Source: Sarea resinae (lineage: Eukaryota). From it: a DNA stretch of 64,000 nt. A program made the translations under genes and the position numbers. The notes beneath the pieces are model-generated. The model searched no databases. It was not told where the DNA came from and saw only the letters and a program-made list of their open reading frames with translations. The DNA is taken from contig JAPEUD010000035.1 in NCBI GenBank assembly GCA_026026165.1, forward strand, positions 62,001-126,000, in the 5' to 3' direction. Shown one piece after another: positions 1 to 64,000 of the stretch; positions within the stretch are counted from its first letter, which is position 1, and each line of letters begins with the position of its first letter.

Positions 1-100
1 ACCAGCTCAGCTACGCCTCTCATGCGCGATCACAATCCTTCGATGATACTCACGGGCATACAGTCTATTGATGATATTTGCACCAGCTACAACAACAACG

Positions 101-150
101 ACCAGCAACCAGCAACCAGCAACCAGCAACCAGCAACCAGCAACCAGCAA
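101..150. repeat. Tandem 7-mer (ACCAGCA)n
   Basis: accagca repeated about 7 times; explains the spurious QQPATSN ORF. Confidence 0.9.
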
Positions 151-487
151 CAACATTCAAGTCTATCTATCTCGAAAGCGGACCTCGGAAAGCAAATGCG
201 CTGCCGTTGAGAGGGTGCAGGGAACAATAGTATATATGTAATGGCATGTGCAGAGCCCTCTCGATGATGATATTCTCCATGAAGACAACGCCGAGCTGAA
301 GGAAATTGCGAGAGTATTTCCTCAATATATGATTGACGCTAATGCCACGGACATGTCGATGCCGATTCAATGGACCGCTGAACCTATCATAATCTTACCG
401 AGTCAACGTCAGAATATATCAAGAGCAGAGGTTCCAGAACCACTTACCCCCGTGGCGCAGAACTATGACCTGCTTCAGCTCAGCTAG

Positions 488-1297
488 TCAGGCCAAACGT
501 AAGGTCCTTTCGGTCCTCTGAGATCGCAGAAGACGGCGCCGAACGAAGACAGCGATCGCGAACAAGATTGCCAGGATAATGCACGCCTGGTCGATTCGTA
601 TATCACCCCCCATAGTACTTATTTGCAGATGCCGAGCGCTGGTGGTGCCGTCGGTGCGCCCAAGTGATAGGTATGAAGGACGATGAGCTTCGCTGTACTC
701 TTTTGGAGTCGACCCTTCATCTTTGGACATTCGCGCCAAAGCGAACGGATCGAAGTCGGTAGTCTCACGTTGGGCAGGCGTGGTGTGGAGCGAATCAATA
801 TTTTCAATGCCGCCATTCTCAAGGCTAAGTGTCGGTGCAGCTTTGGCCGGCAGTTTCTCTTTGGCGATACTGACAGCCGCACCCGCAGTCTGTGAGGCTT
901 TGACTTTCGCGGTGGGACTACCGACTGGATTGACTATGAGAGTCAATATGCTTGGTGTTGTCGGCTCTCCGATGGGGGATTTGGCTGCTTTAGATGGAGC
1001 TTCTTTCGCAGGAACCACTGACGGGACCGTAGCAGACACTTCTTGGCCATCAAGGCTGGAGTCGTCGTCGCCGTCGTCGTCGTCGCCGAATCCGCTTGGC
1101 AGAATGAATGCTGGCTCTTCGATGGGCGGATCATGGGGACCGTGGAGTGACGCTTTTTCCTGTTGAATCGGCGGATAAACGTCTGATCTCGAGCCATCTT
1201 TGCTGAAGTGTCCATGGGTTCCCCAATGTGCAAGCAAGAGATTCTTTCGAGCTCCTTCGGAATGCTTGCGAGAAGGCCTGGCCACAGCGGGAGGCAT
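488..1297 (-). CDS. Hypothetical Pro/Ser/acidic-rich protein with a C-terminal transmembrane helix
   Basis: 269-aa ORF with a DDDDGDDD tract, ending in hydrophobic CIILAILFAIAVFV followed by RRR. True 5' end uncertain; no family recognised. Confidence 0.55.
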   Translation of the reverse strand: MPPAVARPSRKHSEGARKNLLLAHWGTHGHFSKDGSRSDVYPPIQQEKASLHGPHDPPIEEPAFILPSGFGDDDDGDDDSSLDGQEVSATVPSVVPAKEAPSKAAKSPIGEPTTPSILTLIVNPVGSPTAKVKASQTAGAAVSIAKEKLPAKAAPTLSLENGGIENIDSLHTTPAQRETTDFDPFALARMSKDEGSTPKEYSEAHRPSYLSLGRTDGTTSARHLQISTMGGDIRIDQACIILAILFAIAVFVRRRLLRSQRTERTLRLA

Positions 1298-2194
1298 TGT
1301 GAACGAAAGATGATCAGCAGAGCATGAGAATGCAGCAAGCGTGAGATGAGCAGGAGTAAGCTTCTCGCCGTCAATTATTCACAATGGTGCAAATGGCGGA
1401 ATAGCAAGAGAGAGAAGCAGAGGGACGGCACCCAGAAGTGATAACGCTTCCCAATTACGCTCCTGCCCTTTCTTTAGAACATGAGTGGGACGCTCCTTCC
1501 TCGTTGACGACGAGCATGCGACATACTCGCCTGCCCACCTAGGAGCCCTGGGTCCTTTAGAGAGAGCTTTGGAGATAAGGGCAGAGAGATGGCGAACCAG
1601 GCGAACCAGGCCACTCAATCCAATCAGTCCATTCAGTCTATGCAGTCCGGCCAGTCCGGCCAACCCAGATGTTGAGGGCGAGAAGTGTTGTAGACCCCCA
1701 CCGGATTGATCTAGAACTGGCCGGACCTCGAATTCACAATCTCAATCTACCTAACCAATGCCGGCGAGGAAGAACGGGAATCCATCGAGAGGACGCAGTG
1801 AACAGCGGATGGCGATTCAACCTTAAAGAGAGAGTCATGCCTGACGGCTCTTGGGAGTTCTCGTGATCCGTAGATGGCAGCAGATCGAAAGAAAAGGACA
1901 TGATATTGATCCATTGTACGAGAATGCTATATACGGCATACAGAGATAGAGGATAGATCAACAGCTGTTTCTGGAGTAGAGTGGCCATTGGATGGTGGAG
2001 GTTTCTCCTGCGCTAATACAGTATGGAGGGGTACCTGCTCTCCCCCCCACAGGTATGATACCTTACAGTAACCGTAATGCAAGGATCTACCGGATTCACC
2101 CGTCCCGACTCCGGAAGCGCACAAAGTACAGGAACGAAGTACCTACGGTGAACGAGAGAACGCTGGACGGCTGAGGGGCCGAGGGGCTTCCCGT

Positions 2195-2216
2195 CTCCGT
2201 ACTCCGGAGTACGGAG
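2195..2216. promoter_or_regulatory. Perfect 22-bp palindrome CTCCGTACTCCGGAGTACGGAG upstream of LIP5
   Basis: Read directly; the TACTCCGGAGTA core recurs at 14165 and 48718. Regulatory role is inference. Confidence 0.5.
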
Positions 2217-2365
2217 TACATGCATGGACCCTCGGACCTGGAGTATCGTGATATCCAGTGGATTAGTGATTATTGAATTCCGCCGTTACCACATCACCTT
2301 ATCGATTCCTCCCCTCCTCCTCCTCCTCCTCCTCCTCCTCCCAATTCTTCCTCAAACCCATCATC

Positions 2366-3738
2366 ATGGCAGCAGTTGCACCCAAGCTCCTCTACGCAAG
2401 TAGAGGCGCTTCAACAATTCGGTGCACGGCCACCCGTATACTTCCATCCACGGTACGATGTCTTGCCACCGCTGCCCCAGAAGCCTCAGCTACAGAGGGC
2501 ACAACGCAACGGCGCCCAACATCGTTCAAGGACCGCCTTAACTCAGGGCCCTCCTTTTCTGACTTTGTCGGCGGCCGAGAAGAGCCTCTGTCCCAGGAGG
2601 AAGCGCTGGAGCTGAAGACGGCAATGGTCGGCCCCAAAGGGAAACAGAAACAAATCGTCAGACTACCCGAATGGCTGAAGACACCCGTACCAGTGGGCAC
2701 CAATTTCAAGAAGATCCGACACGACCTGCGCGGCCTGAACCTGCACACCGTCTGCGAAGAGGCGCGCTGTCCCAACATCTCGGACTGCTGGGGTGGCTCC
2801 GACAAATCCGCCGCCACGGCTACCATCATGCTGATGGGCGACACCTGCACGCGCGGCTGCCGCTTCTGCTCGGTCAAGACGTCTCGCGCCCCTCCACCCC
2901 TCGATCCCCACGAGCCCGAACACACCGCCGAAGCTCTCTCGCGCTGGGGCCTGGGCTACGTGGTCCTAACCGCGGTTGACCGCGATGATCTCGCCGACGG
3001 CGGCGCCCATCATTTCGCCGAGACGGTCTCAAAGATCAAGTCGAAGGCGCCGGGCATGCTGGTCGAGGCGCTGACGGGTGACTATGGCGGGGACATGGAG
3101 ATGGTGAGCCTGATGGCGAGGAGCGGGCTCGACGTGTACGCGCACAACGTCGAGACGGTCGAGGCATTGACCGCTGGCGTGCGCGATCGACGAGCAACGT
3201 TCAGGCGGAGTATAGAGGTCCTGGACGCCGCTAAGAAGGCGAAGGAGGGCTTGATCACGAAGACGAGTATTATGCTCGGCTTCGGTGAGACCGAGGAACA
3301 GCTCTGGGACACTCTGAGAGGTGTGTCTCCTTTTTGACTTTTCCAGATCCCCCTATCTCACTTCCTCCTATCTCACTTCCTCCTATCTCACTCCCCCAAA
3401 TCACCCTCTCCCATCATTCCCCCAAAACACCGCTAACATATCCCCTAGCCCTCCGCGCAGTCGATGTGGACGTAGTGACGTTTGGACAATACATGCGGCC
3501 AACAAAACGGCACATGAAAGTCGAGTCGTACATCACGCCGGCGACATTTGAGCTGTGGCGCCAGCGCGCCCTGGACATGGGGTTCCTGTACTGTGCCTCT
3601 GGCCCCTTAGTCCGCAGCTCGTATAAAGCGGGCGAGGCCTTTATCGAGAACGTAGTCAAGAAACGTGCCAGCAAGGCGCAGACGACAATGGCGGACGCAG
3701 CGGGCGAGGTCAACAAGAATGGTGGCCTGGCTGTGTGA
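2366..3738 (+). CDS. LIP5: Mitochondrial lipoyl synthase (radical SAM)
   Basis: [12 protein letters not shown] auxiliary-cluster motif, CTRGCRFC radical-SAM motif, [11 protein letters not shown]-terminal motif, presequence-like N-terminus. Exons 2366-3320 and 3449-3738. Confidence 0.97.
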
Positions 3739-4459
3739 TCTGATCCGTTGCTTAAACCTTTCTTCATCTCGTTTCATGTCGTGGCTCTTTCTATTGGCCT
3801 CTTTCATAGGTGGTAAGGGAAAGGACATGGGGTTCTTAAGTTGTTGGTCGTTGCAATCGAGGGCGTTCCGCGGGTTTCTTCCTTGTTCGTTAACCTCACT
3901 TTCTTATCCTCGTTTTCTATCTCCTGAACGTTCAACACCGTCGCTCATGGCACAACAACATCACTCAGTCCAACAGCACCGCACAGTACAGTACACTCCC
4001 AAACGGAACAGCACGAGAGTTCCCGGACGCCTCATAAGGGGAGGGGGAAGAAGACATCCCTTTTACACGCCATCTTTAGATGAATACGGAAATCTTTGTA
4101 TATTAACATCCCGCCGACGAAGCGATTTCAAGCTTTCTTATGTGGCGGATCACGTTTCAGGGGGCCGCACCATGCGATGCGAAGCGATGCCAGATCTCGT
4201 CACTTCCATTGTATCTTTTACGATCCAATATGTCCGACCATTCTGTACTTTCTATCCAGTGCTTTCTAGAAAAAAGAAGCCTAGAAACCCAAAGACCCAA
4301 GACGTGAACAAGGTGCGGATTATCCTTGGACGTATACATACAGATAAGAAGCACGATATATATATACCTACCTCACCTATCCTGCTGCCCTTTTCTGCCA
4401 ATCCAATCGAACCCCATCCAACACAATCCAACACACTCATACTCATCCACCGGCGTACC

Positions 4460-4545
4460 TGATATATAACTCCAAAAAAAACCTACCTACCTATATCCCT
4501 AGATACATCATCCACCCCCTGAGCATCTTCAACAAACTTATCTTC

Positions 4546-4580
<35 letters not shown>

Positions 4581-5490
4581 CGAATCTGGTAGTCGAGTCT
4601 AGTAAGGTAGGTAGGTAAGGACTGCAGCCAAAGGTCGTTGTGTGTCTCTTTCTCTTAAAAGGCTACTTGGTTTCTGAATGTTGTGTTGGATACGACGTTC
4701 ATGGGTTCAGGGAATTGGATGTCGTGTGTGGGAATTTGGGTTTCTGGGATTCTGGAGGTTTTGGGGGTAAGGTAGGGTAAGGCACTAAGATATATGATTG
4801 TTTGCTAGTAGGTGGGTAGGTAGGTTAGTAGGTTAGTAGTCGAGTAGGTAGGTAGGTAAGGCAGGCTTACACCGACACCGACACCGACACCGACGGGCAC
4901 TGTGATAGCTAGATCATGAATCCAAAACCGAACAAAACCTCTAAAACCCCCCTCGAATCCAAAAACCCAAGGATCTAAGGAAGACGATATTGCCACCTCC
5001 TTTCTCTGTCACGTTTCCCCGTTCGTGCTCGCGGAAAGGGTATTCTAACTCGTTTTTTTTGCGCTGTCTAACTGTACTGTACTGTGCTGTTTCTACCTAC
5101 CGCAGGTACTCTTGTGTCTTGAGGCTTAGGTCTTTTATCAGTCACTTACTAAGGTAAGGAGGTAGGACGTTCAATGAGTAAGGTAAACTAGGGTAGAGAA
5201 CTGATTGGTATTTTGTCGTGCTATACTGAGTACGATGCAGGGATGGATAGGTGGATAGAGCGAGTGAGTAGGGCTAGAAAGGATTAGAGTTATTTGTACC
5301 TGCAGAGGTAGCCAGATATAGTAGAAGTAGTAGACATGGTAGGGGAAGGGAAGATGCAAAGTATCTAGGTAGGTAGGTATGTGGGGGAGGTAGCCAAGTA
5401 AGCTGTCATTGTAGAAAGCATAAAAGCGATTCTAAGGCTATATAATAGGTAGGAGGAAGGTAGGCATGTAGGTAGGCATGTAGGTAGAAT
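4460..5490. repeat. Low-complexity spacer with (AG)n, (TAGG/CCTA)n and (ACACCG)n
   Basis: (AG)n at ~4547-4577, many TAGGTAGG blocks, TA-dinucleotide rich. Confidence 0.8.
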
Positions 5491-5804
5491 GGTTCGTGAT
5501 TGTGGATTTGCCTTTGCCTTTGCCTTCTGTTCGTTCATTTTCCGCTTCGTCTTTCCCTTCTCTCTTTTGTTCGTCCGTCCCTCTGCTCCTTTTCCTTTCT
5601 CCTTTCTATTTGCCGTTTTCCTTCTATACGTATCTATTATCTCGGCCGAAGACTGCGGAAAAAAATATTGGGTCACAGCGAACTTGGCTGCGAGCAGGAA
5701 GACATCAGGGGTTAAAATTTTGCCCTCAACAACCGCCACCGGAGGTCCCATATGTACGATATCCTATTCTCTTACTTCCGACCTCTCTTTCCTTGTGCCT
5801 GATT

Positions 5805-7121
5805 TTACAGCTCGCTAGCACGGTTTCCCAAGACCACCCCCCTCAACCCCATGAGCCCGAGCCACACAGCCTCCTCGGTGCGAATGGTCCGACTTCCCTG
5901 GCCCGGACACAGATCTACCCAATAATCAAACAACTGTCTCGGGCCCCCGTCCTCGGCGACCAGAGCGGCCAATTCCGGATCGGCTTTGGCGGCGGCCTCG
6001 AGGCCTGCGACGCCGCCGAAGACGACGAGGAGGTGGCGAAAAGGAGGGACAGGAGAGGTGGAGGCCGGGGAAGTGAGCTCGGAGAGTGGGATCCCGCGCT
6101 CCGAGGTTCCGAAGGTGAGGTCGTAGCCGCCGTCGTGGAGACATTCTGTGAAGACGGCGGAGAGTGAGCCGGCGCGCCGGATGGAATAGCCCCAGTAGTA
6201 GCCTGCTTCTTCGCGGGGAGCGTCTGGGGATACGGCTTCGGCCGTGAGTTCTGTCTCGTGGATAGAAGAGGACGAGGGGAATTTGAGCGTTACTCGTGTG
6301 TTGGGTGGGATCAGAGTGTTGATTTGGACGGGGTGGCCGAGTCCAGCTTCAACGAGCGAAATTGCTGGGATTGTCGTTGTCGTCGTAGAATCCTCGACCG
6401 TGGCGTCGTCGGAGGATGTTTTAGATTTCTTCTGCTTTTTCTTCTTGGACTTCTGCGAGGTGCTGGAGCTGGGTTGCTGCGTCGTGAAGGAGGGATCGTC
6501 GATCGTGACACCCTCGCGGTACTGACACCATTCTTCCGCGCGCAGATGGTGTGGCATGTCCAGACTGGGCAGAGTCCCTGCTGTGCGAAGATTTGGGTGT
6601 AGCGGGAACAGATATCTGCGTAGGTGTGGCGGCGTTTCGAGGTAGGAGAGCAGGTGGGCCAGAAAGAAATCCGGGTCCGAGTAGCCCGTGTATGCTTGGT
6701 CGTCTGATGCGTGATTACGGCCGCCATTGGACGACTCATCTCGCCTATGGTAATTGCTATTGTGGCTATAATTGTTGGGTTTCCCGTTCTTGGCCTGCCC
6801 GTCGTCGAAGATGACAATCTCGTCGACGCAGAAGACGGCGAGAGCGCGGGCGATTTGACCCGCCAGTGTCGTTTTGAGCTCGTGGGATTGAGCGCTAGGA
6901 AAGAAGGATGTCCGTCAGCGGGCTAGTTCCGAGAGGAACAAGAAGGACTTGGAAAACGGGCGGTGCTGTCTCTTGGCCTACTTTGCTATGATGCTACCGG
7001 GCAATGCAATGCTCAGGGTGTATGGCCGGCCCTGGCCGGGCTGGAAGACGGCGGTTGGCTTGGAGGTATCAACGCCATGGGAGTGGTTGCTCTGACCAGC
7101 AGATTCTCTCTTTCTCTTCAT
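5805..7121 (-). CDS. SPOUT-family RNA methyltransferase (DUF171 / SPOUT1-C9orf114-like)
   Basis: Exons 7121-6982 and 6894-5805. Motifs TLSIALPGSIIAN, LAGQIARALAVFCVDEIVIFDD, LSYLETPPHLR, GYYWGY, GTSERG, LVVFGG, PGQGSRTIRTEEA. Confidence 0.93.
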
Positions 7122-7437
7122 GGCTGAATCCGAAGCGACTGTGGCTCTGGAATTGAGGTAATACTGGGCGGTTCTCGCAATGGTCGAGTGGTAGATTTGG
7201 TGGATAGGCTTGCTTGCCTTGCCTGGGTTTTCGCGCGATTGTTGGCGGTGAGCGCTAGGCGCCGGGCAGAATGGCGATCGTCTGACAGGCTGGGATTAGC
7301 GCAGGGAACCTGGGGGGGGGTGCCAGCCAACTACTCCGTACTCATCGTACAACTACTCGACACCTACCTGGCTGTTCTCCTTCCATCAGTCATCGTTCAT
7401 CCTTCATCCCCACGGTGCCTTACCCGCGATAGCCAGC

Positions 7438-7937
7438 ATGTCTGCTCCGAATAAACCGCCAGGTCGGCCTTACATGTATAGTGGCCAGGTGCTTGATAGG
7501 TACGTGGGATATGATTTGCGACCCTGCCTTATGGATATGCGCTGAGGCTCTTCGACCATGTCCAGCCCTCCTCTGTCGGCTCGCCTTCGCATGTTCTTGG
7601 CCAGACTCTACGTCTTCTTTGGTCTCTACCTGACCACTCTGTTCTCGGTATGCTGCGGATACACCCCTTTGGCCAGCCGGTCGTGGTCGAAATACCTCTG
7701 ACTCTGTTCTATTCTTAGCTTGATGCCTACGCCGCCGCGGAAGCATCGCCGTTTAATGTGAGGAATCGAAGCAGCTCTTCATCTGGGCGAAGCGGTTGGG
7801 GCGCAAGGTCCGGATCTGGCGTCAGCGGAAGTGGACCAAGAGGTGGAGGAGGAGGAGGCGGCGCCGGCGGTCCAGCCGGACGACGGGTGGGAAGCGTCGA
7901 TGACATTAGAGGACCAGAGTGCAAGAGTTGCCGTTGA
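7438..7937 (+). CDS. Selenoprotein K (SelK/SelG)-like small membrane protein, Cys-type (120 aa); not in ORF track
   Basis: Exons 7438-7499, 7566-7647, 7719-7937 with canonical GT-AG introns. Protein MSAPNKPPGRPYMYSGQVLDS, TM (LYVFFGLYLTTLFSL), Gly-rich tail, RRVGSVDDIRGPECKSCR*. Matches the SelK pattern YISNGQVLDS / TM / Gly-rich / RRMGRINHLRGP. Confidence 0.82.
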
Positions 7938-8919
7938 TGTTAATGAATGTCCTGCAGGGCGAGGCGATGATCTCGATGGTTCCTGCCTTTTTCTTCCATC
8001 AGTTTCCGGTGCTTCTCCCCAATATTGCAACTGCGCCTGGAACGTGACCTTGGCTGTTCTCATATGGGCGGGTAGACCTCGGACGCTTCTCGGTCGGCCA
8101 CTTCTTTCTCCTTCGTGGTGCGCGATACATCGTCAGCCTTCCAGCGCCACCCTTTCCCCCAGAATATTGACATCTGGGTTAGGGAAGGGAGGTATGGTAA
8201 GGAACAGTAGGGTGCTTCTGTCGGCGTGACTTCCTTCTCTATGGTACCGCCTTACCTAGATACCTACATTGCGTAGCTCACGATAGATGACAACTCCTGA
8301 GCCCGCTAACAACGAGTTGTCAAACGCCCTGCCATCTGATTTCCAAGTTGCTTTTGAGATTTCAGCTCCCAGATGCTTCTAACTCAGATACCCTTCGTGC
8401 AATGTCAAGGGCTCACTCCCTCAGGCACGTACAGGAAACGGAGCCTACAGGACCTTACCTTAATGTTCAGATCGAAGTCCATGTCCCAAGGTATTGAAGC
8501 ACTTTCCAAACGGGCACCCGGGAAGGCTGCATGCAACCATGCCACGATGGAGACCCGCCTTTTTTCTCCACAACAGGTCAAGATCGGGCCTCGATGAAAT
8601 GTGTATGAAATGTGTATGAAATGCGTCAGGGACGAAGGAGCAGGAGCGCACCCCACGACAGCATAAAACCATGAAGCTACGACATTTCCCTTTTCTTTTT
8701 CTCTTCTTATTCTCTTCTCACCTTCGCACACTGACTGCGGAAAACTTGTTATGTAGGCGGTCACTCATTCGTTCAGCCACGCAACGGCATCACCCTACAC
8801 ATCATTTTCCTCGCTTTAGCCACTTGAAGCATAATCACACTCTTTTTCTTGGTCTCTTGACGTCGCACTCTTTTACGTAGCTTATCAATCATTCCACTTC
8901 TCTCTTTCGGCCTACCACG

Positions 8920-10477
8920 ATGCCAGGTACAAAGCACGCCTCGCCGAGCCTCTCGGCGGCAGGTGACGACATCATCGCTCGAGTCAGGGAGCAGACCCTG
9001 CAAGCAGTAGCTCAGCGAAGTAGCGCCAGGACTCCTTTCACGTCTCCAGCTCAATCTTCTTCACGGCCAATCCGGGCCACTAGGGGGGATAGAAAATCTG
9101 CGGTACCGGATGCGCACGTGGAAGACAATCATCATCCTTCTTTTTCCCGTCTCACACGCCTTGGGCGTCCTGCAAATAGACCAGAGGCTCCCAAGCAGCT
9201 AATGAAAGCTTCTCTTGACGACCTCTCGTCCAACCTTCTGACAGGCGATCCAAAACTTACCCGCGAGGCTCTGATCAACAATGATCCTCTTCGTGAACTT
9301 TCTGCATTCAGCGAAGCCAGTTACTACTCCAGTCCCGAATTCGGAAGTCGGTCTTTCAAACATGACCAGATGCTCGGCTGTCCTACAGCTTTCAAGTCTT
9401 TCTCCTATGCTTCGGATAAGATGTTGCAAGGAGTCGGGAAGACCCTACCAGAGCCCGTCGATACCCGCTCATTTTACTCGATGCTTTCACGCATAGCTGC
9501 TGGATCGTCACAAAGCGACCGGGTGCCTTTGACAGACGAAGAGCAAGAGAACATATGGAACAGCGACACCCCTGTCCAGCAATTCGGGATGATCCAGGAC
9601 TTCATTGAACACACCAACCTTGAGGCTTCCACGGCGAGGGAGATTGAGCAACTTTGCAGGGAGGCTCAAGAATACCAGTTCAAGGTATGCGATTCTAGCG
9701 TACAGGAATCGTTCCATAGCTAATGACATTCGTAGTCGGTCTGCGTTAAGACTCAATGGGTCTCTCAAGCTGTTTCATATCTGCGGAGATCTGATGTTAC
9801 TGTCACCTCTGTGATTGATTGTCCTGAGCGAGACATCATATGGCCATCCAAAGATCTGCGAAAGAGAATCGTCGCGTAAGTCCACTCAATATTTTTCTTT
9901 GAGAAGGACGGCGAAAGAGACTTTGTAATGTTCTGGATGCTGATACTCTGGCAGTGAGGCCAAAGAGTCGACCAAAGCTGGCGCCAGTGATATTGAAATG
10001 ACTTTAGACTCCGGCTTACTTCTAGCGGAGAAGTACGAGGAAGTCTTTCGTATACTTGATGCTGTCCGCGACGCAACTCCCTTCATTAATCTCAGGGTTG
10101 TTATCGAAACTCATCGGCTCAGTGAATTATATATCATGATTGCTTGTCAGCTCGCCGAATTTGCCGGTGCAGATTACGTGGCGACTAGTGCGGGCGAAAG
10201 TGAAAGTTTGTCAACAACGGACGACGTGGTATTGATGCGTCAATATCTTCGGGGACGTAGCACGAAAGTCAAAGCCAGCGGTACTATCATGAGTCTGGAG
10301 CAGTGTGAAGAGACGATAATGCTGGGCGCCGATGTCATTGGAACCCGCTATGCCGTCGGCATCATGAACGAAGTAGCACGGAGAGCCAGACATGCGGTAT
10401 CAGAACAAAGCGCTGCACAAACCATGGTTCAATTATCGCAACAGAGGTCACCCTCGAGGGGACCAGACACCAATTAA
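8920..10477 (+). CDS. Deoxyribose-phosphate aldolase (DeoC/DERA)-like protein with degenerate active site and long N-terminal extension (475 aa)
   Basis: Exons 8920-9684, 9736-9875, 9955-10477. DeoC-like segments FIEHTNL, LCREAQEYQFKSVCV, AGASDIEM, LRVVIET, AGADYVATSAG, DDVVLMR, KVKASG, GADVIGT. Confidence 0.85.
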
Positions 10478-11909
10478 TGGCCTTCTACCAAGACTTCTCT
10501 TCCTCTGGATCTCTTAGTCTACCCTTCCATCCACCTCAGAGGTAAGACGGCTGCTGATTTTCTCCTATGGCGTCTATGATTTTGTCGCACCTTTTTCGAA
10601 GGGATATTCGGGGTACAGGCTTTTAGTTGTTTGCTCGAGTTCGTTCATTTCAACGGCCCGGCCTTTATGGAGAGCATTAATGTTTTTCCCGGGGCTGTTC
10701 CTTTTGACGGAGTATTGTCTAACAGTGTGTTTGATCCCAGTCCCTTTGCTCCATTTGATCATGCGTTGTCTGCGTTCTCGTCTTGGATTCTTCTGCACTA
10801 TGCATGTATCTTGCGTAGTATAATATCATAACCTGCGATTCCTTGGCACCTCATTCAGTCATGAATTCAACGTCATGGTGATAGCTTTGTCTCGATCGAC
10901 ACTGCACCGCCACTGGAACCGTCCAGGGGTTCTGATAGTGCTCTCGAGTACTCTGCCTACCGGAGAGCAAGACGTAGCTAAATAAAAACCAAAGTCCCTC
11001 GGCTTGAGGGTTCGCCTGAGATGGACTGGTCGACAAAGTCCCGTCGGCAGCCCCTCCATAAGCGAAAAGTGGGGGTGGAATGGGCAAGCCACAGCGGGGC
11101 AACTGCATGTCAACACCCTTGGAAGCTTGGAAGGGCCCGGGTCTTAGCTCGCGAGATGACGTACGGGTGAGATTGGATGCATCATAAGGGAGGCATCACT
11201 TGGATGATCTTCAGATTCGAGGACATTCGAGGATAGCCGTTTCTCGTACCGGTGCTCCCCTGAGCCATCGTGGTGAGACTTGTCGCTCGCTTCACGCCAT
11301 GGCGTTGATCGATCGGATTGTGACATCTGCCATGGCGGTGCGCCTTACCGTACCCTTACGTAGGTCGTCGGGTGCTTTGGAGAGAGAGCGCGACCCTTGT
11401 CTGGCCAACATTTCTTGAAGCGTTCCCCATCGCATCGCTGCATCGTCGCATCGTCACTGCCGCAACGGGGTGACACACGCACGAGAGCGACTGTCGACAA
11501 ACACCTCACCCTGCCATCAACTTCTGATGCTACGCAGTAGTGCCGGTGAGGTGACGATGATACGGACGAGGTACGAGGTCCACTACCCGGGCATGGAGTG
11601 AATTGACTTTGCTGTTGCCTTCTGCACCCTGCCGTTGCCTTCCTCATACCCGCCCGCATTCACGTCTGCCATCACGCATATCACCACTGCAATAACATCA
11701 TTGACCTCATCTCCCTCGTAATCCTCGTCCTTGTAGCCCTCCATTCCCCATCGGGTGATCCCAAAGGGTACTCGTCTCGGTCGGTGGCTGCATCATTGGC
11801 CCTAATTCCAAGTTTTCAAGGTCGTCGTCTCAAAGCGGGAGGACCCTGCCACACATTCACGCCCACCACCCCACGCTGCTGAACATAAAACACGCCCACC
11901 CGCTCTCTT

Positions 11910-11958
11910 CTCATCATCATCATCATCATCATCATCATCTTCTTCTTCTTCTTCTTCT
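11910..11958. repeat. (TCA)n(TCT)n microsatellite upstream of the dehydrin start
   Basis: Read directly. Confidence 0.9.
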
Positions 11959-12061
11959 CTCAACATCATCTCTCTTCATTACCTACACGCATCACATCAA
12001 TCCAGATCTCTGACGATCACATCCAATCCTCACCCTGAACTTCAATTGACCATCCATCATC

Positions 12062-13613
12062 ATGTCTAACCTCGTCAACAAGGTCAAAGATGCCTTGAGC
12101 GGCCATCATGATAACACGGCCACTGAGCCTTCAACCACGGGTCATTCTACCACCACGGGTCACTCCACCACGACTGGCCATTCCACCAATGCTGGTCCTC
12201 ACGACAGCAACATCGGCAACAAGGCTGATCCTCGCATCGATAGCGACCTAGGTAAGCATTCGTGCTGATCTCATCATCTCTCAACTCCATTTCCCGACGT
12301 CAAGTTTGACTAACCATCTTCATCATATCAGATCACCGTGGCACTACAGGCCTTTCGTCGGGAACGACGACCGGAGCTGCTGGTACTACAGGCAGCACTG
12401 CCGGTGTGACTGGCGCAGCTGGTCACGGCTCTTCCAACTATGGACCTCACTCCTCCAATGTTGGGAACAAGGCTGATCCTCGCGTGGATAGCGACCTTGG
12501 TATGTTGTCGTGTCTTTTGTGAGAATTATGACCATTTATTGATCGTCTATAGAGCACCGCGGTGCCGCGCATACTGCAGGGACCACCACAGGAACCACCA
12601 CTGGTGTGACTGGTACAACTGGCTCTTCCAACTTCGGGCCTCATTCCAGTAATGCAGCCAACCAGCTTGACCCCCGTGTTGATAGCGACCTTGGTACGCA
12701 GTTTCGCCCGTTGGAAACCATGGAGGATGTTCACTGACCATCTATAGATCACCGTGGTGCCGCCCATTCTGCAGGAAACACCACAGGAACCACCACCGGC
12801 CTGGCTGGTGCTGGTACAACGGGCCATGGCTCTTCAAACTATGGACCGCACTCCTCCAGCGTTGGGAACAAGGCTGATCCTCGTGTTGATAGCGACCTTG
12901 GTACGTCGTTGCTTTCTTCCGAAGGAGAAAGCGAATTGTGGACTGACATTGTATAGACCACCGTGGTGTTGCTGGCATCCCCAGTACTGGCCGCTCAGCT
13001 GGTACTACTGGCTATGGCTCTTCCACTCGAGGTACCACTGGAGTCGGCTCTACCACTGGGGCTGGCTCTACCACTGGAGTTGGCTCTACCACTGGAGTTG
13101 GCTCTACCACTACTGCCGGTCCTCACAAGTCGAACGTCCTCAACAAGGCGGACCCGAGGTAAGGACCCTTGTTTGGAGTACCGCGATTAATACTGATGAA
13201 AAGCAGAGTTGACTCCGACCTTGATGGCTCCGGCACACTTGGCGGCGGCGCCTCGAGGAACGTTGCTGGTACCACAACCGCCGGGAATCCAGGAAGCTCT
13301 GTGACAGGTTCGGGAGCAACGACTGGTGTTGGTGATAACTCTGGCATTCACCGTGGCGGGTATGGCAGTACGACCACTGGAGCCACTGGTGGCGTCCCGG
13401 GCGCTTATGACGGCGGTTACGAGACCGGAGTTGGCTCAACGGGGGCTGCTCCTAACACAGCTGGACCACACAAGTCTGACTTGCTGAACAAAGTTGACCC
13501 CAGGTATGTCAATGGCATGGGGAATTCAGTACTGTGGAGACTAACGTACCTGCAGAGTTGATTCCGATCTAGACGGTAGCAAGACCGTAGGAGGAGACAA
13601 GACCCATGCGTAA
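12062..13613 (+). CDS. Fungal dehydrin-like stress protein with six DPR repeats
   Basis: Six GPHxS..NKxDPRxDSDL repeats with Gly/Thr-rich spacers. Introns 12252-12331, 12500-12552, 12694-12747, 12901-12956, 13159-13206, 13504-13555; stop TAA 13611-13613. Confidence 0.9.
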
Positions 13614-14214
13614 GAATCCAAGTCCAGTGTGTCGCACAATATCATTTGGATCATGGACCCTAACAATGTATGCATTAGGGGCACGACCACTGGCCACACT
13701 CGTGATGGCCGTGATGCTGCTCAAGTTCCTCCCAGCGTTCTTGCAAGCAACATTGGCGGGCCCGAGACTAGCGAGCGTCGTCGTGGCAGCATCGCCGAGG
13801 ATCTGCAACGCTATGGCTCCGGCCGCTAAAAGTCCATCTCTTTTGTTGCTCACGAAGCGTCACGAAAAATTCTTCACAAGTCTTCTTCATGGGTTTACGG
13901 CTTTTATGACTTTAGCATGGGCGAAACGCCTCTCCTGTATTTTAGCTTTTCTGTCGGCCCCTTGATGGCTAGACCCTGCGCTCTTGCTGTCAGGTACTTT
14001 CTGCATTCACTGAGTAGTCGAGAATGAAATAAAAAAAAGATCTCACCCATTTGAGTCGCGGTGCGATTGTGCAGAAACCCAGACTCGTGATTGGGCACTG
14101 CAGCACAAGATGATGTTGTTTGTCAGCCGGGCTCAGTTCTAGCGCCGACTTTGTAGATGCCTACTACTCCGGAGTATATGCGCTCTCCAGTTCGGTTTAG
14201 GTGAGGGTCGTTGG

Positions 14215-14248
14215 CATCATCATCATCCTCTACTAGTACTAGTACTAG

Positions 14249-14287
<39 letters not shown>

Positions 14288-14600
14288 AGGTCAAGAGAGA
14301 GGGAGGAAGAGGGAGAGGGAGAGAGAGGGACGAGAACAGCAGTTGACTTGGTGACTCCGTGATGGATGATTGATGGTTGATGAAGGACGAAGAAATAGAA
14401 TTGACGACTACAACAACTACAATAGACAACTACAGCAACAACAATAACAACGAAAATAATAATACAAAAAGCCAAACCAAGAGCCTCGATGGATGGATGG
14501 ATCGACCGAGAACTCGAATGGTCAACAGTCAGCAGTCAACAGTCAACAGTCAACAGTCAACAGTCGAAAGAGGAAAGAAAAGAAAAGGCAACAAAAGAGA
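14215..14600. repeat. Microsatellite cluster (CTA)n, (GA)-rich, (ACA)n, (GTCAACA)n
   Basis: Read directly; downstream of the SET gene. Confidence 0.85.
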
Positions 14601-14958
14601 ACAAGAGAGAACAAAACACTTCCCCTTCTTCTCTCCCCTCCTCCCTCCCGTCTGTCGATCATGCAGAGACAAAAAAGTAAACAGTAAAAAAAGGAAAACG
14701 CTACCCTTCCCCCCTCCCCCACCATGAACGCCCCCGGTGAACCATTTCTCAATCTGAAAGCAAAACCCGGACGCCAATATCGCCTCCATGCCATGCCCAA
14801 TAACAATGTAATCTGATATGGATATGGAAAAAAAAAATACCCGGACAGGAGCCAAGGGACCACACGCACACATCCTCATCTACTTCCAATTTCAGTGAAT
14901 GAATCCTGACAAGTCTCCTGGCCCTCCTCTTCGCTGTCTGCTCAAGACATCGATCTAT

Positions 14959-17443
14959 TCATTCATCATCGCCGCCGCCGTCGCCAATGATGCGGATCCC
15001 GCCCTCGTGATCGCGGCCCAGACGGCCTTGCTTCGAGGTCGAAGAAGAGAACTTGCTCTTGGTAATGGCGGCAGCCCGGCGCGTGGCCCGCACGCTCTGA
15101 ACCACATTGTCACGCAGAGCCGCTTTCGTCGTGTTGACGCTGACGCGTCTCGTAGTCTTTGACGTTTCGGCCTTTCGACGCGCGAGAGAGGGCGGCGTGC
15201 TGCCGGACAGGAGACGCGTGTCAGTAGCGCTGGACTTGCGACGTCCGGCTCCGACGGCGGTAGAGAGCCGTTCGAGAACGGTCGTGCGATTGAAGGGCCG
15301 GCGAGATGATGCTGGCGAGACTACTGGAGTCTTCTTGGGGCTCTTCTTGCCCGTCGTGGCCTTCTTTGCCGACTTGATGTCTGCCGGAGAGGGCATGGGT
15401 GATTTGGTGGTCGACTTGACGGTCTTTTGCGCAGACTCGGCATGTTTTTTTGTAAGTTTGCTATTGATTCGAGTCTTGCTCTTTGCGATGGCTGCCTTGG
15501 CCGCTTTAGCAGACTCGGGAAATATCTTTCTCTTCTTGGCGCTGCTGTTCTCATCTGCCCCAGAAAAGAGCTGGCCCAATTTTCTCTTCGCCCCTGTGAT
15601 AATCGGATTGAGGACGCCCTTGTCTTCTTTGGGCTTTGAATGATCTTTCGTTCGAGGGCCGAGTACTCCACGACATGTCGGCGCGCCACAGCGGCATTCT
15701 TGAACGTTCTTGATAGAAAAAGGGCTGAGATAGTCAGCTTCTGCAAACTACTTTCTCACAAAAAGGAACTTACTCAAAGTTGTAGTCATAAGTAAGCTCC
15801 TCACCAGTCATGATTCCCCTCTCACCGGCAAAGAGGGCCATGCGCGGCCTGCCAGCCACAGTCCACTTGACCATGCTGCAATTTGGCTCGCATGAGTGAT
15901 TGACAAAGCGTGCAATAGAACCTCGGGTGGCATCAATGATCATGTTCTGGTCAAAAAGCATGAGATAGTAGCACTGAGCCTGTTAGTAAAGTCCTGGTAA
16001 TCATGATAAGAATCTCAAACCTCGTTGTTCTTGTATTCTTTTTTCATTCTCTTCTCGCATTCCTCCTGCGTGATGATCTCACCCGCATATTCAACAATGA
16101 TCTGATTAGGTTCGAAAGTTCGATTGCTCCGTACTCCATATCCACGGTCCAGCGTTTTGATGACTTCGACGCCAATGTTGTATTTGCCGCCGGCCTGGCA
16201 TCGCTTCTTGAGACCTGCAAAGCTGCGGTTCGTGCAGTGTTCTGCTCCAATGTTGCAATTGCTATCATCACATTCATAGAACATGTATCGGTTTTGGCAG
16301 TTTTCATCACAGCCAGTTTCTGGGGTGCAAATACACCTTGAAAGTTCCTGAACTTTGTGCTTCTTCCAAATAGTTGCTGCCTCGCCGACGAAATGGTCTA
16401 TAGCCGTTAGCTGATACCCTTCAGCCTTTCTCACAACGAGTAAACTGACTTTTCTGCGTCTTTCTCCACTCCTCAGGCTTGGGCTGCCCGTGAGGAAGCG
16501 GTGAGAATACATCAAAGGGGAGTCTGAAATCCCTTCCGTTCTCGAGCAGACGCTCCCCCGTGAATATTGGCAGTCGAAGGAAGCTCTTCAGTTGTTCGTT
16601 GCTCTTATCAGCCAGCGGGCTCTTCTTCCCCTTTCTCCCATGATTCTTCAAGCCGGACGGGGATTCTTGTCCACTGTACAGGCCGTGAGATAGCCAGCGC
16701 TTGGATCTCGGCCGTGGAGGTTGTTTAGGTTCAGGTGCAGCCTCGGGGACAATAGGCTTTGCCGCAGCGCCGTCCGCCAGCTTCATTTTCTTATTGGCCG
16801 GTTCCTCTGGAACTTCGGCCTTGACCATCTTCGCGTCTCTAGGTCTGAGACTGCTCCTTCTATCCACACCCAGTGTCTGTAGCTTTTCCTTACCGGCCTC
16901 CAACACGCCTCTTCCTCGTTTTCCCAAGCTCGATTTCACTTCAGTCACCATGCCTGTAGCTCTTGTCAACAAAGACAGACGCGTCGACTTTCTCCGCACG
17001 GGCGATGCATCGCCCAATCCAGCCTTTTTGCTTGGGGTTTCTTTTCCATCCTTTAAACCATCCACATCCCAGCTCAAATTCAGTGCATCGATGCTCCTTC
17101 CAAGTAGTCGTTCTTCAGAGCCATTGAGGCTGTTGACCAATGTCGCGCCAGATACGTTTCGGGTTCCCCCTTCGTCGTTGTTGTTTTTACGATTCCGCTT
17201 CTTCGCAGTGCCCGATAGAACGTGCTCGTTATAGCTCCCCACGCTCGGCCGAGCGCGCAAGACGCGTCCGGTCTCGGGAGGGGTGTCAGCCTGCTTCTCC
17301 AAATCGGGCGACATGTTCGAACGCTCGGTGTTACTCGTTGGCGGTGTAGATGAGCCGGCCAAGGAATCGGTTGCGGCGTCGTGAACGGAGATACAGGACA
17401 GCGTCGAAGATGACGAGGCGCGTTTCAATTGCGGGCGAGCCAT
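14959..17443 (-). CDS. ASH1-type histone H3K36 methyltransferase (AWS-SET-postSET)
   Basis: AWS Cys cluster CICTPETGCDENCQNR, RGYGVR, IARFVNHSCEPNC, GEELTYDY, post-SET CRCGAPTCRG; basic low-complexity tails. Introns 16398-16449, 15974-16020, 15725-15773. Confidence 0.9.
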
Positions 17444-18245
17444 CTTGATAGAGCTCCTCGTATCGAGGTCCACCAGGGTTTGGCAGAGAAGGTTGGAGAT
17501 GAGCAGAGCAATGCGAGGGTTCGGTGTATGTGTGTGGGAGTATGTGCGTGTATGGACGCGGGTAAACGAGCACGAGCAGAGGGCGCCCGATTGCTCGAGT
17601 GCTTTAGCCTAGAAGGACGAACAAGGAGGCTGCATAAGATGAATTCTGCGAGACAAGAATGGCTTGCACTTGGCTCCCTAGGCAGGTAGGCAGCTTCAAT
17701 ACGGGAGGAATTGACAACAGCAGTCGGCAGTGAATTGATGGAGATCAAGTTGCACTTGCATATGGATGCAGCCTTGCATTGTTGTTGTCCCCCAGCCTGC
17801 CCAATTTAGCCGCTCCTTTGTTGATATACACGGGCACATTCCAAGCTACACCACAACCGACCCACCTATCTGAGAAATAGCAACCGCTGACACGAAATCA
17901 TCCTTGAGAATTCGAGATGAGAAAGATATCGCCATCATCTGGCCGGGAATAGACATTAAAATGATTACTGCGCAGCTTTGGAAAGCCCTATATTTACTCT
18001 CCCGCCCCCTATCGCGCGGCTACCTGCACTGTAGCTCGCCGAATTGAATCAATCCTACATGGAATTACACCACGAGTAAGGTTAAATGTCGCTCAAACGC
18101 CGCAAAAATAATGAACACGTGTTCCAACCAACGCTTGCAAAGGGTATCAAGTCGTCTTCTCGCACGCGTGGGACTCCGACGGATCTCACGAGCCCGCAAT
18201 CCTGATACGAGAACCCAGCTACCCATCATCCTCTCAAGCCTTCAG

Positions 18246-20351
18246 TCATCCCAGATTACTATCGGACACAGACACATCCAGTGCCGGTACGCCGCGGGAG
18301 ACGGGGCCCTGAAAGGATGGCTGAGCTTCTCCCACGTTCTGCATCTCCAATCCTCCGCCCTGCTGTTCTGGAACAAGTGGAGCCTGCCTCTTCCCTCTCC
18401 GGGCACCAAATCTCTGGTCACCCTCTTCGTATTTTCTCTTGAAGTGCAGGTACGTTGGAGGTCTCGGTCTCCCTAACACAACGATCCAATTCTTCAAAAA
18501 ATTTCCCTGGGTGAAGGGCCGATGCCGGTCCTTCTTCACGAACTTGTGGGAGTTCAGGTATTCCCTAGTTGTCTCCCCTCGTCCCATGAGAAAGAAATGA
18601 TATCCCCAAAGAGATCCAGGGTAGGGAGTGATGAGGATACCGTAAATAAACATGGCGAAGGGGACACGGAGATGGTTGATGGCCTTGCCGAAAGAGATGT
18701 GCTCTCTGGATCTGTAGACCAAGATATGAGCCAGGCTCGCGCCGAGAAGGAAGAGTCCGAGGAGAGTGCCCGAGGTAACGAAGGTGAAGAAATAGCGGTA
18801 ATTGCGACGACCAACGCAATTGTTTAACCAGACGCAGTGGTGATCTTGAGTCTCAACGCAATTGTCGCAAACTCTGCAGTGGTGGCCCCGCGGCGGTCTC
18901 CAGATATTGCATGTTTTACAGTATTTGGTTGGTACCTCCATAGCAGCACTAGCCGAAGCAGCAGACTTGATCATTGTCCAGTCTGTAGTGGGGGGACCAA
19001 GAGTAAGGGGATCCGCATCCTCGCTTGGAGGCGGCAGCTGATGTAAATTTCGAGGGAGGATCTTGAACATATTAGCTAGAGCTCTCAAGTCTTCATTGGG
19101 TGAGGACTCACTCCAGGGTCTGTAATGGAAGCATGAACAAAAGATGAAATACATATTAGGAAAAGATACGCAAAGACTATCGGTATGGCGGGAGAAACGT
19201 GATGCCAAAGCCAAGGTGCTCTGCATAATGATCATTAGCATTACGACTTCCGCAAAGTGATTATGGTGTTGGACGTACGAGAAACCAAAGAAGAGACCCG
19301 CAGGTACGACTACAACGATCCCAGTCACTATGTTGATGGGCCTATCCCTTGCATTCTGTAATCGGCCTCCCCAGCAGAAAATGGTATTACCAGAGAAGTA
19401 CTGGAAGTTGCTTCCGAGGTTCTTGGTAACGTCGGGTACCATTTTGGTCGGTACAGACCTTGGGGACGAAGCTGAAGACGACAATTTTTCGCGGCCTTGC
19501 GTATCGTCGTATCTAGAAGCCCGCTGACTTCTACCAGGAAGCAGAAAACTTGAGCGAAACGACCCGGGAGATCTCTGATTCGACCCCAGCGCGCTAGATG
19601 AATGTTTCTGGGTTTTGCTCAGATCGAGATGAGGCGGGCCCTTATTGGCTGATCGATCCTGCAGCGGTCTCAGGCTGTCCGGCACACTTCGAACGGTGCC
19701 GTTTCCCGCAGGACTTGTGTTTGCCGTCGCCCTATCGGTTCCTTCTCTGTCCGTGAACTCTGTGCCTCGAGATGGCGGAGGTAGATACTCGATATCTTGG
19801 TGTATGACAGGATCGTGAGGCTGGGTCCCGTTTGAGCCAAGGCTATGCCGATTGGTATTCCTGGCAAACGGATCTCTGAAGCTACCTTCGTCGATCGAGG
19901 CTTGTCCCGTAGTCGAAGGTCGACCGCCGCGCTGCGCCTGGAGACGCTGCGAACTCATCGGCCGAAAGAAAGAAGGCGAGGTGATCGAAGGGACATGGGT
20001 CTTGCTCGTCGAGCTTTGAGGCCTGCCCGCTATTGACGTCCCGGTGATACTCTCGCCCGTTATACTGCCCCGTGGCTGCATTGAGAACATCCCCCGTCGG
20101 GACGGAGGAGCTTGCGACCAGGTGTTGCGCTGGGAAGAGACACCCGTCGCGGCCGATGAAGGACGCGGCGAGGCGGCATGTTGCCTTGCGCTGTCGGTGT
20201 ATTGCTGGTCGCCATCTTCTGACGCTATATCAGTCATGCGAGAAGAGATTGCGCTCTCCGGGCGATGGGTCTCTGACAAGGTGCCCAGGGGGGTCGGAAA
20301 GGTGCTGCTCGCGGGGGATTGAGGAAATGTCGGGCTGGTCGGAGAGGCCAT
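18246..20351 (-). CDS. ERF2: DHHC palmitoyltransferase, Erf2 family
   Basis: KYCKTCNIWRPPRGHHCRVCDNCVETQDHHCVWLNNCVGRRNYRYF, TTRE motif, GNTIFCWGGRLQN. Introns 19221-19278 and 19062-19111. Confidence 0.93.
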   Translation of the reverse strand: MASPTSPTFPQSPASSTFPTPLGTLSETHRPESAISSRMTDIASEDGDQQYTDSARQHAASPRPSSAATGVSSQRNTWSQAPPSRRGMFSMQPRGSITGESITGTSIAGRPQSSTSKTHVPSITSPSFFRPMSSQRLQAQRGGRPSTTGQASIDEGSFRDPFARNTNRHSLGSNGTQPHDPVIHQDIEYLPPPSRGTEFTDREGTDRATANTSPAGNGTVRSVPDSLRPLQDRSANKGPPHLDLSKTQKHSSSALGSNQRSPGSFRSSFLLPGRSQRASRYDDTQGREKLSSSASSPRSVPTKMVPDVTKNLGSNFQYFSGNTIFCWGGRLQNARDRPINIVTGIVVVVPAGLFFGFSYVQHHNHFAEVVMLMIIMQSTLALASRFSRHTDSLCVSFPNMYFIFCSCFHYRPWSESSPNEDLRALANMFKILPRNLHQLPPPSEDADPLTLGPPTTDWTMIKSAASASAAMEVPTKYCKTCNIWRPPRGHHCRVCDNCVETQDHHCVWLNNCVGRRNYRYFFTFVTSGTLLGLFLLGASLAHILVYRSREHISFGKAINHLRVPFAMFIYGILITPYPGSLWGYHFFLMGRGETTREYLNSHKFVKKDRHRPFTQGNFLKNWIVVLGRPRPPTYLHFKRKYEEGDQRFGARRGKRQAPLVPEQQGGGLEMQNVGEAQPSFQGPVSRGVPALDVSVSDSNLG

Positions 20352-21102
20352 GGCGAGATTGGAATCGGCCGATTAGATGTTAGATGAGAATTAGGGTCCA
20401 ATTGAATGGTGTATATCAGCAATCCTGTCGCATCCTGATCGTATGTCGTTGTTTTTTTCAGATTGGTATAGAAGATTAGGGCAGCCTGGCTCGAAAGACG
20501 GGGAGAACAGAAGCGACGAAAGAGAGAACCAGGAAAGGAGCGTCCAAGACGGCTGAAGAAAAGAAGACAGCAGCTTGCGTGAAATGGTAGGAAATATGAA
20601 AGAGAGACGGACACGGCGTTGCGGGAAGCTGACGGCGGTGGATTCTTGGTGGTGACACGGCGCGAGGGCGTGAGAAATGACTTACCGCCATTGTTCTGCA
20701 CTAAGGGGCTCCGGGCTCATCTTACGACGGGCGACTTGGGCAGTACCTGTGGGCAGCACTGGACTTGCGGAGAGATGGAAGTACTCCTGCGTATATCACG
20801 GCAGTGCTCCCTGATCACATGACCAACCCGATGGCCCTTCCCAAGAAGGGGAAGCCTCCCAGGCCTCCGCCGTACGCCGCCAATCAGCCGGCGGGTAACT
20901 CCATTCCTCCTCCACCTTCCGCCCGCCAAGCTCAGCCGATCCAAGCTCGCTCGCTCGCTCGCTCACCTCACCCCATCACGAACCTCCATCCCGAATTTTG
21001 ATTCTCTCTCCCGTCTGCACGTCAATTGCAACTCCCACCACTACCACCACCCATCAAAACAACATCTCCACTCCAAACATCTCCAAACCCCACAACGTAA
21101 CA

Positions 21103-21891
21103 ATGTCCTTCGCCGTGCGACGATACGCCACCCAGGCGGGCGAGCAGGCCGGTGTGCTGAAGCAGGGCGCCAAGAGGGATCCTGAGCTCTACGTATGTGA
21201 CGTCGGCCCCATCCCATCTTCTGGTCTCGGTCTGGCACGCAGCGCCATCGGCTGTGCCAAGTGACTCGACGTTGCTGCTTGCATTGTTTCAATCACCATC
21301 GCCCCAGAAGACCGTCAATGGCACGTCGTCAGACAGAGCCGAACGCTGACAACCGCGCGACCAACAGATCCTCATGGGCGTCATGTCCGGAGTCTTCGGC
21401 CTCGCCGGATTCTACTTCGGTATGCTTGCCCCCCTCGGCTCCCTCATACTCCCATGTTCATCACCACTTGCTCCCCCTCTGTCCCCAATCGACCCTCCTA
21501 AGCAGTTACCGTAACACCGCTCTAACGCCTTTCCCACCACACAGGATCCAAGCCCACATCCGCCGTCTCGGAGCAAAAGGTGTCGATGGCCAAGGACTCT
21601 CTGCCGTGGCAATCCGAGACCACCGCCGGCGACGAGGCCCGCGCCGACTTCAAGTACAAGTACCACCCAGGCGGCGACCCGACGAACCCGCCCAAGGAAG
21701 CCCCCTCGGCTCTCCACTCCGTTGTCATCCCCAACGTCAACCTACCCAAGGTTAGTTTCTCCATTACCTGCGATGAGGAAGAAGAGGAGGACGGCATTTG
21801 TTGGAAAATTGCTGCTGAGTTGGAGCCGAGCTAATGCGTCCACGGTTAGGAACTCCACGAGAAATACAACAAATGGGGCAAGGACTACTAG
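21103..21891 (+). CDS. Small single-TM mitochondrial protein, probably NDUFA4/MLRQ (B12D)-like
   Basis: Exons 21103-21192, 21368-21419, 21545-21750, 21850-21891: MSFAVRRYATQ..AKRDPELYILMGVMSGVFGLAGFYFG..LPWQ..FKYKYHPGGD..NKWGKDY*. Gene structure is solid, family call is tentative. Confidence 0.65.
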
Positions 21892-22339
21892 ATATCCCAC
21901 TCATATATACATGTACCTTAGAGATGGTTTGATGGCAGGCAGTTGTTGAAAGAAAGTGGCGGACCGAGAGGGCGGGATGGCTACGTTGTATATAAAGATA
22001 AAGCGGACTTATACCGTGTTGATCCGTTGCCGTTGACCCGAAATTCTTTGCCACGTACGTAGTAAGTAACCTCAAGCAAAGCCGAAGCTCGGAAAGAGAA
22101 TACCATGATATATTTTTCGAGGATGGTCCTACACACATAACGACGAGAGCAATACAAACACGAAAAAAACGAAGACGAAAACGAAGGAATCGCAGCCCAT
22201 CAGGGGAACCTATTTCTCAGGAACCTGCTTTCATAGCTGGGCCTAATAGGCGATCCATCCGTTCACCCATCGAGACATCCCAACAGACAAACACAGCGAA
22301 CAGACGAAAGAAAAAAGGAAGCCAAAGAAGAGAAGGTAA

Positions 22340-25300
22340 TCATCGCCTCGTAGCATCATTTCCCTCACTCGCCGGCCTCGCCTTCCCACTCTTAGCCTTC
22401 TCCTTCTCCGCCACGTTCTCCTTGCCCACGTCAGCTGCGACCCCGGCACCAACAGTAGCCGGCTGATCCGCTGCCTCGCCCTCAGCGACTTCTCCAGAAG
22501 TGTTCGGGTTGCGACCCTCGACATCGGGATGCGGGGGCGCGACGGGCTCAGCGGAGTCGGCACCGATTTCATTACCAGCGGCATCGATGACGCGGGTACG
22601 GGTCTCGTAGCGCGTCTTGAAGCTGACTTTGCCTTCGAGAGCGGCGACCTGGGCCTCGTCGAGGATGTTGCCGTCCTGGTCGCGGTACTCGATGCGCTCT
22701 TCGCGCGAGAGAATGTTCTGGTCCGCGGCGCCAGCGGCTGCCGGTGGGGGCTGGGGTGTGACATTGGCGTCGCCAAGGGGTGAAAGCGGCTTTTGGCCGT
22801 CGAGGTCAAGACCGGGAAAGTCGGGATCTTCCTCGACTGGTGCGGCGGCTGCCTCGGGCACAGGTTGCTGCTCGGGAGGCAGTATGGGTGAGGCGGTTGA
22901 GGCGGCGTTGTTCGCAACGTTAGCGTTGACTGAGTATTGAGCCAGCTATGGATGGGACAACGGAATCAGCGATAGTTCCCTTTTTTCTCTCGAGTTTTTT
23001 CCTATCGACCGTGACGGCCTCGATCGGGGGGGTTCCATGTGGGTATGTTTGGACTCACATCAGTGTGAAATGTGTTGCAATCCCAATCCCAGGTGTCAAA
23101 GAGTTTGACCTTGTTACACATGTCCTGAGTCCACGGGTTTCCATATGCAAGCGGGGCGTACAAGGTGAAGACGAATATGCTTAGTCCCACAAAGACGACG
23201 GCTCCCACAGTACCAACACTAGGCCGCTCACGAAGACCAAGACTGCCGATACGATGAATGACGAAATCGTAGGTCTGACAAAGAGCTATTATGGCAAAGT
23301 AGAGGGCGGGAAGGTAATGATGTAGAAACAGCTGACGTTGCATAAGATAGAAGGGGAAATAATGGAACGCCCATCCGAGCACAGAAGTGCCAATCTCATA
23401 GTCAAATCGCTTGAATGTGGTAATGCTGTAATCGGAATAGCCTCGCTGCCAGCGAATGACAGATATGCCTTTGAACAGAACGTAGACAGCAATGGCTACA
23501 GTCGAGGTCCACCAGATCAGAGGATTCCCGATGAGATAGATTTGCCGATGGTCTTTGCCCCAGAAGTTGATCCCGCGTCGGAGGACAGGCCACGATGGGG
23601 GACGCGAATCCCATGCATGCGACTCAACGAGTCCAGCATTGGTGACCCACATCACTTTCTGTAATTCCCAGAATTTTCCTAGGAAGCCGGGGTCACGGTA
23701 ATTGACTTTTTCCGCGTCTTCTCCAAGCATTGGATGCTCGTTCTGTTCGACATACCAAACACTGTTCGGAAGAGTCCCACCTTTGGCGCATGTGACTTCT
23801 TGTTGCTCGAAACCCCAGTCGGGAAGTTTGACCTTGTGTGAGAACAGTACGCAGCCACTCATAACATGAACAAGCTTGAACTTAGTCTGGATTGTCCGTA
23901 CCCGATTCTTTGCAACAGCGCCATCAGACATTGACTTGACTATCTCGACGCGGAAGAGATCATTGGCATCTCCCTCAAATCCTTCATAACCATAGGCAGA
24001 GACTTCATTCTGCCAGTCGGCCTCAGTGACCGGCGGTCGGACGTCGTGCGAATGAAGGCGTCGGTCAGTCGTGATATGATAAAGACGAATGACGGATCCG
24101 TCTTCTAAGAATGTCGGCTTTAGCGTATCCCAGGCATGTGCTCCCTTGATTGGACCGTCTAAACCCTCGGGCTGAGTTTCATTCTCGACAATCCAGACGT
24201 TGTTTTCGTCTTTGTGGGGGTAGAGGGTAATTTGCTGCTGTTGGCTTCCAGCAGGGTACATGGACGCATGCGAATGCAGATACCCGCCCTGAGTATTGTG
24301 GTGGCGGATGGAGATCTGGCTGCCAAATGCAACATCGGCAGGCACATCTTGCATAGCCTTCGAGTTGAGAGTAGCCTGGAATTCGGAAGACATGAAGCCA
24401 TCGCCATCGCCAGGATTCACGAGGCATAGGAAGTGGATGGCAAACATTGCCAGGTAGAACGTGATTGGTACGACGATCAGACAGAAAGCGCGGGCGAGGA
24501 AGTGTTTGAACCAGATTCGCTAGACAGATAGATTAGTTGGACTCTTTGAGGCTCTAGAAGGGCTTGGCTCACGGGTGTAACATTCTGGGTGTCCCCAAGC
24601 AGGATCCAAAGTTGTAGCACCGTCAGGCTTCCAACCCACGCAATGGTGAAAAGGCCAACCCATTTCACACTGACCGTAGCTCCAAGGCCCAGACCTGTAA
24701 GGGTAAGCCAGAACCACCAACTGGGCGAAAATGCCTTCTTGGGGCCTTGTTCTTGTTGGTTATTGAAAGACGTAAAGGCGAGAACAGTGATAGCAGTGAA
24801 GATGATCAACGGTGAGTCTAAAAGAATCAACCGGGATTGGGTCAATAGGCCATTTTCTAGCCAATTGTTAGCCGCAGTCACGTTACGGGGCATGTAAAGG
24901 AGGGCATCAATCACCAAAGATAATCAAGCCTGCTCCCATAGCAGCAGTTGCCGTCCGACAGCCATATGCCTTCAGAGTCAGGAACATTGTCGGTATTGTC
25001 ATTACCCCCATGATGGCCGGCAGCAATCGCATAGACACATATGGTACTCCAGGCTCGATATAGTCTTTCCCAATATCCTTGAAATCGAATTCGCCATCGA
25101 AACCAGCCAGCCAGCCAGCAAGCGTAATCAGCAGTTTTGCCAGAGGAGGATGTACGTCCATGAAGAAGCGTCCTTTGATGTATTTGGAGGCGAAACCGCC
25201 GAAACTATTTGCCAATTGCATCAGTAAATGCTTTTGAGGAGATAACTGTTCCGGACAAGCAACATACTGTACTTCATCGAAAACCACGCTGGATGGTTGA

Positions 25301-25557
25301 TATATCCTGAACAGTCGAACGATAGCCCCCACGACTGTCAAGACACCCAGTATTTGGAAATCGGAGCCCGGTAGTAGTAGGATATCATGGTCAGAAACGC
25401 CATCGGACGTATAGTCCAGAGTCTTTTCCTTCTTGCCCTTCGATTTACCATTTGTGTTGTGTGCCTGGGATCGTGCTGGTGACCGTGCCGGTGATCTGCT
25501 CGATCGACGAGGGGACTTCTCGTTCGCACCAAGACGGGAGGAGCTTCTTGGCGCCAT
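22340..25557 (-). CDS. PMT1: Dolichyl-phosphate-mannose protein O-mannosyltransferase, PMT1 subfamily
   Basis: VVFDEVHFGGFA after splicing 25205-25267, FFMDVHPPLAK, SVKWVGLF, MIR domains (GYLHSH, RRLHSH), RQLFLHHYLPA, long acidic C-terminal tail (IEYRDQDGNILD). Four introns. Confidence 0.95.
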
Positions 25558-26772
25558 TGTGAACTCCGGATGATTTGCTCTGCCCGAACAGCAGTCTCAA
25601 TTATCGAGTGGCCAGTAGGAATTTCTTCGTCACGAAAAAGAAGCGCAGAAGGTGTCCGTCCAGCGCCACACCCTGAGATGCGGCTCGACCAATCCCGGGC
25701 TAGGCGGTCGAGGTGAAAAGACAATTCAAAAAGAGTGACGAGTACAGAATAATAAGGCAATCAAACGGCCAGAGCTGTGAAGGGGGCAATCGTGGTTCAA
25801 AGGCCGTGGTCGAGAGTGTCAATGGATTCGTAGGTGAGATGAGCGAGGGAGAGGCCAGATTTACGAAGCTCCAGACGCGCGCCCAGGGAGGCCAAGCGGC
25901 GTCAATAGTGGCTGATCCTTACGTGGATGGACCATGGATTTGCGAGATTCATGCTTTTCTGGGGGTTTCCAACCCGTCTACTGGATTGATGCATTAGGAA
26001 GCTCCTTTGAAGGTGTTCTCGTTCTACTACGGGATATGATATGAATGCGTGTACTGCCTTGCTTTGTTGGAGCCCATTTGCACTGAGGTGATGCTATTGC
26101 AAGGCAAGGTGTTAGTAGTGTCTCAAAGGTTGCTGTCACTCGCGGCCAGGGCTCCATGTCAGCCAAGGTACGAGGTACGAGATTGAAGGTCGCTTCCATC
26201 GCTCGGCAGAAGCCGCGCGTTTATCCCCCTTTGGTCCCTCGGTCGGTCTCCAGGGCTGTGCTGCGCAGTCCCATTCATGATTCACCAGCGCCGATATATC
26301 ACCTGAACATGTAATAACCAGGGACATGGAACATGGAACAACGTATATGTATGGAGTGGGAACTGGTTTCACCATTATACCTTGACGTTGATGCTGCAGG
26401 GCTGTATCCTTTTCAAATGTACTGCTGTCATTTCCCGTCACTATGTCGAACTTGTATCGTCCTCAAGCAATTTTTGATAGAAACCAAAGCAGTCAAGCCC
26501 GACTGTAAATAATACATCAGACTCGGGACGTAAAGAAGAGGGTGCTCATGCACTATTATATACAGCTGAATATCAACACACTTTCGTATGAGAGAGAGGA
26601 TGGCCTAGCCCCTGAGTATAAAACTAGGACTCTCGGAGGACCCCAAAGATCACTATTGCATGGCCAAGATCAAGGCCGAGACCGAACGCCATCGCCCCCT
26701 TTGCATCCCTTCCCCGACCCAAGAAAGACTCAGCAGATCCATCTCCAATCTCCCGAAAACGATGCCCTGCCC

Positions 26773-28663
26773 CTATCTGGGAGTCTCTTGACCGAATTTC
26801 TCATGAATCCTTCTCAACTGCTCCTCAATATTCATACTCTGCATCTTCGCCTGTGCCGCATCCTTACTCTCAGCCGTCTGTCCGGTCTCGTAATACGTTC
26901 CGGCATTGGCAGCCGCGCGTTTACGTCGGTTGGCCTCTTCCTCCGAGAGGGGGGCGCCGGTGACGCCGTCAAAGACATCGCTGCGTTGGCTAGCGAGTCG
27001 TTTAAGGTTGTTGGCGACGTCTTGCGTAGACAGATTCGTAGTGCTGTGGCGAAGGTCCGATTTCGCGCGTTGCTCTTTCCAGCGGGGGTCCAGAAGCTCG
27101 ACTGGGGATTAAGATGTTAATGGAAGACTCTTTCTGGATATGTTGGGGGAGAGTGGGAGGGCGAATGACTGGCTGGGCCAATTCGGGAGATAAAAACTTA
27201 CTTCGCATGTGCTGATCTAACTCGTCAAATGGTATCTGCTGCTTGCAATTCGGACACAGTGCCATGGCGACATTCTGGCGTCTCGCCTGAGCACGGGGTA
27301 CGTAGTCGTTGCGGATACGCATAGGACCTGGGGCACCCTTTGCCGTCGCTGCGGCTTGCTGGGCGCGTTCACGGGCTTCGGTGCGTTCGCGAATACGTTG
27401 CTCTTCTTCGGTTTCAGTGGCATGAGCGGCAAAGCCAGACGGAGTAGCTTGTGATGGAGGCCCTGGAGAATATGATGGAGTGTATTGGGACTGGGGAGGA
27501 AATGTGGGGGTTGGAGTTTGCGTGGGCGCTGACTGGGGCGTGTAGCTAGAGTTATAGTAGTTGTCTTCTTCGGTTGGCATGGCTTCTTCGATACGCATAT
27601 TGTGGGGTTGGAGAGACATCATTGCCTTTTGCTCCAGAGAGGCGGATTGAAGGTCTGAGAGGGACGTTGGCGCGGGGAGATCAGCTTGGTCGTCAGCGTC
27701 GGTGAAGAGGACCGTTTCAACGACCACGAAGTCGTGCCAGTCGATTTGGCTGTAGGCCACTGCAAGAAGATTTAGTTGGTTTTCGTAGACAAAATCAACC
27801 AGGATAATTGACTCACACTTCTCTTGTTCGGCCTCTTCTTCTTTCTTTTGCTTTTGCTCTTCTTGATACTTGGCCCATTCCGCTCTCTGCTTGGCTCTGT
27901 CTAGCACGTGAAATCTATTTTTGAAATTGCTCTCCAGCTCTGCTATCCTCGCTTTCTCACTCCCACCATCCTCAATCCCACCCGCCCTCAGCAGCTCTGT
28001 ATATTGATCCACGAGACGGCTGAAGAATTGGTATAAGCTGTGCTGCGGACGAAGGAAGTCGAATTGGAAATTCCGCGTCTCGCGCTGAGAAAGGGTCGTC
28101 ATAAACGATCGGCCGTTCTTAGCTACGAATAATGCTGTCAATTTGACCACATCAAGATCCTGCGCATTGATGTTTGGCATGCGCGCCGAAAAATGGAATG
28201 GCGATGGTTCTGGAGGGCCCTTGGGCTTCTCTGGCTCAGCCGGCGCAGCTTCACCAGCGCGTCCCGCAGAGATAGCAGTACCTCTTCCTTCGCGTACTTC
28301 ACTTAATCTCCAATCATAGTAGGGACTGTAGGCGTCGTTTGCGCTGAGGAAAGAGAATTTTGGATTATGTCGCTCCTTTTCACGGATACGATCTGAAGAA
28401 CATCAGAAACAAAGCTTCCTTATCGCGATCGGACTTGGGATCATTACCTTCAAACACAGGACCGTTTCGAGCAACATATCCAGCAGTCTTTTCAACAATA
28501 GCTAGATTCAATATCAGCGCCTGTGCACGCCAATGCGATCAAGTGAGAGTCGAAACCAACCTCGAATATCCTTTGGCGGGAGCACCACACCCGCTGGCGG
28601 CTTGCTCACCTCGTCCAGACCCGGAGTAGCCCCTCGTTCGCCATCAACAGCTGATGGGGCCAT
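26773..28663 (-). CDS. PRP21: Splicing factor 3A subunit 1 (Prp21/SF3A1)
   Basis: Two SURP domains (IVEKTAGYVARNG; VVKLTALFVAKNG..FDFLRPQHSLY), YSQIDWHDFVVVET, CPNCKQQIP..ELLDPRWKEQ; multi-exon. Confidence 0.95.
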
Positions 28664-29010
28664 GATGGCCGTGTGATGAGGATCTGGAAAATGGGGGCAG
28701 TCTACTACTGCAAGTGGATGAGGGAAGTACTTAGGTAGGAAGAGGCCTGTCTGTGATATAATTTCGTATCGTCGTTGCGCTCTACCTACAATACGAGTTG
28801 TTGCCTCATCTTGCTTGAGAAGCATTTATGCCATGCCGTAGAAGTAAAAAGGTATTCGATGTTCGGCGGAGCTTCCCTCGTTCCAGAACTTTAGCTACTA
28901 CAAGGTACCTCAGCTGCTCTCGAAACTCTCCTGATGCTTGCCATCTCCATCTTCGGAGCATAACAGCATCAGCAGTATTGCCAAATTACTTTTACCAGGT
29001 GCCTCCAATA

Positions 29011-30039
29011 ATGGCAGTGAACAGGGTGCTCCGTCGACCGTTGTTCGAATTGGTAGAACAAGCTCCCTCTCGCCTTGTTCCGCGAGGCGCAATTCCCCTC
29101 GTTGCTTCTTCGCGGAGCTTCTCTGTCCTCAACCGGCCCCCGCCAAACTATGAGGGCCATGTCCCGTTGACGCCGCTCGAGCGCACTGCCATGGCTGTCG
29201 GATCATCACTATGGTCATTCTTCGATCCCACACGAGGCGGTATGCTAAGCCTTTCCCGCCCCAAGTTCTCTGAAGGCCACGGCCTGAAATACGCCCCTTC
29301 CACGCAATGCCGCCCTCCCAAGGGAGTCCCAACAGCCATCCCCCCTCCAGAAGGACTAAGCTAATGCATCCTCTTCTACGTACATCTAGACCTCATAGCC
29401 GTCTGTGGCGAAGCAACCGCCACGAACTCCTCCCTGACACGCCTTCGAGACGCCATGCTTGCGGACCCTACGGGCCGCCGCATCCTCCGCGACAAGCCCC
29501 GCATGACTTCGACCTCGCTCTCTCTACCACGGCTACGCTCCCTGTCGGCCAATACGGTCGGCCACACCTACGCCATGTGGCTCGACCGCGAGGGTGTCTC
29601 GCCCGACACCCGCGCCGCTGTGCGCTACATTGACGACCCGGAACTGGCATACGTCATGCAGCGGTACCGCGAATGCCACGATTTCTACCACGCGCTGACA
29701 GGCCTGCCGATCGTCCGAGAGGGCGAGGTGGCGCTCAAGGCGTTTGAGTTCGCCAATACGGGACTGCCGATGCCCGGCCTGAGCATGTTTGCAGTGTTCA
29801 CTTGCAAGAAAGCTGAGAGGCAGCGCTTCTGGAGTATCTATGGCCCCTGGGCGCTTCAGAATGGCGCTCGCGCCAAGGAGGTCCTGAATGTCTATTGGGA
29901 GGAGCAGTTCGAGCGCGATGTCGATGAATTGAGGGAGGAGTTGAACATTCAGAAACCGCCGGACCTGAGGGAGATCAGGCGGCTGGCGAGAGAGCAGAGA
30001 AGGGCAGCGAAGAGAGCGAGAGAGGAGATGGCTGTTTGA
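29011..30039 (+). CDS. COQ4: Ubiquinone biosynthesis protein Coq4
   Basis: [40 protein letters not shown] (HDxxH..E motif); intron 29240-29389. Confidence 0.96.
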
Positions 30040-30360
30040 GCTCGGACGAGTCCGGACGGGCCTTGCGAGTGGAGTAGAAAAGGCTGGCGAAAGAGAAAAG
30101 AACGAACAGGTGGTGGATATGTCATACCATCATATCGCGCGGTATAGGGGTCAAGCAAGTAAGCGAGGCATGGGTAGGCGTTTCTATGGAGTATTAAGGA
30201 AATGGGATTCGGAAGGAGTCAGATGTGAGCATCGGTGGTCTCTCTCTTCTCTCCTTATATATCCCCTATCAAAAGTCAGAAAAGCATCAGAGCAAAATCC
30301 ACTCCACAAAACTCCACCCAATGCATGCGAGCGTGCGTAGCTATTCAAACAAGTTCCCTC

Positions 30361-31142
30361 CTATAAATCCAACAGATCATCATCGTCATCGTCCCACCCA
30401 CTGCGCCCACCCTTCCTCGTAATCACAATGCCCTTTTCCTCCTCCCTCTCCTTCTCAGCCACAGCCCCCAATATATCCTTCAGCTGATCCTCGTTGACCT
30501 TCTGACGGAGCTGACCCGAACGCGCCAGCATGATCAATCTGTTCTCGACGTCCGTGGCGCGCGATTCTTTGACCAGTCGGATCCGGCCCAGCCGGTCGGC
30601 CGCGTCAGGCGTGAGGATTTGCAAGAGGATGGAGGCGCGTGCTTCGGCTGATGGAGAGCGGTGGTCATGTCAGTAGGCATTGTTGTTGATGTTTTCAAGG
30701 AAGAGGTAGTCAGATAGAGTGAAAAAAGAAGAGAGAAGAAACATGGATGACGGTGGGGCGGGGTGAGGCCTGACCTTCTTGTTGTCTATTTTTTTCGCAA
30801 AAGAGAAAAACCCGGCATGTTAGATGTTTCGACCACAATTCGCCCAAATCCTTGATCGCAAATCGCACAGCCCAAAGTGTAGCGGCGCGGATTGACTTAC
30901 TTCCTCTCTTCTTGCTGTCCTTCGTCGGCCCCACCGCCTCTCCCTCCGCCACTGCCGGCTTGCGCCTGTAACTGCGCCAACCGGGCCTTTCGGATCTGGA
31001 GCAGAGTGGCAGCTTCGTGTCAGTTTGCGTCTGTGTTGAGGTTGAGATTCGCCCTAACAAGTCCGCGCGGGGCCTGGGGAGGGGAATGGGGCGAAGGGAA
31101 AGTCGAAGGATCACGTACCTGTTCCAGCTCGGCGTCGGCCAT
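30361..31142 (-). CDS. PDCD5/Sdd2 dsDNA-binding domain protein
   Basis: MADAELEQIRKARLAQLQ..ILTPDAADRLGRIRLVK..VENRLIMLARSGQL; four exons including an 11-nt microexon at 30775-30785. Confidence 0.92.
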
Positions 31143-32773
31143 GGTTTTGTTTGTCTCTGTTTGTGATATGTGTATGTGTAAGTGCCTGTGTATGTAGGAT
31201 TGTGGATGGTGGGGTTTGCGTTTTGTGTTGCGATACTGAGATGGGTGGGGTGGTGTTTGTGTGTGGACACCTAGCCGCCTAATGCGCCACTTCCGGTTCC
31301 CTTTCTCGCAACGCCCGACCAGTGCTAACGTTGATTTTCCAATGTCAACGATTTTACCTCTATTCTCACATGAAATGCACTTACTGTCAGTGAATCAGCA
31401 TTCCTCGCTTTCTCCACGTAATTCTTCAATGAGTCCTGGAGCCCAGTAAATTCTGGCATGTCTCATGGAGCGTTCCAGTTGAGTCCACGCAGTTGGATAT
31501 TGTGCTTGAAGCATGAAATATATAGGTTCATGATTCGCTTGCCTGTCTGTGAGCTAGGTATACCAACCCGCTTGAACCGCCAGACTTCTTTTAATTATTT
31601 TTCAGCATCTCCAATATCTTGAATACCCTGAGCTTTTCTGTTTGCTTGTTGCTTCCCCCTCTCTCTATCATTACTTTCCTATAAGATCTGCTGAACAAAA
31701 GCCGAAATCAATAAGCCGTACTTAATAAAGTATGTTCACAGCCTTACAGAGGCTATCAGCATAGTCCGTCATGTACAGTGACAGTATATGTTCAAATTAT
31801 ATAACTACCAAGATATACACGACAATTATAGCAAATGCTTACAAGGTTCTATATCCAAACCGCTGAAGATACCGCTTTCTCTTTCCGCAGGCTGAATCTC
31901 GAGCCAAATCTGGCCTGGGAAGCCCTGCTGCTGACCACGCTCGACGTCCCAGCTGCCACCTGGGTCGTGGACATCAACCGTCTGCTTGGAGGAGTTCCGG
32001 CGCGCCGGCCAGGTCTGGCTCTTGACAGTGGATATGCTAAGGTCACACCGAATCGGGTCCTTCTTGTCATGGACTTTCGGTCTGAAATCGGGTTTGAGCG
32101 GTCTGACGGGCTACGAGCAGGAGAGTTGGTGTCATATATCTGCCACTGACCAAGTTTGCATGTCTACAGACTTGATTAAAGTGGCATTGGATTGGGTTCG
32201 GCCTGCTATAGCTCTGGATCCAGAGGCTAGAATTTTGTACAGGCAGGAAGGAGTTTAAGTTAGGAAGGTTGGATGGTAAGATACCCACGACGCCGCCTCT
32301 TCTCGTCGGGGTCGGATTTATCCCCACGTATCTGAATTCAGTGCTTCAAGCTCTTATTATACTTATAGCTGTTCCTTACCTCGTTTTTGCCATGTGCTCC
32401 TCTATCATTGCCTAAGATACAATAGCAATATACAGGACAAATGTGAAAAAGGTCATGCCAATTTTCCGGATCAGTAGAGAAGTAAATCCACACTAATAAC
32501 AACCATCCGCCTCCAGCTGCTTCGGATCACCATCTAGCCGCCTAACCCAGTCAATTTTATCAGATGGACATGGGCAAATATTTCTGAGCGACACGAGTAG
32601 ATAAGATAGGTTAGTGCTTAAAGTGGTACAAGAACTTTGTACCCACCGCGACGCGCTTCGCGACTTCTCCTGTAGCTTTCACGCGTAACTTCCTCGAACA
32701 GACAGAAACCTCCACCTGGAAACAGGACTTATAGAAAGCGCGCAACTCTCGATCCTCTCCAAAAACAAGTGCA

Positions 32774-34310
32774 ATGTCTGCCGAGCCAGATCTTCCGCCC
32801 CTTCCTTCAGGAGACAGGGACCCTCCGCGTGCTTTCAAACTCGACCGCAAGCGCGCACTGGAGGACAACATCACCACCTCCAGCGACCCGCCACTATTCT
32901 CCAGTGACGACTTGCCCAACGCCTCTGTCGAGAACTATTCTCATGGGCAGCGGAAACGACAGTATCGTGGGACGTGGTGGGGAGAGGAGGTCCGGCCTAC
33001 AGGCAGACGCGAATTCAAGAGGAACCTCGACAGCGGAGTATGGATGAGCGAAGGGACAGACATTAGCTCTGATCCGCAACTTGAGGAATTGGATTTCCCT
33101 GGACCTCATCACTTCGGGCTTCCGGTTGTCAGGACCGCGTCTGAGGGTGAGACTGGGGATTCGCATTCGCCAAGAGGTGCTGCTGTGGATATCGCAAGTC
33201 CGTCTGCAGAGACATCACAGGAACATAATAATGCAGCCACGGATAGTCCCGAACGACGCGCGGAGCAGATAATACAGACATGTGTAGAGAATGGACAGGA
33301 ACACATCGATCTCTCGTAGGTACATCATCGCCATGAAGCCATGCATCTAACAGATTCAAAGAGGCCTCCAACTTACCTCCCTCTCGAGCGACATCATCAA
33401 ACCTCTTCATTACCTGACAGTACAGCCGAAATTCGAAGATTATCCCTCAGATTCGGATTCAGACTCGGACTTCTACAGTCCCCTTACCCCTTCCCTAACT
33501 ATCGACCTTTCAGGAAATCAGCTGCGAACAATACCTAGGGAGATATTCGCTCTTGAGAACCTCGAGGCGCTGAACGTGTCCGGAAATCAGCTCACAGAAC
33601 TCCCATCAGGATTCGGCAGGTTCGACATACGGCTCAATGTATCGTCGAACCAACTGCGTTGGCTATCTCACGACATGAAAATGAAAATGAACAACGATAT
33701 GAGCAAAATGACCCTTGCTTCCAATCCTTTCCTCGCGCCATTACCCTCGAGTCAATCAGACCTGCAAGGGTCCACATCCGAGCATGCTCTGCCCGTACAA
33801 CATAATAAAGATAACGCTCCGGCATTCGTTGCGTCAACTCAGGTGGCGTTCCTTAACGTAGACGGCTCTCGACATCGCTCATCGCCTATCCCACCCTCTT
33901 GGATCGTGGGTCATTGTCTCGAGACTCAACGGGAAGATCACGAGGCTAGTCTTCCTGACGAGCCTCCTTCCCAAGCTCCTTCGTTGCTAGAGCTCACGCT
34001 CCGTGGTTGTTCTCGCTCATCGAATCTACATCAGCTACCAGACCTCCTAGGGCCCGAAGCCCCGCTTTCCGTGATCCGCCACCTACAAAGGACAGCTGCC
34101 ATCAAGGAAGCTGGTGGACAATCGTGTGCGGCATGTGGAAAGAGCTTTGAAATACCTCGGACTGAATGGATCGAGTGGTACGATTATGCATCTCAGGACG
34201 ATCCTGCAAAAGAACCCAGCAGGATAAGAGTGCCATTGCTGCACCGAGGCTGTAGCTGGAGATGCCTCCCCCTTTCAGGGCAATCATCGTCTCATTGTAG
34301 CCGTCAATGA
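32774..34310 (+). CDS. Leucine-rich-repeat protein with a C-terminal BC-box-like and Cys motif (LRRC58-like architecture)
   Basis: Intron 33316-33361. LRRs IDLSGLQL, IDLSGNQLRTIP, LNVSGNQLTELP, LNVSSNQLRWL, LASNPF; tail PSLLELTLR..CAAC..VPLLHRGCSWRC. Confidence 0.8.
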
Positions 34311-34781
34311 TCTAGTGCGGTGGGTGTTGAGGATATAGCTATGCTGTGTTGAGTATTTTCGCATTTTGTATGGTGAATGTAAAGTTGCTTCGTTCGCTTT
34401 CGAATCATATTTCATTGATAGCGAACTTTAGATGAGCCAATCTCGTACATATTGGGTAGAGCATATTGAACATTAGTATCCAACGAGAAGAAAATGTCCT
34501 GTCGGCAGAAGTCGTGATGCAGTAACCAAATCCATGTTCGATCTGAGATCAAAGATACGAAGTACGTCGTCATCGAACTAGGCGAGAGCCCAAGCCCTAA
34601 GCCCTTAGCGCAACAAAAGGTTCGCCTCACACGAGCCCCACCCAAGGAATTCGTTACCGACCGACGTCGATTGTCCTTGTTGCCACCAACCGCGAGATCC
34701 ATCCACTCTTTTATCCATCGACAATCCGTCAAATCATCGAAAAACGATATCAGAGTCAGGTCACCAGACAAGTTTTTCAAG

Positions 34782-35319
34782 ATGGTAAGATTTCTCTTTT
34801 CTCCCGGCGCAACATTTCCACTGCATCTCAAGGGGCACGCTTCGAAAATCAATGCGCTGAGCACACGACACGAGCATTGCCGCCGAGCACACGACATGAG
34901 CGAGACCACGAGTGGCGCATCAGAGACTCAGTTGATGCACTGTGTTATGTTTGAGAGATGTTGGGGAATGTGTCGAGATAGAAAATGATGGACAGCTGCT
35001 AATTCGATGGATTTCAGGTTCTCGCCGTTGATCTCCTCAACCCCACGCCTCAGGCTGAGGCCCGCAAGCACAAGCTGAAGGTAGGCCCTCGATCGCCACC
35101 ATATCTATCGAAAGCCATCTGATTCTCAATTCACAGACCCTCGTGCCCGCTCCCCGATCCTTCTTCATGGACGTCAAGTGCCCCGGCTGCTTCACCATCA
35201 CCACCGTCTTCTCACACGCACAGACTGTCGTCATCTGCGGAGGCTGCTCAACTGTGCTTTGCCAGCCGACCGGAGGCAAGGCCCGTCTAACTGAGGGTTG
35301 CTCTTTCCGGAGAAAGTAG
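34782..35319 (+). CDS. RPS27: 40S ribosomal protein S27 (eS27); not in ORF track
   Basis: Exons 34782-34784 (ATG only), 35018-35080, 35137-35319: [44 protein letters not shown]. Confidence 0.97.
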
Positions 35320-36475
35320 ACTTTTCGTGATGAAGGTTTCCGCTGGCGGTGTGGAGATAGTCGATATGGGTGACAGGAATTGGATGGGGTGACACTTGGG
35401 GGGCTTCTTCTTACTACGATCTCATCAAGAATCACAATTCCCCGACCGTCGGACGTTTTCGAGCGAATGAATGTTCGCCTTTCACTTATCCATTTCATTG
35501 TTCCATGCATGATAGAAGATGGATTATTCTTTTCTTCATCGAAAAGCTAAAGCTTGGGCTTTGTTCAGCTTGTCCCTAAAAGAAAGAAATGAGGAGTTCC
35601 GGATATCTTGCACTTGATCAATCAATCAATCAATCAACCATCAACTATCAACTATCAACCGCCCCTGCCATGTGGGCCAACTTACACATTGACAGTAGTG
35701 ACGGCTCCGAGCTTGCCACTCATACCGTGCATAGTAGTGATGACGTCCGCATTCCGCCATGCTCGTGAGACTAGCTACATGCCACTCGCTTCCTCTTCAC
35801 ACCGGTTGATTGCTTGCCTTTGTTTGCTCTATATGCTTTTCATAAAAGTTATCGTGTTATTATCAAAAGTCAGTCTTGTATGTGATTGAATAATTATCAT
35901 CTTGTGTCTTACCCGCTTGCTTCTATTTTGATGAAAATCCAATCATTTGTTATTTGCCCGGGAGCTAGCAACGCGGATTGTGCGAATTTCAAGGTTGCTC
36001 TCCTTTTTCCTACATGTACCTTACTGGTTTTATTTCCGCGATAATAATTATTAGGAAAGTAAAAAATAGGAACTTGTGCACTCTTCAGACTGTTGTCACA
36101 CTGAGAGACTTGCAAGGGTCGTGCTTTTCTGAGATGATCCATTGCGGCTATAGGGAATTACTCCTTAATAGACCTGCTCCAAAACCATGGCGGAAGGTAT
36201 ATATCGTGAGCTGTGAAATGTGCTTCTCTGATTTAGGATTCTTCATCAAGTGCGACTTTTCTTTCGTAAGCCTTTTTGCTGTTGGCTTGCTTTGCCGACA
36301 AAATATCATACGTGGAATCGGCGTCAAAAGGATATTCAACGATGACCATATACGAGAAAATAAGGAGATCAATTAAGGCCCCAGCATCACACAGTCGTCT
36401 AGAAACCGCTCATCACGCGTGGAGCGCCGGGAACGCCAAAGTACGGACACCACCCAATAGAAGGAAAGGAAATCA

Positions 36476-37228
36476 TTATCGCAGCCGCACTCCAATCTCC
36501 AACATACTCGTCTTCCTGACGCGAGTCTCCGGTAGCTCTTCCTCTTCCTCTTCGCTCCCACCTTTGCCGTCTCCACCCTTGTCCTGAGCTCTATCTTTCC
36601 GCACCTCCTTGTCTCTCCCTCCATTCTTTCTTTTCTTTCCCTCCATGACATCATCCACAGTCCCCACACCGCCTGTGCGAATCCGCACAGCGCAATCCTC
36701 CTCGCCCTGGAAAAAGAGACCCAGCTTCAGTGCCTTTTCAATCGCTTTCCCTGTCGCTTTGATCATAACTTCTTCCCCTTCCACTCCATCCTTGTCTTTC
36801 CCTCCTAGAAACCCACTCGTGCCGCTTCCAGATGGGATCTCGGCGAGCTTGGTCGCTGAGGATTTGTTGCCATTCCTGTTGTTGCTTTTGCCCTCGTGCA
36901 GGAGCGAGATATCTTTGCCCATAGCTCGCTTATCGATTTGGGCGAGCAGACCGCGCACGCGCTTGACGGCGCTGATGAAGGGCGTGGAGGTGGATATGTA
37001 GACGACTTTTGGGAAACGAGCGCTGGTGTAGGGAGAGGGGATGGCGGGATGTAGGAGAGGACGCTTTTGGACGCGGGCATCTGTGAGGGAATAAGATGTG
37101 TTAGTTGCGAGTTGTGCGCAATGGTTTTCGGAGGAATTGGAATGGAACGAAAGGTATCAGGAGGGAGACGGACGTTGGGGAAGACGAGGCAATTTCCGGA
37201 TCTTCTCTTTGGAGACTGGAGGTGACAT
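36476..37228 (-). CDS. POP7: RNase P/MRP subunit Pop7 (Rpp20, Alba-like)
   Basis: VYISTSTPFISAVKRVR, IKATGKAIEKAL, VRIRTGGVGTVDD, RVRKTSMLEIGV; intron 37081-37173. Confidence 0.88.
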
Positions 37229-37535
37229 TGTAGAGAGATAAGGACGCGTGGGTGTGTTGCACCGCACCGCTCCACTGCTTTCGAGGCGTTGAGACGGGGA
37301 TTCTTGATGCTTGTCGAACGGCGATGTGAATTGGGTCAATCGAGCGAGCGACCCGGCAAAATCCTTCTTACGCGACGACTTGCGTCTCACCGCCTTCGGA
37401 CCGCCCAAACCCTCCTATATCGTCACTCCATTTTCATGAATTCAATGGAAGCGCGATAATGAAGTCACAAGGTCAACAGTGTGCTGCTACTTTTTCGAGT
37501 CCTCCCGAACCCTCAAACCCTCTAGAACACATACA

Positions 37536-38324
37536 ATGCGTCTCCGCCACCTCCATCTTCCAGGCCTGACATCCTACACCCACGCCTCCCGCCTCCAAGA
37601 CATCCTCGTAGCCTCCCTCCTCGCCCACAAATACCCCGAACCGGCCCCCGCCAACCCCTCATCCTCATCCTCAGTCTCCAAAACACCATCCTCATCGCCA
37701 GCGCCAGACCCCACGATCATCACTGCGCAATTCCACCCTGTCTACACCTGCGGCCGACGTGAAGTGAATACCGTGTCCGAGGAACAAAAGGCCTACCTGC
37801 GCTCCACGGGGGCCGAATTCCACCCGGCCCTGCGCGGCGGCCAAACCACTTTCCATGGGCCGGGCCAACTGATCGCCTATCCGATCCTCGATCTCCGCCG
37901 ACACGGTCTCTCCCCCCGCAACCACGTCTGTTTGCTGGAGAAGACCCTTATAGCTACGTGTGCCAGGTATGGCATTCAGGGGTTTACGACCGAGAACCCG
38001 GGCGTGTGGGTGAGTGACGAGAAGAAGATTGCGGCGCTGGGCGTGCATGTGAGACGCGGCATGACGAGCCATGGAGTGGGGCTTAATGTGAACACGGATT
38101 TGGACTGGTTCAAACATATTGTGGCCTGTGGGCTTGTGGGGAAGAGTACGACGAATTTCCGAAGTGAAGGGGTTGAGGGAGTGGAGGTAGAGAGCGTGGG
38201 AGAGGGATTTGTTGAGGAGATAGCGAGGAGGCTGGAGGGGGTCGAGGGAGTAGTTGGGGTAAGTGAGGCAGAAGTTTTGAGAGAGGCGGAGGACATGGGA
38301 GTGGGAATTGAGGTAAGGATGTGA
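37536..38324 (+). CDS. LIP2: Mitochondrial octanoyltransferase (LipB)
   Basis: HPVYTCGRR, RGGQTTFHGPGQLIAYP, KKIAALGVHVRR, SHGVGLN, IVACG; intronless. Confidence 0.96.
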   Translation: MRLRHLHLPGLTSYTHASRLQDILVASLLAHKYPEPAPANPSSSSSVSKTPSSSPAPDPTIITAQFHPVYTCGRREVNTVSEEQKAYLRSTGAEFHPALRGGQTTFHGPGQLIAYPILDLRRHGLSPRNHVCLLEKTLIATCARYGIQGFTTENPGVWVSDEKKIAALGVHVRRGMTSHGVGLNVNTDLDWFKHIVACGLVGKSTTNFRSEGVEGVEVESVGEGFVEEIARRLEGVEGVVGVSEAEVLREAEDMGVGIEVRM

Positions 38325-38544
38325 ATATCTTGGGAAGAATGAGTGGAAATTGCATCTTTGGCGCATGGGTCTGGTGTGCTAGGTTTTTGAGATTTTCAGC
38401 ATGGAAAAGATATTGGAAGGCTTTTTGGCTCCTTAATCTTGGAACATACTATTCAATCAGGGCCCCACACAATCGTGTTTATACAAGCCTGGATCCCAGC
38501 GCCGGAACTCCGCCATGTAGATGCAGCATCCCCATCTCCAACAC

Positions 38545-39389
38545 CTATACATCCTTCAACAATCGCTTGACCAGCTTCTCCTGCGCTTCGATTCCCAAGT
38601 CCTGCGCATCGGTAGCCTGCAACGCTCTCCCCACCACCACGGTTTCCTTCACACTCCCACTATCCACCCACACCAGCCCGTTCCTCCCCACTGCTATCTC
38701 AAACGCCACTCTCTCTGCCAGTAGCTCCAACACCACCACCCCACCCTGCTCTCGTGCCTTCGGCATCATCAGCCGCCGCGCCATGCCCAAGCTGACCTCA
38801 AAGACCATGCCGCCCTTCAGCTCACCCAGCCCTTCGGATTTGCCCGTGGAAGGATGTACACATTCGAGCTCGGGGTCCATGTGCTTGTTTGCGAGTGCGA
38901 TGCGCGCGTAGACGAGGCTTCCTGGGGGTAAGATCGGCCGCGTTTTCTTGGTTGCGCCTTCGAAGGATAGTTGGCCCAGTTGGGCGAGCGGCGTGAAGGG
39001 TGTCAGGGCACAGTGATAGAAGTCGACCGATGAATGGTGCACGGTAGCTATTACCTGGTCGCCTGCGGTGGGGATATACTAGGATAGTGCTGTTAATTGG
39101 TCATGCGCTTTCTGTTGGTCCTGCTTTTATATTCGCCCGGGGTTTGGCCCTTGAGGCTTGGAACTCCTGGCTTCAGGGGACTTACGCGACCGCCATTTGA
39201 TTCTATCCAGATGGCATTTTTCTTTTCGTCGACGTGAAGGGCTCCTGCGACCGTGGGAGTGATGGTGTCTGGAGGGATATGGAGGAGGCCTGGGCCGAGC
39301 TTGAGAGGGATGGAGGGGTTGGACGAGGTGGGGAGGACAGAGGGGGAGATGTCTTCTCCGGGGAGGACGAGGAGAGTCTCAGAAGACAT
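38545..39389 (-). CDS. RRP40: Exosome cap subunit Rrp40
   Basis: LPGE..KLGPGL, YIP..GDQVI, LSFEGATKKTRP, GLGELKGG, FEIAVGRNGLVWV; intron 39079-39185. Confidence 0.95.
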
Positions 39390-39820
39390 TTTTGGTGCGC
39401 TACTTCGTAGCAGTATCGTAACTCTCAGGAAATGCCGTAGTGGCACGGCAATGGCTGTCTTATAGGTCCATGAGGAGGCGCAGGGTGAAGTTGATGTGCT
39501 ACTATCGAGAGTATTGGTCTGATATGGGTTTGATCCTTCAGACGGGAGGTATTGTTGAGGTACTTTCTTTGGTGGCAAGACGTACGATGAGTACCTTGGA
39601 AATACTCCCGGCTGCGCCAACTCGAATTCGGATTCGGGCGCTTTCAGTTTATTCTCGACTTCCAAGAATTTTTCGGGAAACAACCGACAAATATCGGCAT
39701 CCTCTCCCACCACCACTCGCTGTGTGAGAGTCTATATTCACGGTCACCCTTCTCCCGTCGTTAGACGTTTTTCTCACTCTCCGATATAAACCTCCGTCTT
39801 CGATATCGTCCTTCCACACC

Positions 39821-41771
39821 ATGAGCGCCGAAGACGCTACGGCGGCAGCGTCCGCACCCGCCGAGCGGTATGCGATTGGAATCTCCTTTGGCAACTCGAA
39901 CAGCTCGATCGCACATACGACTTCGGTAAGGCTGATATGCGAGAAGGCGAATATGTCATTCGTATGCTGACGGTGATTGAATATAGGAAGGGAAAGCTGC
40001 AGTCATTGCCAACGAGGAGGGAGGTAAGTGATCGCTGAATTGCTGCTATCTGAAGTGGCCACGCTGACTTTAGACCAGACCGTCAGATTCCGTCCATATT
40101 AGCTTACGTTGAAGGAGAAGAGTACCATGGAACTCAGGCGAAGGCTCAACTGGTCCGGAATAGCAAGAATACCGTTGCTTACTTCCGAGATTATCTGGGC
40201 AAGGAGTAAGCTATTCGAGAGCCCATCGAGAGGAATATCCTGCTGATGCATATGTCCAGCTTCAAATCGATAGACCCGACTCCAGCACATGCGTCTGCTC
40301 ATCCCCAAGAACATCAATCTACCATTGCCTTCTCCATCAAGGACACTGCTTCCGACGAGGCGAACACCGTGACGGTCTCTGGCATCGTCACGCGCCACAT
40401 CCGACGTCTCGCCTCTTCGGCCTCGGATTATCTCGGCCACAAGGTCAATTCCGCAGTCATCACTGTTCCGACGGACTTTACGGACCGTCAGCGAGAAGAG
40501 TTGTCTGCGGCGGCCAAGGAGGCCGGAATTGACGTCCTTCAGTTCATCAGTGAGCCTGTTGCTGCTGTTCTGGCTTACGACGCTCGTCCCCAAGCAAAGG
40601 TCACGGACAAGATCCTCGTTGTGGCCGACCTTGGGGGTACTCGATCCGATGTTGCAGTCATCGCGTCAAGAGGGGGGATTTACAGCATACTGGCTACCGC
40701 CCACGACTACGAGCTCGGCGGAGCGCAGCTAGACCAAGTCCTGATTGATTACTTTGCCAAGGAATTCATCAAGAAGCACAAGACCGACCCGCGAGAAAAT
40801 GCGCGAAGCTTGGCGAAATTGAAGTTGGAGGCTGAAGCCACGAAGAGAGCTCTCAGCTTGGGTACGACTGCAAGCTTCAGTGTGGAGAGTCTCGTGGATG
40901 GAATTGATTACACGTCCACGGTCAATCGGACACGATATGACTTGCTTGCCAACAAGGTGTTTGGGCAGTTCACGAGATTGATCGAGGGAGCCGTTCAGAA
41001 AGCCGAGCTGGACGTCTTGGATATTGACGAGGTGTGTAATTTGGTGTTTCTTTCAAGGCTCAAACTAATTGTCAATAGGTCATCTTGTCTGGCGGAACAG
41101 CACACACCCCCAAGATTGCATCCCTTCTACAGAACGTGTTCCCCGAATCCACCACTGTTCTCGCCCCCTCGACATCACCGTCAGCCATCAACCCCTCGGA
41201 GCTGTCGTCGCGGGGCGCAGCCATCCAAGCCAGTCTCATCCAGGAATTCGACAAGGAGGACATTGAGCAGTCCACGCACCCCGTGGTCACGGTGACGCCC
41301 CACCTCTCGCACGCCATCGGCGTGCTCCTTATCACCGACGACGAGAAGCGTGGGGTCTTCAAGCCACTCCTGGAAGCCGAGACGGCCGTGCCCGCTCGAC
41401 GAATAGCTCAATTCGCGGCGCCCAAGAACGGCGGCGACGTGCTCATCAAGATCTGCGAGGGCGTGCGCGAGATCAAGGTCACGAAGCCCGAACCCAAATC
41501 CAAAAAGGCGACGGTCGAAGACGACGACGACGACTCCGACCTCGACTCGGACGATGAGGATGATGAGGACGAGGTCCGCGAGAAGGTCTGGAAGGCCGGA
41601 AAGGTCTTGGCCGAGGCGGCTGTTCGGGGCGTCAAGAAGGGCGGCAAGGTCGAGGTGACGGCGAATATCGGACCGGATCTCGGCCTGCAGTTCTCGGCCC
41701 GCGAGGTGGGCGGCAAGGGCGGCGTCAGGGGCGTCGTCGCGCCGAAAGCGAGTGAGAACGGGAGCGCTTAG
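39821..41771 (+). CDS. SSZ1: Atypical Hsp70, ribosome-associated complex subunit Ssz1
   Basis: IGISFGNSNSSIA, IANEEGDRQIPS, ADLGGTRSD, ELGGAQLD; truncated C-terminus with acidic tract; four introns. Confidence 0.93.
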
Positions 41772-42094
41772 ACTTTTGAGCCTGACGGTCGAGCTAGAGC
41801 GGTGGGTGGGGGTAGATTCGGATGGTGGATGGACTAAAATCGTGATGGATTGTTTGCACGGCATAGACTATTTTCACTTCATGTTTTAAGCAAGGGGAGG
41901 CGAGGCAAGGCGAGGCGAGGCAAGGCGAGGCAAGGCAAGACGAGGCAAGGCACGAGAGCAGGCATGACGGAGGTGTGAATGTGGTGCGGTATGGTGTGGT
42001 GTGGGGATAACACATCTCCGTAGACCATCCGAGGGGCCGGGCATGATGAGTATACGTAGGTAGAGAAGAAAACAACTATAGACTGCTTCGTACG

Positions 42095-42960
42095 TCATCT
42101 CCTCCTCTTCCTCCTCCTCTCTCCTCCTCTCTCCTCCTCACCCTCCTCTCGTTCCTCCTTTGGTGATAGATTTTCTGTCTGTGATTGTAAGTGATGACTA
42201 CATATATGGCTAGAGCCGTGTGGATTCGGAGGAGAGTAGAGGAAAGTCAAGGAAGGGCGTTGTGTTGTGGGTGGCTTCTCGCCGTAAATGGTCTGTGCTC
42301 TTCTTCTTCTTCTTCTTCTTCTTCTTCTTCTTGTCACTATCTTTACTTTCTCTATTTACCTCCTCTACTTCACCTAACTTACCAGTAATTTTCTTCAAAG
42401 ATTAACACAGCAATTAGTGTTACTTTCGCACCCCTTTATATCTAGCTAGCTAGGGTTTTTATAAGGGGAACAGGGGTTTGTTCTTCGACTATTGTGTTTA
42501 GTGTTATTTAGGTTCGTTATACGCTAGGTTAGAGAGTAGAGGGTAGAGAGTAGAGGGTAGAGAGTGTAGAATAGAGAGTAGAGGGTAGAGAGTGTAGAAT
42601 AGAGAGTAGAGGGTAGAGAGGGTAGAATAGAGAATAGAGACTAGAGACTAGAGACTATAGAGAAGAAGGAAGAGAGAAGGATAGAGGAAAGGATAGAGGA
42701 AAAGGGGTGTAGGATAGGAGGAGGATTGATGTAGGGATAGAAGAAAGGGCACAAGAGATATAAAGTAGACATTTAGTAGAGAGAAGAGGGAAAAGACGAG
42801 GAGAGGAAGAGGGTAGGGGAAAGATAGAAGAAAGAGAGAGAAGAACAGAAAGAAAAAGAAAAGGAGAAGCAGAGACGAAACAAGAAGAAAAGGCCTATAG
42901 CATAAAACAGGTAAGAGGAGAGTCAAAAAAGAAAAAGTAAAAAGGACGGGAAACTTAGAC
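42095..42960. repeat. Low-complexity region: (CCT)n, (TTC)n and a polypurine TAGAGAGTAGAGGG-type tandem array
   Basis: (TTC)n at ~42298-42331; repeated tagagagtagagggtagagagtgtagaa units at ~42530-42650. Confidence 0.85.
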
Positions 42961-43056
42961 GGAGACAAGCATAAATTCAGAAAAGGAAAGCATAAACCCC
43001 ACCCCACGCAAACACCGCCAAATGCCACCGCCAACACCAGCGAGAATCAACAACAA

Positions 43057-43818
43057 TCATGCCACTATCCCCAAGCCCACCACCGCGGTCGTGAAGACGG
43101 CAACATAGGCAGCCACGAGTGCTGCATCGAGCGGGACGTGTCTGGGACCCGCACCGCTGGTGCTGCTTGACATATGGCTGCTAGTGCTAGTGCTGGTGCT
43201 GGTGCTGGTGCTGGTTTCGGAAGACACTGGTTTCGACGATGGAGATGATGCAGATGGTACAGCGGCGGAGGATTGGGGCGCTGATGAAGAAGACGACAAT
43301 AATGACGACGATGACGGGATCGAGGATCCGGACGCGGAGACCCTCTGTACCGTGCTCGTCGATTCGGCAGAGAGGAGCGTGAGGAAAGTGGAGGCGGAGA
43401 GGCCGGTAGAAGCGGGGGTTTTAGTAGATGAAGATGGAATCGACGGCGATGGTGTCGACGATGTTGCTGGTGCTGATGGTGATGGAGGTGAAGAGGAGAA
43501 GGCGGAGGACGACGACGACGCCACTAGCTGCGCCTCCTGCCCCCTCGTCTTTGTCTCCGTGGCCGTGGCCGTGATCATAGATACCCCCGACACAGGCGAC
43601 ACGGTCCGCGTGATCGTAGTCGTGGAGACGGTGGATGAGGGGTCATTGGCAATATCTCGTGCCTCGAGCGCTGTTGCGCGTGCTTCGGTCGTTGTCGCCC
43701 CGGCGGTGGTGGCAGAGAAGATGAGAAGCACGAAACCGAGGGCGAGGAGGTGGTGAAGGGAAAACTGAAAAGGAGAAGAAGGGAATGGAGAGCTGGTCCG
43801 ATGCGATGGCTTTTGCAT
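43057..43818 (-). CDS. Ser/Thr-rich secreted, probably GPI-anchored cell-surface protein
   Basis: N-terminal hydrophobic LLALGFVLLIFSA, S/T-rich body, C-terminal SGAG-spacer-hydrophobic tail (ALVAAYVAVFTTAVVGLGIVA). Confidence 0.75.
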   Translation of the reverse strand: MQKPSHRTSSPFPSSPFQFSLHHLLALGFVLLIFSATTAGATTTEARATALEARDIANDPSSTVSTTTITRTVSPVSGVSMITATATETKTRGQEAQLVASSSSSAFSSSPPSPSAPATSSTPSPSIPSSSTKTPASTGLSASTFLTLLSAESTSTVQRVSASGSSIPSSSSLLSSSSSAPQSSAAVPSASSPSSKPVSSETSTSTSTSTSTSSHMSSSTSGAGPRHVPLDAALVAAYVAVFTTAVVGLGIVA

Positions 43819-45591
43819 TTGGTTGTCGTTGTTCTTTCCGTTCTTTTAAAGTGATGGACTGGAGGGGCGAGTCAAAAGAGACCGGTCCGAATATTCCGTG
43901 ATCAGCAATCGTATAAGCTAGGCACACAAGCAGAAAGAAACAGACGGCTGAACAAATAGGAGGGGTAGCGAATGAACCGGTCGAGACCCAGACCAGCTGG
44001 CTAATGATGCTTGGATTTCTTCTGTGTAGACAAGAGGATGGACGAAGGGAAAGAGAACAAAAACTCGATATGTCTCTATCCAGCCCGGTAATCGACAGAG
44101 TAAACCAGCACCGGAAAGTCGGTGACAGAAACGAAAGATCCGGCCAGAGCAACCAGACACCCAGAAGGGAAGATGAGAAAGATGGAGATAGAACAGCCAT
44201 GGAAAGCAGCTATCACCTAACATATACATACCCACCTCTCATCAGCCAACGGCAAATTCAATAAAGCATTGAGCGCTTCTTCCTCTCCCGACATGCTCGA
44301 AAAGTCCCCTTACCCCTCTCCATCTGTCTCAGGATGCGCGGGCCATAAGAGCTGAGACGTCATATAGCCGGTGGCCGCACCAAAGGCCTCCCCATTCCTC
44401 TCCCTCCTCCAGCCTCAGACCACGGCAGAACGGCCAGAGCCACAACAGCCAGATTCTATGGAATAAACCCGTCAAATTGGCTAATGTGATGATACCATGT
44501 CTGCGACGATTAGGGTTTGGTAATAACCGGTGGGAGGCGATGCGACTGGCATTTGAGTGGTTGATGATGGGCGGTGGCTAAGTGTTTCAGTTGTGTATCG
44601 CGAGTGTATGGAGAAGGAGGTCGGCGCAGGTTGAAGCGAGCGATGCGCGCCAACGCTCTACAGTCGTCTTTCTTCAGAATGGAGCAGCAGCTGCGAGCGA
44701 TTTGCGCAATCTATCCTCCAAATTATAGAAAGAAAAAGCAGAGGCACCTACCAAACCTACGCTTTTCGGGCTTAAGCAAGCTAGAACTTTGGACCGCCAA
44801 GCATACACGAGATATAACTCAAACGCATGCACAGGATCATTCCATGGGGGTAGAGCACCTAGCCAAGGCTCAAGAATGCCGTAACAATATAGACGCAGCG
44901 AGTGCTACTTGCTCAACGGTCAACCATTGATTCAATTCGATTCGATTCATTCCGTAATTCCTTGATGCCCATGTATAAAAAGTTTGCGTACAGCACACAC
45001 AGACACAATGGATCTCACTATCGCAAAAAAGAGAATGGGGGAGGGGAAGAAGACAAGAAAGAAAACATAAAGAAAAGAAAAAGTGTGGGTAATATAAAAG
45101 ACTGGGAAAATGAAAAATTGGGAAGAATGGCCGTTATGGATCCTTTTTCCTGTACCAACCAGGGGTTCATTCGATTGAACAACAAAATCAACATCGCTGT
45201 GCCTTGCCTTTGCCGTGCCGTGCCGTGCCTTGCCTTGCTCCCTCTTGCTCCCTTGCTACCGTGGCCCCTCATACCTAATAGGCAATAAGGCGGAGGCCCG
45301 ATATGATGGGAGAAACGATGTACGCGCTAAGGAGCCACGCCATTGAACGCCTCATGGATATGTATGTGCAGCAGGCAAAAAATACCCAAGGAAGAAAAGG
45401 AGAGTAAAGTAAGAAGAATCTGTACCGAAAGAAAGAAGGAAAGGATGATAAGTCTGTCAGCCATGAGATAAATGATCATCGATGACACGAAAGCCGTACT
45501 GCGCTCTAACTTCTCATGCTAGATAGATATCGCCGACTTGTTCGACAGCAAACAACCAAGAATGCCAATACCATAAGGAATATGATAAGAG

Positions 45592-47933
45592 CTATCGGTC
45601 CACTTTTTGCCAGCCGTTCAAAAATGCCATCAGACCTACACCTAGGACCACAACACCTAATATTGACGCATATGGTGCAGAGGTAGTAAGCTGATCGTGC
45701 GGGCCTCTTGACCTTGCGAGGGCTGTAGAGACAACCCTCTTTAGATTGGCTACATCGTCTGGAGATATGGCTTTGCCATTCTGGCCATCGACGCGCGCGA
45801 TTAAAGCCTCGGCTGAAGCCGATTCATCCACATCACCATCGTTGGATACTTTCTCGGTCTGAGTAGACATTTCGGTACTCCTGCGTCTGGCTAGAGCTTT
45901 GGCTTCACGCTCTGCGTCATCTCTCCGAATCTTCTCCACCATCTCTGCCAAGCTCTTCCGATCAGTAGCTCGCTCTTCTTCCGCGACCTCAGCTCTCTGC
46001 TTGTATTTCTCAATCTGCTGCTTCATCTCGTCCATTTCAGCTACCATAAGCTCAAGGCGTTGCTGAAGGCGAGCAGTCGAGGCATCGAAGACACTGGTGT
46101 CTTCTTGTGTCTCTTCTTTAAGCTCTTTGGAAGGACTTGCGGCATCGCTGGAGCCAAATTCATCCAAGCCTGGGATGACACCGTTGACACTATGGCCATC
46201 TTCTTCAGAGGTTGTGTCTAATTCACCTGCGCCATCCTTGAGGTCCCCGTCTTGCTCCTGTGACGCCGATTGGAGGCGTTTCGCCAGTTCTTCCGCGCTT
46301 TCCCGAGCAAGGCGCTCATGAATCAAAAGATCCTCTAGATCCTTCACCCTTGCTCCTTGTGAGTCAATTTCCTTCTTTGCAGTAGCCAATGCTTCGATCA
46401 ACGAGACGATTTGGTGAGATGAATCAGGCCGCGTGGGAGAGCCGTTCATTCCCGACTTCGGCCGCTCGGTATCACTTCGTCTAAGATTGGGCTGGAAATT
46501 AGACTCTGTATTCAGTCGTGCCGCATCCGGCTTTTCGGGAAGAGGCTGTTGTGGAGGAGGTGCTGGCGGGTCTGAGAAGCGGGCTTTATGATCCATCCTC
46601 GAGGGCAAGGGGCCGCCATTGACAAAGTGTGGGCGATTAGGCTGAGGTTGCTTGCCATCCTCCTTGGGCGAGTCGGTCAGTAAGGTGTTGAAGTATTCGC
46701 CGGTACGTTGGAGTTCGTTAGATTGCTGCTTGGCTGCTCTCAATTCCGTCTTTGACGCATTAGCAGAGGTCGCCACAAATCATCTGGTAGTCTTACCGTC
46801 AATTTCTTCACAATCTGCTCCATGGTAACAGGGGTCAACCAAAAGTTCGTGTGTCTCTGCTGCGACATTGCGTTCATGTTGCTCCCAGCGACGCTTGGGG
46901 TCCCTGCTCCTATCCGACCATTACTACCAAGCGAACCCTGACTACCAGTACGACCTCTCAACTGCGCCAGATTTTGACTAAGCGGAGGAGCCATCAGACC
47001 GCCTCCAGCAGTAGGATCAATATCTCCAAAGTTCAAATCCAAGACATTCGTTCCAGTGCCGTAGATACCTGCATGCTCAACCCTTGCCGCGACTTTGTGA
47101 TGCATGATTGTCTTTTGGTCCTCGTGGACGATATCGATCCCGAGTTCTAGGAGATCTTGTTCCCTCAGTTCGTGAGGTTCGGAGTCTCGGTTTTCGGCAG
47201 AGAGTCGTTGTCCATTAACAAAGGTGCCGTTGGATGACTTCACGTCTCGAATCCAAATCTTTCCATTTCGATCCGCCCAGACTTCTGCATGCTGTCTTGA
47301 TAAGACTTTGGAATCAAAGTATCCGTTCACGGGCGTAGGTATCGTCTTGGCATTAGTTTGTCGGCCAATACGCATGACATCCGGGAAGAAAGGCACGGTG
47401 ATGGTCTTTCGCTCAAATGTGCCGTTCATCGGGAGTAGATGAAGTATCGCTGGACTTTCGCCCTGACCTTGTGCCATTGCGCCGCGTCCTCCATTTTGTT
47501 GTGTCTGAGACATGTGCTGAGATGGTAATATCGGTGACGGCTGGTGGATGGCAGACATGGCTGACGCGGCCGAAGGACCAGATGAGGACGAGGCCACGGG
47601 ATGAGGTCGAGCCGTGGATACTCCAGATATAGGCTCCGCCTTCCCTGCAGGCCAGACTCCCCTCGACAACTTTTTCCTCGCCCCCCAGCCGCTTAAGTCT
47701 CCTGCGGCGTTGAACGAACTGCCGTTTGACTGTGGTGGTGGTGCCGTGATTGTCGACGATGATGACGAGGAGGCTATTGACGAGGAAGAACCGCTACGGG
47801 GAGTACCCTTCCGGGGCATGAACATTCGCGAAACGTCCTCCGGACTCATTGAATTAAGGCCGCCTTGTCCACCGTTACCTGTGTTCCATCCTGCCCGCGA
47901 GATCGGTTGAAAAGGAGTCGCCACTGCAGTCAT
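45592..47933 (-). CDS. VPS64: FHA-domain tail-anchored STRIPAK/Far complex subunit (Vps64/Far9/SLMAP/PRO45-like)
   Basis: FHA: IGRQTN..FDSKVLSRQHAEV..IRDVKSSNGTFVNG; coiled coils; C-terminal TM (ILGVVVLGVGLMAFLNGW); intron 46750-46796. Confidence 0.9.
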
Positions 47934-49244
47934 CTGTACCAATTTGACGGCTTATCGGATTTGACTCTCTTCGTGTCCGTATCCAAGCTCGGGTCCGCCT
48001 GCGGTCTCACTCAAATTCTCAGTTGACACGCGACCGTGGCACGTTGAGCAAAGAGGTCGACGAGGAGAGAGGATCGAGCGAACTTCATCAGAAGGCGGCA
48101 ATAACGATAAATGCGATACGCTTCATATGATAAATGACTGGGATATGCTCTGTCTCCACCGTCAGCGCTCCCGTAGCCGCCGAGTGAGATGGGGATTGTC
48201 ATTGGAACGGACGAGGCATTCGATTCCGAAGCGAGAAGCGAGACCAACAAAGATAGGGACGGGGAAAGGAGACTCTTCGGGACTTACCATTGAAAGAGGC
48301 ACGAAAGAGGGAGGCAACCTGGAAGGGAGTGGCGATGCAGAAAGCGACGAACGTCGTAAGGCTACAGTAGATGTGGTTTCCTCGTGGCGGAGATGTATAG
48401 CGAGGAAGAGGAGATGGTGATGGTGGTAGTGGTGGTGGTGGTGGTGGTGGTGATGATGATAACCTATGGTGATTGATCCGGTTGTAGTAAGAGGTGGTGT
48501 TGTGTTCTTCGCTTGGCGGCTGTACTCTACTCTGTAGCTGTCAGTGGAGAGTACAGAGTACTGCCAATATTAATACGAGGCGTACGAGGTACGTTGGAGT
48601 GAGATTGAGAGTAGTGAGACAGGCGAAGATATCAATCAATCAGTGCAGGCTTGACCAGTACTGTACGAGGTACCTCACTACGAGTGTACGGGTGGCAGTG
48701 ACAAAGAGCCAGCGAGCTACTCCGGAGTAGAAGCATCAGAACGATAAGCTTTGTGATTGCGTGTGTGATTGGAAATGACACCCATTTTCGCCCGTTGTGT
48801 TCGTCCAAGAATAAAGCAAGGGAATCTGCGAGATAGCCCCTATCAAATGCTCGCTCGTTCTCCCCTGGTTACAGGCTGGCATGTCCTGCCAACTGCAGAG
48901 TAAGGTACAGAGTACACAGTAACAGATACCCACGATCCCACTCCGCAATTAAGGCACGTGACGGACGCATGGACGAGAAAGTGGAACGGGAAGCGTGCTA
49001 CTACGGCGTACTCCAGTACGGTAGACATTGCATCCAAGGATGTCGGCCACCTGCAATGAAGCGAGACGATGGTCCGCCTAGCCACAGGAGCCAAAACCGT
49101 CACTTGTCATCTCGAAGCCTTCGACCAGGTCGCCAGCTTCAGCGAAGAAGAGGAATCACCGAAAGAGAGAAAAGTCGGTCATTCGAAAGAGACACAGAGA
49201 ACACAATCACGCCTTGCGCCTTCATCGATCAAGTAACCCCGACG

Positions 49245-49878
49245 ATGCCTGTCCCAGTGGGAGCAGCAGGCGGAGGCATGCACGGCCCCTCGCTCTTCGA
49301 TAAACGTTCGTTATACCATCAATTCTTTCTCCCGCATCCCTTGCAGTACCTGATACCGAGATGCTGACCTCTTCGTAGTAAAAATGGGAGCCATGATGGG
49401 CGGCTGTAAGTCCCTCTCATCCGGGAGAAGGAGGAGCTATCATGGAACGATCCTTGCTGACCCTCCTCCCTCGGCGCAGCGGTTGGCCTGATCATCGGCT
49501 TCATATTCGGTATGCCCTCCTTCACCGCCGTCTCACTTCTCTCCGATACCCTTTCTGACAATTGCATTTTCATAATCTCCAGGCGGTGTAAATATGATAA
49601 GATTTGGTCCCGGTCCCAACGGCTTCATGCGCACCCTAGGACAATATATGATCGGCTCCGCCGCCACCTTTGGGTATGCCCTCGTCTCTCTCGTCTCATT
49701 TCTGCCCGAGCGATCCCGTCTGTATATACTGACGAGTATCAAAAGCTTCTTCATGTCTATTGGCAGTGCCATCAGGACGGAAGAGCTCTCGCCCATCGCG
49801 GCACAGGCATTTGCGCGAGCACAACGGCAGCCCATGATTCTGCAGAGACCGCGGATACCGGTCGAGGAACGACAGTGA
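49245..49878 (+). CDS. MGR2: TIM23-associated Mgr2/ROMO1
   Basis: Spliced [61 protein letters not shown]; four introns. Confidence 0.93.
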
Positions 49879-50332
49879 GCGGATTTCAAGGATTAGATGG
49901 ACTTTTCAAGTGCTGGGAGAAGCAGGTGACCATGAGCGACTTGGGGGCATATCCTGAAATTGGCTCTTTCGCCCAGGCGTGTACAACAGAAGGATTCCCA
50001 AAATATGTCGAATATATTGCTTCGAGGGGAGCAGCTGTTCCAACGAGCGAGATATTTGTATTCGCATTTTCTAGCAATTTACTATAGTACATATGATATT
50101 GATCGTCCGTTCCATACCTCACCATATCGTACATGACGGGCCTCAGCCAATCGATGCATCGGCTTCGAAATCGACAACTGATGGAATGAAGAACGCCAGG
50201 GGAGAAACTGGATTATACGCTCAAACGCGAAACCAAACCGAGGACTGTCATGACAAAAAACGCCCGCGTTCAAGAAAGTGAAATAGGCCGCCCAAGTGTA
50301 GTGTCACCAAGTAAAGTTGATATTCACATGCA

Positions 50333-51365
50333 TCACATTATAATGCATTTCGACTCGGCTTTCGCGCCCTTGGCAGGCTTAACGGTCAAAGCGACTCGAG
50401 CTGCTTCCGTAAACGCTTCATTGACGCCCCTATTTTTCATCGCGGAGCATTCTAATTAGGTCAGTGACCTGCGTGATAGAAGCTCAAGTTGGCTCGAGGA
50501 GGGAAATAAACCTACCAAGGTACCGTAGGGCCTTTATCCGTTTGGCAACTTCCAGGCCCTGATTATAATTGATCAGCTGCTTCTTTTCCTGCCGTGGCAT
50601 GTTGCCATCTGTTGCGTCCTCGTCCTCATCGGCGATCGCCTCGCGCAGATCGCATTTGAGTGCTACCAGGACGAGCTTCACTCCGGGGCAATTCTCTGCA
50701 ATCTCGCCAACCCATTTAGACTCCACGTTTTCCAGAGAATCCTTCGAATCGACCTGCGATCCTCATGAGCTTGGATGGGATGAAGGGGTAGTCGTGTCGC
50801 TCACACTAAAGCAAAGCATGATAGCATGCGTGTCGTCGTACGAGAGTGACCGGAGGCGATCAAATTCTTCTTGGCCAGCGGTGTCCCAGAGACTCAGCTC
50901 CATGTGGACATTGTCAACGAATATATCTGGACGGGTTCAGCATGTGGTGCGCATCGATCAAGGTTTCAAGTCGCATACCGTGTACATAATTCTCTATCTC
51001 AGGTCAGCCAATGATCAGGAGCTGTCAGACGTAGCTACTCACCAAAGACAGTCGGCTCGCTGCAGACGTTCTGTAAGTCAATTGCCCTCCCTCAAAGCAC
51101 TGCAGTGGTGGTAACGCACTATACCATCGGGAAGTATCTGGAGCGCATGAAGTTTAGCAGGCGTACGGAGAGGGGCCGAGTGAAATGCCATATTTACCCT
51201 CTGGTGAAAACATTGAGCAGTGAGGTCTTGCCGCATGCGCCGTCGCCTCTACGCCAAGGTCAGTGATTGTTCCATAGCCGGCCACCTTTTGCAAGCTTCG
51301 GTTCGTACGCACAACAATACCAGCTTCCGCTGTACTGTCTTCTCGCCACCGCATGGTAGCAGCAT
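50333..51365 (-). CDS. RHO3: Rho3 small GTPase
   Basis: MLLPCGG N-terminal Cys, [47 protein letters not shown] box CIIM; seven introns. Confidence 0.95.
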
Positions 51366-53071
51366 GTCGGAAGGTGGGACGAAAGAACGGGCGCGTGAAA
51401 ACCAAGCGTGAGACAAGGATAATTCGACGTTGCAGAAGGTCTCAAGTTCGGGAATGATGCGGAGCAAGAAGAGGGCAGGTGGGTATCGAATAATGTATAA
51501 TGTATTACTGTAGGTATAAAGGGCAATGGACCTCCAGCTGGGGGGATGTGGTTTTCAAGCAAGCAAGCAAACAACGAATAACAATAATACCTGTACTTTG
51601 ATATTATTATCGGCAGTGCCAACTACTTGTGTAGTACGAAGTCACTACCTTATTAGGTCCCTCGGTCCCTTGACAAAAGTACTACTTCAGTACGTAGGCA
51701 CGGATATCCCACCATTCACGCTTTAGTCACGTGCCTTCTAAAGTTGAATTAATCTGGGTTTACGCAGTTTCTACTGAAGTAAATCGTCAGGGGGTGAGCT
51801 GTACGGAAAAGATATCAACTACCTTACCGTAAACTTAACTGCTGTGTAAGCTATTACTACAGAGCACAGGCGTATAAGCTTGCGAATAATATAAATCTTC
51901 TCTGGTATACCTTGAGCATAATTTATAAGGTTATCAATATTAACAATGAAAAGGCGCTATAAAGCAAATGTATCTTGCATGCTACAACGATAAGCCACTT
52001 TAATCCCCTATCACAACTAGCCAAGGTAAAGCCAAGCCACAGCCCTAGGGGTAGCTGTATAGACCATCTAAGGAAGGTGTAGCAGTAGCAACCCACCGTC
52101 ACCGCGACCGTTCGCCCCCTATGGCATGGAATGGCATTGTGAGACGGACATGCCGGTCTCAGACACTTGCAAACAACCAGAGGAAAGCCGCTATATATCA
52201 GGCCGTTGCATTATCTCATCTCATCTCACAGCCCTCTCCGCACAAAGGCGACAGGCACAAGCAGACAATAAAACGCGCGAGACTGATTGAGCAAGGTAAG
52301 CAGGTATGTATAGAGCCGCGTGCGGCGTGATTGAATTCTGTATAATCGAGAGGCCTACCGTTCGGAAGTGTAACGTTTGCTCGCTGCGGCATCTATGGCA
52401 GCTGGCCAGACCTCATGCCTCCGCAGCTTGATCCAGTCGTTTGAGCTTTCTACTACCACCACAGCGAAGAGCAGATGCACATATGAGGGCAATTGTGTCT
52501 TCTAGATCACAAAGCCACAAAGCAGTAGGCTCCGATCGATAGAGCCCGATAGGGAGGTAGACCGACATCATGTGCAGCTTGCATGCATGGCTTGTATTGC
52601 CACGATCGATCGCATGACGGACCAACAGCAGATGTCAGACGTGTTAGTGGGAGAATGAAGAAATCGATTAGCACTATCCATCGAGGAATGAGTGTTACAA
52701 ACTCCAAACAGCAGGGGATCGAATTAATGCCAGCTCGTTCTACAGCTTTATCAGGTTCTAAATGAGAATCAATTCCGTGGAATCGTCAAGACTACCCCGG
52801 ACTATGAAGAGCTGCGCTCCAGCCGCTCACTCCATGATGATGTACTCATCTCCCTTGAATCAGAAGTATTGGATCTCCAAGCAATCCTTGTACATGGAAA
52901 GACTATGCACTATACACCCTTAAAGAAGCCTTGGGGATCCACGTAGTAATAAGCACATACTCCCACACAAGAGCCACGAGCCGACTCATATCCATTCGGG
53001 CTGCGTGATACTAGACAAGTCCTATACCCGCGAACCATCCATGCCAAACGCCTCATCGAGTCAGCCCATGT

Positions 53072-54310
53072 CTATTCTTCATCGTTCCCTCTCTCCATCC
53101 CTCCTCGTCCTCTCCGCATCCTCTCGCCGAGATCCAAGTCACCAGCCTTCCGATTTAACCCTGACACGAAATCACCCCTACCACCAAACTTAGCAGATCG
53201 AGCTCGAGCAGCCTCTTCCGCCTCACGCTCCACCCGTTCACGTTCTTCCATGGCCTTGATGCGCTTCTCACGATCTGTGTCGAGCTCAGAGGCATCCTGC
53301 TGCATGGCTGCCAGTTTGGCAGCACGCTCTTCGTCTGCGGCCAAAGAAGGCTGTTCAGTGGGTTCGTCTCGTCGGTCCTCTCTACGATCGTTCCGGTAGC
53401 GGTCATTGTAGTCCGTGCGACCATTTGTTCGATGATCGGTGTCCCCGTTCCGCGATCTATTCCTAAAATCATCATCACGACGATCGCGATAGTTATCGCG
53501 CTCATCACTGCGGCGCCTAGTGCGTCCAGTGGGGTATCTATTGTCCTGATATCCGTTACGATCATCGGAAGGATATCGAGCTGGTCCGCTTTGCCTCCGA
53601 TACGGGGATCGAGATCGAGATCTGGATGGGGATGAAGAAACAGAATCTGAACGGTGACTCTTATGGTGTCGATGCCGGCTATACCCATTTTCATCATCCA
53701 TGCGCTGCCTTTTGTGGCTCCGGCGATAATCATCTTCACCCTCCCTGTGGTGGCGGTGGTGGTGGTGTCGGCGGTGCTTTCGCTCCTTCTCTTTGATGGG
53801 TATGTCCGCTCCAGCGGCTTTGAGGAGCTGGCGCCGCCGAACAGCGTCATTCATCATGGCTTCGTAAGCAGCTTGTTCCTGCTTTTTGATCGCCAGCATA
53901 GGATCCTCTCGGACTTTGGCGGCCGTATCCTTGAGCGTGTTGGCATTTTGCAATGCCATGAACGAGTCCTCAGTAGCAGCCTTCTCTAGCTTCTTGTGTT
54001 CGGTGCCCTTGAGTAAGCCATCAATGCGTCTCTTTCCGAGCAGGTAGCCTTCCATCTCCTCTGTAGTCCCCGCTTGACCGCTAGAAGGTCCCGAGTACAT
54101 CCAGTCGACGCGATTAAGTCGCTTCTTGCCTCCGGCTGCCTCTTGCATTTGCTGAAGTTCTTGAATCTGACGCTCCTCTTGCCGCTCCTTCATCATCTGA
54201 TCGATGCGCTTGCGCTCATCCAAGGCTTTCTTCTCTTCCTCCCACACCCGCCGCTGGTTGCTCATGAGCACGGGGTGCCATGACTTCTTCAAGTTGAGGT
54301 CTCCACCCAT
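53072..54310 (-). CDS. CWC25: Pre-mRNA splicing factor Cwc25
   Basis: [37 protein letters not shown]/His-rich tail; intronless. Confidence 0.96.
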
Positions 54311-54778
54311 TTTGGCTGTCTAGCTGTGTCTTCGCTGCCTGGCAAGTTGGCAAGTGCCTGTCGGCCTAGTCGGTCGTATCCGATCTCGTTCGTCGATTGT
54401 CTCGTTGTCTTTTGACACCACGGCGAACTCGTTTGCCCAGGAATGTATCGCGAGTGCAGACGGACGAAGAAGTGAAGTGGCGGGTAACTGATAGATTGAT
54501 AGAGCTCGCTGGCGCGGGCACTAACGGGACTGCAGGCGTTTAGCGAGGCAGCTCCAATCGATGTCACCGAGCGAGCGAGATGAACCTGGAGCCGCAGTCA
54601 GCCATATCAATCAACACCACCGCAGTCGATCCACATCCACTCTACACCCATGGTTCACACTGGCCAAGTTGTCATTTACTCCACATCTAAAACTTCTCGC
54701 GTCTCCACGCATTAACCATCATCTCCTTGCAAAGGTTCATCTAGCTATTAGCGCTGGTTCCAACCATCATTCGCAAGC

Positions 54779-56549
54779 ATGTCCGACGATGACTTCATGC
54801 AGGAGTCTGATCAAGAAGAGTACGCTTGTCCCACTCAGTATCCGGACGTTTGCTTACAGAATGTCAGGTATGATTTCGAATATGAGGATGACGACGAAGA
54901 ACAAGATGGAGATGTAGATATCGAGAACAAATACTACAATGCCAAACAGACGAAGGCCGACTATCCGGAGGAAGCGGTGGCAGAATTTCTTGGAGTACGG
55001 GAGCTCGAACAAGAAAAAGGCGACTGGTGGGACCCTGATGCAATCGATTTGTTTCAATATGCTAACCCCCTTGTAAGGGGATTTAAGGGACTCAAGCAAG
55101 CAATCAAGTTGGAGTTTAAATTGAAGCAGTACGACAAAGTATATCAGCCCATCGCCTGTTCCATTGGGCTACTTACTCACGAGAAACCTCAGGCCACCGA
55201 GCATTACCAAGAGCTTCTTACTTACGTCAAATCCGCCGTAACTCGCAACTACTCCGAGAAGTCCATCAACAACATGCTAGACTACATCGAGAAGGGTTCC
55301 GAAGACGAAGGGGCATATCGTTGCATGGAGAGATTTTACTCCCTGACCTTGTCATCGTTCCAAAGCACAAACAATGAGAGGTTATGGTTGAAGACCAACA
55401 TCAAGCTCGCAAAGCTATGGCTTGATCGGAGGGAATATGGTCTGCTGACGAAGAAGCTGCGAGAGCTACATAAAGCCTGTCAGAAGGAAGACGGAACGGA
55501 TGATCCGAGCAAAGGCACCTATTTGCTGGAGGTTTACGCCTTAGAGATACAAATGTATGCAGAGACGAAGAACACTAAGAGATTAAAGGCAAGTCTTAAA
55601 ATCATTGACAAAAGGAATAACGATACTGATATCCTGACCAATTAGGCTCTCTATCAACGCGCTCTTAAGGTTAGATCGGCGGTCCCTCATCCGAAGATCA
55701 TGGGTATTATTCGCGAATGCGGGGGGAAGATGCACATGAGCGAAGGTTCTCCTTGGGCCCACACACCCTTCGAGATTCGTCGAGACTAATATAATTTATG
55801 CAGAAAATTGGAACGAAGCGCAGAGCGACTTCTTTGAGTCCTTCCGGAATTATGATGAAGCTGGATCTCTGCAGCGTATCCAAGTCCTCAAGTATCTAGT
55901 ACTCACTACGATGCTCATGAAATCCGACATCAATCCTTTCGATTCTCAGGAAACGAAACCGTACAAGAATGATCCTCGGATTGCCGCCATGACTGACTTG
56001 GTTGATGCTTATCAGAGAGATGACATTCACAAATACGAGTCCATTCTCCAAAGTAATCAGGACACTCTAGCCGACCCTTTTATATCCGAAAACATCGATG
56101 AAGTCACGAGAAACATGCGCACGAAGGCTGTCCTCAAGCTGGTTGCGCCATACACTCGCTTTACGCTTGCGTTCGTCTCAAAACAACTGAATATCTCCGT
56201 ACCGGAGGTAGAGGACATTATCGGGTTCCTAATTGTCGATCAGAAAATGCGCGGAAAGGTCAATCAACAGGATGGGACTGTGGAGATTGACAATAACAGC
56301 GATACCGATCGCATGCATTCGATGAGCCAATGGATACATGCTACTCATGACCTTTGGTCAACAGTGCTTCATGAAGGAGAAGGTTTTAAGTACGAAGATC
56401 CTCTTCTCCCTGGTCAGCCAGGCCTTGTCTCTTATTCGTCGGCTGGCGACTTTGGATCGTCGCAAAGCAGTAGAGCGACCGCCAATCTTGGCAAATCCAA
56501 GGGGCTCAAGGGCAAGGGGGTGGCGGGAAAGCTACTGGGGTTGAGATGA
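54779..56549 (+). CDS. CSN2: COP9 signalosome subunit 2
   Basis: [72 protein letters not shown] domain. Introns 54820-54867, 55027-55077, 55139-55192, 55589-55645 (GC-AG), 55746-55803. Confidence 0.96.
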
Positions 56550-59165
56550 TGTAAACGATGTATATCCATGTTAGCGGGCACATTTTAGCGTTCATCCATT
56601 TGGTCAATTGGTCGCCGGGACCTCAGACAGGCGAAGGAGGCGTTACGCTTTGGTAGTCGTTCGAAGGCTGAATGATGAAGTTCCGGTTCCGACGGGTTTC
56701 AATGCCGATTTGTCCAAGGACTCGGTCGCCCTGGCTGGGAGGAAGTGAAGGAGGAGAAGGAAGCCTGGAACTGGTGGATGATGGAAGCATTGTGTACATA
56801 CATCGTCGATCACGACGGGGTGAATCATGGCGGTCCGTAGCAAGCAGACCTAAGGCAAGAATAGGCTGCACTGCAGAGACTCTAACATTGAAAGGCTCCC
56901 GCGTGCCGAGCAGGTGCCCTGTTGAAACTGTCATGCTCCGTGACCACAACCATCACGATACCGACTGAGAGACGGAGATACATGAAAGCCCCAGCATGGG
57001 ATGCCCCGATGAAGCCTGTCTGCATGTAGGCCGCGCACGGGTGCTTGCTGCAAGCCCAGGCCCACTTGTGGTTCCTGTGCAACCAACGTCCATGTCTGCC
57101 GTTTCCACCTCTTTGCTTACCCGTCTTCCATTCTGGTCGTTTTGGTCGTTTTGGTCGGCACGGCAGCCATGTCGATTCGTGGGGAGAAAGGTTGAAAGGT
57201 CGTCTCGCTTCCCCATGGATCCCACGGATCCCACGGACAGCCCCCAGACCGATTTCCAAGCCAATGAAGGGGACGGAGCACGAGTGTGAGGATCCGCGAG
57301 AGTGCATTCGACTGCAGCCAGGGGTCGAGGTGTCGAATGCCGATTCACCTCTAGTATGATAATAATCCTTACTCGACCGCTAGGATCCCCGAGCAAAAAG
57401 ATATCTATCACATTTCGGAACTCGAGGACGAGCCGTTTCCTTCAATGATATGGCGCTTCACCGAAGGGGAGGACAGAGTGAGAAAGTGACCCAGCGCGAC
57501 CCTTTTCCCACAGTTCCCACCGCGGACCCTTCCAAGCCCGCCCAAGTGCTTACATGAATGCCCTCTACAAGTACACCACCTGCCTCCAGAACATCACGAA
57601 GAGACATGTCTCTGCCTCTTGATCCCGTTGTCTCGATGATGCGGATATCTCACATGTGGGTGGCCCTGATTCCCTAGTTGCAGCATGTGCATCGCGGGCT
57701 TGAAGCTGTCAGTTGCTTGAGGCTCGCACACGGACTCGCCGTCAACATGGTCGGATCAAGCTGAGGGATAAGTGCGTTCGACGGACCAGGTTGGCCTTGC
57801 TGATGATTCATCTGTCGTACTCGGCATGCTAGTAGCTGTGATGTGATCCAATTGACCCCGAGGACGTCGACTCGACCGCCCAGCCATGGTAGCAGAGCCG
57901 CCCAATCTGTCGTCCTCGCCTGGCCTCCTCTCTTCCTATGTAGGGTCAGCACCATCGATATTGCGCGTGAGCATATCACAACTGCGTGCAGCACAACGTG
58001 CCTAGCGCGCGTTTACGGGGGGGAAGAGAGTGGTGGACTCGCGGACTCGTGGTGTTCTTGCGTCTCGGACTAGAATCGGACTTTTGCTTATCCTTACATC
58101 GATTTACGTTCTGCTTGTCCCCTGGGCAGACTACGCTGGGACGATCGAGCGATACGACAACATTACCGGTAGGCTGTATCAATAGATAGATCCGTAGGTA
58201 CCGGAGTTGATTTGATCGATGATCTCGAGATTGGCTTGCAATCATCTTTGACACGATATCGTCCGTTGACACTGCCTCTGGGTCTCCCAAGTCCACGACG
58301 TCGGTGCTGCTCTAGCTCCTGAGCGCGATCGTAGTGCGGGCAGACACGTTGGTTCTGGTGCAACGCCGCAGTCTTCCTCCGGTTCACGGCAGCGCGCATC
58401 TGCCCTTATGCCCTGAATTCCTGAATCGATCAATCCATCACCCTCTGATCCATTCTGGTCGATTGTCATCGTGCCTGGCAATGGACCGTGTCTGATACAT
58501 GACGCGAACATAAAGGCCCTCACCGTTCCCGAAACTCCCTTTTTCCTCGACCGAAAAGAAAAGCAGATCATCCTCACCGAGATTGGGTGGCGGTCTTGAC
58601 TACCTACGGTATCTACAGCGATCAATGAATACGGAAAGGGCATGAGGTCATAGTTGGCAAGTCATTGCATTCCGACAGAGTCGTATTGGGAACCGATCGC
58701 TGCAGCGAGAAAGGGCGAGCGGTCATACAGACACATACAAATACTACACATCCAGTACACATAGCGTCTTTGACCTAAGCTGGCGTCTGCTGTTGGCTGC
58801 TTGTCGATCACCGGCGGGTCATACGGGCCTCAACAGGACGGCGAGGGCGAGGGCGAGGGCAAGGGCAAGTAAGTGTAGGCCTAAGCTTAAGGGTTGGCCG
58901 TCCATGGTCCATGGTCCATGGTCCAGTCCAATATTGGCTATCGTGTCCACTGTTCCGTTGTCCACTGTGGTCCACTGTTGTCTACGGTCGACAGCGTACT
59001 GTGGTCCCTTGACTGGCACTGGCGAGACCGCGACACGGCGACACGGCGACACTGCGACACTCTAAACCCACCGGGAAGAACATTCCACCTGGTACCTGAT
59101 CCTGCTCCCGCTCCCGATCCTGATCCTGATCCTGATCATTCACTTGGTCATGATCTCTCGGGGCG

Positions 59166-61092
59166 ATGAATGGGCATGATGAACCGGATCGCTCACAGGC
59201 ACGACAAGCTCTCCAGGCACTGCTGCTGCAACAACATCTGCTGCTGCCACTAGAATTACCCTTCCAGCCCTCCCTGTCCCTCGACAACTGCAACTGGCCC
59301 TCTGCGTCGGTGTCGTCGGCTCTGTCCACCTCGTCACCACCACCGCGGAGTGCCCCGACCCAGCCAATCACCTTCAATCCGCCGGAGTTTGCCGGTGCCG
59401 CCGCCTCAACCTCACCACCTGCGCTCGTCCATCGTCAGCATTACGAGATGCAGTCGATGCAAACGGATGAAGAGCTGGCAACTCTGCAGAAACTGTCCAA
59501 CGAGTATGAACCCAATGTGCAGGTACGACGGCCTTCGAATGGATCCATCTTGATCGGGATGGATCTGGAGTCGCCCGCTAACTGACCTCGATGCAGGGTC
59601 CCCTCGTGGGCAAGCGGCAGTCCAGCCAGGCGATAACCTCCGAGTATGCAAACGCTGACCCAGCTTTTGTTCGCAAAACGATCGTATGATGCCGTCATTC
59701 TTCGCGGGATAACTCTGGACTGACTGTTCATCGATCTAGGCTCTACCCCAGAAATATTCCCACTATCGAACCGTCAAAGGCGATGGAAACTGCGGATGGC
59801 GGGGTTCGTCATTGGCATGCTCCTTGGAAGCTTCTGCTAACAATCATAGCAATCGCCTTTAGCTATTTCGAGGCGCTCATACGGTCGGGCGATAAGCATA
59901 AGTTTGTCGCTGAACAAGCCAGACTGAAGTCGCTGAATAATCTGTTAAACAATGCCGGCTTCCAAGAATATCTCTACGAGGACTTCGTGGATGAGACTTT
60001 ACAGCTCTTGAGGGAAACGGCAGCCACGGTTCCCGTGACTGATGATGGCGAAGCGCTGCTCGCGAGCTTCAACGACCCCAACGTGTCGAATGCTGTCATT
60101 ACGCACTTTCGGGTATGGCAGTACCCCACCAATGGAGCTTTTGCCGATGCTGATGCTTTCATATAGCTACTCACCAGTGCGTGGATGAAGACGAATCAAG
60201 AAGCCTATCAGCCTTTCATAATCGATAAAAGCGTCTCGCAGTACTGCGAAAGCCAGATCGAGCCTTATAACGTCGAGATAGAGCACGTGGGCATGACAGC
60301 GCTGATCGACTCACTCATCAAGCCCGCTGGATTCGCCGTGGAGATTCTATACCTCGACCGCAGTGCTGGAGAAGAAGTCAACTGCATTCGATTTGAGCTG
60401 GAGACACCGGCAGGAACACCAGTCTTTCCGGATGCTCTGACCGCGCGATTGCTCTATAGACCGTGGGTTTCACCACGACTCGATTATGGTCTCTCGCTAA
60501 CTCGAATAGGGGCCACTACGATATCCTCTACAAGATAGAAGATGTGGCCCCGTTGATATCCAACTCGCAGGTTGCTCTGATGCCAAACTACTCGTCTTAT
60601 ACCCCTCTTCAAACTGGATCCATAGTCGCTAGCACCAGTGAACTCAATCCTTGGCTCGCAGAGATTCCCGGCATGTCCTTTGCTCCGGTTGCCGCCGACG
60701 CTTCTCTTTCCCTGGGAGACTATGGTCGGACGCCACTACTTCCTGCTGATTACCCTCCACCGCCAAGCTCTCCACTCTCGCAGAGTGTCAGCAATTCGAG
60801 TTTACCATTAACGCCTACCTCGGGAGAAAGTCGAGTCCCGAACTTTAGACCATCAAAATATGAATACGAAGTTGGATTTTCTCCGAGTCCGGTTCAGAAT
60901 ATCCCTTGTCAGACAGCAACATTCCGAAAGTATGTCCCTTTCTAATTCGCAAAGTGTAGCTACTGACGGAAATGTAGCTCGCATTATAACCCCGCTCATT
61001 TCCTCAACACAGATTTCCAGCCGGAGATGTGGACGCCTGATTCCGAATACAAGACCGAGGGTAGACATGAGCGACATCGATCGTCGCAGTGA
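59166..61092 (+). CDS. Otubain-family (peptidase C65) deubiquitinase
   Basis: YRTVKGDGNCGWRA catalytic Cys, ILYLDRS, LLYRPGHYDILY catalytic His after splicing; six introns; start codon uncertain. Confidence 0.9.
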
Positions 61093-61399
61093 GGTGAGAG
61101 GCGTGCTTAGTTCTTGAAATCGAACGGCGACGGCGGATATTTCAGCTTCGTGCCAGTTTTATGAGATAACAACATCTCATTGCCTTGATCTGCTTGCTTG
61201 CTCGCCAAGCACCCAACGCACAACATACCCCAGTATGAGCTTCAGCCATAGCCATCTTCTCTCTTCCCCTTCTCTCGCCCTCTTCTCTCCCATGAAACGA
61301 ACGACCTAACGAGAATTATACGACCAAACGAACGAATGAACAGCCCAAGCGTACAGACTCACGAGCAAGCGGAAAAGCACCCAAAGGACACACAGGAAA

Positions 61400-62160
61400 G
61401 AACGATGGGAAAAAGAATGAATTCAAAGTTTTTATGGAACTTTTAAAAAAGCTCACAAGGGAAATGCGGGCGGCGCTCTCTTTTCTTCTTGACTTCTTTT
61501 TTCTTCTTTTTCTTTCTGGTCCTTTTTCTCTTCCCTTTTCTCTTCAAACTCTTTTCTGTCTTTTTCTTTTTCTTTTTCTTTTTCTTTTTTTTTTCTTCTT
61601 GTTGAGGGGAGACTCACTCTCGTAAGCGGTTGCGTAGGTGCATGCGGGCATTAATATCAGTATCAGTATCATATCCGTCTCCGTGTCAATATCAATATCA
61701 GTATCAGTATCAGTATCGTCACTATCGTCAATACCACCGTCGATATCACTACCGTCATCATCACTACCATCACCATCACCATCATCCCTACCATCATCAG
61801 TGACTTCTATTATTCTACAATACCCACGATAAATGGTCAAGAGCATCCTAGAACCCCTCCTCTCTCTCTCCCCTGTGTATATGTATACGTGTGTGCACGA
61901 GACGGATAGACGGATAGACGGATAGATAGATGAATAGATGAAAAGATGGATAGACATTGCATGGATAGATGGAGGGGAGAAAGAGAGAGAAGACGGGGAG
62001 CTGGGTTTGCCATTTCCCTACACGAGCGAATACACAAGGTACGCATACGCATACGCATACGCATACGCATACGAAGACGCATACGCACACGAATCTGAAT
62101 ATCAATACGAATATGGAACCGGATACATCAGACAAACAGATAGACAGATAGATGGACAGA
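61400..62160. repeat. Microsatellite cluster: T/C-rich tracts, (ATCAGT)n, (CCATCA)n, (GATAGACG)n, (TACGCA)n
   Basis: Read directly; between convergent otubain and ATP18 genes. Confidence 0.85.
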
Positions 62161-62581
62161 GAGGCAATCATTGAGGTGTCATGCGCCCCTCGTTCTCTAA
62201 CGATCTACACACACCGCTTTCTACATACGATTCCACGATCCCACGGTGCTCTTCCTTGCCCGGCCCTGGTCTGCTCAAACAGACGGACCAGACCTTTGTC
62301 GTCCGAGAAACATCTAGCACGAATTCCTTTCATCTACTCCATCTATTTGTCTCGCGCTGCCTGCATTGCTACTATCCCCACCCCTATGAGCATCCCCCTC
62401 TCCCAACCTCCCTCGCCGCTACCGCGCTACCGCTCTCGCTTCACAGCCTAGCTCGTGCTCGTCATCCTAGCCCCTCTCATCGCAACCCCGGGGCTATTCT
62501 GGTTATGAAGGAAAGGAAAGGAAAATTGAGATCGGAAGCGACGAGAGCGGAGAGAGAGCGGAGACGGCGCCACGAGCATAT

Positions 62582-63409
62582 CTAGTGCTCTGGGGCGGCG
62601 GGCTTCTTGGTCCGCAGGGCGGGGTTGCGCGGGTCGGACGCGTGCGGTTCACCTGTGGGTGCTTTTGTTAGTTTCTTTTATATTTTCTGGGCTTTTGATG
62701 GGGTGGCATTATTGGAGCGTGGTGATGGTTTGAGGGGGGCAGATGTGTAGAGGAAGGCGTGTAAGAACGTTGAGGAGGAAGAGGGGGGCGGAGATATAGA
62801 GGGGACGGCAAGAAGAGGAACACAGGGACAGGGAGATGATGGCGGGAAAGACGTACCGCTGGCCAATAGACCGGCGAAAGAGTTGACGCCGTAGAGCATG
62901 ATGAGGCCTATATTGTCGAGTATCGTGTTAGCTGGTCTGTCCTATCCCTTGCTGTTCTCTGCTTTGCTCTTCTGTTCGATGTTCCCTGATCCTCGGGCTT
63001 CGTTCCAGCGTGTGGGCTCCGTTGTCTTGTTGTTCTGTTCTCCTCGATGCCTGCTTTCCTTGTCGCCCGATGGAAAGATTCTCCATCGTCTTTTCTCCCT
63101 TTTCGCCATGCATTGTGCACGTGATGGCCTCCCACTGATTTATCCACTCGTCCATTCTCTTCTCGACAATCCAGGGATCCAATGGCGGCATTGACAGAAG
63201 ACAAGAAAGGGTCAGCAATCGTACCTGCGACGTAGAAAGGAGCCATTGGCTTCGCTGTGCACACGATCCGAGATGTCAGCCTGTGCTCCTCGGCATACAA
63301 TTCTTTCACCTCCCCCATCCCGAGACTCCTCCACCTCCACATCCATCACCGGAAACAGAGGGGAACACGTACCGACAGGCGCGGGGAACTTCTTGGGAAG
63401 CAGAGACAT
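62582..63409 (-). CDS. ATP18: Mitochondrial ATP synthase subunit j (i/j)
   Basis: Four exons: MSLLPKKFPAPV / AKPMAPFYVA / GLIMLYGVNSFAGLLAS / GEPHASDPRNPALRTKKPAAPEH*; KFPxP..P.Y..G..DPRNP signature. Confidence 0.9.
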
Positions 63410-64000
63410 GGTAGCGACGTCTGTGATTGAGGAGAGTGGAGTGGTGAGATGGATGGAGCGGATGGAATCGAAGATGACGGTTGGGTGGACGGAGGTTGAT
63501 GGATAGAGATGAACGAAGCTTTGAGTGCAGTGGCCCAGAGAGGTACGTACTGGACCTGCGGAATCGATGCGGTGCGGTGCAGCGGCGGCTATTGGATGGC
63601 GTGCACGTGTTTCCGGTGCCGCTTTATCTGTCGTTGAGCGAGTGAGGACCAGACCCCACCAAGCGAGCCGCGATACTCTACAGTAACGATATCCCCATAG
63701 TATAATAGTAAACAACTTGATCGCGATACTCGATGCTTGAGAAGACAAGGCCAGTCCTCACGCTGGAGAGACGGAAACAGACATCGCAAACGCAAGACAC
63801 AGAGTCTCACTAGTGCAGTCACGAGAGGTGAAGAGGATTACTGGTGGGAATGGCCGCTTCGTCCCTGGCAGGCTGCGTCGCCTCCCTGCGCACCTCGAAC
63901 CAGCTCCTCGACTCCAGCATCTCGATCCTCGACTCGGGCGTCTCTGATTTCCCACGTTTGACCAAAGTCTTGACTACGACACGCGTAAGCACTGCTGTCC

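Follow-up and report, generated by a model that had tools for sequence, protein, structure and literature searches.

Deoxyribose-phosphate aldolase (DERA) serves as a textbook example of a class I aldolase and as a biocatalyst in industry. In the E. coli enzyme, the Schiff base is formed on Lys167, and Asp102 and Lys201 transfer protons to and from the intermediates. The phosphate is bound by Lys172, Ser238 and Gly205 and, via water, by Gly171, Val206, Gly236 and Ser239 (PMC8403123, PMC6244999). Exchange of Lys167 is described as leading to the loss of DERA function, and Lys201 as perturbing the pKa of Lys167 (PMC6244999). No natural eukaryotic DERA without the Schiff-base lysine was described in the literature searched.

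A spliceable open reading frame of Sarea resinae, located at 8920–10477 on the forward strand of the window (the whole stretch of 64,000 nucleotides that was analysed), encodes such a protein. Judged by its sequence, it is a probable pseudoenzyme. The DERA of Coccidioides immitis (PDB 3oa3) is both its best sequence match and its best structural match (E 2.6e-19, 35% identity). The two proteins share the TIM barrel, the order of motifs, SVCV and VKASG, and the Sarea protein falls within the fungal DERA clade with 99/87 support. It differs from 3oa3 in having Ala in place of the Schiff-base Lys, Asp102 changed to Glu, Lys137 changed to Arg, EHT in place of DHT, rewritten loops, the insert LRKRIV and about 187 extra N-terminal residues. 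Compared to E. coli DeoC (EC 4.1.2.4; PDB 1jcl, 1ktn), with residues 299–435 of the Sarea protein aligned to chain residues 85/86–228/229, the equivalents of Lys201 and Cys47 are kept, whereas those of Lys167, Asp102, Gly205, Ser238 and Ser239 are replaced.

The gene comprises three exons with a coding length of 1428 nt, corresponding to 475 codons and a stop. Its parts are as follows:

8920..9684, forward strand: exon 1, residues 1–255, with the N-terminal extension followed by strand 1 and helix 1 of the barrel, a single open frame from the ATG at 8920
8920..9480, forward strand: N-terminal extension, residues 1–187, rich in Ser, Ala, Arg and Pro, predicted to be disordered besides a helix at 12–34
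9685..9735, forward strand: intron 1, 51 nt, GTATGC...TAG, with a CTAAT branch-like site
9736..9875, forward strand: exon 2, residues 256–302 (last codon split), strands 2 and 3
9876..9954, forward strand: intron 2, 79 nt, GTAAGT..CAG
9955..10477, forward strand: exon 3, residues 302–475 and the stop, strands 4–8 and the C-terminal helix

Removal of intron 1 joins ...EYQFK to SVCVK... and recreates the contiguous F-x-SVCV motif of the homologs; if unspliced, the intron would lead to a stop at 9721–9723. Exon 3 alone matches DERAs of the PDB with E 5e-19. The spliced product is identical, letter for letter, to the NCBI entry 'MAG: hypothetical protein M1819_003700 [Sarea resinae]'. The in-silico joining of the exons and this identity confirm the clean three-exon frame of 475 aa, with canonical introns and no lesions, that had been proposed in an earlier sequence-only reading of the same DNA. 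The locus is a solitary eukaryotic gene with two introns and a predicted disordered N-terminal extension, and a tblastn search of the 64-kb window with five DERA proteins revealed no DERA locus besides 8920–10477.

The DNA is known from one metagenome-derived assembly, and wrong MAG models do occur in the family (two Teloschistes models of 446 and 485 aa, with an unrelated domain fused upstream, and the protein P0170), which speaks for an artefact: an assembly or consensus error behind the codon for the missing lysine, GCG, or a wrong start behind the extension. The public runs listed for the stretch comprise one DNA run and no RNA run. The Logan re-assembly of this sole DNA run showed 0 differences over 8800–10600 at a word depth of 342. 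The run is probably the source of the window itself; hence, the re-assembly excludes an assembler slip in the GCG codon, which the sequence-only reading had named as a possible error, and is not an independent biological confirmation. An error of this kind would also have to account for dozens of coordinated differences along the barrel, not for one codon. As for the start, a protein initiated at Met188 would be as long as a canonical one. However, the extension shares one uninterrupted frame with the barrel, its codon log-likelihood is positive in this frame (+0.162) and below zero in the five others, and 11 of 20,000 shuffles were open over 200 codons. In addition, the ATG at 8920 has A at −3, while the ATG at 9481 (Met188) has T. 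By these sequence measures the extension of about 190 aa looks coding, and an artefact in either form appears very improbable.

The length of the extension depends on the reference used. The figure of about 220 aa proposed earlier holds against bacterial DERAs (about 225 aa), but against canonical fungal DERAs, which have about 40 residues before the DHT strand, it shrinks to about 187. The predicted pLDDT is below 50 over residues 37–179. The extension matched no Pfam family and gave no phmmer match with E < 5 among 166 other proteins, and BLASTP did not link it to the extensions seen in Thelocarpon, Teloschistes or Penicillium taxi. The ESM Atlas gave no usable match by features, and the structural matches all had TM ≤ 0.27. 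The library search covered the best 150 matches, and weak matches to the extension alone could fall outside these. Two groups of long proteins were rejected as relatives of the extension. Among the DERAs of 430–516 aa, 23 share an unrelated Flavoprotein-like, apparently bacterial N-terminal domain, and the extensions in the Teloschistes models represent a different fused domain, read as annotation merges.

Family membership was assessed with profiles and with a predicted structure. The TIGR00126 deoC model matched residues 227–439 with 147.2 bits (cut-off 117.3, E 4e-43), covering model positions 4–210 of 211, and the sequence of PDB 3oa3 matched residues 221–444 with E 9e-34. Both results uphold the DeoC homology noted from the sequence. 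The profile check itself gave a split answer, since TIGR00126 scored above its cut-off and Pfam DeoC (PF01791), with 21.3 bits, scored under the gathering score of 23.8. The AlphaFold2 model features eight strands. Mean pLDDT of 10-residue blocks is at least 90 across 231–460, except for 281–290 (79) and 381–390 (65), and is 84 in block 221–230; this high barrel pLDDT derives from the alignment of canonical DERAs and is no proof that the Sarea sequence folds. Superposition of the model on solved DERAs, which had been suggested as a check, succeeded with Foldseek for 3oa3, 4xbk, 6d33 and 8qps (TM by target 0.79–0.92, rmsd 1.9–2.4 Å). By profile match and predicted structure, the last ~220 residues form a DERA TIM barrel and the gene is a member of the DERA family.

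The positions of the active site and of the phosphate pocket were numbered after the E. coli enzyme, via aligned ranges and the correspondence of motifs. Counts refer to the fungal set of 127 sequences unless stated otherwise:

9607..9609, forward strand: E230 in place of Asp of the DHT strand, which reads EHT (Asp in 124/127)
9736, forward strand: SVCV motif, retained
9742–9744, forward strand: C258, the Cys47 equivalent, retained
9811, forward strand: VIDCP, in exon 2, part of VIDCPERD that replaces VIGFHEGT
9989, forward strand: DIEMT, with the Glu codon at 9995
9995..9997, forward strand: E316 in place of the Asp102 equivalent (Asp in 125/127)
10091, forward strand: LRVVIET, with the Arg codon at 10094
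10094..10096, forward strand: R349 in place of the Lys137 equivalent (Lys in 122/127, Arg in 5/127, all five being lysine-less proteins)
10172, forward strand: DYVATSAG, with the Ala codon GCG at 10181–10183
10181..10183, forward strand: A378 (GCG) in place of the Schiff-base Lys, the equivalent of E. coli Lys167, from alignments to solved DERAs
10271, forward strand: KASGT, which replaces KASGG
10271..10273, forward strand: K408, the Lys201 equivalent, retained (invariant in the 150-sequence alignment)
10283..10285, forward strand: T412 in place of the Gly205 equivalent of the phosphate pocket (Gly in 121/127)
10334, forward strand: VIGTRY, which replaces the RIGTSS/RLGTS loop
10346..10351, forward strand: R433-Y434 in place of the Ser238-Ser239 equivalents of the phosphate pocket (first position Ser in 126/127)

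All motifs quoted in the sequence-only reading were found where it had placed them. The loss of the catalytic lysine is equally clear. HMMER alignments to solved DERAs set 'agadyvatsag' opposite 'agadyvktstg' or 'agadfvktstg', and the Schiff-base column carries K in 146 of the 150 best library matches and in 121 of the 127 fungal-set sequences. No substitute lysine was found at the aligned inward-facing strand positions of the Sarea protein. The coordinated nature of the loss was also borne out, with residues of the proton relay and of the phosphate pocket changed together; in the relay and its charge network, both partners are exchanged (Asp to Glu, Lys to Arg). All four loops of the catalytic face have a new sequence: VIGFHEGT became VIDCPERD, TSTGFxGxGA became TSAGESESLS, KASGG became KASGT and RLGTSxG became VIGTRYA. 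Next to an FxGxGA loop that now reads ESESLS, the protein retains G382, the equivalent of Gly171. In terms of the class I aldolase criteria, the Schiff-base Lys is absent, the phosphate pocket is changed, and the relay keeps K408 and loses the Asp102 equivalent; the replacement by Glu316 is conservative, so some relay function may still be possible. As read from these alignments, the protein is homologous to a family of active enzymes and lacks key residues of catalysis.

The residues that are kept might suggest that the protein is still an enzyme, with Lys408 or another residue serving as the nucleophile, or with a reaction that proceeds without a Schiff base, on a different substrate held in the remodelled pocket. 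K408, A409, T379, G382 and E353 are invariant in all 150 aligned sequences, the Sarea protein included, and the Cys47 equivalent is kept. Charge is preserved in two Asp-to-Glu exchanges and one Lys-to-Arg exchange among the catalytic residues, a hint that the buried polar network still matters, and Arg433 occupies the phosphate site. This reading nevertheless appears improbable to us. Lys167 is described as irreplaceable and Lys201 as tuning the pKa of Lys167 (PMC6244999). None of the aligned strand positions that face inward has gained a lysine, K260 takes the place of an Arg found in 99% of canonical fungal DERAs, and the four active-site loops are radically rewritten.

The Sarea protein is the most divergent fungal DERA among those examined. 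Its identity to the canonical fungal consensus is 38%, the lowest canonical value being 45%, and the barrel differs from this consensus by 62% (median 33%). Its terminal branch of 2.38 is the longest in the tree, about nine times the median of 0.27. Among 82 columns conserved at ≥90% in 119 canonical fungal DERAs, 38 differ, and a six-residue insert, LRKRIV, follows strand 3. No library match to the protein scored better than E 1e-28, and its 90% cluster contains one member from one contig. A word-based protein search with the whole protein among sequences of 261–832 aa returned only the protein itself, as did a search with exon 3 against longer proteins, and scans of metagenomes with peptide patterns and a degenerate GADYVATSAG pattern revealed no relative. 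RIP was rejected as the source of the divergence: the values of TpA/ApT (0.61) and (CpA+TpG)/(ApC+GpT) (1.27) are like those of the whole window.

Such divergence could mean that the gene is decaying. In this case DERA would be dispensable and the ortholog would be drifting, maybe recently dead, with its frame open through recency or through weak selection against a misfolding product. Besides the long branch, the altered conserved columns, the Pfam score under the gathering cut-off and the lack of a close relative in the protein and metagenome searches, the pattern of substitutions over the whole barrel points this way. The 131 differences have a mean BLOSUM62 score of −0.44, close to the neutral mean of −0.55 and below the canonical 5–95% range of −0.34 to 0.57. 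Among the changed hydrophobic columns of the barrel, 19 of 32 (59%) remain hydrophobic, with a neutral expectation of 47% and a maximum of 72%. The means for helices (−0.49) and loops (−0.93) are both under the canonical 5th percentiles. GC3 is 0.49–0.50, compared to 0.58–0.71 in three neighbouring genes, a value compatible with low expression or relaxed selection. The earlier description of an otherwise preserved gene was overstated.

The strands behave differently. In their 39 columns, 19 differences have a mean BLOSUM62 of +0.95, against a neutral mean of −0.51, and 0 of 2000 neutral runs reach +0.95. In a neutral simulation of the gene's own coding sequence, the frame stayed free of stops in 20 of 300 runs at 10% amino-acid change, in 1 of 300 at 20% and in 0 of 300 at 30%. 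Hence, most of the excess divergence is not neutral, although the runs open at 10% (about 7%) would allow for a recent death. Both introns are canonical, and splicing them out brings conserved motifs back together. The extension of about 190 codons has stayed open, with a codon bias that favours its own frame. An open frame, undamaged splice sites and conservative changes in the strands all speak against plain decay. The signals on retention are mixed, with the simulation, the strands and the introns pointing one way and the whole-barrel BLOSUM62 and GC3 the other. In the earlier preference for a putative non-catalytic scaffold or sensor over decay, the part directed against decay gains support from the simulation and the strands, and not from the whole barrel, where the pattern is near neutral. 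Based on these sequence statistics, purely neutral decay is unlikely, and decay in the wider sense set out above is possible but doubtful.

A further point against decay comes from the Candelariaceae, in which more than one genus has stably kept a lysine-less DERA. The proteins of Candelaria pacifica, Candelina submexicana and Candelina mexicana, together with P0170 (in which the N-terminal part of the gene model is garbled), form a 100/100 clade of lysine-less DERAs. Their barrels are 70–97% identical within the clade, whose members have in common a conserved C-terminal tail and, behind strand 6, an insertion of about 15 residues. As in Sarea, Lys137 is changed to Arg, the Schiff-base Lys is lost (to Cys or Ala) and the loop after strand 6 is rewritten. 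The Gly205 equivalent is Ser in three of the four proteins and Thr in Sarea. P0170 resembles Sarea in the change of Asp102 to Glu; the other three proteins keep Asp102. Overall, the Candelariaceae proteins are 34–38% identical to the Sarea protein and, unlike it, they keep DHT, VIGFHEGT and RLGTS and have no long N-terminal extension. The 120 matches listed by the word-based protein search included no canonical DERA from any of the genera Sarea, Candelaria and Candelina.

Sarea and the Candelariaceae changed mostly the same columns, to different residues, and this is read as independent loss. In the AU test, a single clade of Sarea and the Candelariaceae had p 0.43, for a group that was chosen after seeing the residues and involves long branches. 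A single origin of the lysine loss in Sarea and the Candelariales is neither shown nor rejected, and the published phylogenomics disagree on the kinship of these classes (PMC12238968).

Considering all of the above, we favour the reading that the Sarea protein descends from a fungal DERA gene, has no Schiff-base chemistry and has been kept as a folded, fast-evolving non-catalytic pseudoenzyme, and we give this reading about an even chance. The protein would then be made, and selection would act on its fold and on a role other than DR5P cleavage. The most plausible role would be the binding of a ligand or a partner at the remodelled face, with Arg433 placed where Ser238 held the phosphate, and the disordered N-terminus may supply interaction sites. 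The freeing of the same sites independently in the Candelariaceae suggests a catalysis-independent role of fungal DERA that may outlive the enzyme. A bolder version of this reading holds that the barrel has a catalysis-independent role, that Sarea and the Candelariaceae, as resin- and lichen-associated ascomycetes of reduced metabolism, dropped the chemistry, maybe via one ancient lysine-less ancestor, and that Sarea rebuilt the protein with a basic pocket (Arg433, Arg349, LRKRIV) and a disordered arm as a ligand sensor or scaffold. This version seems a long shot.

The overall weight of the finding is modest. Two fungal lineages carry a lysine-less DERA, extremely divergent in Sarea and stably conserved across genera in the Candelariaceae. 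They can be considered a natural experiment on what the barrel is kept for after catalysis and on which positions are freed; those freed in both lineages are the equivalents of Lys137, Lys167 and Gly205 together with the loop that follows strand 6. Annotation is affected in practice too. With a score above the TIGR00126 equivalog cut-off, the Sarea protein would be labelled an active deoxyribose-phosphate aldolase by automatic pipelines, and deoxyribose catabolism would then be wrongly attributed to these fungi in metabolic reconstructions. Outside the fungi, the bacterial cluster P0056 (9 members) features His, Asn and Thr at three positions of catalytic residues.

The DERA (DeoC, deoxyribose-phosphate aldolase) homolog of Sarea resinae, an ascomycete (class Sareomycetes) that lives on resin, lies at positions 8920-10477 of the forward strand of the window and consists of three open segments and two short intervening introns whose ends are canonical.

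Gene model of the DERA homolog
8920-9684, forward strand: exon 1, open frame
9685-9735, forward strand: intron 1, GTATGC...TAG
9736-9875, forward strand: exon 2, open frame
9876-9954, forward strand: intron 2, GTAAGT...CAG
9955-10477, forward strand: exon 3, open frame

The spliced frame of 1428 nt comprises 475 codons and a stop. A database search with exon 3 returned one longer protein of 475 aa on a 234-kb contig (P0001, named "MAG: hypothetical protein M1819_003700 [Sarea resinae]" at NCBI), the sequence of which is identical to the spliced product. The motifs and coordinates of the sequence-only reading were all borne out by the spliced translation (Ala codon GCG at 10181-10183, Glu316 at 9995, Arg349 at 10094 and Lys408 at 10271). 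A single public run, of DNA, and no listed RNA run contains this stretch; the Logan assembly of the DNA run is identical over 8800-10600 at a word depth of 342, this run probably being the source. An artefact is the lowest-ranked explanation of the gene and a very improbable one. A second DERA was not found within the 64-kb window, and two metagenome scans contained no relatives of the protein.

The NCBIfam deoC equivalog model TIGR00126 matches residues 227-439 over nearly the full model length with 147.2 bits (cut-off 117.3). The broader Pfam DeoC model gives 21.3 bits, under the gathering score of 23.8, compared with 47-84 bits for canonical fungal relatives. Among solved structures, the aldolase 3oa3 of Coccidioides immitis is closest (E 9e-34); bacterial DERAs come next. 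The AlphaFold2 model features a barrel with eight strands, with 10-residue block means of pLDDT of at least 90 over residues 231-460, except for 281-290 (79) and 381-390 (65), and 84 for block 221-230; this confidence partly mirrors canonical DERAs, because the 150-sequence input alignment (A1) consists of them. Foldseek superposed the model on DERA structures with a target-normalised TM of 0.79-0.92 and an rmsd of about 2 A. The ESM Atlas model of the whole protein has a pTM of 0.55 and a mean pLDDT of 0.58.

In the HMMER alignment, "GADYVATSAG" of the Sarea protein stands opposite "GADYVKTSTG" of 3oa3 and "GADFVKTSTG" of the Bacillus halodurans chain, in which the aligned Lys, counted from the alignment, is residue 155, the catalytic Lys155 named in an excerpt of PMC8403123. 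According to excerpts of PMC8403123 and PMC6244999, the Schiff base of E. coli DERA is formed by Lys167, Asp102 and Lys201 carry out proton transfers, and phosphate is bound by Lys172, Ser238 and Gly205 and, via water, by Gly171, Val206, Gly236 and Ser239; the excerpt of PMC6244999 adds that function is lost when Lys167 is exchanged. E. coli numbering was transferred to the Sarea protein from the aligned ranges (query 299-435, chain 85-228) and from matching motifs.

Positions of DERA and the corresponding residues of the Sarea protein
E. coli Lys167: Ala378, replaced
E. coli Asp102: Glu316, replaced
E. coli Lys137: Arg349, replaced
Asp of the DHT strand: Glu230, replaced
E. coli Gly205: Thr412, replaced
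E. coli Ser238-Ser239: Arg433-Tyr434, replaced
FxGxGA loop after strand 6: ESESLS, replaced
E. coli Lys201: Lys408, kept
E. coli Cys47: Cys258, kept
E. coli Gly171: Gly382, kept

With a 475-codon frame, 147.2 bits to TIGR00126 and Ala378 at the Schiff-base position, the initial observation of an intact DERA homolog without the catalytic lysine is confirmed. No new lysine was found at the aligned strand positions of the barrel; Lys260 stands where 99% of canonical fungal DERAs have Arg. That the protein is still an enzyme with re-routed chemistry ranks third among the explanations and appears improbable.

Loss of this lysine is rare among the sequences compared. A phmmer search against 1.84 billion representatives gave a sole match below E 1e-30, the Sarea protein itself; the next-best match had E 1e-28 and 39% identity. 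The lysine column is K in 146 of the best 150 matches, the others being the Sarea protein (A), P0031 from a Candelaria pacifica MAG (C), P0056 (T) and P0132 (D). A second search seeded with P0031 was used for the best 120 of 6376 matches with E ≤1e-10; its 118 new rows and nine earlier ones form a 127-sequence fungal set, where the column reads K in 121, C in 3, A in 2 and M in 1. The Met belongs to P0263, a 275-aa fungal DERA from a read-assembly source, and may be a variant or a sequencing error; P0267 and P0279, of equal length, have Lys. The bacterial 90% cluster of P0056, with nine members, carries His, Asn and Thr in place of Asp102, Lys137 and Lys167; one member is named "deoxyribose-phosphate aldolase [Spirochaetia bacterium]", and the cluster is a candidate further lysine-less DERA lineage annotated as an active enzyme. 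A natural lysine-less DERA is not described in the excerpts of the literature found on deoxyribose-phosphate aldolase pseudoenzymes. A search for deoxyribose-phosphate aldolase paralogs and the catalytic lysine found no literature, and one for fungal DERA or deoxyribose catabolism gave nothing relevant, as judged from the listed entries.

P0031 has close relatives in P0168 (Candelina submexicana), P0169 (Candelina mexicana) and P0170. These four Candelariaceae proteins have Arg at the Lys137 position (4/4) and Cys (3/4) or, in P0170, Ala at the Lys167 position; P0170 additionally carries Glu in place of Asp102. Pairwise identity of the four barrels is 70-97%, an insertion of ~15 residues after strand 6 is common to all, and their C-terminal tails (72-93% identity) contain a recognisable conserved block. 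In the tree they make up a clade supported at 100/100, its stem long (0.59) and its internal branches short. We read the clade as a lysine-less DERA descendant that purifying selection has probably maintained in three genera or more, and its conservation is the strongest indication that lysine-less DERAs can be kept. Among the 120 matches listed (best 120 of 6376) there was no canonical DERA from Candelaria, Candelina or Sarea. A canonical paralog, with an expected identity of about 50%, should have ranked well within these matches; its absence suggests that the lysine-less proteins are the sole DERA descendants in these genomes.

The Sarea barrel was compared with 119 canonical fungal DERAs, a set without the partial P0033, the truncated P0284, P0263, in which the Lys is Met, and the four Candelariales proteins. 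Its identity to the canonical consensus is 37.9%, compared with a canonical minimum of 45.3% and median of 67.4%; the three complete Candelariales proteins reach 55-56% and the partly mis-modelled P0170 48%. At columns conserved in at least 90% of the canonical set, Sarea differs at 38/82, six of these being its own insert LRKRIV, and the Candelariales majority differs at 15/82. An IQ-TREE analysis (LG+C20+F+G4) of 33 hand-picked fungal rows, with six hand-picked rows presumed bacterial as outgroups, grouped the Sarea protein with the fungal rows, set apart from the others by a branch supported at 99/87. The protein sits basally among them, a typical place for long branches, and its own end branch measures 2.38 (median 0.27). 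A single origin of the Sarea and Candelariales proteins is neither shown nor excluded, because constraining them to one clade lowers the log-likelihood by just 1.07 units (AU p 0.43); published phylogenomics, according to PMC12238968, is in conflict on the kinship of their classes. Mostly the same columns have changed in both (349, 376, 378, 383, 385, 387, 388, 412 and 422), and since the residues differ, we read the same functional sites as probably released independently.

The best-supported reading of the Sarea gene, to which we give roughly even chances, is a pseudoenzyme. Decay under relaxed constraint, recent death included, ranks second and is possible but less probable. It draws on the whole barrel, where the 131 differences have a mean BLOSUM62 of -0.44 (canonical 5-95% range -0.34 to 0.57), close to the neutral mean of -0.55; on changed hydrophobic columns, of which 19/32 stay hydrophobic, inside the neutral range; on helices (-0.49) and loops (-0.93), more radical than in all but the most extreme canonical sequences; and on a GC3 of 0.49-0.50, under the 0.58-0.71 of three neighbouring genes. 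However, random substitutions applied to the gene's own CDS (300 runs per level) left 20/300 runs stop-free at 10% amino-acid change, 1/300 at 20% and 0/300 at 30%, and barrel divergence exceeds that of a typical canonical DERA by about 30 percentage points. The signals of both introns are still canonical, splicing them out rebuilds conserved motifs, and no RIP signature was found in the gene. Also against decay, the 19/39 strand columns differing from the consensus changed conservatively (D-E, R-K, E-D, L-I, K-R, I-V and F-Y among others), with a mean BLOSUM62 of +0.95; simulated neutral change at these codons averaged -0.51, peaked at 0.84 and reached +0.95 in 0/2000 runs. The resulting picture is of a barrel whose core apparently remains constrained to preserve the fold and whose surfaces and catalytic face were released or re-selected.

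In the gene model, the DHT strand is preceded by 229 residues, versus about 40 in canonical fungal DERAs, and the ~187 extra residues share the barrel's uninterrupted frame; mononucleotide shuffles gave a 200-codon open stretch in 11/20000. With codon usage learned from ten long ORFs in the window, the extension has a log-likelihood of +0.162 in frame and negative values in the other five frames, which is comparable with the trained genes (0.09-0.19). The ATG at 8920 has A at -3, and the alternative Met188 ATG (9481), which would yield a canonical-length protein, has T. The extension (14% Ser, 10% Ala, 9% Arg and 9% Pro) is predicted to be disordered; AlphaFold2 gives a pLDDT below 50 for residues 37-179 and a single helix at 12-34 (about 74-82). 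No homolog was detected by Pfam, phmmer against 166 other proteins, ESM Atlas or BLASTP against other DERA extensions.

Long extensions of other MAG-derived DERA models are unrelated to that of Sarea and partly resemble annotation merges. Those of P0180 and P0181 (Teloschistes MAG; 210-243 aa, 52% mutual identity) resemble a separate small domain fused upstream of canonical DERA, and both gene models probably result from merging. P0006 and 22 other proteins of 341-516 aa have canonical DERA residues and a common N-terminal domain of 125-297 aa, which appears prokaryotic; it is likewise unrelated to the Sarea extension and weakly matches Pfam Flavoprotein (PF02441) in 3/9 members scanned.

The neighbouring ORFs are ordinary housekeeping genes with no evident connection to the DERA homolog.

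Neighbouring ORFs in the window
2270-3337, forward strand: lipoyl synthase match (LIAS_N and Radical_SAM)
5805-6914, reverse strand: putative RNA methyltransferase match (Methyltrn_RNA_3)
18246-20372, reverse strand: DHHC palmitoyltransferase match

A short tandem repeat at 8598-8630, some 300 nt 5' of the start codon, consists of two copies of ATGTGTATGAA and then ATGCG; past it, at ~8680-8730, lies a CT-rich tract.
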